Notes under the pieces: generated by a model
Seen by the model: only the letters and a program-made list of their open reading frames with translations
What the model was told of the DNA's origin: nothing
Databases searched by the model: none
Made by a program: the position numbers and the translations under genes
Shown here: piece by piece, positions 1 to 25,446 of the stretch
Position numbering within the stretch: the stretch's first letter is position 1
Layout: each line of letters starts with the position of its first letter
Assembly: GCA_013154145.1 (NCBI GenBank)
Contig: JAADDC010000063.1
Coordinates: 1-25,446 of the forward strand
DNA: 25,446 nucleotides
Source: Candidatus Iainarchaeum sp.
GTDB lineage: Archaea > Iainarchaeota > Iainarchaeia > JAADDC01
Direction of reading: 5' to 3'

Positions 1-210
1 GTCCGAGTTGTTAACGAGGATGACGCGCCACGTAAAGGGCGTCGTGAGGCTTGCCTGGACGACCCTCGGCGGAGGAGCGGTCTTTGGCGGCATCAGGTCC
101 TCTTCGTAGGAGTAGAGGAGTTCCTGAGTGCTGGTGTAGACCAGCAGACCGAGACCCATGACGATGAGTGTCAGGAGCAGTACCGAGAGGATCTCGCTGA
201 CGCCCCGCAC
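1..210 (-). CDS. Type IV pilin/archaellin-like protein with class III signal peptide (truncated by window edge)
   Basis: Not in ORF track. Manual translation from GTG at 210: MRG/VSEILSVLLLTLIVMGLGLLVYTSTQELLYSYEEDLMPPKTAPPPRVVQASLTTPFTWRVILVNNSD, open to position 1. It has a basic residue + Gly cleavage site followed by a hydrophobic helix, and a TATA-like TTTAAG 27 nt upstream. Confidence 0.75.
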   Translation of the reverse strand, partial: MRGVSEILSVLLLTLIVMGLGLLVYTSTQELLYSYEEDLMPPKTAPPPRVVQASLTTPFTWRVILVNNSD

Positions 211-231
211 GGTAAGTAAATACCTTTATCG

Positions 232-237
232 CTTAAA
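232..237 (-). promoter_or_regulatory. Putative TATA box (TTTAAG) for the pilin-like gene, overlapping the stop codon of the ASCH gene
   Basis: Reverse strand reads aaaTTTAAGcg; first T is 27 nt before GTG 210; no Shine-Dalgarno (SD) motif in between. Confidence 0.5.
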
Positions 238-781
238 TTTGTTGTAGCAGCTCGTAGGCCCGGCGGACTATGGCCCTCACCTTGCCACGTTTATTCAAGC
301 CCCCCAGCTCCATGGCCACCTTCCTTATGCTCCCGGTCTCCACGAGGCGTTGCAGTATCTTTCTCGCCTCCGGATCGTCGGCGAAGAGATTTTTCTCCAG
401 GGCGAGGCGGGCGATCTCCCGGGGGGATAGCTTCCCGTAGAAGCGCCGCTCCACCTCGAAGGGCTCGGGGAAAACCTCCTCCACCTCGAAGTGGACCACG
501 TAGAGGGGGACGTCCTTCTTTCCGTAGATGCGGTCCAGCTCCCTCTTGAGTTCCTCGTAGTCCATGCCCTCCAGCCGGGCGTGTTCCTCCCCTATCTCGC
601 TCTTTCTTAGCTTCTCTATCTTTGTCACCCGGCCGATGGCCCAGACCTTGCCCCCCGAGTGTATGAAGAAGCGGTCGCCCTCCCTCAGGCGGGTCCGCCT
701 CCTTATGGTGATGCGCTTCCTCCCGGAAAGCACCAGGGGCAGGTACTTCTCCTTGAGCATCAGGTACCTCCGGACCTCCAC
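233..781 (-). CDS. ASCH-domain protein, YqfB-like (N4-acetylcytidine amidohydrolase-like), with C-terminal helical/HTH-like extension
   Basis: LSGRKRITIR (GxKxxTxR ASCH motif), EEHARLEGM, ELDRIYG and LYVVHF match the recalled E. coli YqfB pattern (ILAGRKTITIR...KHAEQENM...IADIYPG...FYVIEF). The ORF extends to TTG 799; GTG 781 is preferred from TATA spacing, and ATG 760 is possible. Confidence 0.8.
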   Translation of the reverse strand: MEVRRYLMLKEKYLPLVLSGRKRITIRRRTRLREGDRFFIHSGGKVWAIGRVTKIEKLRKSEIGEEHARLEGMDYEELKRELDRIYGKKDVPLYVVHFEVEEVFPEPFEVERRFYGKLSPREIARLALEKNLFADDPEARKILQRLVETGSIRKVAMELGGLNKRGKVRAIVRRAYELLQQI

Positions 782-802
782 GGGAAACTCTATCCTCAAG
801 GG

Positions 803-811
803 CTTTATAAC
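803..811. promoter_or_regulatory. Putative bidirectional TATA box (TTTATAA / TTATAAAG)
   Basis: Only AT-rich element between the divergent genes; 27 nt before GTG 831 (+) and 29 nt before GTG 781 (-). Confidence 0.55.
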
Positions 812-830
812 CTTCTTCCTTTCTCATTCC

Positions 831-2300
831 GTGAAGCTCAGGGTAAGGGTTCTTGACCTGGACGCCGAGAAGTACGTGGCGGTTCTCAACGAGAGGACGG
901 CCAAGCGTATCGGTGAAGGACCGGACGGAAGGGTGGAGATCGTAAAGGACGGAAAGAAGGTCGTGGCCATACTGAACACCGCCAAGCGATCGGTGAAGGA
1001 AGACGAGGTTGGCGTGCTCCTGGACGTGGCCGAAGTCTTGAACCTGAAGGACGGCGACGTGGTGGAGGTCTTCCCTGAGGAGCCCCCCAGAAGCATAGAG
1101 GCCATAAGGAAGAAGATCTTCGGTGAGAAGCTCAGCAAGGAGGAGATCGAAGCCATAATAGGCGACGTGGTGGAGGGGGCCCTGTTCCCCGCGGAGGCCT
1201 CCGCCTTCATCGTGGCGGCCCAGATCAACGGCCTCGACGAGGACGAGACCGTTTACCTCACGGAGGCCATAGCAAATTCGGGGCAGCGAATAGACTTTGA
1301 CGGCGTGGTTGTGGACAAGCACAGCATAGGAGGGGTCCCGGGCAACCGCATCACCTTCTTCTTTGTTCCAATAATGGCTTCCCTCGGCTTCAAGGTTCCC
1401 AAGACCTCCTCACGGGCCATAACGTCGCCGTCGGGGACGGCGGACACCATGGAGGTGGTGGCGAGGGTTGATCTCAGTGCCGAGGAGATCAAGGAGATCG
1501 TCGAGAGGGTGGGGGGCGTCATCGCCTGGGGAGGAGGGGCCAACATCGCCTCCGCCGACGACAGGCTCATACAGATACGCCGCCCCCTGCGATTAGATCC
1601 TCTCGGGATGGTCCTCGCCTCCGTGATGGCCAAGAAGTTGGCGGTCTCGTCCAAGTACGTGGTCCTTGATCTGCCTGTCGGTCCCGAGGCCAAGCTCAGG
1701 TCCTTCTCCGAGGCCCGGGACTGGGAAAGGAGGTTCAAGGAGCTGGGGGAGCGGCTGGGCATCAAGGTCATAGGCTTCGTCTCCAACGGCATACAGCCCA
1801 TCGGCAGGGGCATAGGACCAGCCTTAGAGATGAGGGACGTTCTGATGACCTACACCGGAGAGGGATCGAAGGATCTACTGGAAAAGGGCGTGGAGATAAC
1901 GGCGAGGCTGCTCTCCGTCCTGAAGAAGGTTCCCATCAGCAGGGCCAGGAAGATGGCTATGGACGAAGTCAGGAGCGGGAGGGCCGAGGCAAAGCTCAGG
2001 GAGATCATAGAGGCCCAGGGAGGGGATCCGGAAGTACGACCGGAGGACATAGAGGTGGGGAGGTATCAGGAGGAGGTGATCTCTCCCGCCGACGGGAAGG
2101 TCAGCTACATTTCCATCCAGAGGATCGCGGCCATAGCCCGCTACGCCGGGGCCCCCGTGGACAAGGGGGCCGGCATATGGATGAACGTGAAGATCGGAGA
2201 TAGGGTGAAGAGGGGTGACGTGCTCTTTACCCTATTCTCCTCTTCCAAGCGGAAGCTGAAAGCCGCCCTGGAAGTGGAGAACCCCGTGAGGGTGCAGTGA
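831..2300 (+). CDS. deoA: AMP phosphorylase (archaeal NMP phosphorylase, thymidine phosphorylase family)
   Basis: N-terminal beta-barrel extension (MKLRVRVLDLDAEKYVAVLN), DKHSIGGVPGN, KTSSRAITSPSGTADTMEV, DPLGMVLASVMAKK, GAPVDKGAGI. Start placed at GTG 831; the track's 564 start overlaps the ASCH gene. Confidence 0.93.
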   Translation: MKLRVRVLDLDAEKYVAVLNERTAKRIGEGPDGRVEIVKDGKKVVAILNTAKRSVKEDEVGVLLDVAEVLNLKDGDVVEVFPEEPPRSIEAIRKKIFGEKLSKEEIEAIIGDVVEGALFPAEASAFIVAAQINGLDEDETVYLTEAIANSGQRIDFDGVVVDKHSIGGVPGNRITFFFVPIMASLGFKVPKTSSRAITSPSGTADTMEVVARVDLSAEEIKEIVERVGGVIAWGGGANIASADDRLIQIRRPLRLDPLGMVLASVMAKKLAVSSKYVVLDLPVGPEAKLRSFSEARDWERRFKELGERLGIKVIGFVSNGIQPIGRGIGPALEMRDVLMTYTGEGSKDLLEKGVEITARLLSVLKKVPISRARKMAMDEVRSGRAEAKLREIIEAQGGDPEVRPEDIEVGRYQEEVISPADGKVSYISIQRIAAIARYAGAPVDKGAGIWMNVKIGDRVKRGDVLFTLFSSSKRKLKAALEVENPVRVQ

Positions 2301-2308
2301 TTTTTATA
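2301..2308 (+). promoter_or_regulatory. Putative TATA box (TTTTTATA) directly after the deoA stop; could also act as a T-rich terminator
   Basis: TTTTTATA begins 27 nt before GTG 2328. Confidence 0.45.
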
Positions 2309-2327
2309 GGGGAGGGCTTATTATTAC

Positions 2328-2915
2328 GTGGCCCTGCTGATTTCCTCCCCCCAGGAGTTGAGGAAGGTCGTGGACGAGGAGATCGCCCCGGAGCTCTACG
2401 AGTACGTCCGGATGGGCGGCATACTGAGGGTGGAGGGAAGGGGAGAAGAGCTGAGGGTCATCTACCCCAGCAGGGAAATGATAAGGAAGCGGTTGAACGA
2501 GCTGAAGGAAAGGGAGAAGACCATCATCGCCGAGATGTCCAAGCTCAGGAGATTGGAGAAGAGGGGGAGCCCCCTGGACTTACTGAGAATAAAGCACCGG
2601 ATACTTCTCTTGGTGGACAAGGACTACAGGGAGCTGGCGGAGCTGGTGGACGCCGAGAGGCTTTTGAGTGATAAGAGGGGGAGGAAGATTGTGGAGGAGC
2701 TCCAGAGGAGCAAAGAATACCGGGAACGGATCCGGGAAACCCTCAGGGAGAGCCCCGTTTATAGGAATCGCCGCTTCGGGGAATTCGTGGAGAAGGTGGA
2801 GGAAGTAAAAGGTAAGTTGCTGGGTGAGAGGTACAGGAAGCTTGAGGAGTCGCTGGAGAGGGTCAGGAAGGAGATGGAGGTTCTCCGGAGGCTGCAGAGG
2901 TGGGTGAAGGGGTAG
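2328..2915 (+). CDS. Hypothetical highly charged coiled-coil protein (195 aa)
   Basis: E/K/R-rich helical sequence with codon style like its neighbours; TATA upstream; its TAG overlaps the GTG of hel308 (TAGTG). Confidence 0.7.
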   Translation: MALLISSPQELRKVVDEEIAPELYEYVRMGGILRVEGRGEELRVIYPSREMIRKRLNELKEREKTIIAEMSKLRRLEKRGSPLDLLRIKHRILLLVDKDYRELAELVDAERLLSDKRGRKIVEELQRSKEYRERIRETLRESPVYRNRRFGEFVEKVEEVKGKLLGERYRKLEESLERVRKEMEVLRRLQRWVKG

Positions 2916-5065
2916 TGGACCCGGCGAGGCTCGTTCTCGAGAGGAATCGCTACGAGGACTTCAACCCGGTTCAGAAGGAAGCTTTGAAGGCTGGTGTCAC
3001 CGAGGGCGTCAACCTCGTTGTGGCGTCCCCCACCGCCTCGGGCAAGACCACCATAGCGGAGCTGGCCATGGTTGCCTCGATCCTCCGGGGGAAGAAGGCC
3101 GTCTACACCTCCCCCCTCAGGGCCCTGGCCGCCGAGCACTACAGGGAGTTCGCCCGGAAGTACCCAGAGTTCAGGGTGGCCCTCTCCATAGGCGACTACG
3201 ACTCCAAGGACGCACACCTCAAGCACTATGACGCCATCTTCACCACCTACGAGAAGCTGGACTCGCTCATAAGACACAGGGCGCCATGGCTGCCGGACGT
3301 GGGAGTACTTGTCGTCGACGAGGTGCACAGCATCGACTCGGACAGGGGGCCCACCCTGGAAGTGTTGCTCACCCGCATGAAGTCCTTTGATATCCAAATA
3401 GTGGCCCTCTCGGCCACCATCCCCAACGCCGAGGAGATAGCCGGCTGGCTGAGGGCAAAGCTCGTGGTCTCCAACTGGCGGCCCGTGGAGCTCGTAGAAG
3501 GTGTCTACTACGATGGCGTCGTGAGGTTCAACAACGGCGAAGAGCTCCGTTTCTCCAGCGAAGAGGAAATCATAGAAGACGCCCTAAAGAGGGGGAAGGG
3601 CGTGCTCATCTTCGCCCCCACGAGGCGCTCTGCCATGGCCACCGCCAGAAAACTCAGGGAGATAACCAAGAAGTACGTGAGGGGGAGAACTCCCCTGAGG
3701 AGCCTCGCGGAGAGGGTGCTGAACGCCCTGGAATCCCCCACGGCACAGTGTAAAGAGCTGGCCGAGGACATACTCCACGGCGTTGCCTTCCACCACGCGG
3801 GTCTCGTCCAGAAGCAGAGGGAGGTGGTGGAGGAGGGCTTCAGAAGCGGAAAGATAAAGGTGGTGGTGGCCACGCCCACGCTGGCCGCCGGCGTCAACCT
3901 GCCGGCCTTCCGGGTCATCATCACTTCGTTGAGGAGGAGCGAGGGCTTTTACAGCAGGGAGATCCCCGTGAGGGAGTACAAGCAGATGGCGGGGAGGGCC
4001 GGCCGGCCCCGGTACGACGAGAGGGGCGAGGCCATCATCATAGCCCGCACGCCCAAGGACGCCGAGCACTACTTTGAGAAGTACGTGATGGGGGAGCCCG
4101 AAGAAGTTTATTCCCGCCTGTCCTCCTACAGGGCCATACGGTTCCACACGCTGGGGCTCATAGCGGACCGAACTGTGAGAAATCGCGACGCCCTCCTGGA
4201 CTTCTTCGCCAGCAGCTTCTTCTTCTATCAAAGCAAGGACGTGGACAGGCTCGAGGAGCTCCTCTCGTCGGCGGTCCTCGAGCTGGAGCTCTGGGAGATG
4301 ATCAAGGACTTCGAGCCCACGAGGCTGGGGAGCCGCGTGGCCTCCCTCTACATTGATCCCGAGACGGGGAGGATGTTCTACGATTTCTCCCGGAGGCCAA
4401 AGCTCGGCGAAGTGCCCGTGCTCTTCCTCATTGCCTCCTCCGTGGAGCTTTATCCGTACCTGCCGGTGTCGAGGAAGGAGGAGATGGAACTCCTGATGAT
4501 GGCCGAGGAGATGAAGGAGGAGCTCCCCGTGGACTTCGAGGAGGCCCTCAACGACATACACTTCCTCAACAGGTTCAAGCTGGCACTTTTACTATCCAAG
4601 TGGGTGAACGAGGCGGACGAGGACGAGATACTGAAGGAGTTCGGGGTCTCGCCGGGGCAGCTGAGGGGTATCATTTCCATTGCCGAGTGGCTGGCCCACT
4701 CCCTGGGGGAGATCGCCAAGGTGGCGGGCAGCGGAGCCGTCTCCGTGTACGCCAAGAAGATGGAGGCGCGGATACGGCACGGCGTCAAGGAAGAGCTGCT
4801 CCCGCTGGTAGAATTGAAGGGCATTGGGAGAAAGAGGGCCCGAAAGCTCTTCAACGCTGGCTTCACTTCCCCGGAGAAGATAAAGAGGGCCGACCCCGTG
4901 GAGCTGGCCAAACTCCTGGGACCCAAGGTAGCCCTTAATATTCTCAAGCAACTTAAGGTTAAGGTGGGGGACGAGGTGAAGGAGAGGATAAGGAAGGTGT
5001 CCCCCGCCGAGCAGACGACCCTGGAGGTGTTCATGGGTGGAGCCCCTGGAGATACTGAGGAGTGA
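2915..5065 (+). CDS. hel308: Hel308/Hjm (Ski2-like SF2) DNA helicase
   Basis: Q motif FNPVQ, Walker A SPTASGKT, PLRALA, DEVH, LSAT, HHAGL, TPTLAAGVNLPA, QMAGRAGRP, C-terminal HhH (LKGIGRKRARKLF). Start at GTG 2915 after GGTGAAGGGG. Confidence 0.95.
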   Translation: MDPARLVLERNRYEDFNPVQKEALKAGVTEGVNLVVASPTASGKTTIAELAMVASILRGKKAVYTSPLRALAAEHYREFARKYPEFRVALSIGDYDSKDAHLKHYDAIFTTYEKLDSLIRHRAPWLPDVGVLVVDEVHSIDSDRGPTLEVLLTRMKSFDIQIVALSATIPNAEEIAGWLRAKLVVSNWRPVELVEGVYYDGVVRFNNGEELRFSSEEEIIEDALKRGKGVLIFAPTRRSAMATARKLREITKKYVRGRTPLRSLAERVLNALESPTAQCKELAEDILHGVAFHHAGLVQKQREVVEEGFRSGKIKVVVATPTLAAGVNLPAFRVIITSLRRSEGFYSREIPVREYKQMAGRAGRPRYDERGEAIIIARTPKDAEHYFEKYVMGEPEEVYSRLSSYRAIRFHTLGLIADRTVRNRDALLDFFASSFFFYQSKDVDRLEELLSSAVLELELWEMIKDFEPTRLGSRVASLYIDPETGRMFYDFSRRPKLGEVPVLFLIASSVELYPYLPVSRKEEMELLMMAEEMKEELPVDFEEALNDIHFLNRFKLALLLSKWVNEADEDEILKEFGVSPGQLRGIISIAEWLAHSLGEIAKVAGSGAVSVYAKKMEARIRHGVKEELLPLVELKGIGRKRARKLFNAGFTSPEKIKRADPVELAKLLGPKVALNILKQLKVKVGDEVKERIRKVSPAEQTTLEVFMGGAPGDTEE

Positions 5066-7160
5066 CGAGGAGAGGAGGGCCATCATAGGCAGGAAGAAGA
5101 GCCTGTTCAGGAAGAATGGCTTCAAGACGGCTTTATATATCGGAAAGATCGAGGAGGAGGGCCCCCTCTACGGCTACGACCTCTACATGGATGCGCTGCT
5201 TCCCCACGTGGTCTTCGTGGCCGGTGCCCGCGGCAGCGGAAAGAGCTACACGCTGGGCGTCATAGCCGAGGAACTGGCCGAGAAGAACCCCTATGTGGGC
5301 GTCCTCATCATCGATCCCATCGGCATCTTCTGGTCCATGAAGCTGCCGAACAGGCAGGAGGAGGAGATCGAGAAGCTGGCCGAGTGGGGCCTGACGCCAA
5401 AGGGATACGACAACGTGGAGGTCTACGTGCCCAAGGGCATGGCAGACCGCATACCGCCCGAAACCTACGACAAGGTCTTCTCCCTGAAGCCCTCCATGCT
5501 CACCACCGACGACTGGGTGTTGACCTTCGGATTGGATCGATTTTCCCCGGCGGGACTGCTCCTGGACAAGGTCCTGGAGATCGTAAGGGAAAAAAGGGGA
5601 GACGACTACGGCCTTGAGGATATCATAGAAGTTTTGGAAAACGAGGAGGAGCTACTGGACAAGGAGAAGGGCTTCAAGAAGGAGACCGTGAGGGCCCTGC
5701 TCTCCCGCTTCTACGCCGCCCGCAACTGGGGCATCTTCGACAGGGAGGGAACGCCCCTCTCGGAGATCATCCAGAAGGGGAAGGTGAGCATACTGGACAT
5801 CTCCTTCCTGGAGGAGAGTGTGGGGGCCCTGGTCATCGGCATCATGGCCCGGAGGATACTCCAGGCCCGGAAGCTCATCACCCGCTCCGTGGCGGCGGAG
5901 CTCCTGAAGCTCTCGGAGAGGGAGAAGCGGGAGGTGGACATCCCGCCCACCTGGCTCATCATCGACGAGGCCCACACCCTCATCCCGGCGGGATCCCGGA
6001 AGACCGCCGCCACGGACCCCCTCATTGAGTACGTGAAGCAGGGCAGGAGGCCCGGCTGCTCCCTGGTCTTTGCCACGCAACAACCCTCTGCCATAGACAG
6101 CAGGGTCCTCTCCCAGCTGGACATACTCATCGTCCACAAGCTGGTCTTCGGCGAGGACGTGAAGGCCGTGGAGAAGAGGATGCCCACGATACTGCCCAAG
6201 GAGTACAGCGGCGTGAGGATGAGGAGGTTGCCCGTAGGCGTGGCCATCATAGGAGACAGGGAGGACTCCACTTCCCGGGCCTTCCTGGCGCGGATACGTC
6301 CCCGGAGGAGCCAGCACGAGGGCCGGGAAGTGGCCGTTGACGAGAAGGTTAGCGTGGAGGTCCCCGAAGAAGGGGAGGAGGTGGAAGAGGTGAAGAAGGA
6401 AAGGAAGGAGGAGAAGCTGAGGCGTTCCTTCGTGGTGAACGTCACGGAGGACAGGGCCAGGAAGATCATGGCCAGTCACGGCAGCTCCTTCTTGAGGAGG
6501 ATACTGGGGGGCGGAGGCAACGTAGTAGATCTAAAATTGAAGTTCGTTCCCGTCTGGGAGGTGACCTTCGCCTACTACAATGCCCCCAGGGGATCCAGCA
6601 AGCGGGTGGCCTACATCGACGGCTACGAGGGGGAGTTCATCCACTACAAGGACGGGAAGATCGTCTTCTCCAAGGGGCTGAAGTACCTCTACAAGCTCTC
6701 CCGGAACCAGAGGAAGTTGCTCCTTTTCCTGAAGACCCACCCGGGCTCCACGCTCTCCGAGATCGTGGCCCGGGCCAAGGTGCCCGCCGCGGTGGTAGAA
6801 AAGGAGCTGGAGCTCCTGAAGCAGGCAGGGCTGGTCAAGGAGGAAGACGGCCGCTACTACACGCCCCTGGAGATCGAGCTACCCCTCTCCCCCGAGCACT
6901 CCCTCATACCCTCCATGAAGGAACTGCTGGTGACCGAGACGAGGATAGAGGACGAGGAGATACTGCCCTACAACTTCAAGGAGGACCGGGTGGCCGAGAT
7001 ACTGCGCTCCATATGGCCCGGCGTAGTCCCCCGGGAGGTGGAGCCCATCTACAGGCCCGTCTGGGTGGGGATAGTCCTCAGGGGAGGGAAGAAGTACAAG
7101 GTCATCGTGGACGCCATCAGCGGCGTGGTGGAAAAGGAGATCCCACTGGTGGAAGCATGA
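5037..7160 (+). CDS. HerA/FtsK-superfamily (DUF87/COG0433-type) ATPase lacking a HAS barrel, with C-terminal PepSY-like - winged HTH - PepSY-like region
   Basis: Walker A GARGSGKS, IIDPIG, Walker B IIDEAH, arginine-finger region QGRRPG, ATQQPS. The C-terminal ~250 aa has two PVW...D(G/A)xxG repeats flanking LSRNQRKLL...TLSEIV...VEKELELLKQAGLV. SD GGAGGTG at 5023-5029. Confidence 0.85.
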   Translation: MEPLEILRSDEERRAIIGRKKSLFRKNGFKTALYIGKIEEEGPLYGYDLYMDALLPHVVFVAGARGSGKSYTLGVIAEELAEKNPYVGVLIIDPIGIFWSMKLPNRQEEEIEKLAEWGLTPKGYDNVEVYVPKGMADRIPPETYDKVFSLKPSMLTTDDWVLTFGLDRFSPAGLLLDKVLEIVREKRGDDYGLEDIIEVLENEEELLDKEKGFKKETVRALLSRFYAARNWGIFDREGTPLSEIIQKGKVSILDISFLEESVGALVIGIMARRILQARKLITRSVAAELLKLSEREKREVDIPPTWLIIDEAHTLIPAGSRKTAATDPLIEYVKQGRRPGCSLVFATQQPSAIDSRVLSQLDILIVHKLVFGEDVKAVEKRMPTILPKEYSGVRMRRLPVGVAIIGDREDSTSRAFLARIRPRRSQHEGREVAVDEKVSVEVPEEGEEVEEVKKERKEEKLRRSFVVNVTEDRARKIMASHGSSFLRRILGGGGNVVDLKLKFVPVWEVTFAYYNAPRGSSKRVAYIDGYEGEFIHYKDGKIVFSKGLKYLYKLSRNQRKLLLFLKTHPGSTLSEIVARAKVPAAVVEKELELLKQAGLVKEEDGRYYTPLEIELPLSPEHSLIPSMKELLVTETRIEDEEILPYNFKEDRVAEILRSIWPGVVPREVEPIYRPVWVGIVLRGGKKYKVIVDAISGVVEKEIPLVEA

Positions 7161-7732
7161 GGGAGTTCAACTACGTGGAGTTACTGCCCCGCCGGGGAGT
7201 GATAGCCGTCCTGGGCAAGGACGTGGAAGAAAAAATAATGAGGGCCGCTGCCTACGCCCGCGAGGAAGGCAAGAAGTTAAAGGTCGTTCCCCTGAACCCG
7301 AGGCAGGCAGAGCTCGCCCAGAGGCTGAACATCCCCACCGTCCACGGCTACCCGGACTACTTCTACGTGCTGCTGGACTTCGAGCCCATGGAGAACCTCT
7401 TCACCGTGGGCAACTGCGACTGTCCCATGCTCCTGAGGCTCTACGAGATGGGGGCCGAGAAGACGGTGGTGCTGCTGAGGAGAAAGTACCACACGGTCTC
7501 CGTGGAGTACAGCACGTACCTCTCTCATCTCATCGAGCCCATTATTTCCCTCTACGGGGAGATCGTGGCCCGCAGGGAAAACCCCTTTGGCCATAGGGTG
7601 GTGGACATCGTCCCCATCGAGGAAGATCCGGAAGAATTGAGGAGGTTGCTCAAGGAGGTTCCCGGGGTCGTGGAGGTGGGGATACTGCCCATAATCCCCT
7701 ACCGCAAGATCGTCCTCAAAAGCTCCCGGTGA
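7157..7732 (+). CDS. Ribose-5-phosphate isomerase A-fold protein with degenerate active site
   Basis: KVVPLNPRQAELAQRLNIP and FGHRVVD...DPEELRRLLKEVPGVVEVGI align with RpiA (VPTS.QA..LA...IP; DNGNFIID...DP.....L..IPGV.E.G). The GTGST, DGADE and KGxG motifs are absent. ATGA overlap with the ATPase stop; the track's 7013 start is spurious. Confidence 0.7.
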   Translation: MREFNYVELLPRRGVIAVLGKDVEEKIMRAAAYAREEGKKLKVVPLNPRQAELAQRLNIPTVHGYPDYFYVLLDFEPMENLFTVGNCDCPMLLRLYEMGAEKTVVLLRRKYHTVSVEYSTYLSHLIEPIISLYGEIVARRENPFGHRVVDIVPIEEDPEELRRLLKEVPGVVEVGILPIIPYRKIVLKSSR

Positions 7733-8505
7733 GAGGAGCAGGGTATCTGCTCGAAGAAGCGGAGCTCCCCGTCGAAGAGGGCGTAGCGGACACCGTCCCT
7801 GTAGTAGCCTCCAGTATCATGGCAGTGGCCGAAGAGCACCGCCACCCTTCGATACAGTCCCCTTCGCTTTCCCCGGAGCTCGTGGGGCGAGTGTCCCTTG
7901 AGGAGGAATAGATCCCTTTCCTCCAGGGCTTTTTCAACGGCGGATAGCTTCCAGAGGGATGGGTTATCCACGCTGACACCACGGAGTGATGTGGAGAACG
8001 GGTCCGAGTCGCTCCAGACGATCTGGAACTCCAGGGAGGGGGTGACCTCCACGCGGGGCAGCGAGCGGATCACATTTGACGGCAGGAAGCCGTGGACGGC
8101 CAGCAGGGGAGGAGCGTAGTAGATCACGGGGAGCAGCTCGTGGAGACGCTCGTAAAGGAGCAACTCAGAGGGGGTCAGGAACCTCACCACGTCGTAGGGA
8201 TAGACAGGGCCCACGTATCGCGGCGACGAGGGGCTTCCCACCTCGTGGTTCCCCCTGAGAAGTATAGCTCCCTCCAGGAAGAGCTCCAAGACCCCCTGAA
8301 TGGTTTCCCGTTGGTGAATCCCCCTGTCGGCGTAGTCGCCGAGAAATATCACCCTGTGGCCCGTTTCCAGGAGCTCCCGGGCGAGGGGGATCACGGAGGG
8401 GTCGCCGTGGAGGTCCCCCACGAAGAATGAAGGAGCGGAGGATTCCACCACGAGCTTGGGGAGCTTCCTTGCCTTCTCTATGGCCTCCAGGAGTAGGTCC
8501 TCCAC
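7699..8505 (-). CDS. PPP-family (PP1/PP2A-like) Ser/Thr protein phosphatase, calcineurin-like metallophosphoesterase
   Basis: GDLHG, GDYADRG, LRGNHE, AVHG, WSD and KGH motifs in correct order; 3' end overlaps the RpiA-like gene by 34 nt. Confidence 0.85.
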   Translation of the reverse strand: MEDLLLEAIEKARKLPKLVVESSAPSFFVGDLHGDPSVIPLARELLETGHRVIFLGDYADRGIHQRETIQGVLELFLEGAILLRGNHEVGSPSSPRYVGPVYPYDVVRFLTPSELLLYERLHELLPVIYYAPPLLAVHGFLPSNVIRSLPRVEVTPSLEFQIVWSDSDPFSTSLRGVSVDNPSLWKLSAVEKALEERDLFLLKGHSPHELRGKRRGLYRRVAVLFGHCHDTGGYYRDGVRYALFDGELRFFEQIPCSSHRELLRTILR

Positions 8506-8526
8506 GAAGGAGAATGAGGGGAAGAG

Positions 8527-8532
8527 CTTATA
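8527..8532 (-). promoter_or_regulatory. Putative TATA box (TATAAG) containing the rpl44e stop codon, serving the phosphatase gene
   Basis: First T is 27 nt before GTG 8505; pyrimidine-rich spacer without SD. Confidence 0.5.
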
Positions 8533-8821
8533 CGTTTACGAGCTCCACCTTCTTCATCCGCTTGTCGATGACGAAGTACGTGTAGTGGCCGCAGACAGAG
8601 CAGCGGGCCAGGAAGGTGGGCTTCTTGTTTTGCTTGTAGACGGTGGTGGTCTTGTGGGCCTTGATCTTGTTGGCGCCGTAGCCCTTGAGCTTGTACTTCC
8701 TCTTGACCCTCTCACCCCAGGCGAGGCCCCTCGTCTGCCTGCGCTTGAACTCCTTGAGGGTGTGCTCCGTGTGGCGGCCGCAGTGCTTGCAGTAGAGCTT
8801 GATCTTCTTGGGGAGTTTCAT
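8528..8821 (-). CDS. rpl44e: 50S ribosomal protein L44e (eL42)
   Basis: MKLPKK...YCKHCGRHTEH...WGER...GYG...KK...RCSVCG zinc-binding pattern; SD GGTGAT upstream. Confidence 0.93.
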   Translation of the reverse strand: MKLPKKIKLYCKHCGRHTEHTLKEFKRRQTRGLAWGERVKRKYKLKGYGANKIKAHKTTTVYKQNKKPTFLARCSVCGHYTYFVIDKRMKKVELVNV

Positions 8822-8854
8822 GGGATCACCGCATAAGCTTTTGCCCTCGGAATC

Positions 8855-8861
8855 TTTTAAA
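8855..8861 (-). promoter_or_regulatory. Putative TATA box (TTTAAAA) containing the cdc6 stop codon, serving rpl44e
   Basis: 40 nt before ATG 8821, leaving a short leader that contains GGTGAT. Confidence 0.45.
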
Positions 8862-10041
8862 GGCTTCTCCTCACGACGGCCAGCAGCTTCGCCGGGTCCA
8901 CGTTGAGGTCCACGATGCGCGTGTTCCCCCTGAAACCCTTGCCCGCCGTCTTCACACTGATGATTCCGTAGGTTTCCAGCTCGTTGAGGTACTCGCGGAA
9001 CTGCCTGTCGCTGACGGGCGTGAGGACGTGGTCTTCCGCCACCTTTCTGTAGTAAGAATAGAGGAGACCCGACGTGACCACCTTCTCCCCTCCGAAGCTG
9101 GACACCCCCTTCTTGCCCAGCTTAAGAGAAGCAAGGGCCATGAGGACGGCCCTGTGCTGTTCTGGCAAGGAAGCCACCATCTCGTAGACGATCTCCTCCT
9201 CTACCAGCTGCCTTGCCCTCTCCACGTGCTCCCTCTCCACCCGCGGGGCGCCCTCCTCCTCGGCGATGTCCCCGGCCCGGAGCAGTAATTGCAGGGCGTA
9301 GCGGGCGTCCCCCGAGTGCTTGGCGGCAAGGGCGGCTGCCAGGGATATGGCCTCCGGGGCCACGGCCCCCTCCTTGAAGGCCTCCTGGGCCCTCTGCTCG
9401 AGGATGATTCTCAGCTGCTCCGCGTTGTAGGGCGGAAAAACCAACTCCACCTCGCAGAGGGTGCTACGGGTCCGGGCGTCCAGCTGCTCCTTGAAGGTGG
9501 GGTTGTTGGATATGCCGATGATGGATATGGAGCCCCTCTCCAGCTCGTCGTTGGCCCGGTTTAAACGATATATGAGGTCCCTGAGCCGCTTGATCATGTC
9601 GATCTCGTCCAGGGCCACCACCAGCCTCAATCCCCTCCCGTCGATGAGCTCCAGGAGTTTGTCGTAGACGGCGGAGGTGGAGTAGCCTATGAGGTCCCGG
9701 GAGGGATCCAGGTGGCGGACCAGCTTCAGGAGCACCGAGTGCTCGCTCTCCCTCATGCCGTTGACGTATATGCCCATGGCAGGGATGTTGTGGGAGCGGG
9801 CGTAGTCGTTGAGGTCAGAGAGGACTTTCTTGGTGACTGCCGTCTTTCCCGTGCCCGTTTTGCCATAGATGAACACGTTCTCTGGTTTCCTGCCCGAGAG
9901 AACGGGCGCTATTTTCTGGGAAAGCTCCCGGATCTCCTCCTCCCTGAAGGGCAGCTCGGAGGGCAGGTAGTGGGGCGAGAGGACGTCCCTGTTCTTGAAG
10001 AGCCTGTACTCCTTCACCACCTCTTCAAAGACGTTGCCCAT
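8857..10041 (-). CDS. cdc6: Orc1/Cdc6 replication initiator (AAA+ plus winged helix)
   Basis: FKNRDVLSPHYLPSELPFREEEI, Walker A GKTGTGKT, Walker B VALDEID, sensor regions ISN and GDARYAL, C-terminal wHTH (FREYLNELETYGII...GFRGNTR). True start ATG 10041 (MGNVFEE); the track extension to 10176 overlaps sepF. Confidence 0.95.
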   Translation of the reverse strand: MGNVFEEVVKEYRLFKNRDVLSPHYLPSELPFREEEIRELSQKIAPVLSGRKPENVFIYGKTGTGKTAVTKKVLSDLNDYARSHNIPAMGIYVNGMRESEHSVLLKLVRHLDPSRDLIGYSTSAVYDKLLELIDGRGLRLVVALDEIDMIKRLRDLIYRLNRANDELERGSISIIGISNNPTFKEQLDARTRSTLCEVELVFPPYNAEQLRIILEQRAQEAFKEGAVAPEAISLAAALAAKHSGDARYALQLLLRAGDIAEEEGAPRVEREHVERARQLVEEEIVYEMVASLPEQHRAVLMALASLKLGKKGVSSFGGEKVVTSGLLYSYYRKVAEDHVLTPVSDRQFREYLNELETYGIISVKTAGKGFRGNTRIVDLNVDPAKLLAVVRRSL

Positions 10042-10053
10042 AATACCCACTCC

Positions 10054-10083
10054 TATTAAAATCCTGCGGGATAACAGTTTATA
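10054..10083. promoter_or_regulatory. Divergent cdc6/sepF promoter region: TATTAAAA (+, 10054-10061), near-palindrome ATCCTGCGGGAT (10061-10072), TTTATA/TATAAA (10078-10083)
   Basis: AT-rich boxes in a 68-nt intergenic spacer; SD GAGGTGAT at 10097-10104 for sepF and GGAG before cdc6. Confidence 0.45.
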
Positions 10084-10109
10084 GAGGTGCATCAGTGAGG
10101 TGATAAGTG

Positions 10110-10466
10110 ATGGGGCTCCTGGACGCCATATTCGGAAGGAAGAGGGAAGAGATTGAGCTGGACGAGTTTCTGGCATCCCTCGAAGAGGGCGAAGAAATCC
10201 TCGAAGAGGCCAAGATGTACGTGAAGCCCATGCAGCTGCTCTCCCAGAAGGATTACGACGTGGTGATCTCCGAGCTGGAGAAGGGCAACATCGTACTGCT
10301 GAACATACGCCCCATGGCCTCCCGGAACATGATGATGGTGAAGGAGGTCGTGGGCAAGATCAAGGACTACGTCCTGGAGCACGGCGGGGACATCGCCAGG
10401 ATCACGGAGTATTACGTTCTCGTGACCCCGCCTGGGGTAAAAATCGTGAAGCGTAGATCCCGATGA
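10110..10466 (+). CDS. sepF: Archaeal cell division protein SepF (FtsZ membrane anchor)
   Basis: N-terminal amphipathic helix MGLLDAIFGRK, acidic linker, core YVKP...ELEKGNIVLLNI...GGDIARI...VLVTPPGVKI. ATG 10110 follows SD GAGGTGAT; GTG 10107 is an alternative. Confidence 0.88.
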   Translation: MGLLDAIFGRKREEIELDEFLASLEEGEEILEEAKMYVKPMQLLSQKDYDVVISELEKGNIVLLNIRPMASRNMMMVKEVVGKIKDYVLEHGGDIARITEYYVLVTPPGVKIVKRRSR

Positions 10467-11167
10467 AGCTGGCCTACCCAGCTCCCACCCTCTCCATTGG
10501 CCTTGACACACTTTCAAAGGTAGTGGCCGATGTACTCAGGAAGAAGCACTGGCACCGCTTCAAGGAGGGCACCGTCAAGCTCGTTTACATTCCCGTCTAC
10601 GTTTTCACCTACGAGGTGTTTCTGGAGGAGAACGGCGTCGTCGTGATGGAACAGACGGGGAAGGTGGCCGTCAACGGAGAGACGGGAGAGCTGCTTGAAC
10701 ACGTTCCCTACGTTCTCGACGAGATGCCCCTGGAGCTGACCACCGAGCCCAAGCACGGCTACCAGATGGAGGTGAGGGACTTCACCCTCTCGAAGGAGGA
10801 GGCCAAGGAGTTGGCTCAAATAAAGTTAGCGTCCCTCCTGAAGCTCCCCAGGTCCGCCATAAAGGTGGTGGGAGGGAACAAGCTCCTCTGGCCCGTCTGG
10901 AAGGTCTGGGTGGAGGTGAGGGAGGGCACCTACCGCCTTGACGTGGACGGCGTCACGGGCATGGTTTTCGGGGCCGAGAAGGTTCCCGAGAGGGAGCTGG
11001 GCTGGTACGAGATCACTCAGCAGGTGCTCACGGAGCTGAGGTCCCCCCGCGGCTGGATAAAGTACCTGAACAAGCTGGCGGAGCTCCTGAGGGTTCCCCC
11101 GTGGGTGGTCTACACCGCGGTCTTCGGACTGATCCTCTACCTGCTTTATATTATCTTCGTCAGGTAG
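10463..11167 (+). CDS. Uncharacterised membrane-anchored protein with two PepSY-like repeats and a C-terminal transmembrane helix
   Basis: Repeats LVYIPVYVF...VAVNGETG and LLWPVWKV...LDVDGVTG; hydrophobic C-terminus VPPWVVYTAVFGLILYLLYIIFV; no N-terminal signal peptide; ATGA overlap with sepF. Confidence 0.75.
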   Translation: MKLAYPAPTLSIGLDTLSKVVADVLRKKHWHRFKEGTVKLVYIPVYVFTYEVFLEENGVVVMEQTGKVAVNGETGELLEHVPYVLDEMPLELTTEPKHGYQMEVRDFTLSKEEAKELAQIKLASLLKLPRSAIKVVGGNKLLWPVWKVWVEVREGTYRLDVDGVTGMVFGAEKVPERELGWYEITQQVLTELRSPRGWIKYLNKLAELLRVPPWVVYTAVFGLILYLLYIIFVR

Positions 11168-11184
11168 TAACAAGCCGTGGTCCC

Positions 11185-11197
11185 CCGTTAAAAACGG
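11185..11197. promoter_or_regulatory. Inverted repeat CCGTT-AAA-AACGG overlapping a TATA-like TTAAAAA (internal promoter, operator or terminator)
   Basis: Perfect 5-bp arms; TTAAAAA starts 31 nt before GTG 11219; followed by a pyrimidine tract. Confidence 0.35.
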
Positions 11198-11218
11198 CGC
11201 TGCTCTCCTTTTCTCGTC

Positions 11219-11647
11219 GTGGAAAAGCCCCTGATCTCCTTCTCAGAGGGCAGCAGCGACGTGGAGAAAAGGCTGCTCTCCCTTGAAAGGGAGCTCCTTT
11301 TACTGAAAAGTCGTGTCCGGAAGCTCGAGGAAGCCCTGAAGGAGTACTTAAAAGAAGAGGAGCCCGAGGAGGCCCTGTTAACCACCCTCGACGTGAGCAA
11401 CCCCCGGGTGGTGGAGATCGTCCTCGACTGGGTCAACTTCATGCTCTCGAAGGTGGGGGAGGAGGAGCTCCCCGTGCTATTGGACTACTACCGCTCCATC
11501 GGCTGGATATCCCGGGAGGTGGCGGAGATGCTCCTCCGCTACGCCCGGGGCATCAGGGTGGAGAGCTACAGGGGGTACATGACCCCCGAGGATCACGTGA
11601 AGAGCCTCGAGTACATAAACCGCATAAGGGAGGCGATGGGAAGATGA
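11219..11647 (+). CDS. Stand-alone ArlD/E (FlaD/E)-domain protein with N-terminal coiled coil
   Basis: IVLDWVNFMLSKVG...LLDYYRSIGWISREV...LLRYARG...EDHVKSLEYINRI matches the recalled Arch_fla_DE consensus (W..yL...G......L.YY..igWis......L.......dH..SL.yi..l); N-terminal heptads VEKRLLSLERELLLLKSRVRKLEEAL. Confidence 0.82.
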   Translation: MEKPLISFSEGSSDVEKRLLSLERELLLLKSRVRKLEEALKEYLKEEEPEEALLTTLDVSNPRVVEIVLDWVNFMLSKVGEEELPVLLDYYRSIGWISREVAEMLLRYARGIRVESYRGYMTPEDHVKSLEYINRIREAMGR

Positions 11648-12417
11648 AGCTGGCCGTGCTCTCGGGGAAGGGCGGTGTGGGCAAGACCCTGCTCTCCATC
11701 AACCTCTCCGTCATCTTTGCCCAGGAGGGCTACAAGGTACTGCTGGTGGATGCCAACTTCTCGGCCCCCACGGTGGCCACCTACTTCAAGACCGTCCCCA
11801 ACACCCACACCATAGACGAAGCCTTGGCAAAGGGTGCCACGGACCTCTCCTCCCTCGTGTGGATACACCCGTCGGGCGTGCACTTCGTGACACCCTCCTT
11901 CAACCTCGTGGGCCTCGACGACGAGACCCTCAGGAACATCTTCACCCTATTATCCCCCCTCTTCCCCAACTACGACTTCGTGATTTTCGACGGTCCTGCC
12001 GGCGTAGAGAAGGACGCCTACTACACGGTTCTCCACTCGGACGCGGCCCTCATCGTCACAAACCCCAACTACCCTGCCCTCTACAACGCCCTGAAGGTCA
12101 ACTACTTCGTCCAGGCCATGAAGAAGCCCGTGGTGGGCGCCGTCCTCAACATGGTCACGGGCAAGGACGAGGTGTCCCGGGAGGAGGCCCAGGCCATCGT
12201 GGAGGCCCCCATCATCGGCGAGATCCCCTATGATCCGGAGGTGAAGAAGGCCGTTAACGCTGGTCAGCCCGTGGTCCTCTACAACCCCAATGCGCCCGCG
12301 TCGAGGGCCATATACCAGATTGCCGAGGCGCTGTTGGGCAGGAAGCTCAGGAGGAAGCCCAGGGGCGGAGGTATCGGCGACATCATCAAGCGCGTCATCG
12401 ACTGGCTGCTGGGATAA
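11644..12417 (+). CDS. minD: MinD/ParA-family ATPase with C-terminal amphipathic membrane-targeting helix
   Basis: Deviant Walker A SGKGGVGKT, LLVDAN, IFDGPAG, VLNMV, IPYDPEVKKA...GQPVV, C-terminal GIGDIIKRVIDWLLG; ATGA overlap with the ArlD/E-domain gene. Confidence 0.9.
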   Translation: MKLAVLSGKGGVGKTLLSINLSVIFAQEGYKVLLVDANFSAPTVATYFKTVPNTHTIDEALAKGATDLSSLVWIHPSGVHFVTPSFNLVGLDDETLRNIFTLLSPLFPNYDFVIFDGPAGVEKDAYYTVLHSDAALIVTNPNYPALYNALKVNYFVQAMKKPVVGAVLNMVTGKDEVSREEAQAIVEAPIIGEIPYDPEVKKAVNAGQPVVLYNPNAPASRAIYQIAEALLGRKLRRKPRGGGIGDIIKRVIDWLLG

Positions 12418-12501
12418 GGGCTTTAAGGTTTCCGAACGTCAGCTTTAAAACACTTTTTAAACTCCTTAAACGACGATCAGCTTCGCCCCGGTGGGGTGCC
12501 C
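12418..12501 (+). promoter_or_regulatory. AT-rich promoter region of the RNA polymerase operon with several TATA-like boxes
   Basis: CTTTAAG 12421, CTTTAAAA 12443, TTTTTAAA 12454, CTTAAA 12465; SD-like GGGGTG before ATG 12502. Confidence 0.6.
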
Positions 12502-12741
12502 ATGGCCAGCAAGAAGCGTTCTATTCTGGACCACGTTTTTGTGCCCAAGGCGAGGATTCTCTCCAAGGAAGAGGTGGAAGAGGTACTCAGGAAGTACAGG
12601 GTGAGCAAGGAGAACCTTCCCAAAATCCTTGAGACCGACCCGGTGGTTGTGGAACTCGGGGCGAAGAAGGGGGACGTCATCGAGTTCATTAGAAACTCCC
12701 CCGTGGCGGGGAAGAGCATCTATTACCGCGTGGTGATATGA
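12502..12741 (+). CDS. rpoH: RNA polymerase subunit Rpo5 (H)
   Basis: ILDHVFVPKARILS...LPKILETDPVV...GDVIEFIRNSPVAG...YYRVV; ATG 12502 preferred over GTG 12496. Confidence 0.97.
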   Translation: MASKKRSILDHVFVPKARILSKEEVEEVLRKYRVSKENLPKILETDPVVVELGAKKGDVIEFIRNSPVAGKSIYYRVVI

Positions 12742-14210
12742 TGGGCTACTGGGAGCTGGTAGACGCCTACTTCAGGCAGGAGACCCTCGTGAGTCAGCAG
12801 ATCGATTCTTACAACCAGTTCGTGGAGGAGCGCATACCCGAGATCATAGAGGAGCACTCCGTCATCGACCCCGAGGTGGGGGACCTGGTCATCGAGGTGA
12901 AGGGCTATCACATAGAGCGACCTTATATGCAAGAAATAGACGGTGCCCACAGGCGCCTCTACCCCATGGAGGCCAGGATCAGGAACCGCAGCTACATGGC
13001 GCCCATCTACCTGGACATGATTGCCATCAGGAGGAACGTGGAGATACAGAGGGCGCGAATAAGGATTGGCGAGATCCCCGTGATGGTCAAGTCCACCCTC
13101 TGCTGGCTGAACGGGCTCTCCCCCAAGGAGCTGGTGGCCCTCGGGGAGGACCCCCTTGACTTCGGCGGCTACTTCATCATCAACGGCGTCGAGAAGGCCC
13201 TCGTGGCCCACGACGAGCCGGCCCCCAACAAGATCATGGTCTCACGGGCCGACGAACAAAAGACGAAGATCATCGCCCAGGTCTTCTCCCGGAGGGGCGC
13301 CTACACGGGGAAGACCATGGTCATCAGGCGAAAGGACGGCATCTGGAACGTTTCCTTCCCCTCCGTGCTCCAGATCCGCTGGACGGTTCTCATGAGGGCC
13401 CTGGGCTTCACGGACGATCAGGAGATCCTGGACGCCCTCATCGGGGAGAAGGAAGTGGTCAACGACGTGCTCCTCAACCTCGAGCAGTCGGAGGTTAAAA
13501 CAGAGGAAGAGGCCCTGGAGATGATAGGTAGAATTGTGGCGCCCGGCCAGATCAGGGAGTACCAGCTCAGGAGGGCCCAGGAGGTCATTGACAACTTCCT
13601 GCTTCCCCACATAGGGACCCAGCCCGAGCACCGCAAGGCCAAGGGCTACTTCCTCATCCGCATGGCCGAGCGCACCTCCGAAGTTTACTACAACCTCCGT
13701 CCTGTGGACGACAAGGATCACCTGGCCAACAAGCGGATAGAGCTTGCGGGCCGCCTCATGGAGACCCTCTTCGTCTTCGCCCTGAGGGCCCTCATCAGGG
13801 ACATCAGGTTCCAGGTGGAGAGGGCCCTGGCCAGGAGGAAGAGGATCAGGCTCCAGACCATCGTGAGGCCCGGTGCCTTCACGGACGCCGTCTACTTCGC
13901 CATGAACACGGGCACCTGGCCCAACAGGAGGACCGGCGTTTCCCAGATCCTCAACAGGACCAACTTCATCGCCCCCATCTACGAGCTCAACAGGGTCAAG
14001 TCCCCCCTCTCCAAGAAGCGAAAGAACTTCGAGGCGAGGGAAGTGCACGGCACCCACTTCGGCCGCTTCTGCCCCATACAAACACCCGAGGGTCAGTCCT
14101 GTGGTCTCGTTAAGTACTTCGCCCTGATGGCCCGCACCACCACGGCCGACGACCCCGAGAGGATTGAAAGGCTCCTGAGAAAGCTTGGTGTCACGACGGT
14201 GGTAGGATGA
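12738..14210 (+). CDS. rpoB'': RNA polymerase subunit Rpo2N (B'')
   Basis: QIDSYNQF, YPMEARIRN..Y.AP, GEIPVMVKS, EDPLDFGGYFIING, DDKDHLANKRIELAG, HGTHFGRFCP..TPEG..CGLVK. Confidence 0.97.
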   Translation: MMGYWELVDAYFRQETLVSQQIDSYNQFVEERIPEIIEEHSVIDPEVGDLVIEVKGYHIERPYMQEIDGAHRRLYPMEARIRNRSYMAPIYLDMIAIRRNVEIQRARIRIGEIPVMVKSTLCWLNGLSPKELVALGEDPLDFGGYFIINGVEKALVAHDEPAPNKIMVSRADEQKTKIIAQVFSRRGAYTGKTMVIRRKDGIWNVSFPSVLQIRWTVLMRALGFTDDQEILDALIGEKEVVNDVLLNLEQSEVKTEEEALEMIGRIVAPGQIREYQLRRAQEVIDNFLLPHIGTQPEHRKAKGYFLIRMAERTSEVYYNLRPVDDKDHLANKRIELAGRLMETLFVFALRALIRDIRFQVERALARRKRIRLQTIVRPGAFTDAVYFAMNTGTWPNRRTGVSQILNRTNFIAPIYELNRVKSPLSKKRKNFEAREVHGTHFGRFCPIQTPEGQSCGLVKYFALMARTTTADDPERIERLLRKLGVTTVVG

Positions 14211-16021
14211 AGGAGGCGAAGGTCTACGTCAACGGTAGGCTCCTGGGCTTCCACCCCGAGCCCAAGAAGCTCGTGGAAGAGCTTCGAAAGAGGAGGAGGA
14301 GTGGTCAGATTCCTCCCTTCGTGTCCGTCACCTACTACGAGAACACCAACGAGGTTTACGTCTACACGGACGCCGGCAGACTGTCCCGTCCCCTCATCGT
14401 CGTCAAGAACGGCAAGCCCCTCCTCACCAAGACCCACCTGAAGATGATCAGGGAGGGGAAGCTCAAGTGGAGCGATCTAGTAAAACAAGGTATCATCGAG
14501 TACCTTGACCCCGAGGAGGAGGAGAACGCGTACATAGCCGTCTCCGAGGAGGAGCTCACCCCCGAGCACACTCACCTGGAGATTCACCCGGCCATCGTCC
14601 TGGGCTTCGGCGTGAACCTCATCCCCTGGCCCGAGAAGAACCTCACCACGAGGCTGCTCCACGGCGCCAAGATGGGCGACCAAGGCCTCGGCCTCTACGC
14701 CTCCAACTTCAGGATCCGCACGGATACCATGAGTTACGTCCTCTACTACCCCCAGAAGCCCATAGTGAGGACCCGGGTCTTCAAGTACGCCCACCTGGAC
14801 CGCCGGCCCTATGGCCAGAACATCGTGGTGGCGGTGATCCCCTACGAGGGCTACAACATGATGGACGCCATCATCATGAACAAGGACTCCATCGAGAGGG
14901 CCCTCTTCAGGGCCGTGTTCTTCAGGACCTACGAGGCGGTGGAGAGGAGGTACCCCGGCGGCCAGAGGGACCGCTTCGAGATACCCGACGAGAGCGTGAG
15001 CGGATACCTGGGAGAGGAGGCCTACCACGCCCTCGGCGAGGACGGCATCGCCATCCCCGAGACGAAGGTCAAGGGCGGTGACGCGCTGGTGGGAAGGACG
15101 TCTCCGCCAAGGTTCTTGGAGGACGTGGCCCACTTCGGCATCATGGAAGAACGGAGGAGGGAGAACTCCGTCCTCGTGAGGCCCGACGAGGAGGGCTACG
15201 TGGACACGGTGATGATCACCTCCGACGAGAACGGCCACAGGCTGGTGAAGATAAAGCTAAGGCAGGAGAAGATCCCCGAGATCGGCGACAAGTTCACGGC
15301 GAGGATGGGCCAGAAGGGTGTCATCGGCATGATCGTGCCCCAGGAGGACATGCCCTTCACGCCCCAGGGCGTGGTCCCTGACCTCATCTTCAACTCCCAC
15401 GCATTCATCTCGAGGATGACCGTCTCCTACGTCCTGGAGATCCTCGGCGCCAAGGCCGCCGCCCTGGAGGGCTGGGAGGAAGTGGACGCCACCATGGGCG
15501 AGGGCATGGACGCCGAGGACTTTGAGAAGGTTTTGAGGGCCCACGGATTCAGGAAGACGGGCAAGGAGATCCTCTATGATGGAAAGAGCGGCGAGGAGAT
15601 CGAGGCCGATATCTTCATCGGTCCCATTTACTATCTCCGGCTCAAGCACCTGGTGTCCCAGAAGTACCAGGCGAGGGCCAGGGGCCCCGTCCAGATACTC
15701 ACCCGGCAGCCCACGGAGGGGAGGTCCAGGGAGGGTGGCATCCGCTTCGGCGAGATGGAGAGGGACACCCTCATCGGCCACGGCGCCGCCCTCACCCTCT
15801 ACGAGAGGCTCGTGGAGGAGTCCGACAAGACCACCATACTCGTCTGTGAGAAGTGTGGCAACATCGGCGTGGACGACGCCATCAGGAAGAAGCGCTACTG
15901 TCCCGTCTGTGGATCCACGAAGGTCCACGAGGTGGACGTGTCCTACGCCTTCAAGCTGCTCCTGGATGAGCTCAAGTCGCTGGGCATATACCCCAAGCTA
16001 AAACTCAAGGACAAGGCGTGA
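14207..16021 (+). CDS. rpoB': RNA polymerase subunit Rpo2C (B')
   Basis: TDAGRLSRPL, EYLDPEEEEN, THLEIHP, GYNMMDA, GDKF..R.GQKG, DMPFT, SRMT, RGPVQILTRQPTEGRSREGGIRFGEMERD, C-terminal zinc ribbon and YAFKLLLDEL. Confidence 0.98.
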   Translation: MKEAKVYVNGRLLGFHPEPKKLVEELRKRRRSGQIPPFVSVTYYENTNEVYVYTDAGRLSRPLIVVKNGKPLLTKTHLKMIREGKLKWSDLVKQGIIEYLDPEEEENAYIAVSEEELTPEHTHLEIHPAIVLGFGVNLIPWPEKNLTTRLLHGAKMGDQGLGLYASNFRIRTDTMSYVLYYPQKPIVRTRVFKYAHLDRRPYGQNIVVAVIPYEGYNMMDAIIMNKDSIERALFRAVFFRTYEAVERRYPGGQRDRFEIPDESVSGYLGEEAYHALGEDGIAIPETKVKGGDALVGRTSPPRFLEDVAHFGIMEERRRENSVLVRPDEEGYVDTVMITSDENGHRLVKIKLRQEKIPEIGDKFTARMGQKGVIGMIVPQEDMPFTPQGVVPDLIFNSHAFISRMTVSYVLEILGAKAAALEGWEEVDATMGEGMDAEDFEKVLRAHGFRKTGKEILYDGKSGEEIEADIFIGPIYYLRLKHLVSQKYQARARGPVQILTRQPTEGRSREGGIRFGEMERDTLIGHGAALTLYERLVEESDKTTILVCEKCGNIGVDDAIRKKRYCPVCGSTKVHEVDVSYAFKLLLDELKSLGIYPKLKLKDKA

Positions 16022-16025
16022 GAGC

Positions 16026-18659
16026 ATGGTGAGGAAGAAGACCATAGGGGCCATCGAGTTTGGCATACTCTCCCCGGACATGATTAGAAAGATGAGCACC
16101 GTGGAGGTCACTGTCCCCGAGACCTACGACGCCGACGGCTTCCCCGTGGAAGGGGGCCTCATGGACCCGAGGATGGGCGTCGTGGACCCCGGGCTGAGGT
16201 GCAAGACCTGTGGCCAGAAGATGAACAAGTGTCCGGGCCACTTTGGCAGGATAGAGCTGGTGAGGCCCGTCATCCACACCGAGTACATCAAGTACGTGGA
16301 GGGCTTCCTGCAGGCCACCTGCGCCAAGTGTGGCAGGCTCGTCTTCTCCGACGAGACCATCGAGAAGGTCAAGAAGAAGTACCCGCCCAAGATGAGGTTC
16401 AAGTACTTCGTGAAGAAGGGGGCGGAGGTGCGGAAGTGTCCCCACTGTGGCTACGAGAGGCCCAAGATCAAGTTCGAGAAGCCCTACAACTTCTTCGAGA
16501 TCACCGGGGAGGAGGAGAAGAAGATATGGCCCACGGAGATCCGCGAGCGCTTCGAGCGCATCCCCGACAAGGACGTGGAGGCCATGGGCTTCAACCCCAA
16601 CAAGTTTAGGCCCGAGTGGCTCATCCTCACGGTCCTTCCCGTTCCGCCCGTCACCATTAGACCTTCCATCATCCTCGAGACCGGCGAGAGGGCCGAGGAC
16701 GACCTCACCCACAAGCTGGCGGACATCGTCTACACCAACCAGCGCCTGAAGGAGAACATCGACGCCGGCGCTCCCCAGCTCATCATCGAGGACCTCTGGG
16801 ACCTGCTCCAGTATCACGTGACCACCTTCTTCAACAACGAGGCCCCCGGCGTTCCGCCCTCCCGGCACCGCTCCGGCAGGCCCCTCAAGACCCTCGTCCA
16901 GAGACTTAAAGGTAAGGAGGGCCGCTTCCGCTACAACCTCTCCGGAAAGAGGGTGAACTTCGCCGGGAGGACCGTCATCTCCCCTGACATCAAGATCTCC
17001 GTGGGAGAGGTGGGCGTTCCCCAGATCATGGCCGAGGAGATCACCGTCCCCGTCCACGTCACCGAGTGGAACATCGACGAAGTGAAGGAGTACATCAAGC
17101 GGGACGAGTACCCGAGGGCCCTCTACATCATAAGGCCCAACGGCACCCGGAAGCGCATCACGCCCGACAACAGGGAGGACATACTGGAGGAGCTCGCCCC
17201 CGGTTACATCGTGGAGAGGCAGGTGGTGGACGGCGACATCGCCCTCTTCAACAGGCAGCCCTCCCTCCACAGGGTTTCTCTCATGGCCCACAGGGTGAGG
17301 GTGCTCCCCGGCCGCACCCTCAGGATCAATCCCCTGGCAAACAAGCCCTACAACGCCGACTTCGACGGCGACGAGATGAACATACACTTCGTCCAGACGA
17401 AGGACGCCCAGACCGAGTCGAGAGAACTAGTGGCCGTCAAGTACAACATGATTTCTCCCCGCCACGGGAGGATACTGGTCACCGCCGACGAGGACGCCCT
17501 CACGGGCATGTTCCTCCTCACGTGGAAGGACACGAAGCTCACGAAGGAGCAGGCCGCCGAGCTCCTCTACGCCATCGGCATAACGGAGCTCCCGGAGCCC
17601 GACGAGGACGGCCTCATATCCGGCAAGAAGATCTTCTCTATGCTCCTGCCCAAGGACATGAACATCGAGTTCCCCACCAAGCTCTGCGAGTACGCCAAGA
17701 AGTTTGGCTACTGCGAGGACTGCCGCAACTGTGACCTGGAGACCTACGTGGTCATCAAGGACGGGGAGCTGCTGAAGGGCGTCATAGACGAGGAGGCCAT
17801 AGGCACCAAGGGCAAGATCATCCACTACATCTACAGGGTTTACGGGCCCGAGGAGGCCGAGCGCTTCGTCAACCGCATCGGCATACTCTCCACCATGGCC
17901 ATCAAGATGCTGGGCTTCACCATCTCCTACGAGGAGCTCAAGATCGACGAGGAGACCAAGAAGAAGATCGAGCAGATCATCGAGGAGGGCGAGAAGAAGG
18001 CCCTCGAGTACATAGAGCTCTACAAGAAGGGCAAGCTGGAGCCCATACCCGGCTTCTCCGAGGAGGAGAGCCTCGAGCTTTACATCATCCAGTCCCTGGA
18101 GGAGGCCAGGAAGAAGGTGACGGCCATCGTGGTGAAGGAGAAGTTCGAGGACTTCCTCAAGAACCCGGCCACCGCCCAGGGCTTCGTGATGATCATCTCC
18201 GGTGCCCGTGGTAAGGTCTCCAACATCATCAACCTGGTGGCCTTCCAGGGACAGGCCTACGTCAGGGAGAAGCGTCCCCACAGGGGCTTCATGGGGAGGG
18301 TGACCGCCCACTTCAAGCCCGGGGACATCTCCCCCAGGGCCAGGGGCTTCGTGAAGCGCTCCCTCAGGGAGGGCCTCGGCATGCTGGACATCTTCTTCTG
18401 GGGCATGGGCGGCAGGATCGGAGAGGTGGACAAGGGTGTGTCCACCCAGATCTCCGGCTACTACTACAGGCGCCTCTCCAACGCCCTCATGGACGTCATC
18501 GTCTTCCCCGACGGCACCCTCAGGGAGGTCACCAACGACGCCCTCATCGCCTACCGCTTCGGCGACGACGGCATGAACCCCATGGCGGCCCTCGACGGAA
18601 AGCTGCCCCTGGATATCCTCTACGCCAAGATGAAAAAGCTGAAGGGTGAGAAGAAATGA
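16026..18659 (+). CDS. rpoA': RNA polymerase subunit Rpo1N (A')
   Basis: CKTCG...CPGHFG, RLKGKEGRFRYNLSGKRVNF, FNRQPSLHRVS, catalytic YNADFDGDEMN (17349-17372), bridge-helix region near 18390-18490. Confidence 0.98.
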   Translation: MVRKKTIGAIEFGILSPDMIRKMSTVEVTVPETYDADGFPVEGGLMDPRMGVVDPGLRCKTCGQKMNKCPGHFGRIELVRPVIHTEYIKYVEGFLQATCAKCGRLVFSDETIEKVKKKYPPKMRFKYFVKKGAEVRKCPHCGYERPKIKFEKPYNFFEITGEEEKKIWPTEIRERFERIPDKDVEAMGFNPNKFRPEWLILTVLPVPPVTIRPSIILETGERAEDDLTHKLADIVYTNQRLKENIDAGAPQLIIEDLWDLLQYHVTTFFNNEAPGVPPSRHRSGRPLKTLVQRLKGKEGRFRYNLSGKRVNFAGRTVISPDIKISVGEVGVPQIMAEEITVPVHVTEWNIDEVKEYIKRDEYPRALYIIRPNGTRKRITPDNREDILEELAPGYIVERQVVDGDIALFNRQPSLHRVSLMAHRVRVLPGRTLRINPLANKPYNADFDGDEMNIHFVQTKDAQTESRELVAVKYNMISPRHGRILVTADEDALTGMFLLTWKDTKLTKEQAAELLYAIGITELPEPDEDGLISGKKIFSMLLPKDMNIEFPTKLCEYAKKFGYCEDCRNCDLETYVVIKDGELLKGVIDEEAIGTKGKIIHYIYRVYGPEEAERFVNRIGILSTMAIKMLGFTISYEELKIDEETKKKIEQIIEEGEKKALEYIELYKKGKLEPIPGFSEEESLELYIIQSLEEARKKVTAIVVKEKFEDFLKNPATAQGFVMIISGARGKVSNIINLVAFQGQAYVREKRPHRGFMGRVTAHFKPGDISPRARGFVKRSLREGLGMLDIFFWGMGGRIGEVDKGVSTQISGYYYRRLSNALMDVIVFPDGTLREVTNDALIAYRFGDDGMNPMAALDGKLPLDILYAKMKKLKGEKK

Positions 18660-19756
18660 CGCTCCCCGAGTACATAAAGGAGTACGTGGCCGAGTGGGCC
18701 AAGGAAAGGGGCTTAAAGAAAAAGGAGATCGAGGAGTTCCTCAAGTTCCTGGAGGAGTACATAAGGGAGAATGCCGTGGACCCCTGGGAGGCCATAGGCA
18801 TCGTCACGGCCCAGTCCCTGGGTGAGCCCGCAACCCAGGCAACCCTCAGGACCTTCCACATGGCCGGATCGGCCGAGGTCTCCGTGGCGTCGGGTATGGA
18901 CCGCATCCTGGAGATTGTAGATGGGTTGAAGAAGATCCAGACCCCCGTCATGTACGTTTACCTCAACCCGCCCTACAACAAGGACGAGGAGAAGGCCCGG
19001 GAGTTCGCCCGCTCCCTGGAGGAGATCATCGTCTCGGACATCGCCGTGGTGAAGGAGGACTTCGTGAAGAAGACCATCACCATCGTCTTCAACAAGAAGG
19101 AGATCGAGCGCAGGGGCGTGGACATCAAGGCGGTGATCAAGAAGATCGAGGGGAAGGTGAAGGGGAGCTTCGACGAGAAGAAGTACGTCTACAAGATACA
19201 GCTGCCCAAGGACATGCCCCTCATGAAGATGCGCAAACTGGCCCAGTCCCTCGAAAGGTTGCAGATCTCTGGCCTGAAGGGCATAAAGAGGGCGCTGGTG
19301 AAGAAGGAGGGCGACGAGTTCATCATCACCACCTCCGGCACCAACCTCAAGGCGATATTAAAGAAGAAGGAGGTGGACCACACCAGGACCTACTCCAACA
19401 ACATACACGAGGTGGCGGAGGTTCTGGGCATAGAGGCGGCCCGCTACCTCATCATAGAGGAGCTCTACAAGGCCTACATGGGTGCAAAGCTCCTGGTTGA
19501 CAAGCGACACCTGGCCCTGGTAGCCGACGCCATGACCGCCCGGGGGGTCATCACCCCCATCGGAAGGACGGGCATAGCCGGCCGCAAGGGCTCCGTCCTC
19601 GCCAGGGCTGCCTTCGAGGAGACCAACAAGCACCTGGTGGAGGCCAGCGCCTGGAACGAGGTTGACCATTTAAAGGGTATCGTGGAGAATCTAATCGTTG
19701 GTCTGCCCATCAAGGCAGGCACGGGCAGGGTCAAGCTGAAGATGAAGCTCAGGTGA
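18656..19756 (+). CDS. rpoA'': RNA polymerase subunit Rpo1C (A'')
   Basis: EAIGIVTAQSLGEPATQ.TLRTFH.AG, TP.M.VYL, NNIHEVAEVLGIEAAR, RHLALVADAMT, SVLARAAFEE, VENLIVG. Confidence 0.97.
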   Translation: MTLPEYIKEYVAEWAKERGLKKKEIEEFLKFLEEYIRENAVDPWEAIGIVTAQSLGEPATQATLRTFHMAGSAEVSVASGMDRILEIVDGLKKIQTPVMYVYLNPPYNKDEEKAREFARSLEEIIVSDIAVVKEDFVKKTITIVFNKKEIERRGVDIKAVIKKIEGKVKGSFDEKKYVYKIQLPKDMPLMKMRKLAQSLERLQISGLKGIKRALVKKEGDEFIITTSGTNLKAILKKKEVDHTRTYSNNIHEVAEVLGIEAARYLIIEELYKAYMGAKLLVDKRHLALVADAMTARGVITPIGRTGIAGRKGSVLARAAFEETNKHLVEASAWNEVDHLKGIVENLIVGLPIKAGTGRVKLKMKLR

Positions 19757-19760
19757 TGCC

Positions 19761-20069
19761 ATGGACATAGGTTTCCAGCTGAAGAGGGCCATGGAAACGG
19801 GGGACGTGAAGCTGGGCTTCAGGAGCGTCGAGAAGTCCCTCCTCAACGGCCGCTCCAAGCTCATCATCATGGCTGAGCGCGTTCCCGAGCGCATAAAGAT
19901 GAGGATCACGCACCTGGCCAAGGTTGCCAACGTTCCCGTTTATGTGTTCAAGGGCGGCTCCCTGGACCTGGGGGAGCTGGCTGGACGGCCCCACTTCGTG
20001 GCAGTCATCTCCATCGACGATCCCGGGGATTCAAGCATACTGGAGCTGGCCAAGGAGGTCACATCGTGA
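19761..20069 (+). CDS. rpl30e: 50S ribosomal protein L30e
   Basis: ETG.VKLG......L..G..KLIIMA...P...G.SLDLG...GRPH.V....I.DPGDS.I; canonical position after rpoA''. Confidence 0.95.
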   Translation: MDIGFQLKRAMETGDVKLGFRSVEKSLLNGRSKLIIMAERVPERIKMRITHLAKVANVPVYVFKGGSLDLGELAGRPHFVAVISIDDPGDSSILELAKEVTS

Positions 20070-20482
20070 GGCTGACGACGGACCAGATACGGATGATGGC
20101 AGCCTTTGAGTCGGTCACCGGGGTACTGGCCCGGGACTGCATCTTCGATGATAGGAGTGCGGTTTTTGTGGTGGACGAGCGATCCGTCGGAAAGGCCGTC
20201 GGAAAGAAGGGGCAGAACGTGAAGAAGTTGCAGAACCTCCTCAATCGAAGGGTGGAGGTCATAGGCTACTCCGACGACCCCGTGAGATTCCTTAAAAACA
20301 TTTTCCACCCTGCACATATCTTAGCCGTTAACGTGATAGACAAGAACGGCAAGAAGATTGCCCGCGTTCACATCGATAAAGAAAGCAAAAGGATATTTGA
20401 GCGCAAGATCGAGTCGAGGATGAAGATCGCAAAGACCCTTGCCAAGCGGTACTTCAACATTGACAATGTGGTGGTGATGTAA
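20066..20482 (+). CDS. nusA: Archaeal NusA (KH domains)
   Basis: FESVTG...RDC...VFVV...GKAVGKKGQNVKKL...L.RRVEVI.YSDDP..FL.NIF.P; canonical position. Confidence 0.95.
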   Translation: MRLTTDQIRMMAAFESVTGVLARDCIFDDRSAVFVVDERSVGKAVGKKGQNVKKLQNLLNRRVEVIGYSDDPVRFLKNIFHPAHILAVNVIDKNGKKIARVHIDKESKRIFERKIESRMKIAKTLAKRYFNIDNVVVM

Positions 20483-20913
20483 TGGGGAAGGGTGAGTTCG
20501 GAGCCGCCAAGCTCATCAAGGACCGGAAGAAGTGGCGGAAGAAGGACCGCCACTACAGGAAGTACAAGCTGTTCAACTGGCTGAAGAAGTACGATCCCCT
20601 GGAAGGGGCGCCCATGGCAAGGGCCATCGTTCTCGAGAAGCGTGAAGTGGAGCAGAAGCAGCCCCACTCCGGTCTCATCAAGGCTGTCAGGGTTCAGATC
20701 ATCAAGAACGGCAGGGAGGTCACCGCCCACGTCCCCAGGAACAACGCCATCAAGTACGTGGACGAGCACGACGAGGTGATCATCGAGTCCCTGGGCGGTT
20801 CCCAGAGGGGTCCCATCGGCTCCATGTGGGGCATCAAGTTCAGGGTCATCATGGTGAACGGCATCTCCCTGGAGATGCTGAGGACCGGCCGCAAGGAGAA
20901 GCCCAGGAGATGA
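20482..20913 (+). CDS. rps12: 30S ribosomal protein uS12 (S12P/S23e)
   Basis: G.FGAAKL...RKKWR, DPLEGAPMARAIVLEK..VE.KQP, VRVQIIKNG, DEHDEV, VNGISL. Confidence 0.96.
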   Translation: MGKGEFGAAKLIKDRKKWRKKDRHYRKYKLFNWLKKYDPLEGAPMARAIVLEKREVEQKQPHSGLIKAVRVQIIKNGREVTAHVPRNNAIKYVDEHDEVIIESLGGSQRGPIGSMWGIKFRVIMVNGISLEMLRTGRKEKPRR

Positions 20914-20917
20914 TACC

Positions 20918-21517
20918 ATGAAGGTCTTTGGACGCTGGCCCACGGAGGGAGTGACCGTCAACGACATCTCCCTGGCACCCTACATCAACCTTAACTGCAT
21001 GATCATCCCCCACTCCCACGGTCGATTTGCCAAGAAGCGCTTCGGGAGGAAGAACGTCTGCATCGTGGAGAGACTTATCAATAAGATCATGAGGAGCGGG
21101 CAGGGCTCCCGTAAGGTGGCCGGCCGCTTCATCCGCGGCAGGGACAACACGGGCAAGAAGCTGTTGGCCATGAAGATCGTCGAGAAGGCCTTCGAGATCG
21201 TGGAGGAGAGGACCAAGAAGAACCCCATTCAGGTTCTGGTGGACGCCGTCATCAACGCCGGCCCCAGGGAGGACGTGGTGAGGGTCCAGATGGGTGGCGT
21301 GATCATCCCCGTGGCCGTGGACGTCTCTCCCCTGAAGAGGCTGGACGTGGCCCTCAAGAACATCGCCCTGGCGGCCTTCTACAAGTCCTTCAACAACAAG
21401 ACCCCCGTGTGGGAAGCTCTGGCTGAGGAGCTCATTCTCGCCTCCCAGAACGACCCGCAGAGCTTTGCGGTGTCCCGTAGGGAGGAGATCGAGCGCATAG
21501 CAAGGGCGTCGAGGTGA
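20918..21517 (+). CDS. rps7: 30S ribosomal protein uS7
   Basis: KVFGRW...V.V.D.SL..YI, PHSHGRFAKKRF, IVERLINK.MR, NPIQVLVDAVINAGPRED, VDVSP..R, EE.ERIA.ASR. Confidence 0.97.
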   Translation: MKVFGRWPTEGVTVNDISLAPYINLNCMIIPHSHGRFAKKRFGRKNVCIVERLINKIMRSGQGSRKVAGRFIRGRDNTGKKLLAMKIVEKAFEIVEERTKKNPIQVLVDAVINAGPREDVVRVQMGGVIIPVAVDVSPLKRLDVALKNIALAAFYKSFNNKTPVWEALAEELILASQNDPQSFAVSRREEIERIARASR

Positions 21518-21521
21518 TGAG

Positions 21522-23711
21522 ATGGGCAAGCTCGAGGAGGTTGCGGCGAGGATACAGAAGGTCATGAGGGAGAGGGAGAGGATAAGGAACATCGGCATAG
21601 TGGCCCACATTGACCACGGCAAGACCACCCTCACGGACAACCTCGTGGCCGCAGGTGGCCTCATGAGCGAGGAGCTGGCGGGCAAGCAGCTCATGCTCGA
21701 CTTCTACGAGCCCGAGAGGGAGAGGGGCATCACCATCATGGCCGCCAACATCTCCATCGTTTACGATCTAGATGGCAAGGACTACCTGGTCAACATCATA
21801 GACACTCCCGGCCACGTGGACTTCGCCGGCGAGGTCGTGAGGGCCATGAGGGCCGTAGACGGCGTCATACTCGTCGTGGACGCCGTTGAGGGCGTGATGC
21901 CCCAGACGGAGACGGTGCTCCGAATGGCCCTGAAGGAGAGGGTCAAGCCCGTCCTCTTCATCAACAAGGTGGACCGCCTCATCAACGAGCTCCAGCTGGA
22001 GCCCCAGGCCATGCAGGAGCGCTTCGTCAAGATCATCAACGACGTAAACAACCTTATTTACAAGTATGCCCCCGAGGAGTTCAGGGACAAGTGGCAGGTG
22101 AGCGTCCAGGACGGCAGCGTCGCCTTCGGCTCGGCTTACCACAACTGGGCCCTCTCGGTTCCCTACTCCAAGATCTCGGGCATCACCTTCAAGGATGTTT
22201 ACGAATATCTGAAGAGTGGTAACCAGAAGGAGCTGGCCAAGAAGTCCCCCCTCTACGACGTGGTCATCCGCATGGTGATTCAACATCTCCCGGACCCCGT
22301 CACCGCCCAGAGGTACAGGATACCCCACCTCTGGCCCGGCGACATTAACTCCGAGATCGGCCAGGCCATGCTCAACTGTGATCCCAACGGGAAGTTGGTG
22401 ATGGTCATCACGGACGTCTCCGTGGACCCCCACGCCGGTGAGGTCGCCACGGGAAGGGTCTTCTCCGGCACCCTCAAGAGGGGCATGAAGGTGAAGATGA
22501 TTGGCAACAAGACGGAGGCCACCGTGCAGCAGATCTCCATCTACATGGGCCCCCACAGGCTGAGGGTGGAGGAGATCCCCGCCGGCAACATCGCCGCCAT
22601 CGTGGGGCTCAAGGACGTCTGGGCCGGCGAGACCCTCGCCGAGGAGGAGATTCCTCCTTTCGAGTCCTTCAAGACGAACCTGGAGCCCGTCATCTCCGCC
22701 GCCGTCGAGGCCAAGAACATGAAGGACATCGCCAAGCTCGGCGAGGTCCTCCGCAAGATCATGAAGGAGGATCCCAGCGTGCGGGTGGAGATGAACCAGG
22801 AGACGGGCGAGTACGTCGTCTCGGGCATGGGTGAGCTCCACCTGGAGATCATCAAGTACCGCATCGAGAACGACTACGGGATTCCCGTCAACATGAGCCC
22901 GCCCACGGTGGTTTACAGGGAGGGTGTAGGCAAGAAGTCCGAGACGGTGGAGTCCAAGTCTCCCAACCGTCACAACAAGTTTTATATTCACGTGGAACCC
23001 CTCGAGGAGGGCGTCCTCAAGGCCATTCTCGAGGGAGAGATCCCGCAGGGCAAGTACAAGGAGAAGCAGCACGTGGACAAGCTGGTGGCCGCAGGCATGG
23101 ACCCCGAGGACGCCAAGAACGTCTGGGCAGTCTACAACGGCAACGTATTCGTGGACAGGACCAGGGGTGTGCAGTACCTCCACGAGACCAAGGAGCTCAT
23201 CATACAGGCCTTCCAGGAGGCCATGGACGACGGTCCCCTGGCCAGGGAGAAGGTCATGGGCGTGAAGGTGGTCCTGGACGACGCCGTCCTCCACGAGGAC
23301 GCCGTCCACAGGGGACCGGCCCAGGTGATACCCGCTGTCAAGAGGGGTATATACGCCGCCATGCTCAAGGCGGACCCCTTCCTCTGGGAGCCCAAGCAGT
23401 ACGTGTACATAACGGTGCCCCAGGAGTACATGGGCGATGTCAACAGGGAGCTCCAGATGAGGAGGGCCCAGATCGAGGAGATACGCAGCGAGGGCGAGTC
23501 CATCATCATAAAGGCAAAGGTACCAGTGAGGGAGATGATTGGGTTCTCCGCCGCCCTGCGCTCTGCCACCCAGGGCAGGGCCATCTGGACCTACGAGTTC
23601 GCTGGATATGAGCGGGTTCCACGTGAACTTCAGGATGAGATAGTTAAGGAAGTTAGAACCCGGAAGGGTGAGTCCCCAGAACCGCCCAAGCCGGAAGACT
23701 TCCTTGAGTGA
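21522..23711 (+). CDS. fusA: Translation elongation factor EF-2
   Basis: [56 protein letters not shown], diphthamide-loop [18 protein letters not shown]. Confidence 0.98.
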
Positions 23712-23725
23712 AGGAGGTGAGTAGA

Positions 23726-25003
23726 ATGGCAAGGGAGAAGCCCCACCTGAACATCGTGTTTATAGGCCACGTGGACCACGGCAAGTCCACGACCATTGGT
23801 AGGCTTTTTTACGACCTTGGATTGATTGACGAGAGGACCCTGGAGGAGTACAGGAAGGAAGCAGAGGAGAAGGGCAAGGTCGGCTTCGAGTTCGCCTACG
23901 TCATGGACAGGCTCAAGGAGGAGAGGGAAAGAGGTATTACCATTGACATCGCCTACAGGGACTTCGAGACCAAGAAGTACTACTTCACCATCATCGACGC
24001 GCCTGGCCACCAGGACTTCGTCAAGAACATGATTACGGGTGCCTCCCAGGCAGACGCGGCCGTGCTGGTGGTGGCAGCGCCCGAGGGCATCATGCCCCAG
24101 ACCAGGGAGCACGCCATACTGGCAAAGACCCTGGGCATCAACCAGATCATCGTCTTCGTCAACAAGATGGACATGGTGAACTACGACAAGGCCAAGTTCG
24201 AGCAGCTCAAGGAGGAGCTCATGAAGTTCCTCCAGGGTATTGGCTACAGGCCCGAGCAGATCAAGGCCATCATACCCGGCTCCGCCCTCAAGGGCGACAA
24301 CGTGGTCAAGAAGTCCGAGAACATGCCCTGGTACAACGGTCCCACCCTCTACGAGGCCTTTGACCTCCTGGAGGAGCCACCGAGGCCCATCGACAAGCCC
24401 CTCAGGATACCCATCGAGAAGGCCCTCTCCATCAAGGGTGTGGGTACGGTGCTCACCGGCAGGGTGGAGTCCGGCATACTGAGGCCCGGTGACAAGATCA
24501 TCCTGCAGCCCATCGGCCTCACGGGCGAAGTGAAGTCCATCGAGATGCACCACCAGCCCCTGAACGAGGCAAGGCCCGGTGACAACATCGGCTTCAACGT
24601 CAAGGGCATCGGCAAGGACGACGTCAAGAGGGGTGACGTGGTGGGCCACGTGGACAACCCGCCCACGGTGGCAGAGAGGTTCACGGCACAGGTGATCGTC
24701 CTCTACCACCCCACGGCCATCACCGCAGGCTACACGCCCGTGTTCCACATCCACACGGCACAGGTGGCCGCCACCTTTGACAAGCTGCTGAAGAAGATGG
24801 ACCCCAGGACCGGCCAGGTGGTGGAGGAGAACCCACAGTTCCTCAAGACCGGTGACGCTGCCCTGGTGGAGATCGTGCCCACCAAGCCCGTGGTCGTCGA
24901 GAAGTTCCAGGACTTCCCAGCGCTGGGCAGGTTCGCCGTCCGTGACATGAGCAAGACCGTGGCCGTGGGCATCGTCAAGGACGTGGTGCCCAGGAGCAAG
25001 TGA
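23726..25003 (+). CDS. tuf: Translation elongation factor EF-1 alpha
   Basis: [71 protein letters not shown]; ATG 23726 after SD GGAGGTGA. Confidence 0.98.
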
Positions 25004-25028
25004 TCCCCCACCCCTTTCCTTTATCTTT
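25004..25028 (+). terminator. Pyrimidine/T-rich tract after tuf, possible partial terminator
   Basis: TCCCCCACCCCTTTCCTTTATCTTT between the tuf stop and the rps10 SD (GAGGTGA); no hairpin. Confidence 0.3.
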
Positions 25029-25039
25029 GAGGTGAGAGC

Positions 25040-25348
25040 ATGAAGGCCAGAATAAAGCTGTGGTCGACGGACTACAAGGTCCTTGAGCAGACCGTTGGCA
25101 TGATAAAGGAGACGGCCGAGCGCATGGGCGTGAAGGTCAGCGGCCCCATTCCCCTGCCCACCAAGAAGCTCAAGATAGCCGTGAGGTATTCTCCCGACGG
25201 ACAGGGCTCAGAAACCTACCAGCACTGGGAGATGAGGATCCACAAGCGCATCCTCGAAGTGCCCGCCGACGACAGGGTCATGAAGGCATTGCTCCGCATC
25301 CCCATCCCCGACAAGGTAAAAATAGAAATAAAGATGCTGAGCGAGTGA
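25040..25348 (+). CDS. rps10: 30S ribosomal protein uS10
   Basis: KARIKL.S, GVKVSGPIPLPTKKL, SPDG.GSET...WEMRIHKR, IPIPDKV.IEI. Confidence 0.97.
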   Translation: MKARIKLWSTDYKVLEQTVGMIKETAERMGVKVSGPIPLPTKKLKIAVRYSPDGQGSETYQHWEMRIHKRILEVPADDRVMKALLRIPIPDKVKIEIKMLSE

Positions 25349-25446
25349 TCACTCGACGACGTAGCCCGTGCCGTGGTGCTCGTGGTACAGCTTCACCAGC
25401 TCCTTGTAGAGTTTAAACATCCTCCGGGCAAATTCGTCGTCAACCC
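25349..25446 (-). CDS. 3' end of an unidentified convergent gene (truncated by window edge)
   Basis: Reverse frame reads ...VDDEFARRMFKLYKELVKLYHEHHGTGYVVE-stop with host-like codons; stop TGA (forward TCA 25349-25351) abuts the rps10 stop. Confidence 0.55.
   Translation of the reverse strand, partial: VDDEFARRMFKLYKELVKLYHEHHGTGYVVE

Follow-up and report, generated by a model that had tools for sequence, protein, structure and literature searches.

Analysis of the window, a stretch of 25,446 nucleotides from Candidatus Iainarchaeum sp., revealed a gene for a two-domain protein, an ASCH domain followed by a C-terminal helix-turn-helix (HTH), standing head-to-head with an AMP phosphorylase gene (deoA). 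The protein is most likely an RNA-directed deacetylase of N4-acetylcytidine (ac4C), and it is possibly tied to the catabolism of RNA and nucleotides. The joint reading, in which the deacetylase acts on RNA and the cytidylate released feeds the AMP phosphorylase route, is put forward tentatively, at a little under an even chance. The domain architecture, catalytic residues, likeness to E. coli YqfB, AMP phosphorylase assignment, promoter geometry and family synteny were observed or computed directly; the link to the pathway is drawn from gene order in one lineage. Features are listed in Table 1. Residue numbers follow the 175-amino-acid version of the protein (P0001), which begins at ATG 760; seven is added for the full protein.

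Table 1. Positions of the features analysed in the window.
Feature	Position	Strand	Detail	Basis
ASCH-HTH gene	233..781	-	182 amino acids from GTG 781; stop codon 233-235	Open reading frame and start conservation
C-terminal four-helix HTH, confidently predicted (sigma-70 region 4 / LuxR-GerE-like)	236..445	-	Residues ~106-175	
ASCH beta-barrel domain, YqfB-like	461..781	-		Foldseek, phmmer
HARLEG...IYG segment	521..583	-	HARLEG 566-583, IYG 521-529; E64 = YqfB E74, Y79 = Y89	
Octapeptide GRKRITIR (GxKxxTxR type)	701..724	-	K15, T18, R20 = YqfB K21, T24, R26	
Divergent spacer	782..830	.	49 nt, between GTG 781 (-) and GTG 831 (+)	
TATA box tttataa	804..810	.	Single, near-palindromic, flanked by AAGG..CCTT	Read directly
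AMP phosphorylase, deoA-type	831..2300	+	489 amino acids, GTG start	TIGR03327, Pfam
orf195, charged protein	2328..2915	+	No Pfam or NCBIfam match	

The ASCH domain and its catalytic residues

Codon-level comparison within the genus placed the start of the ASCH-HTH gene at GTG 781, since the codons V-E-V-R-R-Y-L from 781 to 760 show only synonymous changes and conservation ends upstream of the GTG. The same seven-codon conservation led to the rejection of ATG 760 and TTG 799 as starts, and GGAGGT was rejected as a Shine-Dalgarno site because it falls within the conserved coding extension.

The ASCH model of Pfam matched residues 2-94 (E 7e-17). The AF2 model of the whole protein has a pLDDT of 91.4, and its best Foldseek match is E. 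coli YqfB (9kyf/9kyh, including the complex with ac4C), with a TM score of 0.81 by target and an rmsd of 1.6 A over 94 columns; in phmmer the ASCH domain matched 1te7 (E 0.02). E. coli YqfB is an ac4C amidohydrolase (PDB 9kyf/9kyh; PMC6972931). The three segments named in the preliminary description, GRKRITIR, HARLEG and IYG, are all present on the minus strand, and the alignment to YqfB that it had called for pairs K21, T24, R26, E74 and Y89 of YqfB with K15, T18, R20, E64 and Y79, so that every essential residue of YqfB (K21, T24, R26 and E74) has its match in the window protein.

Comparison of 44 sequences in the family alignment, drawn from several archaeal lineages, revealed that lysine is kept in 43, threonine in 43 (serine in the other) and arginine in all 44. 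The position of E64 is always acidic (aspartic acid in 37, glutamic acid in seven), and tyrosine occurs at the position of Y79 in 42. Histidine at position 60 (YqfB H70) is kept in most of the genus only and appears in one of the 44 sequences of the wider family, and R21 occupies the position of YqfB D27; D27, H70 and Y89 are further invariant positions of the YqfB clade. Against the YqfB equivalog model NF003443, whose cut-off is 93 bits, the full protein scored 33.2 bits and its ASCH domain by itself 35.5. The description of the protein as YqfB-like thus holds for the fold, YqfB being the best structural match, but not for equivalog membership or for overall architecture, given the low scores and the additional HTH tail.

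The helix-turn-helix tail and the ASCH-HTH family

The C-terminal ~70 residues, which form the HTH, were absent from the preliminary description. Modelled alone, this domain has a pLDDT of 96, and its predicted pI is 10.7. The tail had no match in Pfam or NCBIfam, and Foldseek of the HTH domain alone against the PDB returned nothing significant. VIA-align gave Z scores of 6.0 for sigmaA domain 4 and 5.6 for DesR, values often reached by small helical domains; its top 50 matches held many domains of the sigma-r4 and LuxR types, and a profile of the tail compared with the PDB matched the HTH of DesR (E 0.024). As modelled, the tail matches the 'AAAD_HTH' architecture of archaeal ASCH proteins.

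A profile of the ASCH-HTH family gave end-to-end matches to about 65 representatives, with Archaeoglobus, Pyrobaculum (labelled COG2411), Thermoproteus, Infirmifilum and Baldrarchaeia among them; in a 179-amino-acid Archaeoglobus protein, positions 2-175 were covered (E 2.2e-37). Judged by sequence, the window protein is a member of this archaeal family (COG2411), because a C-terminal HTH is joined to its ASCH domain.

Characterised relatives indicate what such a protein may do. A 2026 preprint describes Afu3ASCH, Pku2ASCH and Pku4ASCH, archaeal ASCH proteins of the GKTR type that carry an HTH at the C-terminus; the proteins remove the acetyl group from ac4C both in tRNA and as the free nucleoside, and the threonine (GKTR) motif type is the one active on ac4C (10.64898/2026.02.27.708502). 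Their binding of tRNA requires the HTH, which suffices for it and bound none of the DNAs tried; stand-alone ASCH domains matched the full-length proteins in activity, and YqfB by itself did not bind tRNA in fusion experiments (10.64898/2026.02.27.708502). By analogy with these proteins, the window protein is predicted to deacetylate ac4C and to bind tRNA through its HTH; what the HTH does in vivo is likewise a prediction, the ASCH domains of the relatives being as active without it. The preliminary description had proposed deacetylation of ac4C(MP), and this proposal is weakened: because the HTH tail binds tRNA in characterised relatives, substrates at the level of RNA are indicated instead of free ac4C.

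The AMP phosphorylase and the shared promoter

The assignment of deoA as an AMP phosphorylase was confirmed by a score of 551.1 bits against TIGR03327 (AMP_phos), above the equivalog cut-off of 535, and its layout of an N-terminal extension followed by Glycos_trans_3N, an a-b domain and PYNP_C fits this enzyme, with Pfam matches to Glycos_trans_3N, Glycos_transf_3 and PYNP_C. In the part of PMC5113843 that cites Aono 2012, the substrates of AMP phosphorylase are given as AMP, CMP and UMP. As to the ribose-1,5-bisphosphate (R15P) isomerase and RuBisCO expected to accompany it, all 12 family relatives have RuBisCO and an R15P-isomerase-like gene of the IF-2B family (the latter scoring below the equivalog cut-off), whereas the organism's own assembly, which is 81% complete, yielded no R15P isomerase and, of RuBisCO, only a C-terminal fragment at the edge of a contig. 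In the window, orf239 (7013-7732) was rejected as Rib_5-P_isom_A, its weak match (E 0.003) being below the cut-off and unconfirmed by NCBIfam.

In four genomes of the order no gene of the cytidine/CMP-deaminase fold was found, and a PfkB kinase was found in one of the four; phosphorolysis of CMP is therefore the visible route for cytidylate. No kinase turning cytidine into CMP was detectable in the genus.

The divergent spacer, put at about 50 nt with one TATA box in the preliminary description, agrees with that account. From the TATA box the distance is 27 nt to GTG 831 and 29 nt to GTG 781, and comparison of spacers found CTTTATAACC to be kept in four of the five species of the genus. Spacers in the family measured 61-71 nt to the internal ATG, so the true spacers are ~12-21 nt shorter. 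Beyond the near-palindrome flanking the TATA box, no convincing operator-like repeat was found in the spacers inspected. On its sequence the spacer is read as a putative bidirectional promoter for two leaderless genes.

Gene order across relatives

The head-to-head arrangement of the ASCH gene and deoA was seen in 15 of 15 family genomes, with ASCH identity down to about 45%. The pair lies within a conserved block of six genes (ASCH, deoA, orf195, Hel308, HerA and orf239), of which ASCH, deoA and orf195 are the minimal core that survives breakpoints on both sides; a homologue of orf195 lies 3' of deoA in most family loci compared, the exceptions being L040 and L044. In the sister family, the ASCH-HTH gene of one genome (G014) converges on the single IF-2B/R15P-isomerase-like gene there, and that of another (G015) on a NUDIX hydrolase gene.

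In other lineages, contexts were sampled protein by protein for seven homologues, and none of the seven adjoins an AMP-pathway gene. The Archaeoglobus profundus homologue follows a methionyl-tRNA synthetase (MetRS) gene with a 4-nt overlap, the Infirmifilum homologue follows a valyl-tRNA synthetase (ValRS) gene in the same manner, and one metagenome-assembled genome has a run of ASCH, ASCH-HTH and Rrp41/Rrp42-like (exosome) genes. The synteny of ASCH and deoA expected across archaea was thus borne out in the family only, and there as part of a larger block. Gene order suggests that the pairing arose in effect once, and in view of the larger conserved block it may be inherited synteny; two genes on one TATA box are hard to separate, whatever their functions.

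The ac4C writer TmcA occurs in all 16 genomes of the order and in none of 45 others of the class, and the phyletic pattern of the ASCH genes is nearly the same. In the genome under study, the stop codon of tmcA is overlapped by 4 nt by a gene for a stand-alone ASCH protein of 103 amino acids, on another contig. In about 0.6 Mb, the Iainarchaeum lineage carries three ASCH genes alongside a single ac4C writer. The scavenging of modified RNA by a host-dependent archaeon, proposed in the preliminary description, is not required, since a lineage with its own writer needs no host RNA to explain an ac4C enzyme.

Proposed function and alternative explanations

In the favoured reading, the YqfB-type barrel would cleave the N4-acetyl amide by hydrolysis: K15 would serve as the base, T18 would activate water, R20 would form the oxyanion hole and E64 would be the acid, while the basic HTH would hold tRNA or other RNA. 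The ASCH-HTH gene and the AMP phosphorylase gene would be fired in opposite directions from the same single TATA box. Acetylated cytidine in RNA under turnover, or in its breakdown products, would be deacetylated; the cytidylate would then enter NMP phosphorolysis (CMP and phosphate giving cytosine and ribose-1,5-bisphosphate), and the ribose-1,5-bisphosphate would pass through R15P isomerase to form III RuBisCO. We infer the substrate in vivo, the co-expression and co-regulation of the two genes, the hand-over to AMP phosphorylase and the flow from ac4C(MP) through CMP to R15P. With no cytidine-deaminase route visible in these genomes, acetylated cytidylate would have nowhere else to go. A functional link would extend the archaeal route from NMP to RuBisCO by a de-modification step and would account for the way in which very small archaea that scavenge nucleotides deal with heavily acetylated RNA. 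The Iainarchaeum lineage also offers a compact natural system for studying the turnover of ac4C in RNA.

The protein may instead be an eraser that tunes or repairs ac4C on tRNA or rRNA and is functionally unconnected with AMP phosphorylase, its gene's place beside deoA being inherited synteny that a shared promoter has fixed. This explanation is possible but doubtful. It accords with a pairing limited to one family and set in a six-gene block that includes Hel308 and HerA, with homologues elsewhere that lie behind MetRS or ValRS or near TmcA, and with a lineage that carries its own writer. It fits less well with the sister family, where the neighbours are again genes of nucleotide catabolism (R15P-isomerase-like and NUDIX), with a core of ASCH, deoA and orf195 that outlasted breakpoints on both sides, and with a tmcA gene coupled to a different, stand-alone ASCH gene. 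The pathway suggested in the preliminary description, in which a YqfB-like enzyme hydrolyses free ac4C or ac4CMP scavenged from a host and feeds NMP phosphorolysis while the tail plays no part in the choice of substrate, is now unlikely. About 65 representatives keep a conserved basic tail of the kind with which relatives bind tRNA, no kinase from cytidine to CMP was detectable in the genus, the genome already has a single-domain ASCH protein of the size of YqfB, and its own TmcA makes a host source unnecessary; these points stand against conserved catalytic residues in a YqfB-like fold, the tolerance of YqfB for bulky 5' groups, the hydrolysis of free ac4C by relatives, and the promoter common to AMP phosphorylase.

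The spacer and the tail bear on regulatory explanations. Divergent genes around one TATA box within the near-palindrome AAGG..TTTATAA..CCTT, and a tail resembling DNA-binding HTH domains, would suit a transcription factor that binds the spacer, controls deoA and its own gene, and senses a (modified) cytidine nucleotide in the ASCH pocket. We consider this quite unlikely, as the catalytic residues are strongly conserved, the tails of characterised relatives bound tRNA but no DNA among those tried, and other archaea have the gene in distal positions of aminoacyl-tRNA synthetase operons and not divergent from a target. A protein that is enzyme and regulator at once, its tail binding AAGG-TTTATAA-CCTT and ac4C nucleotides in the ASCH pocket switching the expression of AMP phosphorylase, has a slim chance of being correct; if it were, the breakdown products of modified RNA would induce their own catabolism. 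Another ASCH activity appears very improbable, for example that of a ribonuclease like ZmASCH, or the hydrolysis or reading of some other base modification, whether N4-acyl or of another type. The functions of ASCH proteins vary widely, and the Foldseek fold matches include ZmASCH structures, but at 11-16% identity against 26% for YqfB, the top structural match, and the threonine (GKTR) motif is of the ac4C-active type. An RNA-directed ac4C deacetylase whose product may enter the AMP phosphorylase route is accordingly the reading that we retain.

Comparison with known systems

Consistent with the AMP/pentose-bisphosphate pathway known from Thermococcus and from DPANN/CPR organisms (PMC5113843, PMC6389311), the family has AMP phosphorylase, RuBisCO and an isomerase-like gene of the IF-2B family. 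The pathway is not known to include a de-modification enzyme, and our literature search returned no paper naming both an ASCH domain and AMP phosphorylase. Operons of TmcA/Nat10 with ASCH genes of the YqfB clade have been noted (bioRxiv 10.64898/2026.08.01.741249); the same genome has one, which holds the paralogue, whereas the ASCH-HTH gene of the window is unlinked to tmcA.

Like YqfB, the window protein has the ASCH barrel, keeps the active-site lysine, threonine, arginine, glutamic acid and tyrosine, and has the histidine corresponding to H70. It differs in its length of 182 amino acids with an extra HTH of 70 residues (the YqfB type being a single domain of ~103 amino acids), in its identity of 26%, in the replacement of D27 by arginine and in its score of 33-35 bits against the 93-bit equivalog cut-off. 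With the archaeal ASCH-AAAD_HTH proteins it shares the two-domain layout of ~175-200 amino acids, the GxKxxTxR (threonine) octapeptide and a C-terminal HTH for which Pfam offers no model; the fold of its tail may, like theirs, resemble sigma-factor region 4. The likeness to the Afu3 and Pku proteins is one of described architecture, end-to-end homology at the level of sequence being to an Archaeoglobus protein (E 2e-37). The enzyme family and its chemistry are thus already described, and only the link to nucleotide breakdown in the Iainarchaeum lineage is new. Unlike the known ASCH-AAAD_HTH proteins, the window protein is encoded by a reduced-genome archaeon, and its gene diverges from that for AMP phosphorylase around a single TATA box, an arrangement that none of the other lineages sampled showed.

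Organization of the ASCH-deoA locus

The window is contig C15 of an assembly of 543 kb in 76 contigs, estimated to be 81% complete, and has a GC content of about 0.60. Pfam ASCH was matched by the minus-strand ORF ending at position 233 (E 7e-17), and the divergent plus-strand ORF scored 551.1 bits against the AMP phosphorylase model TIGR03327 (equivalog cut-off 535), in line with its preliminary description as deoA. Codon-level comparison of five species of the genus placed the ASCH start at GTG 781. The seven codons from this GTG to an internal ATG at 760 read V-E-V-R-R-Y-L, V-V-V-K-K-Y-L or V-E-P-R-R-Y-L, differ mostly by synonymous changes and lose all similarity just upstream of the GTG; in the second genus of the family, four codons separate the start from the counterpart ATG downstream of it. 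With GTG 781 as the start, the spacer spans 782-830 (49 nt), agreeing with the divergent spacer of about 50 nt and one TATA box described earlier. The distance from this TATA box to the start codon is 27 nt for deoA and 29 nt for the ASCH gene, and both genes accordingly look leaderless.

Features of the window and of the other loci compared (window positions unless a contig or locus is given)
Feature	Location	Strand	Remarks
Pilin-like protein, gene start	1-210	-	Hydrophobic N-terminus
ASCH-HTH gene	233-781	-	182 aa
TATA box	804-810		Only one in spacer
deoA	831-2300	+	AMP phosphorylase
orf195	2328-2915	+	Highly charged; follows deoA in most family loci compared; no Pfam or NCBIfam match
Helicase	2900-5065	+	Hel308-type
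HerA-like ATPase	5037-7160	+	MarR/TrmB-like winged helix at C-terminus
orf239	ends conserved run 2900-7732	+	239 aa; sub-threshold RpiA-like match
Orc1/Cdc6 gene	8857-10176	-	AAA+ domain, lid, C-terminal winged helix
tmcA, own genome	contig C70 (L024), 14-1483
Single-domain ASCH gene	contig C70 (L024), 1480-1791		103 aa; GKKRATVR
Third ASCH-domain ORF, own genome (0.54 Mb)	G000:C32:3328-3510	-	Frame of ~136 aa
RuBisCO large subunit, own genome	G000:C71:11235-11318 (L001)	-	Last 28 profile positions only, at contig end
ASCH-HTH gene, sister-family genome G015	G015:C29:4521-5020 (L022/L048)		Frameshift after ~52 residues; pseudogene or assembly error
ASCH-HTH locus, A. profundus	L035:3019-5540		ASCH-HTH gene overlaps MetRS stop by 4 nt
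ASCH-HTH locus, Infirmifilum lucidum	L052:1575-4573		ASCH-HTH gene overlaps ValRS stop by 4 nt
ASCH-HTH locus, MAG contig k141_92148	L051:3668-6111	+	103-aa ASCH, ASCH-HTH, Rrp41-like, Rrp42-like
ASCH-HTH, another MAG	L049		~2 kb from tmcA

Conservation of the pairing

Sixty-one genomes of the class, our own included, were surveyed (16 in the order, 45 others). Every genome of the order (16/16) gave a full-length match to the ASCH-HTH protein, whereas the 45 others gave none; one of the latter (G017) gave a weak partial match to the C-terminal part (E 4.7e-5). The head-to-head arrangement with deoA was found in every genome of the family in which both ends are visible (six and eight in the two genera and one more MAG), with identity falling to ~41-47% for ASCH and ~52-55% for deoA. 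The whole block from ASCH through deoA, orf195, Hel308 and HerA to orf239 is syntenic in the family. In the other genomes of the family, the ASCH gene is flanked on its far side by a gene for a small membrane protein that has a basic tail; in our genome the pilin-like gene start takes its place, and the membrane-protein gene was not found in the whole assembly (81% complete). In a relative (G004) the block stops after orf195. At both breakpoints the ASCH-deoA-orf195 core is kept.

Two genes served by one TATA box are hard to separate, so that persistence of the pairing is by itself weak evidence of common function. The neighbours found in the sister family are more telling. In one of its genomes (G014) deoA lies elsewhere, and ASCH-HTH forms a convergent pair with the only IF-2B-family gene of that genome, whose best model is ribose-1,5-bisphosphate (R15P) isomerase (174.8 bits, below the cut-off). 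In the other (G015) its convergent partner is a NUDIX hydrolase gene, which is followed by a Tyr/Trp-tRNA synthetase gene.

Synteny of the ASCH-deoA pair was upheld within the family (15/15 genomes) and was not seen elsewhere, AMP-pathway neighbours being absent at the seven ASCH-HTH loci compared outside the order. The overlaps with MetRS and ValRS genes suggest co-translation with aminoacyl-tRNA synthetases. In an unrelated MAG (L051) the gene shares a strand, with overlapping ends, with a single-domain ASCH gene and two RNase PH-type exosome genes; the contexts in Pyrobaculum, in Baldrarchaeia and at locus L050 were uninformative. Through the MetRS, ValRS, exosome and tmcA contexts the whole family is linked to the machinery of tRNA and RNA, and the tie to nucleotide catabolism is specific to this order. 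Evidence that ASCH-HTH is coupled to AMP phosphorylase comes from the arrangement of genes in a single archaeal order. No paper mentioning both ASCH domains and AMP phosphorylase was found, hence the association appears to be unreported.

AMP pathway and the fate of cytidylate

AMP phosphorylase occurred in 53 of the 61 genomes. Of the R15P isomerase and form III RuBisCO sought for the proposed route, our assembly yielded a C-terminal RuBisCO fragment and no isomerase; at 81% completeness neither gap is proof of absence, and RuBisCO together with an IF-2B-family isomerase was present in 12/12 relatives from the family and in both sister-family genomes.

No gene of the cytidine/CMP-deaminase fold (PF00383) was found in our genome, G004, G006 or G014, four genomes of the order of which two are at least 92% complete; 12 of 14 control genomes gave a match. 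A single one of these four genomes yielded a PfkB kinase, and our own was the only one with a PNP/UDP-family phosphorylase. AMP phosphorylase is described as acting on AMP, CMP and UMP (PMC5113843, citing Aono et al. 2012). On this combined evidence, CMP is probably the only form in which carbon from cytidine can enter central metabolism. Acetylated cytidylate would then presumably have to lose its acetyl group first, either while still in RNA or as a nucleotide.

Source of N4-acetylcytidine

Analysis of the class revealed a TmcA/Nat10-type acetyltransferase, the N4-acetylcytidine (ac4C) writer, in all 16 genomes of the order and 0/45 others, and ASCH-domain genes in 15/16 and 1/45; each genome has two to four ASCH loci. 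Since the genomes of the order are related, this co-occurrence counts roughly as one evolutionary event. In our genome the single-domain ASCH gene overlaps the tmcA stop by 4 nt, and most family relatives likewise have this ASCH gene right after tmcA; tmcA-ASCH operons have already been noted (10.64898/2026.08.01.741249). Judging from these genes, the organism makes its own ac4C, and scavenging of modified host RNA, put forward in the preliminary description, is not needed as a source.

The ASCH-HTH protein and its family

An AlphaFold model from an alignment of 19 orthologues (pLDDT 91.4) consists of a beta-barrel (residues 1 to ~100, numbered from ATG 760) followed by four helices (113-174). 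Its best PDB matches were E. coli YqfB, free and ac4C-bound (9kyf/9kyh; target-normalised TM 0.81, rmsd 1.6-1.8 A, 26% identity), ahead of ZmASCH, TTHA0113, EF3133 and other ASCH structures. The GRKRITIR, HARLEG and IYG motifs noted earlier were all found. YqfB residues K21, T24, R26, E74, H70 and Y89, essential or important by mutagenesis (PMC6972931), correspond in a phmmer alignment to K15, T18, R20, E64, H60 and Y79; R21 stands in place of YqfB D27. With 33-35 bits on the YqfB equivalog model, whose cut-off is 93, the protein does not qualify as an equivalog of YqfB.

The last 70 residues had no Pfam or NCBIfam match. Modelled alone (pLDDT 96) and compared with 48,161 chains by VIA-align, this very basic domain (predicted pI 10.7) had sigmaA domain 4 as its top match (Z 6.0) and DesR as the next (Z 5.6); many of the 50 best matches were domains of the sigma-region-4 and LuxR/GerE types. 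A domain profile also pointed to the DesR HTH (E 0.024), and Foldseek returned no significant match. Because a small helical domain can reach Z values of this modest size, an HTH-like fold of the sigma-region-4/LuxR kind is assigned with moderate confidence.

Scoring of the orthologue profile against 1.84 billion representatives identified 382 proteins (E <= 0.001). Among the 150 best, about 65 matched end to end (170-254 aa), the remainder being single-domain ASCH proteins of ~100-115 aa. Named members come from Archaeoglobus, Baldrarchaeia, Thermoproteus, Pyrobaculum (one labelled COG2411), Infirmifilum and other Thermoprotei. Among 44 family proteins K15 is kept in 43, R20 in all, Y79 in 42 and T18 in 43, the exception having serine; YqfB T24S is as active as wild type (PMC6972931). 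Position 64 is always acidic (D 37, E 7), and H60 is not conserved.

By its architecture the protein is no plain YqfB and belongs with the two-domain, RNA-binding ASCH-HTH proteins described recently, and ac4C deacetylation, the chemistry first proposed, is the best-supported one. Afu3ASCH, Pku2ASCH and Pku4ASCH combine a threonine-type (GKTR) ASCH domain with an 'archaeal ASCH-associated HTH', which resembles sigma factors E/H by HHpred (10.64898/2026.02.27.708502). These archaeal proteins remove acetyl from ac4C in tRNA and in the free nucleoside; the HTH tail is necessary and sufficient for tRNA binding and leaves the DNAs tested unbound, except that of Pku2, which is weak on both tRNA and DNA (10.64898/2026.02.27.708502). 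The protein encoded here has the same architecture, the link being its full-length homology to an Archaeoglobus protein of that architecture.

Follow-up and report, generated by a model that had tools for sequence, protein, structure and literature searches.

Directly behind sepF, genomes of the Iainarchaeota carry a gene for a membrane protein, here called X, whose conserved gene order marks it as a credible and previously undescribed SepF-associated division protein. The head of X is homologous to the tail of a HerA-clade ATPase encoded in the same stretch of DNA, and each contains a pair of PepSY-like units. In the reading that we prefer, and to which we give a probability of about 60%, X acts at the division ring together with SepF, the ATPase is separate and has a DNA-binding tail, and the shared domain reflects common descent. 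The DNA analyzed (the window) is a 25,446-nt contig of a reduced DPANN genome, with relatives labelled Iainarchaeum or Diapherotrites.

In the window, sepF occupies 10107..10466 on the plus strand (Pfam SepF, 43 bits) and probably begins at the ATG at 10110, which opens an amphipathic N-terminus (MGLLDAIFGRK). Its stop and the start of X (10463..11167, plus strand, 234 aa) overlap in the ATGA at 10463-10466. On the minus strand, orc1/cdc6 (8857..10041; Pfam Cdc6_lid and Cdc6_C) diverges from sepF; it probably starts at the ATG at 10041, where the sequence reads MGNVFEE, rather than at 10176. The divergent arrangement of cdc6 and sepF-X recurs in distant relatives. The first-pass annotation had described X as coupled to SepF, and this coupling extends across the phylum, 200 of whose 215 genomes encode X. 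In 54 of 57 relatives that bear X, the gene immediately before it on the same strand is sepF, and the gap is mostly shorter than 50 nt. Distant X homologues of 355-357 aa keep the same arrangement. X thus forms the conserved operon with sepF that is expected of a SepF-associated divisome component.

Gene order is the sole evidence that points to a function with SepF, and it could have another origin: X may be unrelated to division and keep its place in a frozen cdc6/sepF/X/polD order, with its head binding, for example, a ligand or peptide. The wider block of hel308, cdc6, sepF, X, and polD is itself syntenic, so conservation of order exceeds the sepF-X pair. At least seven genomes, from several lineages that lost X, have SepF without it, and X is therefore dispensable for SepF in some lineages. 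Moreover, inhibitors or binders are common among PepSY and cystatin-like folds. However, the shared strand, the gaps mostly below 50 nt, and the overlapping stop and start point to co-translation of sepF and X. The pair also persists where its flanks differ, being followed by polD, a SpoU methylase, SepRS, or a FlaD/E-like gene plus MinD, and X was found away from sepF only in one contig-edge case, one genome without detectable SepF, and one case split over two contigs. We consider the frozen-order explanation unlikely and favor a joint function of X and SepF.

The X profile, searched against 1.84 billion representatives, retrieved 214 cluster representatives at E ≤ 1e-3; no ATPase was among the 150 of these matches that were listed. 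A related-loci search with a 14-sequence X alignment returned only MAGs that were labelled Iainarchaeum, Diapherotrites, or Micrarchaeota or were evidently mis-binned, and searching the Atlas with language-model features led to nothing usable.

X of the window matched no Pfam or NCBIfam family. Its AF2 model (pLDDT 96.7) begins with PepSY-like unit 1 (residues 5-88, 10475..10726), also delimited by HHalign, and unit 2 (residues 99-170, 10757..10972), delimited by HHalign and by X-profile searches of genomes as well. The translation places the motifs YIPVYVF (42-48) and AVNGETG (69-75) in unit 1 and LWPVWKV (142-148) and DVDGVTG (160-166) in unit 2. A conserved juxtamembrane helix pair follows (residues 174-209, 10982..11089; VPERELGWYEIT..L.EL..P..W), seen in both the homologue alignment and the model, where its helices span 181-192 and 195-209. 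It is the longest conserved motif among 94 homologues, and P195 and W198 are nearly invariant. The protein ends, as had been predicted, in a single TM helix (residues 213-233, 11099..11161), a model helix that coincides with a hydrophobic stretch and has basic residues N-terminal to it; no signal peptide was found. All of these features lie on the plus strand.

The annotation's cytoplasmic placement of the X repeats agrees with three indicators: the N-terminus is part of a folded domain in the AF2 model (pLDDT about 96), Lys/Arg residues lie just before the TM helix, and longer homologues carry a Cys-containing domain of roughly 110 aa beyond it. These features indicate an N-in, bitopic protein, tail-anchored in the window genome, with its repeats in the cytoplasm. 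Bacterial ZipA and EzrA are membrane partners of the Z-ring anchor, and ylmG lies downstream of sepF. Set against these comparators, X is likewise single-pass, has a cytoplasmic globular domain, and neighbors a ring-anchor gene, but it is anchored by its C-terminus. Pfam, Foldseek against the PDB, and VIA gave no sequence or fold match between X and ZipA, EzrA, or YlmG. ZipA-like binding of the FtsZ tail by X was considered, and no fold match supported it.

The ATPase (5037..7160, plus strand, 707 aa) is a HerA-clade P-loop protein (Pfam DUF87, 61 bits; HerA_C, 33 bits) with Walker A (GARGSGKS) at residues 63-70 and with Walker B and arginine-finger motifs. It shares this core with HerA, the archaeal DNA end-resection helicase, and PDB HerA 4d2i matches it at E 1.8e-10. 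PDB HerA chains, including 9x1l (deposited as a "DNA helicase" and matching as HerA-type), align only from about chain residue 165 onward (165 for 9x1l), so their barrel part has no counterpart in the ATPase. Unlike HerA, the ATPase has no HAS barrel, its Walker A starting at residue 63; the N-terminus of the orthologue in a complete genome consists only of acidic low-complexity sequence. A Pfam scan of the window found no nurA, mre11, or rad50 beside it. The genome has a second, stronger DUF87 (HerA-like) match on contig C59 and a NurA gene on contig C28.

In addition to the HerA core, the ATPase bears a tail of two PepSY-like units and a winged helix, all on the plus strand. Unit 1 (residues 462-545, 6420..6671), recognized in the AF2 model and by alignment to X unit 1, contains FVPVWEV (503-509, about nt 6543) and YIDGYEG (526-532). 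A winged helix-turn-helix (residues 552-611, 6690..6869; Pfam MarR_2 and TrmB) separates it from unit 2 (residues 626-704, 6912..7148), which is matched by Pfam PepSY and the X profile and contains YRPVWVG (672-678, about nt 7050) and IVDAISG (690-696). In the tail model (pLDDT 89.6), unit 1 is a helix followed by long hairpin strands, and the winged helix resembles MarR-type and other winged helices at VIA Z 9-10. The tail is basic: the median pI of unit 1 is 9.4 over 36 tails and that of the winged helix is 9.6, and the units and winged helix together span pI 9.0-9.6. We infer that the tail binds DNA. The X head is acidic (median pI 5.5). The charges of head and tail are complementary and would fit a heterotypic contact.

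The annotation had drawn the ATPase as a soluble HerA/FtsK motor. A soluble motor with a winged helix is indeed encoded, as no TM helix was found in its sequence; membership in the FtsK family was not upheld, because the protein falls in the HerA clade and FtsK_SpoIIIE reaches 12.9 bits where the cut-off is 24. FtsK, SpoIIIE, and SftA belong to the same ATPase superfamily, and the winged helix of the ATPase, like that of the FtsK gamma domain, lies close to the C-terminus. Unlike these proteins, it stays below the FtsK_SpoIIIE cut-off and has no TM helices; its winged helix sits inside the PepSY-like twin, and a septal location for it would be hypothetical. An orthologue with the same tail occurs in 58 of 61 relatives, and neighborhood clustering of 22 loci revealed no conserved co-oriented neighbor, which marks the ATPase as a core gene that stands on its own in the phylum. 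We rejected a defense-system HerA because of this core status and because NCBIfam antiphage models scored far below their cut-offs.

All four repeat units were found in the translations of X and the ATPase where the first-pass annotation had placed them, and its proposal that they are homologous and PepSY-like was borne out by HHalign, Pfam PepSY, and structural neighbors of the AF2 models. We aligned a profile of 94 X homologues with a profile of 36 ATPase tails. X 5-177 aligned collinearly with tail 1-246, the whole of the tail, with a probability of 97.8% and E 7.8e-13, and the winged helix appeared as an insertion between the two units. The units also matched crosswise, 2 with 1 at E 1.9e-6 and 1 with 2 at E 1.5e-4. 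A shallower comparison (19 vs. 16 sequences) had been suggestive only, at 84.5% between the two second units; the deeper profiles settled the homology. In addition, the X profile, run against whole genomes, picked up the final tail unit of the ATPase in about 27 relatives (per-genome E 1.5e-8 to 1e-3). The similarity between X and the tail is far beyond chance in these profile comparisons, and the alignment ranges suggest that the two units of each protein build one compact twin domain.

Pfam PepSY recognized 11 of the 16 tails scanned, at best with E 3.3e-7, and unit 2 of the window tail, scanned alone, passed the PepSY (PF03413) cut-off of 24 bits with a score of 24.8. Among X homologues, 15 of 94 were matched, below threshold, with a best E of 5.3e-5. 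The AF2 models of X and the tail, both confident, share structural neighbors that include solved PepSY proteins; AFDB models named "PepSY domain-containing" are also among the matches of both. In an exhaustive VIA search, the X model matched 4exr, 5boi (YpeB), and 2gu3 (YpmB) at Z 6.3-7.1 and 7atk at 4.6, a range that is modest taken alone; a Foldseek search of the PDB with the complete X model found no match better than E 0.03, the PepSY matches coming from VIA. Like PepSY domains (PF03413; YpeB, YpmB, and M4 peptidase propeptides), the units place a helix on an antiparallel sheet, albeit at modest VIA Z values, and close with a [VI][DN][AG]xxG turn. Classical PepSY domains are extracytoplasmic. 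The domain here differs in that it appears cytoplasmic, X being N-in without a signal peptide and the ATPase soluble without a TM helix, and in that it is duplicated to a compact twin and joined either to an ATPase or to a membrane anchor with N-in topology.

The twin domain is not confined to these two proteins. It also occurs on Mrr nucleases, zinc ribbons, AAA ATPases, and HerA proteins of other phyla, and the tail architecture is found on HerA and AAA ATPases of Methanobacteriota, Bathyarchaeota, and Altiarchaeota and in stand-alone proteins. The domain is promiscuous, and its sharing therefore predicts nothing about contact between X and the ATPase.

This bears on the annotation's central proposal, that X and the ATPase are partners in septal DNA translocation: X, held at the ring through SepF, would recruit the soluble HerA paralogue by twin-domain contact and so form a septum-tethered, FtsK/SftA-like DNA pump. 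Several observations fit it. The twin domains are homologous, the X head is acidic and the tail basic, and both genes are near-universal in the phylum. A profile scan of the whole genome found FtsK_SpoIIIE above its cut-off nowhere, so the genome has no true FtsK, and bacteria offer a precedent, since SepF of B. subtilis helps recruit SftA, a soluble FtsK homologue (PMC9320952). The 3.3-kb spacing of the two loci reported by the annotation also holds in the window's family (f1), but not elsewhere: in single-contig or near-complete assemblies, the genes lie about 70-660 kb apart, and a complete relative has hel308, cdc6, sepF, and X without the ATPase between them. The annotation's check of co-occurrence and synteny came out against partnership as well. 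The nine genomes without detectable X that were examined, which represent six genera or more, each keep the ATPase with its tail, so that no case of co-loss was seen among them, and proximity is limited to the one family. The tail architecture, moreover, appears on ATPases of the three other archaeal groups, which were surveyed for the tail. Structurally, X is no nearer the ATPase tail (E 2e-7) than it is to Mrr-fused or zinc-ribbon-fused copies (E 4e-9).

These findings weaken the partnership of X and the ATPase but do not refute it. Recruitment of the ATPase by X into a septal pump now appears improbable, and we would give slightly poorer odds still to docking of the acidic X head on the basic tail at the SepF/FtsZ ring. 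Neither the shared domain nor the proximity of the genes shows a complex.

In the preferred reading, the acidic twin domain of X would form a cytoplasmic head, followed by the juxtamembrane helix pair and a single TM helix, and X would share a transcript with sepF, with coupled translation, throughout the phylum. At the division ring, it may serve with SepF as a second membrane tether, as a SepF regulator, or, in its long forms, as a link from ring to envelope. The ATPase also carries this twin domain, interrupted by a basic winged helix, as the basic and probably DNA-binding tail of a soluble HerA paralogue; its gene is separate from both the second DUF87 (HerA-like) gene and the NurA gene of the genome. 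The domain common to both would be a mobile one that they share by descent, and the 3.3-kb proximity would have arisen by a rearrangement specific to one family.

Few archaeal FtsZ-ring proteins have been recognized: FtsZ1/2, SepF, and the PRC-barrel CdpB proteins. The window genome has two FtsZ genes. The genomic context of archaeal sepF is variable (Pende et al. 2021, PMC8178401), and the PRC-barrel preprint describes no sepF neighbor like X. A term search of Makarova 2015 (PMC5898192) brought up nothing on the feature, "Dark matter in archaeal genomes" (PMC4158269) holds nothing relevant, and no description of a cytoplasmic twin PepSY form was found in the literature searched. Should the X head dock on the ATPase tail after all, Iainarchaeota would possess a DNA pump that is tethered to the septum and fills the role of FtsK/SftA but is built from unrelated components, which would bear on how FtsZ-dividing archaea without FtsK clear septal DNA. 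The analysis delineates a twinned, cytoplasmic version of the PepSY fold that is mobile among ATPases, nucleases, and zinc-ribbon proteins. X, a membrane protein encoded immediately after sepF throughout a DPANN phylum, provides a concrete, testable candidate for a new divisome component.

The 234-aa membrane protein X (10463-11167, + strand) is encoded directly after sepF (10107-10466, +), and the sepF stop and X start codons overlap in an ATGA. Comparison of coordinates places sepF immediately upstream of X, in the same orientation, in 54 of the 57 genomes that carry X, mostly with a gap of <50 nt; of the remaining three, one has a contig edge at this point, one is 79% complete and has no detectable SepF, and one has the two genes on different contigs. 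X was detected in 59/61 relatives (E <= 1e-3) and in 200/215 genomes of the phylum (E <= 1e-5), both counts including a few genomes whose only match is on the tail of a HerA-type ATPase, and 214 cluster representatives match it at E <= 1e-3. It belongs to no Pfam or NCBIfam family, and no description of it was found in the literature searched. The context of archaeal sepF has been described as variable (Pende et al. 2021; PMC8178401). A divergent cdc6 followed by sepF and X recurs at distant X homologues of 355-357 aa and likewise in a complete 1.24-Mb relative (G018). This phylum-wide sepF-X operon is the more solid result of the analysis and apparently a new one.

The window, contig C15, comes from an assembly of 543 kb that is 81% complete; the genome has ∼60% G+C. 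Named homologues and related contigs are labeled Candidatus Iainarchaeum, Diapherotrites, or Micrarchaeota, which marks the organism as a reduced DPANN archaeon. Between hel308 (2900-5065, +) and orc1/cdc6 (8857-10041, −) lie the ATPase gene (5037-7160, +), a small RpiA-like ORF (7157-7732, +) with only a weak match to the RpiA C terminus (Pfam E 0.0019, NCBIfam E 0.011), and a metallophosphatase gene (7699-8505, −). The RpiA-like ORF starts in an ATGA overlapping the ATPase stop and is not conserved as an ATPase neighbor outside f1, the window's own family. For cdc6, the ATG at 10041 (MGNVFEE) within a longer ORF (8857-10176, −) is the probable start, which would leave a 68-nt divergent spacer to sepF (10042-10109); a TTTATAGA box sits in this spacer ∼25 nt ahead of the sepF start. 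Downstream of X are a FlaD/E-like gene (Arch_fla_DE; 11219-11647, +) and minD (11644-12417, +) in the window, and polD, SpoU methylase, and SepRS genes in the relatives examined. In other families, the syntenic block comprises hel308, cdc6, sepF, (X), and then convergent polD DP2 (e.g., G018:C1:834000-843000). X is neatly missing from two genomes (G024 and G036), where sepF adjoins polD too closely for a gene to fit between them.

Translations confirmed four motif pairs, two in X and two in the ATPase tail (residues 462-707), as the first-pass annotation had proposed. With close homologues alone, the profile match between X and the tail was suggestive (84.5%). An HHalign comparison of 94 diverse X homologues (alignment A3) with 36 ATPase tails drawn from the whole class gave a probability of 97.8% (E 7.8e-13), with X residues 5-177 collinear with tail residues 1-246 and a winged helix as an insertion. 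Alternative alignments paired unit 2 with unit 1 at E 1.9e-6 and unit 1 with unit 2 at E 1.5e-4, which shows that the four units are all related. Searched against whole genomes, the X profile matched the last unit of the tail in ∼27 relatives (per-genome E down to 1.5e-8) and the first unit in one genome. A 1194-aa metagenomic protein (P0198) has 12 separate stretches matching the X profile (X columns about 59-109) and could be an extended tandem array of part of the PepSY-like unit.

Profile and structure comparisons also supported the proposed PepSY-like fold of the repeats. Pfam PepSY matched 11 of 16 ATPase tails, including the window's own at 24.8 bits (cut-off 24), and 15 of 94 X homologues, all below threshold. 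In confident AF2 models (pLDDT 96.7 for X, 89.6 for the tail), each unit has a helix and then long hairpin strands. In an exhaustive PDB comparison, the X model aligned with solved PepSY proteins at modest Z scores (4exr, 7.1; YpeB 5boi, 6.5; YpmB 2gu3, 6.3; UipA 7atk, 4.6), and cystatin-like and eL20/LX folds scored similarly. The PepSY alignments cover model residues 7-174 with only ∼65 positions aligned, and those of eL20 and PurS cover residues 44-141; from these ranges, we infer that the two units interlock into one twin domain, with each helix lying against the hairpin of its partner unit. A MarR-type winged helix occupies tail residues 91-150 (Z 9-10; Pfam MarR_2 and TrmB).

The cytoplasmic placement of the X repeats, part of the same proposal, also stands. 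The N terminus is part of the fold in the AF2 model, the single C-terminal TM helix has basic residues on its N-terminal side, and longer homologues carry a Cys-containing domain of ∼110 aa after this helix; the head of X is therefore cytoplasmic. Long forms of X are predicted to be bitopic with an N-in orientation, and the form in the window to be tail-anchored. The most conserved linear motif is juxtamembrane, VPERE(K/L)GW.E(I/V)T..L.EL..P..W.

The 707-aa ATPase is a HerA-clade motor (DUF87, 61 bits; HerA_C, 33 bits; FtsK_SpoIIIE, 12.9 bits only) with no room for a HAS barrel and no TM helix. Its orthologues elsewhere in the class are ∼860-1,450 aa by approximate ORF calls; the one examined, in G018 (P0214, 951 aa), has an acidic low-complexity N terminus of ∼150 aa and the same tail. 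This orthologue (L044:2369-5224) also has an extra ∼70-aa helical segment between motor and tail, which the window protein lacks. The tail is present in 58/61 relatives, and 22 loci revealed no conserved co-oriented neighbor. Downstream of the ATPase (L106, L119, and L121 loci) is a small protein family (∼95 aa), whose gene comes next in the same orientation in three genomes and lies close by in two others. The tail is basic (pI 9.4 and 9.0 for its units, 9.6 for the winged helix) and would thus be expected to bind DNA. The window genome further contains NurA, two FtsZ genes, and another DUF87 (HerA-like) match, stronger than that of this ATPase.

The first-pass annotation had proposed that X and the ATPase may be partners in a septum-anchored DNA translocation system. 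The acidic head of X (pI 5.5) and the basic tail carry opposite charges, no true FtsK was found in the window genome, and SepF of Bacillus subtilis supports recruitment of SftA, a soluble FtsK homologue (PMC9320952), all of which fit such a partnership. However, the 3.3-kb spacing of the two genes is confined to family f1: the complete relative carries the block hel308, cdc6, sepF, X, and polD uninterrupted by an ATPase gene, and the genes lie ∼70-660 kb apart in single-contig or near-complete assemblies. Moreover, nine genomes spanning at least six genera, including the two where sepF adjoins polD, have no detectable X, yet all nine keep the ATPase tail and seven keep SepF. Three genomes have X without a detected tail; each is only 79-91% complete, so they say little. 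Both proteins are otherwise near-universal, which makes their co-occurrence uninformative. Fold and topology survive from the earlier interpretation, whereas the translocation system is not supported, and we consider a partnership of X and the ATPase unlikely, at roughly one chance in nine.

X shows no particular closeness to the copy of the twin domain on the ATPase. Beyond its own family, the strongest AFDB matches of X are to Mrr-nuclease fusions, zinc-ribbon proteins, proteins annotated "PepSY domain-containing," and a "DNA helicase" of 989 aa (E 2.2e-7). The same helicase is the top match of the ATPase tail (E 4e-18); an X-family model (A0A7C3VC17, E 2.7e-6) and at least 12 other matches of X are likewise among the matches of the tail. 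AFDB matches include amoebal RING-finger proteins, and two X homologues in A3 have faint similarity to a domain of plant RING E3 ligases (APD1-4 middle domain); eukaryotes may have the twin domain too. In the ESM Atlas, the twin domain is found on HerA proteins of Bathyarchaeota and Methanobacteriota, on Mrr_cat nucleases and Bacillota zinc-ribbon proteins, and, with a winged helix, on AAA ATPases of Altiarchaeota and stand-alone proteins. With so many architectures carrying it, the domain is mobile and widespread. A cytoplasmic twin PepSY-like domain common to many protein architectures is the second result.

Follow-up and report, generated by a model that had tools for sequence, protein, structure and literature searches.

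The window, the whole 25,446-nt stretch of DNA that was analysed (contig JAADDC010000063.1 of Candidatus Iainarchaeum sp.), comes from a small-genome hot-vent archaeon whose order consists of small-genome vent archaea. Four genes on the + strand, encoding orf195, Hel308, a HerA-like ATPase and an RpiA-like protein, overlap their neighbours. The features of this cluster are as follows:

2328–2915, + strand: orf195, first gene of the cluster, with no Pfam match
2900–5065, + strand: Hel308-type helicase P0003, first motor of the same-strand cluster (Pfam, NCBIfam)
5037–7160, + strand: HerA/FtsK-like DUF87 ATPase P0002 with a C-terminal winged helix, the upstream gene (Pfam DUF87, HerA_C, MarR_2)
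7157–7160, + strand: ATGA start/stop overlap of the RpiA-like and HerA-like genes (same 1–14 nt overlaps in genera g1 and g2)
7157–7732, + strand: RpiA-fold protein P0001, 191 aa, catalytic motifs lost (translation, homologues, profile comparison and structure model)
7699–8505, − strand: convergent metallophosphoesterase gene, sharing 34 nt at its 3′ end with the 3′ end of the RpiA-like gene

The translation of the RpiA-like gene is free of stops, and its start ATG shares 4 nt with the TGA of the ATPase gene. Its GC3 is 0.84 and its codon-bias match of 0.34 falls inside the range of 17 neighbouring genes (0.20–0.54). The preliminary description had reported a real gene of normal codon style in ATGA overlap with the ATPase gene, and it was right on each count. 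P0001 is acidic (pI ~5.4) and thus carries no sign of DNA binding; its net charge gives no hint of nucleic-acid binding.

A comparison of the P0001 family profile with the RpiA-like family of its relatives by hhalign gives a probability of 97.4% (E 1.2e-11) over 179 columns, residues 7–186. The P0001 model built from a deeper alignment reaches a pLDDT of 95.1 and a pTM of 0.90, and Foldseek matches it to RpiA with TM 0.78–0.82. In VIA it aligns with RpiA (1uj4) at Z 19.3 and an rmsd of 2.8 Å over 191/191 residues, which corresponds to the full-length two-domain RpiA fold, and RpiA references (EC 5.3.1.6, PF06026; e.g. PDB 1uj4, 3ixq, 1lk5) lie at Z 18–19 and 2.8–3.0 Å. The next matches, DeoR, eIF2B and R15P isomerase, reach only Z 8–9. 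The fine detail of this model partly mirrors RpiA because its alignment included RpiA-family rows. A family-only model (pLDDT 69, poor exactly at residues 75–112) still has RpiA as all of its top 35 Foldseek matches (best E 7e-10). The end-to-end RpiA fold proposed earlier is thus confirmed. P0001 stays under the cut-offs of the family models, scoring 18.3 bits against Pfam PF06026 (cut-off 26) and 15.2 bits against NCBIfam TIGR00021 (cut-off 126.4), and these models cover only its residues 145–178, the C-terminal PGVVE.G block. RpiA is also the closest cluster in a language-model atlas (0.75), a result we treat as a lead only. A representative search also returned P0019 (3389 aa, E 9.7e-6); this match is spurious since P0019 is an ankyrin-repeat/STAND protein, and it was rejected as a homologue.

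When P0001 is read against canonical RpiA rows in one alignment, the following replacements are observed:

7205–7225, + strand: A17–V23, AVLGKDV, replacing the phosphate loop GxGTGST
7286–7297, + strand: V44–N47, VPLN, replacing VPTS; P45 is invariant in the family
7376–7387, + strand: D74–P77, DFEP, replacing DGAD; the Asp81 equivalent is kept and the Asp84 equivalent is Pro (P77)
7406–7438, + strand: V84–R94, VGNCDCPMLLR, replacing KGxGGAxxxEK and sharing the one-residue deletion of type 2 (defined below)

We take the aspartates of DGADE to be Asp81 and Asp84 in E. coli numbering. Only G20 of the phosphate loop is conserved. The stretch K94-G-x-G reads VGNC (V84–C87), so that Lys94 becomes V84; the catalytic base Glu103 becomes L93, Lys104 becomes R94 and K121 becomes Y111. 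D74 and the basic R94 are the only catalytic remnants. All canonical RpiA motifs are therefore lost, as first described; the earlier reading of LDFEP for DGADE is correct as a replacement but off by one in register. P0001 also differs from RpiA by two deletions (~6 and ~15 residues) and is ~35 residues shorter. Both share the PGV.E.G block at the C-terminal end as well as the P.E(V) strand, whose E117 is invariant across all 86 aligned sequences. The sequence supports the view that P0001 is an RpiA-fold protein that lacks the catalytic apparatus.

The family is maintained intact in frame in all 16 genomes of the window's order (0.4–1.0 Mb). Omega was obtained by our own Nei–Gojobori count, and because most pairs have dS >1.5 only the four least saturated are quoted: 0.29, 0.23, 0.10 and 0.03 for the RpiA-like gene, compared with 0.13, 0.10, 0.05 and 0.03 for the HerA-like gene. 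These values indicate purifying selection. Among ten proteins of the window's genus (g1) 46 columns are invariant. The claim that this is no decaying pseudogene therefore stands. The gene is nevertheless among the two fastest-evolving of its block, and orf195 evolves at the same pace, with 29–34% identity between g1 and genus g2 of the same family. Taking together its RpiA fold, undisturbed frame and purifying selection, we infer that P0001 no longer isomerises ribose 5-phosphate.

The direct parent family of P0001, and the partner in the hhalign comparison above, appears to be a paralogue of Iainarchaeia (Diapherotrites, DPANN) that we define here as type 2 RpiA. Type 2 is found in 25/25 other Iainarchaeia genomes searched and in 0/16 of the window's order, and the distribution of the P0001 family is complementary (16/16 and 0/25). 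Each genome has one copy, type 2 being replaced by the P0001 family in the window's order, as expected of orthologues. In MAGs of Diapherotrites, type 2 goes under the name "ribose 5-phosphate isomerase A"; it passes the Pfam cut-off (84–142 bits). Compared with canonical RpiA it has Asp for Glu103 and has lost the glycine loop, and 19/25 genomes have RpiB or canonical RpiA besides it. The existence of an ancestral paralogue whose site was already altered was overlooked in the preliminary description. Four derived characters unite type 2 with the P0001 family: a glycine loop shorter by one residue (in all 59 type 2 and all 23 P0001-family rows, but not in the canonical type 1), an aromatic side chain in place of Gly82, a Ser before [DE][KR] and PGV.E. 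P0001 itself carries F75 at the Gly82 position and P169-G170-V171-x-E173. In the tree the P0001 family is monophyletic (support 0.999, stem 2.06) and lies inside type 2, a nesting with a support of 0.51 and long branches. Its root-to-tip distance is 3.6–4.3 against 1.16, a ~3.5-fold acceleration.

Type 2 retains invariant S..RDK, KTE.GN, VPTS and [DE]F.D, whereas P0001 has lost them. In the window S-x-x-R-D-K is replaced by C89-P-M-L-L93-R94 and K-T-E-x-G-N by R-E-N-P-F-G, and g2 and g3, the latter a genus of the sister family, retain parts of both motifs. The type 2 stretch SLVRDK has an intermediate in the SVFADR of g2, and members of g3 keep the Lys94, Glu103 and Lys104 equivalents. The succession from canonical RpiA through type 2, g3 and g2 to g1 forms a clean stepwise natural series from an enzyme to a probable non-enzyme, which selection maintains even though these genomes shed whatever has no use. 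The location differs as well. Of 20 loci in other orders, 14 have type 2 downstream of hisS, whereas the P0001 gene lies behind the HerA-like ATPase gene, and in the window's order hisS is found on other contigs than the RpiA-like gene.

The surroundings in metabolism are also reduced. RpiB is found in 0/16 genomes of the window's order versus 14/25 outside, transketolase in 0/16 versus 16/25 and PRPP synthetase in 1/16 versus 20/25. Neither the window's genome nor those searched from its order yielded a canonical rpiA, so that an intact isomerase gene of either type is not found there. All genomes are incomplete MAGs (68–94% complete), so these absences mean "not found". R15P isomerase and RuBisCO are present in the order, and AMP phosphorylase is encoded in the window. 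In metabolic reconstructions of Iainarchaeota/Diapherotrites, "RpiA" is taken as a sign that the pentose-phosphate route exists. What bears this name is an altered-site paralogue that most genomes carry alongside RpiB or canonical RpiA, and whose site has disappeared completely in the vent order.

Thus, P0001 is probably a fast-evolving type 2 orthologue that has lost isomerase activity and is kept for a role that depends on its fold. In the window's order the paralogue would have moved away from its ancestral position behind hisS and accelerated. Its active-site residues may have been lost stepwise, with K...S...EK still kept in g3, S...DR in g2 and only D74 and R94 in g1. The remaining role would require the fold but not the old chemistry, most simply the binding of a protein or a ligand. 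We propose that in its family the gene is co-transcribed and translationally coupled with the Hel308 and HerA-like ATPase genes, and these two would therefore be the first candidate partners.

It is possible, though rather unlikely, that P0001 serves a DNA-processing machine made of Hel308 and the HerA-like ATPase as accessory subunit or regulator, a protein-binding module produced in fixed proportion via the overlapping codons. The overlapping order of the four genes on one strand fits this idea, as does the arrival of the gene from the hisS neighbourhood. Furthermore, the overlap with the HerA-like gene is kept between g1 and g2 despite a protein identity of only 32–36%. However, the whole 12-kb block from AMP phosphorylase to RpoH is collinear between these genera, so the adjacency is not specific to this pair, and short overlaps are the rule among same-strand neighbours in the window. 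In g3 the orthologue is found in unrelated contexts, and the acidic protein shows no DNA-binding sign. In other orders neither Hel308 nor an RpiA-like gene flanks the HerA-like gene, whose orthologues are present in 41/41 genomes searched. The metallophosphoesterase gene is missing at the locus in g2 and in genome G004. A cofold of the HerA-like ATPase with P0001 scored 0.00, run without controls, and speaks neither for nor against binding. The proposed coupling to a DNA motor is therefore weakly supported, by the overlap kept in both genera of one family; the block-wide collinearity and the other contexts in the sister family speak against it. The placement behind the DNA-motor gene is real, and a functional meaning is conjectural. 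Should P0001 act together with Hel308 and the HerA-like ATPase, it would provide an entry point to an as yet unstudied DNA machine in DPANN archaea. A bolder version, to which we give still less credence, would make the RpiA fold a dedicated stoichiometric subunit of an undescribed Hel308/HerA-like DNA-processing complex by the origin region (cdc6) of these ultra-small archaea, with type 2 having an essential role outside the pentose-phosphate pathway that survived the loss of the active site. In PADLOC the RpiA-like protein and orf195 match no defence family, and the ATPase and helicase hits are to the generic HerA/mad8 and HamB models. Since both are core genes of the class, we discarded the idea of a defence island.

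Somewhat less likely than the accessory subunit is that P0001 is still an enzyme, with isomerase or related activity on another phosphosugar at a rebuilt site. In g1 the region of the former active site is strongly conserved and polar, with D74, E76, R94, R108, Y111, T113 and E117 invariant, so that the site could conceivably have been remodelled for catalysis or ligand binding. In addition, parental type 2 looks catalytic with its invariant S, R, D, K and E, and g3 retains the equivalents listed above. Against this, the site residues are not conserved among g1, g2 and g3, and only the structural P45, Q50, E117 and P169 are shared order-wide. The general base position is Leu in g1, and charged residues (KDVEE) stand where the glycine loop and Ser/Thr phosphate loop used to be.

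It is improbable that P0001 is the sugar-phosphate sensor suggested in the preliminary description, which would inform the helicase and ATPase about pentose-phosphate status (the AMP phosphorylase–R15P isomerase–RuBisCO route). The Rossmann-like core of the phosphosugar isomerase fold is reused without catalysis in eIF2B alpha/beta/delta and in the C-terminal sensor domain of DeoR. These ligand-sensing non-enzymes are the next structural matches of P0001, but they are far more distant (Z 8–9 versus 19, ~125–145 residues matched) and come from different sequence families. The order does possess the salvage route, but the phosphate-binding loop residues are gone, the site residues vary by genus with no pocket conserved order-wide, and nothing ties a ligand state to the motors. 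The link to AMP phosphorylase is likewise unsupported, since that gene is separate, three genes from the RpiA-like gene, and gone from that position in G004 of the same genus. Least credible of all, and already disfavoured, is a functionless rpiA relic heading for deletion, for which the fast evolution, the lost catalytic residues and the pathway partners not found in the order (except one PRPP synthetase) could be cited; the frame intact in 16/16 small genomes, an omega well under 1, the invariant columns and the normal codon use speak against it.

A literature search for an archaeal RpiA pseudoenzyme or a study of Diapherotrites RpiA found nothing specific. A known precedent is Arabidopsis RPI4 (At5g44520), of the green-lineage RPI4 type, which is described as an RpiA homologue without catalytic residues and of unknown role. 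RPI4 has no operon context and coexists with active RPIs, whereas in the window's genome no active isomerase was found. It is a eukaryotic plastid paralogue of independent origin.

A comparison of the window protein with the canonical RpiA sequences of its relatives (GLGSGST, V.TS, DGAD, KG.G....EK, DESK) in one alignment shows that the motifs of the active site are replaced, and the motif loss noticed in the preliminary description is therefore confirmed. The two exceptions are D74, which corresponds to Asp81, and the Lys104 position, where the residue is still basic. The substitutions are computed; the roles of the canonical residues are those described for E. coli RpiA.

RpiA motifs and their replacements in the window protein
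Phosphate loop GxGTGST: A17-V23, AVLGKDV
VPTS: V44-N47, VPLN
DGAD: D74-P77, DFEP
Lys94-Gly-x-Gly: V84-C87, VGNC
Glu103-Lys104: L93-R94
Lys121: Y111

The gene lies at the end of a cluster of overlapping genes, as follows.

2328-2915, forward strand: orf195, no family, first gene of the cluster
2900-5065, forward strand: Hel308-type helicase
5037-7160, forward strand: DUF87/HerA-like ATPase with a C-terminal winged helix
7157-7732, forward strand: RpiA-like gene, open frame of 191 codons
Downstream, opposite strand (convergent): metallophosphoesterase gene, overlapping the RpiA-like 3' end by 34 nt (7699-7732)

The RpiA-like ATG overlaps the TGA of the ATPase gene (ATGA at 7157-7160), and both GC3 (0.84) and synonymous codon choice are inside the range of 17 neighbouring genes. 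A longer frame from the ATG at 7013 was rejected, because all homologues start at MREFNY or MKEINY. The metallophosphoesterase gene is found at the overlap in only part of genus g1.

RpiA likeness is barely detected by sequence models alone but is unequivocal with stronger methods. PF06026 and TIGR00021 match only residues 145-178, with 18.3 bits (cut-off 26) and 15.2 bits (cut-off 126.4), and the best PDB sequence reaches E 0.001 against the profile. With hhalign, a 23-member family profile aligns to the RpiA-like family of the relatives over 179 columns (probability 97.4%, E 1.2e-11). When AlphaFold is given the ten closest homologues only, its model (pLDDT 69) has RpiA structures as the top 35 matches. 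A model from an 86-row alignment reaches pLDDT 95.1 and pTM 0.90, its fine detail being partly borrowed from the RpiA-family rows in that alignment; it gives TM 0.78-0.82 to RpiA structures and a VIA Z of 19.3 (rmsd 2.8 Å, 191/191 residues). Z falls to 8-9 for the next fold families, the DeoR C-domain, eIF2B subunits and ribose-1,5-bisphosphate isomerase. The proposed RpiA fold is upheld by the predicted structures, with the family-only model as well as the deeper one.

A word-indexed search found 10 homologues with 54-76% identity, and a small number of more remote ones came from an exhaustive profile search. The relatives are recorded as MAGs from Brothers-volcano vents, labelled Candidatus Iainarchaeum or Micrarchaeota; the assembly of the window itself has 543 kb and is 81% complete. 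Among 41 related genomes, the profile of the family (the window protein and its orthologues) matches all 16 of the window's order, which comprises family f1, with genera g1 (that of the window) and g2, and sister family f2, with g3; it matches none of 25 genomes that represent 14 further families of the class. These 25 all carry an RpiA homologue above the Pfam threshold, and none is found in the 16 MAGs of the order. An intact rpiA elsewhere had been suggested as a check; no RpiA or RpiB above threshold was found in the 16 genomes of the order.

The 30 RpiA genes of the 25 genomes are of two kinds. Type 1, canonical RpiA, occurs in only five genomes; one such gene (L051:297-1401, forward strand, genome G033) is fused to a HUMPS/OMP-decarboxylase-family domain and resembles a fusion of the RpiA-hexulose-phosphate-synthase type. 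All 25 genomes have type 2 (L013:1348-2028, forward strand; L008, L010-L012, L016, L018, L036-L050), which public records list as a Diapherotrites 'ribose 5-phosphate isomerase A'. Here TGST is replaced by [ST][SGN], DGAD by [DE]F[AV]D, with Phe at the Gly82 position, and KG.GG....EK by KR.S.S..RDK, with a one-residue deletion and loss of the glycine loop; Asp occupies the catalytic Glu103 position in 59/59 sequences. Of the 25 genomes, 14 have RpiB, never together with type 1, so 19 have a standard isomerase besides type 2. From this co-occurrence, type 2 is probably not the housekeeping ribose 5-phosphate (R5P) isomerase.

Several lines of evidence support descent of the window protein from type 2. 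Their distributions are complementary among the 41 genomes, and they have derived characters in common: the deletion in the loop, an aromatic residue in place of Gly82, a Ser ahead of the acidic-basic pair, and P-G-V-x-E. The remaining residues decrease stepwise: K...S...EK and the Asp84 equivalent persist in g3, S...DR in g2 (SVFADR, compared with SLVRDK of type 2), and R94 alone in g1. A tree places the family inside type 2 as a monophyletic group (support 0.999) whose stem measures 2.06 substitutions per site, with its exact sister weakly supported (0.51); root-to-tip lengths are 3.6-4.3 for the family and 1.16 for type 2.

In the order, transketolase (0/16; 16/25 outside), PRPP synthetase (1/16; 20/25) and RpiB (0/16) are largely 'not found', in MAGs 68-94% complete. 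The order keeps R15P isomerase, a form III-like RuBisCO and AMP phosphorylase, the last of which is encoded in the window. The pattern fits a course in which the need for R5P isomerisation would have been lost in the order and the active site then eroded. Genome G004 has PRPP synthetase, yet no recognisable R5P source was found in it; its locus is without orf195 and AMP phosphorylase.

Synonymous sites are saturated in most pairs, and omega is quoted for the four least saturated (dS 1.0-1.2): 0.29 and 0.23 for the g1 pairs, 0.10 and 0.03 for the g2 pairs, compared with 0.13, 0.10, 0.05 and 0.03 for the HerA-like gene in the same pairs. In the alignment of ten g1 proteins, 46 columns are invariant. 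A g1-g2 comparison gives 32-36% identity for the RpiA-like protein and 53-72% for its neighbours, with only orf195 as fast (29-34%). Thus the gene is under purifying selection, in g1 looser than that on its neighbours, and the earlier suggestion that it is not a decaying pseudogene holds. We consider it rather likely that the window protein descends from the type 2 paralogue, has lost catalysis and is still under selection.

The preliminary description also coupled the protein to a DNA motor operon. Every g1 and g2 genome does have the gene directly behind the HerA-like gene, which it overlaps by 1-14 nt, and Hel308 before that; this arrangement speaks for a dedicated partner of the pair. However, g1 and g2 are collinear all the way from AMP phosphorylase to rpoH, most same-strand neighbours in the window are joined by short overlaps, and the g3 orthologues lie among unrelated genes (secY, an S49 peptidase and a DHH protein in one genome; a prenyl synthase and a DNA methylase in the other). 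A dedicated partner is unlikely; the position predicts co-expression and is a lead to a partner, short of proof. In four other orders neither Hel308 nor an RpiA-like gene lies within 5 kb of the HerA-like orthologue, and these genes are far apart in genome coordinates, with e.g. 300 kb between them in one closed genome. At 14/20 type 2 loci (L064-L083, ±5 kb, nine families) the type 2 gene follows hisS at a distance of 0.1-4 kb on the same strand, an old linkage with variable insertions that is broken in the order, where hisS is on other contigs. The gene thus came to its place behind the ATPase in the common ancestor of one family, which has kept it there.

An enzyme with a rebuilt site is slightly less probable again than a dedicated partner. 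A sugar-phosphate sensor, as first proposed through AMP phosphorylase, is improbable: that gene is three genes away and is missing at the locus in one g1 genome. A decaying relic is hardly credible.

Non-catalytic reuse of the wider fold is familiar from eIF2B and DeoR. RpiA homologues whose catalytic residues are likewise gone are on record in plants. New here are the stepwise loss of the RpiA site in archaeal orthologues rather than paralogues, the recognition of the Iainarchaeial 'RpiA' of every genome searched as a distinct paralogue, and the operon position. To be noted, the HerA-like ATPase of the window's family is a short form (690-740 aa), and the orthologues of other orders have 860-1058 aa (L060:5369-8224, L061:5134-8310, L062:5015-8026, L063:4579-7158), with 70-250 extra N-terminal residues and a longer linker.

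Follow-up and report, generated by a model that had tools for sequence, protein, structure and literature searches.

A sepF-cdc6 neighbourhood of the Iainarchaeota read as two gene units, one with a tail-anchored PepSY-like protein and one with an ArlD/E-MinD pair

Four adjacent genes on one strand of a DPANN archaeal genome, encoding the division protein SepF, a membrane protein that we call P2, an ArlD/E-domain paralogue and a MinD-type ATPase, form in the reading toward which we lean two independent units: a sepF-P2 pair divergent from the replication initiator gene cdc6, and an arlD/E-like gene with minD, the two being neighbours only in the host's own family (family f1). This leaning covers the explanation as a whole with the roles proposed for each unit, and we infer the protein contacts and cellular roles of both units from the genes alone. 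The two pairs have different evolutionary ranges, relatives carry lineage-specific insertions between them, and arlD/E has a promoter of its own, so that the four genes make up two units and not the single module that the first-pass annotation had proposed; of that proposal, the gene identities (that of P2 at the level of the fold) and the tight coupling within each pair stood, and the joining of the division ring to a polar scaffold in one four-gene unit did not. The DNA analysed (25,446 nucleotides at full length, hereafter the window) comes from a 0.54-Mb metagenome-assembled genome of a vent archaeon of the phylum Iainarchaeota/Diapherotrites with a completeness of 81%, and distributions were counted over a set of 215 genomes of this phylum. 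The features of the locus are:

8857..10041, minus strand: orc1/cdc6 replication initiator gene (TIGR02928, 1e-107, 360 bits; also Cdc6_lid and Cdc6_C)
10042..10109, between the strands: cdc6/sepF divergent promoter region, 68 nt
10110..10466, plus strand: sepF, 118 aa (PF04472, 43.2 bits; alternative GTG start at 10107)
10463..11167, plus strand: P2, 234 aa, tail-anchored with two PepSY-like domains (AF2 model, fold searches, hydropathy and alignments)
11168..11218, plus strand: P2-arlD/E spacer, 51 nt, promoter of the second unit and variable insertion slot of the lineage
11219..11647, plus strand: ArlD/E-domain paralogue of 142 aa with a coiled coil at its N-terminus, then Arch_fla_DE (PF04659, 2e-21)
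11644..12417, plus strand: minD-type ATPase gene, 257 aa (ParA and CbiA above their cut-offs; best PDB match A. fulgidus MinD-1)
12418..12495, plus strand: minD-rpoH spacer with TATA-like boxes and a T-run, where the arlD/E-minD unit probably ends and the RNA polymerase operon begins
12496..12741, plus strand: rpoH (PF01191, 1.7e-28), heading the rpoH-rpoB''-rpoB'-rpoA operon; context only, belonging to neither unit

ORF calls confirmed the four reading frames on one strand and the 51-nt gap at 11168-11218, and the ATGA overlaps of sepF with P2 (10463-10466) and of arlD/E with minD (11644-11647) are present in the sequence. Overlapping ORFs are common here (about 13 of 20 adjacent plus-strand ORF pairs in the window), and what stands above chance in the two pairs is their conservation, not the overlap itself. 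The cdc6 ORF extends to 10176, with homology beginning only at the ATG at 10041 (MGNVF...), and the 68 nt between it and sepF hold a TTTATA on the sepF side (10078-10083) as well as a GAGGTGA (10097-10103); the TATA and GAGGTG elements of this region are kept in 9 to 10 related loci. An Rfam search of positions 8000-13000 gave no match, and a sigma-70 promoter and terminator scan of the locus was set aside as not meaningful for archaea. A search of sequencing runs with the window DNA returned one DNA vent metagenome (7% of sampled words) and no RNA run.

The boundary between the units is best seen by comparing genomes. The sepF-P2 pair ranges over the whole phylum and the arlD/E-minD pair over family f1 only; outside this family, sepF-P2 lies 15 to 76 kb from rpoH, and no MinD precedes rpoH in 17 genomes from other families. 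The adjacency of the pairs is not peculiar to this one genome, and the arrangement recurs through the window's family, in genus g1 with spacers of 30 to 111 nt and a P2-arlD/E slot of 51 nt. In genus g2, the same slot is occupied by a KaiC-like gene (PF06745, 6e-37) with or without a tRNA-Ala, in GCA_054474525 by an HD-domain gene, and in L048 by a further stretch of about 2.2 kb; for the KaiC-like gene of g2, genome G000 has no orthologue, the closest genes being paralogues at 32% and 25%. A TATA-like box stands 27 to 31 nt before the arlD/E start in 10 of the 10 complete orthologous loci shown, despite their divergent flanks. In the window this is the TTAAAAA at 11188-11194, which lies 31 nt ahead of the GTG start, so that the mRNA is probably leaderless. 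A single operon with one promoter does not agree with this conserved box and with the insertions between the second and third genes in relatives.

The alternative of one functional module, in which SepF, the membrane protein, an ArlD/E scaffold and MinD would couple placement of the division ring to a polar scaffold and be co-regulated with cdc6, draws on the situation in genus g1, where all four genes are adjacent on one strand and the spacer is short enough to allow read-through, and on a gene order that is constant across the family. We consider it improbable nonetheless, given the unequal phyletic ranges of the two pairs, the unrelated genes and the tRNA that sit between them in sister lineages, and the conserved promoter that arlD/E has for itself. 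Synteny within the family moreover spans the whole 25-kb region from Hel308-HerA to rpoA and thus reaches far past the four genes, so that their adjacency reflects descent in a compacted genome and is not specific to them, and Haloferax deleted for all four of its minD genes keeps FtsZ placement (10.1101/2020.04.03.021790).

Judging from its distribution, the first of the two units, cdc6<>sepF-P2, is an old arrangement of the phylum Iainarchaeota, and the divergence from cdc6 that the first-pass annotation had described turned out to be conserved phylum-wide. The P2 profile matches at least 171 of the 215 genomes, nearly always in one copy. Among 16 inspected loci of other families, P2 directly follows sepF in 15, the remaining one ending at a contig edge, and cdc6 is divergent from the pair in 13, with two more lacking cdc6 only. 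About 60 further genomes have P2 no more than about 600 nt downstream of SepF by coordinates, the exceptions to this close spacing being G197 (1.35 kb apart) and G182 (different contigs), and a local HMM search recovered P2 beside sepF in 5 genomes without a genome-wide match, along with a diverged tail-anchored ORF after sepF in 2 more. One genome, G157, carries two sepF-P2 pairs. Word-based protein searches gave matches confined to the lineage or the phylum, and one scan of genome contigs gave family f1 alone. A few sepF-bearing families (f15, f18) yielded no P2 in either the genome-wide or the local searches, and P2 is therefore not indispensable to SepF. In G036 and G186, an apparently conserved odd frame after sepF was also considered; it has no Rfam match and probably represents the antisense strand of a gene in convergent orientation. 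Near-universal, single-copy and placed next to sepF, P2 is a strong candidate for a SepF partner, and it is gene order alone that argues for this link.

The identification of SepF itself holds, with a match to PF04472 at 43.2 bits against a cut-off of 27 over profile positions 1-72 of 72 and with the archaeal SepF-like proteins 3zig and 3zie as best PDB matches. The gene is the only one of its family in the window genome, which also has two ftsZ (tubulin/FtsZ) genes, located on contigs C10 and C6. It resembles archaeal SepF of Haloferax volcanii (HVO_0392) and Methanobrevibacter smithii in this single copy and co-occurrence with two FtsZ genes as well as in its Pfam domain, its length of about 118 aa and a putative N-terminal membrane-targeting patch. 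This N-terminus, MGLLDAIFGRK, is a short hydrophobic patch of low computed moment (0.17-0.37) that aligns with clearer amphipathic N-termini elsewhere in the phylum (moments of 0.5-0.6). What sets the window sepF apart from other archaeal sepF genes is that it is encoded with a tail-anchored partner and divergently from cdc6; the gene context of sepF in archaea has been described as variable by Pende et al. (PMC8178401). An assignment of the protein to OapB/DipB/ArcoB (DUF2073) was rejected, with no PF09846 match either in the protein (E<0.1) or in the 81%-complete genome.

P2 is an unstudied membrane-anchored protein without a Pfam family. The membrane anchor ascribed to it was confirmed as one C-terminal helix (Kyte-Doolittle maximum of 2.52 in a 19-residue window, at 215-233 of 234), the hydropathy scan showed no signal peptide and no other hydrophobic segment, and the same layout of a C-terminal transmembrane helix without signal peptide is found in 15 P2 homologues. 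The twin PepSY domains find tentative backing in the fold but not in the sequence, where P2 has no Pfam or NCBIfam match. In its AF2 model (pLDDT 84.7), two PepSY-like alpha+beta domains take up about residues 1-175 and are followed by two juxtamembrane helices that carry the most conserved motif, VPERExGxxEIT...P..W.KY, and by the transmembrane helix (213-232). Among PDB structures, the nearest are the PepSY proteins YpeB, CD1622 and YpmB (5boi, 4exr, 2gu3), weak matches with a Foldseek E of 0.01, and alignment to the same proteins with VIA-align gives Z scores of 6-6.5, where noise reaches about 8. A match with E 1.8e-9 (TM 0.67 by hit) comes from an AFDB cluster named PepSY, and Pfam PepSY (PF03413), absent in the window P2, is the top family in 2 of 15 homologues at sub-threshold scores (best E 0.0017). 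PepSY domains are normally extracytoplasmic. Those of P2 would, from its topology, face the cytoplasm, and fold neighbours include P2-like modules fused to cytoplasmic HerA, Mrr, DnaJ and zinc-ribbon proteins.

P2 probably belongs to the same family as the DPANN cluster cls.004634 ('YpeB or double PepSY-like', CMH64_01370) of Makarova, Wolf and Koonin 2019, which is DPANN-restricted, uncharacterised and double PepSY-like as P2 is; we liken the two by description and by 3NQZ, the HHpred match of cls.004634 that is also among the fold matches of P2 (Z 5.2). This cluster was predicted to be a protease inhibitor in a paper that makes no mention of sepF linkage, a tail anchor or a cytoplasmic orientation (PMC6393860), and if P2 is of this family, a different role is suggested for a conserved piece of DPANN 'dark matter'. 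From the same prediction for the double-PepSY cluster (PMC6393860), from the PepSY-like fold and from the sepF-bearing families in which P2 was not detected, one could conversely argue that P2 is a PepSY-type protease regulator or some other housekeeping membrane protein unrelated to division and that its position is frozen synteny. This appears rather unlikely to us, since the pair persists phylum-wide among changing flanking genes, even where P2 identity falls to about 30%, the two genes overlap or sit within tens of bases of each other, and both appear duplicated together in G157. The PepSY-like domains would also lie in the cytoplasm, away from secreted proteases, and the fusions of this fold module are to cytoplasmic proteins.

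A further proposal makes P2 the septal docking site of a HerA/FtsK-like ATPase encoded 3 kb upstream, which would give a septum-anchored DNA translocase. This ATPase carries PepSY-like modules similar to those of P2 (with Pfam PepSY sub-threshold in its tail), comparing the profiles of P2 and of the ATPase tail gives E 8e-5 and 61% probability over 38 columns, HerA clusters are among the ESM-Atlas fold neighbours of P2, and the tailed ATPase is present in 61 of 61 genomes of the class searched. The similarity of P2 to the tail is short and weak, however (BLASTP E 0.17), and outside family f1 the ATPase gene is not near sepF-P2, being hundreds of kb off in G018, G031, G020 and G033, which leaves such docking very improbable.

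We prefer a P2 that works with SepF at the division site. SepF would be the membrane tether of FtsZ and be made together with P2, which may serve as a second membrane anchor, a receptor or a regulator of the SepF-FtsZ ring; since the SepF of the window would already have an N-terminal membrane patch, a second anchor is not obviously needed. To our knowledge, few proteins of the archaeal FtsZ divisome other than FtsZ1/2, SepF and CdpA/B have been described, and DPANN have seen no study of any of them. As a single-copy membrane protein tied to sepF across a phylum, P2 is a concrete and testable divisome candidate. The cdpB genes mostly lie away from sepF. Their haloarchaeal products, the PRC-barrel proteins CdpB1/2/3, are a precedent for archaeal SepF recruiting lineage-conserved accessory proteins (10.1101/2023.03.28.534520), from which P2, as a predicted SepF partner, differs in having a twin PepSY-like fold and a membrane anchor.

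The back-to-back promoters of cdc6 and sepF may in addition allow in-step expression of division and replication-initiation genes. There are no ORB-like origin repeats around cdc6, and the 68-nt region has no room for an origin. Division genes including one for a SepF-fold protein likewise lie beside orc1/cdc6 in Haloferax, where they encode the oscillator named OapABC, DipABC or ArcoABC (PMC13228585; 10.64898/2026.07.23.738820), but the window gene is a true sepF, has no GTPase or zinc-ribbon partner, and is followed by a P2 that is unrelated to DipA and DipC. Together, the conserved cdc6<>sepF promoter pair and the haloarchaeal oapABC/dipABC genes beside orc1 suggest that genes for replication initiation and for division are repeatedly linked in genomes.

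In the second unit, the Arch_fla_DE call is borne out by PF04659, which matches residues 61-137 with 76.1 bits (cut-off 21). This domain occurs in 14 of the 215 phylum genomes, all of them of family f1, and archaellum genes are within the phylum likewise found only in this family. The window gene is not part of the archaellum operon (arlB/F/G/H/I/J) and sits between P2 and minD; the true archaellum operon on contig C40 has an ArlC-D/E fusion of its own as well as ArlH, and the window gene is therefore an extra paralogue. Its Arch_fla_DE domain is shared with euryarchaeal ArlC/D/E and has 53% identity to the ArlC-D/E fusion of the same genome, but the paralogue differs from the proteins of archaellum operons in being half as long, without the FlaC part, encoded outside the operon and coupled to minD. 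In a tree built on 99 columns, the MinD-linked and the archaellum D/E domains of family f1 form one clade apart from other archaeal ArlD/E, with moderate support for this duplication clade (SH-aLRT 84). The nearest ArlD/E matches outside the lineage are in archaellum operons or solitary, with none of five checked adjoining MinD. A widespread euryarchaeal arlD/E-minD pair was looked for and not seen, the lineage members being the only MinD-linked ones among 350 Arch_fla_DE representatives.

The naming of the last gene as minD held in part, in that ParA and CbiA exceed their cut-offs and TIGR01969 (minD_arch) at 170.7 bits stays under its cut-off of 201.75, so that we file the protein as a MinD-type ParA/MinD ATPase and not as a certified minD_arch member. 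Its best PDB match is A. fulgidus MinD-1 (1hyq, 6e-38). The deviant Walker A motif (GKGGVGKT) is found as SGKGGVGKT at residues 7-15 with the signature lysine present, and the amphipathic helix expected at the C-terminus (IGDIIKRVIDWLLG) is there as well, its segment IGDIIKRVIDW having a muH of 0.80, the highest in the protein. Orthologues of this linked MinD (at least 56% identity) occur in family f1 only, and other families have just a MinD-like gene of 25-39% that is also retained in f1 (contig C74 of G000); by this distribution, the window MinD is a family-specific extra paralogue.

By analogy to Haloferax MinD4 and FlaD, our reading of the pair is that of a MinD with a motor-derived adaptor for the placing or assembly of the archaellum. 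The D/E domain of the family's ArlCDE would have been duplicated and cut down to a coiled coil and D/E domain, and this reduced paralogue would have become coupled to the extra MinD paralogue as a family-specific invention. MinD may bind the membrane via its C-terminal helix. The ArlD/E paralogue would serve MinD as a cargo adaptor or a partner and dock onto ArlCDE in the archaellum motor, and the pair would place or license archaellum assembly in the way that MinD4 does for FlaD foci in Haloferax. MinD4 of Haloferax volcanii, compared here by description, is an archaeal MinD with a C-terminal membrane helix that is needed for polar FlaD foci; minD4 lies near flaD and cheW in some haloarchaea, and when it is deleted, about 20% of the cells have FlaD foci instead of about 80% (10.1101/2020.04.03.021790). 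Our case differs in that the gene overlapping minD encodes a short, dedicated ArlD/E paralogue and stands apart from the archaellum operon; no che genes are in view in this DPANN lineage.

The co-occurrence of archaellum and pair at the family level is one evolutionary event and not a statistic, and genome G005 cuts both ways on an archaellum role. In this single incomplete genome (83% complete), no archaellin and no ArlJ were found, and that a MinD orthologue is kept without a detectable archaellum counts against the role. In its favour, the arlD/E-minD pair is dissolved there, with strong divergence both of the MinD (identity 46-50%) and of a D/E protein of 111 aa that has become an orphan. 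The same genome could speak for a Min-like division-site selector unrelated to the archaellum, with the ArlD/E paralogue as the missing archaeal partner of MinE/MinC type, as could the position of the pair beside sepF in family f1 and a MinD equipped with a membrane helix and an intact deviant Walker A. Such a selector seems unlikely to us when the pair is limited to the one archaellated family, when roughly 200 other genomes of the phylum divide by FtsZ and SepF without it, and when the partner domain derives from an archaellum motor protein; where tested, it is moreover Dip/Arco and not MinD that positions the archaeal divisome (PMC13228585; 10.64898/2026.07.23.738820).

We thus favour the archaellum-directed adaptor as the role of the pair. 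We know of no partner protein for archaeal MinD ATPases, nor of a MinC or MinE among archaea. An ArlD/E paralogue that overlaps minD points to direct contact of MinD and ArlD, and this contact would, if true, be a physical explanation of how MinD4-type proteins find the archaellum motor. We put forward as a tentative and less probable combination that P2 is an unrecognised core part of the FtsZ-SepF divisome of Iainarchaeota, as a tail-anchored receptor whose cytoplasmic PepSY-like domains would bind SepF or the FtsZ tail, and that ArlD/E is at the same time a direct partner or adaptor of archaeal MinD; if so, the role of P2 possibly reaches into the wider DPANN via cluster cls.004634.

A bacterial parallel to the second unit is offered by FlhG/FleN, which set the number and place of flagella. 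These are MinD-family ATPases with a membrane helix and a motor-associated partner, and they are among the PDB sequence matches of the window MinD at a similarity lower than that to 1hyq; the archaeal motor is unrelated to theirs, and the partner is an ArlD/E domain instead of FlhF or FliM/FliY.

The four open reading frames that the first-pass annotation had joined into one cluster (sepF, the gene of the 234-aa protein P2 that follows it, an arlD/E-like gene and minD) all proved real in the window, as did the ATGA overlaps of sepF with P2 and of arlD/E with minD, in a metagenome-assembled genome (MAG) of 543 kb that is 81% complete and split over 76 contigs. Their proposed identities also stood: sepF passes the Pfam SepF model (43 bits), the third gene carries an Arch_fla_DE domain (76 bits), and the fourth encodes a MinD-type ATPase with an intact deviant Walker A motif and a strong, C-terminal amphipathic helix. 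This ATPase has Archaeoglobus MinD-1 (1hyq) as its nearest match, and its TIGR01969 score of 170.7 bits is under the cut-off of that model. The proteins of both pairs look thermostable. The cdc6 gene is indeed divergent from sepF, with a start-to-start gap of only 68 nt. Because overlapping starts are the norm in this genome (ca. 13 of 20 adjacent plus-strand pairs in the window overlap), the ATGA overlaps alone carry little meaning. TATA boxes lie ca. 27-31 nt ahead of GTG or ATG start codons, which leaves no space for a leader (window 7699-8505, 11219 and others; checked only for sepF and arlD/E), a spacing that would fit widespread leaderless mRNAs in this genome.

The reading of the four genes as a single module was not supported. 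Between P2 and arlD/E lies a slot that measures 30-111 nt in the window's genus and one close relative, and its content varies by lineage: the sister genus has a KaiC-like ATPase gene overlapping P2, with or without a tRNA-Ala gene, GCA_054474525 has an HD-domain gene, and another MAG has a further 2.2 kb. In all ten complete orthologous loci shown, a TATA-like box stands 27-31 nt before the arlD/E start irrespective of the upstream sequence, which points to a putative promoter dedicated to this gene and to a leaderless transcript; other TATA boxes are found for sepF and in the minD-rpoH spacer. Synteny within the window's own family (f1) spans Hel308 to rpoA, so the adjacency of the four genes there would be inherited and not selected for these four, and outside f1 the distance from sepF-P2 to rpoH is 15-76 kb. 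Together with the different ranges of the two pairs, this evidence leads us to conclude that sepF-P2 and arlD/E-minD (11219-11647 and 11644-12417) are probably two units made neighbours during genome reduction.

The first of these units recurs throughout the phylum (Iainarchaeota/Diapherotrites), as the gene-neighbourhood survey brought out: the divergent cdc6-sepF-P2 arrangement is present in other families and not confined to the window genome. A P2 profile matches 171 of the 215 genomes, nearly always once, and SepF matches 204. At 15 of 16 loci in other families P2 directly follows sepF (the 16th ends at a contig edge), and cdc6 is divergent in 13. Comparing coordinate lists by eye, we found P2 within ca. 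600 nt downstream of SepF in around 60 more genomes, with G197 (1.35 kb) and G182 (separate contigs) as exceptions. Local HMM searches near sepF recovered P2 in five genomes missed by the genome-wide search and a diverged tail-anchored open reading frame in two others, and detected no P2-like frame in two. The pairing is kept even where P2 identity falls to ca. 30%. One genome, G157, has two sepF-P2 pairs (G157:C1:37771-38626 and G157:C52:3317-4166), which reflect a genuine duplication of both genes or else the binning of two strains as one genome. P2 probably belongs to the same family as the DPANN-specific "double PepSY-like" cluster cls.004634, which Makarova et al. (2019) found in 34 of 67 DPANN genomes and predicted to be a protease inhibitor, with no mention of sepF (PMC6393860). 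The sister genus encodes a KaiC/RecA-like ATPase of 240 aa (PF06745, 6e-37) whose gene overlaps the 3' end of P2, so that the order reads sepF-P2-kaiC-like at these inspected loci:

L028:5612-6334 (genome G006), KaiC/RecA-like ATPase, PF06745
L029:5622-6341 (genome G007), KaiC/RecA-like ATPase, PF06745
L030 (genome G011), KaiC/RecA-like ATPase, PF06745
L029:6481-6555 (genome G007), tRNA-Ala(CGC), following the KaiC-like gene in some genomes of the sister genus

The window's genome has only paralogues of this ATPase, at 32% and 25%, and the orthologue seems to have been lost in its genus.

P2 itself (10463-11167, plus strand) matches no Pfam or NCBIfam family. Its AlphaFold2 model (17 homologues; pLDDT 84.7) comprises two helix-plus-sheet domains (residues ca. 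1-175), two helices and a terminal transmembrane helix (213-232). The fold neighbours ranked first are the PepSY proteins YpeB, CD1622 and YpmB, though weakly (Foldseek E 0.01; Z 6-6.5 with an independent aligner), an AFDB cluster named PepSY matches the model at 1.8e-9, and Pfam PepSY appears below threshold in 2 of 15 homologues. "Twin PepSY-like" is thus a fair description of the predicted fold, but does not assign P2 to a family. The membrane anchor proposed for this protein corresponds to a single C-terminal hydrophobic segment, and since P2 has neither a signal peptide nor another such segment, its PepSY-like domains are predicted to face the cytoplasm. This location is unusual for PepSY domains. 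Other organisms have P2-type modules in fusions with HerA, Mrr, DnaJ and zinc-ribbon proteins that are cytoplasmic. The most conserved stretch of P2 is a juxtamembrane motif (residues ca. 172-201), whose residues would be the obvious candidates for contacts with a partner. Within the window, a HerA-like ATPase (5037-7160) has a tail with a winged helix-turn-helix between PepSY-like units. These units resemble P2 weakly, with an hhalign E of 8e-5 across 38 columns, and the Pfam PepSY match has E 0.009; homologues with such a tail, usually in a 950-1100-aa frame, occur in 61 of 61 class genomes searched, and outside f1 the gene is not close to sepF.

SepF is established as a tether of FtsZ in archaea (PMC8178401). 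We infer that P2, which would be made together with SepF and anchored in the same membrane, works with it in the divisome, perhaps in the role of anchor, receptor or regulator. Expression of sepF-P2 may be coupled to replication initiation through the divergent cdc6 promoter, and the arrangement echoes that of oapABC/dipABC beside orc1 in Haloferax (PMC13228585), though the window gene is a true SepF as opposed to the OapB of that system.

Within the phylum, the second unit is confined to f1. Arch_fla_DE occurs in 14 of the 215 phylum genomes, all in this family, whose co-occurrence of archaellum and arlD/E-minD counts as one evolutionary event. Orthologues of the window MinD (at least 56% identity) are likewise found only in f1; other families have only a MinD-like gene of 25-39% identity that f1 has too, and none of 17 genomes examined from these families has a MinD upstream of rpoH. 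In several genomes of other families (G183:C15:283514-284230; G203, G204, G206, G208, G209), the MinD-like domain sits inside frames of ca. 745-760 aa, so it appears to be fused to something large. Scanned in full with HMMER, 1.8 billion representatives yielded 350 Arch_fla_DE proteins. The closest of these come from the lineage and share the linkage to MinD, and five sampled from outside the lineage are in archaellum operons or solitary, none adjoining MinD. In the domain tree, the MinD-linked copies and those of the f1 archaellum ArlCDE fall into a single clade (SH-aLRT 84) that excludes other archaea, which is consistent with an origin of the arlD/E-like gene by duplication inside f1. Its product carries, on a coiled coil, a D/E domain derived from the motor and is paired with MinD. 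We infer that it may be an adaptor between MinD and ArlCDE that serves to place or assemble the archaellum, a role that fits the MinD4-FlaD data from Haloferax.

The pair is broken in G005, a single incomplete genome (83%) of f1 in which no archaellin or ArlJ was detected. Its MinD, at 46-50% identity, stands unlinked and in inverted orientation amid methylase and AbiE genes, and the D/E protein is encoded elsewhere:

L125:12239-12574 (G005 contig C1), divergent orphan D/E protein of 111 aa, almost only Arch_fla_DE, its gene divergent from the adjoining PEP synthase

Immediately after sepF-P2 on contig C18 (L126:2704-6556), an N6/N4 DNA methylase, an ABC-type ATPase and an AbiEii-like nucleotidyltransferase surround the inverted MinD, which suggests that the ancestral gene order was disrupted by a mobile or defence-related insertion.

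The window genome's archaellum operon, on contig C40, encodes archaellins, two T2SSE ATPases, ArlJ, an ArlC-D/E fusion (C40, 8915-9685) and ArlH. The usual archaellum operon has a single arlI, whereas here two consecutive T2SSE-type genes (522 and 544 aa) precede arlJ (L032:3182-6381), a layout also seen in an unrelated metagenome contig (L052).

Follow-up and report, generated by a model that had tools for sequence, protein, structure and literature searches.

A fixed, extensively substituted RNA polymerase bridge helix and trigger loop in a family of the Iainarchaeota

The RNA polymerase (RNAP) genes of Candidatus Iainarchaeum sp. (assembly GCA_013154145.1, contig JAADDC010000063.1) encode an active centre that departs from the canonical one at many positions, and the question is whether this signifies a different catalytic mechanism or a variant of the usual one. 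The window analysed is the whole stretch of 25,446 nucleotides, and all features described below lie on its + strand. The gene rpo1N (RNAP subunit A', 877 aa) occupies positions 16026-18659 and rpo1C (subunit A'', 366 aa) positions 18656-19756; translation of the window places the rpo1C start over the rpo1N stop in an ATGA at 18656-18659. The largest-subunit matches have E-values of 1.5e-278 to P. furiosus Rpo1N (8cro_A) and 4.4e-88 to 4qiw_C. Rpb1 domains 1-5 (PF04997, PF00623, PF04983, PF05000, PF04998) are present in relatives, and PF04998 matches both the Rpo1N and the Rpo1C genes of the window. The split subunit B (rpo2N and rpo2C, 12738-16021), several of whose active-centre motifs are altered, lies upstream. 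The frames are intact and the operon has the order rpoH-B''-B'-A'-A'', which is standard and recurs at the P. furiosus, F. placidus and M. fervens loci. Domain order, the NADFDGD motif and a split that falls immediately behind the bridge helix, within the operon, identify a split-form archaeal RNAP largest subunit. The catalytic loop NADFDGD (Rpo1N residues 443-449, window 17352-17372) is intact, as originally predicted; the segment continues to 17396, with NIHFVQ in place of the canonical N(L/M)HVPQ. There is one match to rpo1N in the window's genome, and these are working genes for the sole RNAP of a tiny-genome DPANN-type archaeon. The window's protein composition looks hyperthermophilic, and the sample names of relatives suggest a hydrothermal origin.

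The bridge helix (FFWGMGGRIGEVDKGVSTQISGYYYRRL; Rpo1N residues 790-817, window 18393-18476) was placed by a gap-free HMMER alignment to P. furiosus Rpo1N (8cro_A) and differs from the Pyrococcus helix at 11 of 28 residues. Numbered as in M. jannaschii, they are H806W, A807G, E812I, L814E, T817K, A818G, R820S, A822Q, Q823I, M827Y and Q828Y. The helix thus departs from the canonical archaeal/eukaryotic consensus at near-invariant positions; 9 of the 26 positions that are invariant among 111 canonical archaeal sequences differ, although Methanococcales, Thermococcales and Hadarchaea are over-represented in that reference set. The hinges M-G-G (M808, G809-G810) and S-G (S824-G825) are kept, as are D816, T821, Y826, R829 and R830. 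Hinge glycines and nucleic-acid contacts are preserved. The altered residues point towards the trigger loop, the F-loop and fork loop 3: R820S, Q823I, M827Y, Q828Y and T817K lie on the face that packs against the trigger loop, and H806W, A807G, E812I and L814E belong to the N-terminal end, next to the F-loop and fork loop 3. In an AlphaFold2 model of Rpo1N alone (30-sequence alignment), pLDDT is below 50 across residues 797-834. In M. jannaschii, A822Q is tolerated (PMC2776397), Q823I by itself causes substantial loss of function, and G809 and G810 are intolerant of substitution (PMC2988716). A helix carrying Q823I would therefore need a compensating context in this family.

Alignment of the trigger loop to GEPSTQMTLNTFHYAG of Thermococcus and Pyrococcus requires no gaps. 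Its N-terminal arm (GEPATQATLRTFHMAG; Rpo1C residues 56-71, window 18821-18868) has Ala at the position of yeast Rpb1 M1079 and keeps the equivalents of Q1078, L1081 and H1085 as Gln, Leu and His, so that the original prediction was accurate on these residues. Three more changes, absent from that prediction, are F1086M, V1089S and P1099D (GLPR to GMDR; window 18869-18916); the tip and C-terminal arm (SAEVSVASGMDRILEI) has Ser at V1089 and Asp for the hinge Pro. The rare changes are the Ala at the M1079 position, which occurs in none of 96 diverse trigger loops, and the Asp at the P1099 position. The replacement of Asn by Arg at the N1082 position, which the original prediction did not mention, was also considered as an unusual or bacterial-like feature and was rejected, as Sulfolobus normally has Arg there (TQMTLRTFHFAG); Arg is also normal in bacteria. 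In yeast, M1079 occupies a hydrophobic pocket with bridge-helix residues I837 and L841; variants of P1099, F1086 and V1089 are mostly loss-of-function, and pocket variants mostly gain-of-function (PMC5127505). In the query family, the Ala at 1079 is paired with a Tyr at the I837 position. Across the two elements about a dozen normally fixed residues are rewritten.

Elements that adjoin the helix and loop are changed as well. The F-loop/anchor segment directly before the bridge helix (KRSLREGLGMLDI; window 18354-18392) has Met for M. jannaschii P800 and Leu for Y794. Fork loop 3 (D-loop II) of Rpo2N, as the motif is defined in PMC8204694, reads FCPIQTPEGQSCGLVKY (window 14067-14117) against the canonical CPxETPEGxxCGLVKN; its changes, Glu to Gln and Asn to Tyr, are common to family f2. 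The metal-B motif of Rpo2C is YNMMD (window 14852-14866) rather than YNMED, with the Asp kept, and none of the 24 phylum genomes read has the Glu. Other Rpo2 active-centre motifs have TRLLH for PRNTY, ARMGQKG for SRHGQKG and NSHAFISRMT for NPHAIPSRMT. In E. coli, catalysis, translocation and pausing are reported to change when the contacts that the helix makes with the second-largest subunit are disrupted (PMC3959191).

The window comes from a fragmented MAG (76 contigs, 81% complete), and errors of assembly or binning, or decaying genes, had to be considered. The same helix and loop sequences are present in all 11 family relatives read, which come from different samples, and the same peptides recur in independent MAGs with GC contents of 45-60%. 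Among these 11 genomes, 19 of 28 bridge-helix codons and 11 of 16 trigger-loop codons vary only synonymously. In 21 family proteins the helix is identical or nearly so, at full-length identities of 62-91% and with identity in the C-terminal region (residues 600-877) falling to 53%. The new version of helix and loop is fixed and under strong purifying selection in the query family. Recurrence in 11 genomes with mostly synonymous codon differences, together with the intact, single-copy genes in a standard operon, rules out an assembly error, which had been named as a possible refutation, and a pseudogene; the probability left to an artefact is negligible.

The strong substitution of helix and loop relative to cultured archaea and eukaryotes, as first noted from the sequence, was borne out by translation and gap-free alignment. 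The proposed check of its distribution gave a different picture outside the cultured lineages. The phylum (215 species) has its own fixed variant, RQGEVDTGVSTKVSGYLYRRL with TQLTLRTKH, common to about 35 of its families, and in many other DPANN-like lineages 7-16 of 26 bridge-helix positions depart from the canonical set. The occurrence of such substitutions across many archaeal lineages, also named beforehand as a refutation, is thus borne out in part. The sequence of family f4 is in between that of the query family and the phylum variant, and by sequence the query-family variant is the outer layer of a graded series. A maximum-likelihood tree of Rpo2C leaves f1 + f2, f4, the outgroups and f3 + core unresolved, so f4 is not claimed as a direct intermediate. 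In the same tree Rpo2C of the query family is not on a long branch, which argues that the changes are not part of a runaway divergence of the whole enzyme. At 112 universal positions (invariant in canonical archaea and in at least 90% of eukaryotic representatives) the query differs at 13 and the phylum core at 16; the query family is therefore not exceptional within its phylum. The bridge helix was also tried as a hotspot of change and rejected (2 of 9 universal helix positions versus 11 of 103 others, Fisher p = 0.28). The literature searched yielded no paper on how the bridge helix varies in Micrarchaeota or Iainarchaeota.

Co-evolved retuning of the active centre, rather than new chemistry, is the most likely explanation of these changes. 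More specifically, we lean slightly towards the view that bridge helix, trigger loop and fork loop 3 were remodelled together, as a module whose changes compensate each other. The proposed sequence of effects is as follows. The substituted faces of the helix would be matched by partner changes in the trigger loop (M1079A, F1086M, V1089S, P1099D), in the F-loop (Pro to Met) and in fork loop 3 (Glu to Gln and Asn to Tyr). The remodelled module would shift the balance between open and closed trigger loop and the kinking of the helix, and this shift may alter the set-points of rate, pausing and backtracking. The two-metal chemistry would stay unchanged. The partner changes do co-occur with those of the helix, and the residues that are indispensable in M. 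jannaschii and yeast mutant scans are all kept, including the trigger-loop Gln, Leu and His and NADFDGD. Mutual contacts among the substituted residues are predicted if the changes form a module; physical compensation and any kinetic consequence are inferred. Helix position 827 and loop position 1079 are, however, paired inconsistently elsewhere (Leu with Gly in families f3 and f6, Ala with Lys in f2), and as the helix is not significantly enriched for changes, the apparent module may simply be diffuse divergence of a conserved core.

The family-specific layer (Q812I, T817K, V823I, L827Y and H806W relative to the phylum consensus) could alternatively have stabilised an already divergent helix against heat upon a move to hot vents. 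Most family-specific changes are indeed towards Ile, Tyr, Trp and Lys, and the RNAP subunits of the family equal those of Pyrococcus and Methanocaldococcus in IVYWREL content, with the phylum core and f4 lower. The proteins of the window have an IVYWREL fraction of 0.463, which corresponds to roughly 99 °C by the formula of Zeldovich et al. Canonical hyperthermophiles nevertheless retain the canonical helix, and K822Q runs in the opposite direction. Nottebaum and Weinzierl argued likewise from Ignicoccus versus Nanoarchaeum (PMC8204694), and thermoadaptation is a rather improbable account of the family layer.

Retuning might instead have been driven by the absence of the cleavage factor TFS. 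The TFS/TFIIS zinc ribbon (PF01096) was found in none of 16 genomes of the order, none of 133 phylum genomes of at least 85% completeness and none of 58 high-quality phylum genomes, but in four of four archaeal control genomes. TIGR01384 gave no match above cut-off in 90 genomes, and its weak matches are other zinc-ribbon proteins. The phylum thus lacks a TFS/TFIIS-type zinc ribbon at the sensitivity of profile searches, which a very divergent factor could escape, and a non-homologous cleavage factor is also possible. A 2018 review places TFS in all archaea but M. kandleri (PMC7289017), and the literature searched held no paper on its absence in DPANN. Modelled on the Gre-less cyanobacterial RNAP, the helix and loop would have been reshaped for less backtracking or more intrinsic cleavage, with the family-specific layer as a further step. 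Lineage-specific loop and helix residues of the cyanobacterial enzyme raise hydrolysis 3-11 fold in E. coli RNAP (PMC7026648), and in our alignment of the two helices the cyanobacterial N792D aligns with M. jannaschii Q823. N. equitans has TFS, yet its active centre is radically changed, so such divergence does not require loss of the factor. The family-specific changes arose inside a phylum that lacks TFS throughout and are therefore not tied to a loss event, and without the metal-B Glu cleavage would if anything be slightly weaker (bioRxiv 10.1101/2024.06.20.599782). Adaptive compensation for the missing factor is accordingly doubtful as an explanation of the family's changes. A broader proposal may be put forward tentatively: the whole phylum (about 215 species) might possess a cleavage-factor-independent RNAP, with TFS and the metal-B Glu lost and helix and loop refitted so as to deal with backtracking or proofreading in another way, of which the query hot-vent family would be the most derived, heat-adapted form. 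If so, the RNAP of this phylum would be the archaeal counterpart of the Gre-less cyanobacterial enzyme.

Nothing points to the natural variant of the catalytic mechanism that was originally proposed; all residues with a known essential role in mechanics or chemistry are retained. Speed, pausing or factor dependence may be altered, and factor dependence is a reasonable question given the apparent phylum-wide lack of TFS. Near-invariance of the archaeal bridge helix holds for cultured lineages only, which corrects an earlier assumption. Knowledge of these elements rests on single mutants in three or four model enzymes; the query family offers about eleven helix changes and at least four loop changes that natural selection has combined. 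Because some of these changes are individually damaging in the models (Q823I in M. jannaschii, and in yeast most P1099 variants), the family provides an existing test case for epistasis in the active centre. The phylum-wide absence of TFS, if confirmed, contradicts its reported presence in all archaea but M. kandleri, and together with the absent metal-B Glu would open experiments on how an archaeal RNAP copes without a cleavage factor.

Compared with the canonical Rpo1N/Rpo1C of P. furiosus (8CRO), T. kodakarensis (4QIW) and Sulfolobus (2WAQ/2PMZ), the query has the same domain order and split point, 49-52% full-length identity, NADFDGD, both hinges and the loop Gln, Leu and His, and it shares the Arg at N1082 with Sulfolobus. 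It differs in 11 of 28 helix residues, in M1079A, F1086M, V1089S and P1099D of the loop, and in HFVQ for HVPQ. Some of the same single changes have been made in M. jannaschii (Tan et al. 2008; Weinzierl 2010), where A822Q was tolerated and Q823I lost function; those mutants carry single changes in a canonical background, whereas here about eleven co-occur naturally with altered partners. The Gre-less cyanobacterial RNAP (Riaz-Bradley et al. 2020, PMC7026648) is bacterial and has an SI3 insertion, and compensation is experimental there and hypothetical here. The closest precedent, named in the original prediction and present in the literature, is the N. equitans RNAP, which has comparably radical changes and is active in vitro, with unusual ionic requirements (fluoride) (Nottebaum and Weinzierl 2021, PMC8204694). 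It too belongs to a tiny-genome DPANN hyperthermophile, is substituted in helix, loop, fork loop 3 and metal-B at otherwise fixed positions, has lost one metal-B acid and has the fork loop 3 Asn (their N460) replaced, although the positions changed in fork loop 3 overlap only in part. N. equitans has Pro at A822 and a loop Pro, whereas the query family has Gln at A822 (STQISGY) and lacks proline in the helix; other DPANN-like proteins carry the Pro form RTPKSGY. The set W806, I812, E814, K817, I823 and Y827 is not reported for N. equitans, and N. equitans encodes TFS, which was not found in the query's phylum. As related tiny archaea often show rewiring of this kind and a precedent has been published, the active centre described here is a new variant of a known oddity and not a new mechanism.

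The window carries an archaeal transcription/translation operon of standard layout: rpoH, a split rpoB (12738-14210 and 14207-16021), rpo1N and rpo1C, followed by genes for L30e, NusA-KH, S12, S7, EF-2 and EF-1alpha. Rpo1N (877 aa; 16026-18659) and Rpo1C (366 aa; 18656-19756) match solved subunits from Pyrococcus and Thermococcus end to end (E-values: 1.5e-278 and 4.4e-88, respectively). The genome is a MAG of 543 kb at 81% completeness, in which rpo1N occurs once. The make-up of its proteins points to a hyperthermophile, with an IVYWREL fraction of 0.463, an index that would correspond to ~99 C. In one family with the phylum core variant, an 82-aa ORF that is conserved and has no match in Pfam lies between rpo2C and rpo1N (L090 8753-9001; L091 4444-4692). 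The window has no counterpart of this ORF, and its rpo2C-rpo1N gap is 4 bases.

The bridge helix of Rpo1N reads FFWGMGGRIGEVDKGVSTQISGYYYRRL (18393-18476) and the trigger loop of Rpo1C reads GEPATQATLRTFHMAG (18821-18868). Translation and alignment to the Pyrococcus/Thermococcus subunits bear out the original prediction of a radically substituted helix and an altered loop. Relative to P. furiosus, the helix changes are H806W, A807G, E812I, L814E, T817K, A818G, R820S, A822Q, Q823I, M827Y and Q828Y (M. jannaschii numbering). Helix residues M808-G809-G810, D816, T821, S824-G825, Y826, R829 and R830 are kept. The loop has the predicted Ala at the Rpb1 M1079 equivalent and three changes that had been overlooked, F1086M, V1089S and P1099D (GLPR to GMDR). 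As also predicted, the loop Gln, Leu and His (Q1078, L1081 and H1085 equivalents) are present and the NADFDGD motif of Rpo1N (17352-17372) is intact. The Arg at the N1082 position was ruled out as an oddity, as Sulfolobus has TQMTLRTFHFAG. Just after the catalytic loop, HVPQ is changed to HFVQ (17379-17396; Rpo1N 452-457); the sister genus has HFLQ and the phylum core retains HVPQ.

The same helix is found in 21 proteins of this family, which have 62-91% full-length identity to the query and as little as 53% over residues 600-877. Among them the helix varies only at 806 (W/M/L), 812 (I/M/L), 824 (S/T) and in a few Gly/Ala or Val/Ile exchanges. In 11 family genomes with GC contents from 45% to 60%, variation is synonymous only at 19 of 28 helix codons and 11 of 16 loop codons, and residue-changing at two and three, respectively. 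Because helix and loop recur in all 11 genomes with mostly synonymous codon differences, assembly error, which had been raised as a possible source of the substitutions, is ruled out, and the same pattern shows that purifying selection acts on the new helix/loop state. L099, a locus from the same genus as the window, differs from it by ~15 points in rpoB-region GC (45% versus 60%) and has an identical bridge-helix peptide.

The phylum comprises 215 species genomes in one class, with Rpo1N found in 196, and helix and loop were read in ~35 families. In almost all sampled families the pair is the phylum core, with helix (F/Y)HSMGGRQGEVDTGVSTKVSGYLYRRLANSLKD and loop GEPGTQLTLRTKH(Y/F)AG...SGIQRVEEI, itself well away from the canonical pair. 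Family f4 is in between (helix RQGEVDKSVSTQESGYLYRRL; loop TQLTLRTFHFAG), and families f3 and f6 have the helix GGRIGEIE...SGYLQRQ. Family f2, from the same order as the query's family, is much more derived: its helix, FFMAMPSRTSEINKGLTTAETGYAERRS, is without the Gly-Gly hinge (L046 and L102; genome G014), and its branch is very long (~1.3-1.5 changes per site in Rpo2C). The residue equivalent to Rpb1 F1084 is Lys in the core trigger loop (TLRTKH; L031-L089); across 96 diverse trigger loops it was never Lys (90 F, 4 V, one Y and one L). Outside the phylum, many DPANN-like representatives of a 50%-identity library are off canonical at 7-16 of 26 helix positions, including DKG types and the proline-bearing RTPKSGY type of Nanoarchaeota. 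NPAKTGY sequences, with Pro in place of Thr, also occur among the helices read. The near-invariance that the original prediction ascribed to the archaeal helix is thus confined to Euryarchaeota, TACK and Asgard lineages, and its caveat that such substitutions might be common across archaea is partly borne out by the DPANN-like lineages.

Is the helix itself a hotspot? The comparison used 112 positions that never vary among canonical archaea and that at least 90% of 96 eukaryotic representatives share. Of these the query differs at 13, the phylum core (P0048, its representative sequence) at 16, a Nanoarchaeota-like fused protein at 9, a crenarchaeal sequence at 1 and Pyrococcus at none. Of the query's 13 differences, 2 fall among the 9 helix positions and 11 among the other 103 (Fisher p = 0.28), and the helix was rejected as a statistical hotspot. 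Unlike that of f2, the Rpo2C branch of this family is not long. The lack of helix enrichment and the ordinary branch mark the query's changes as part of a moderate divergence across the whole active centre, as is typical of the phylum; a helix-specific burst and runaway decay were both rejected on these grounds. Rpo2C has PRNTY to TRLLH (14648-14674), SRHGQKG to ARMGQKG with loss of the His (15299-15319) and NPHAIPSRMT to NSHAFISRMT with loss of both Pro residues (15392-15421). The metal-B motif YNMED is YNMMD (14852-14866; Rpo2C 216-220). All 24 phylum genomes read have lost this Glu (to Leu in most; Met, Thr, Gln, Lys, Ala, Ser or Asp elsewhere) and kept the Asp. In E. coli, the second magnesium used in transcript cleavage is probably liganded by the Asp, not the Glu, and Glu substitutions are milder (bioRxiv 10.1101/2024.06.20.599782).

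In M. jannaschii, every substitution of G809 or G810 cripples the enzyme and Q823I by itself causes substantial loss of function (PMC2988716); A822Q is tolerated (PMC2776397). Tan et al. define a helix face away from the catalytic centre and towards the loop (PMC2776397), on which 817, 823 and 827 are changed. In the closed state, Rpb1 K830, the counterpart of residue 820, touches V1094 of the loop; in the open state, M1079 lies in a hydrophobic pocket to which helix I837 and L841 contribute. In yeast, variants of the pocket gain function and most variants of P1099, F1086 and V1089 lose it (PMC5127505). The equivalents of M1079, I837 and P1099 in this family are Ala, Tyr and Asp. The N-terminal end of the helix (806, 807, 812 and 814) adjoins the F-loop and the D-loop II/fork loop 3 of the second-largest subunit (PMC2988716). 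The changes there are W806, G807, I812 and E814; the F-loop of the query is altered (Pro to Met, Tyr to Leu), as is fork loop 3, FCPIQTPEGQSCGLVKY (14067-14117; Rpo2N 444-460), whose Glu to Gln and Asn to Tyr changes are common only to this family and f2. In E. coli, broken contacts between helix and beta subunit make catalysis faster and translocation slower and blunt pausing (PMC3959191). We lean slightly towards reading the changes as a co-evolved retuning in which helix, trigger loop and fork loop 3 would act as one mechanical module, through physical contacts that we infer. A predicted model of Rpo1N alone has pLDDT <50 over residues 797-834 and is uninformative there.

An alternative, drawn from Gre-less cyanobacterial RNAP, in which loop and helix residues make up for the missing factors (PMC7026648), is that the remodelling might compensate for absent TFS. 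A 2018 review places TFS in all archaea except M. kandleri (PMC7289017), and we found no mention of its absence from DPANN in the literature searched. The TFS/TFIIS zinc ribbon (PF01096) was detected in 4 of 4 archaeal control genomes, in none of 16 genomes of the order and in none of 133 phylum genomes at least 85% complete (the window's genome counted), and TIGR01384 exceeded its cut-off in none of 90. Its weak matches are either ribbons of the eS31 type or small ORFs with one ribbon. Two of 93-102 aa, L105 (G184:C10:46997-47173) and L107 (G044:C41:25146-25331), have a single N-terminal zinc ribbon weakly matching the first half of the TFS model, with no C-terminal ribbon; these could be TFS remnants or unrelated. 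The undetected TFS ribbon invites the cyanobacterial analogy, but N. equitans has TFS and a radical active centre all the same (PMC8204694), and any loss of TFS across the phylum long predates the family-specific layer. We regard such compensation as unlikely and prefer retuning of one module. The variant is a useful entry point to the TFS question, and a natural epistasis experiment.

The original prediction had proposed a natural variant of the catalytic mechanism. The helix glycines, NADFDGD and the loop residues Gln, Leu and His are all kept, and there is no evidence for a different mechanism; what the family has is a genuine variant of a known oddity, specific to its lineage and under selection. 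The precedent cited for it, N. equitans RNAP, exists and is the closest described case: substitutions affect its helix, loop, fork loop 3 and metal-B motif alike, and the enzyme works in vitro, where it has an unusual need for fluoride (PMC8204694). With an apparent absence of TFS added, the family described here displays the same syndrome in other residues.
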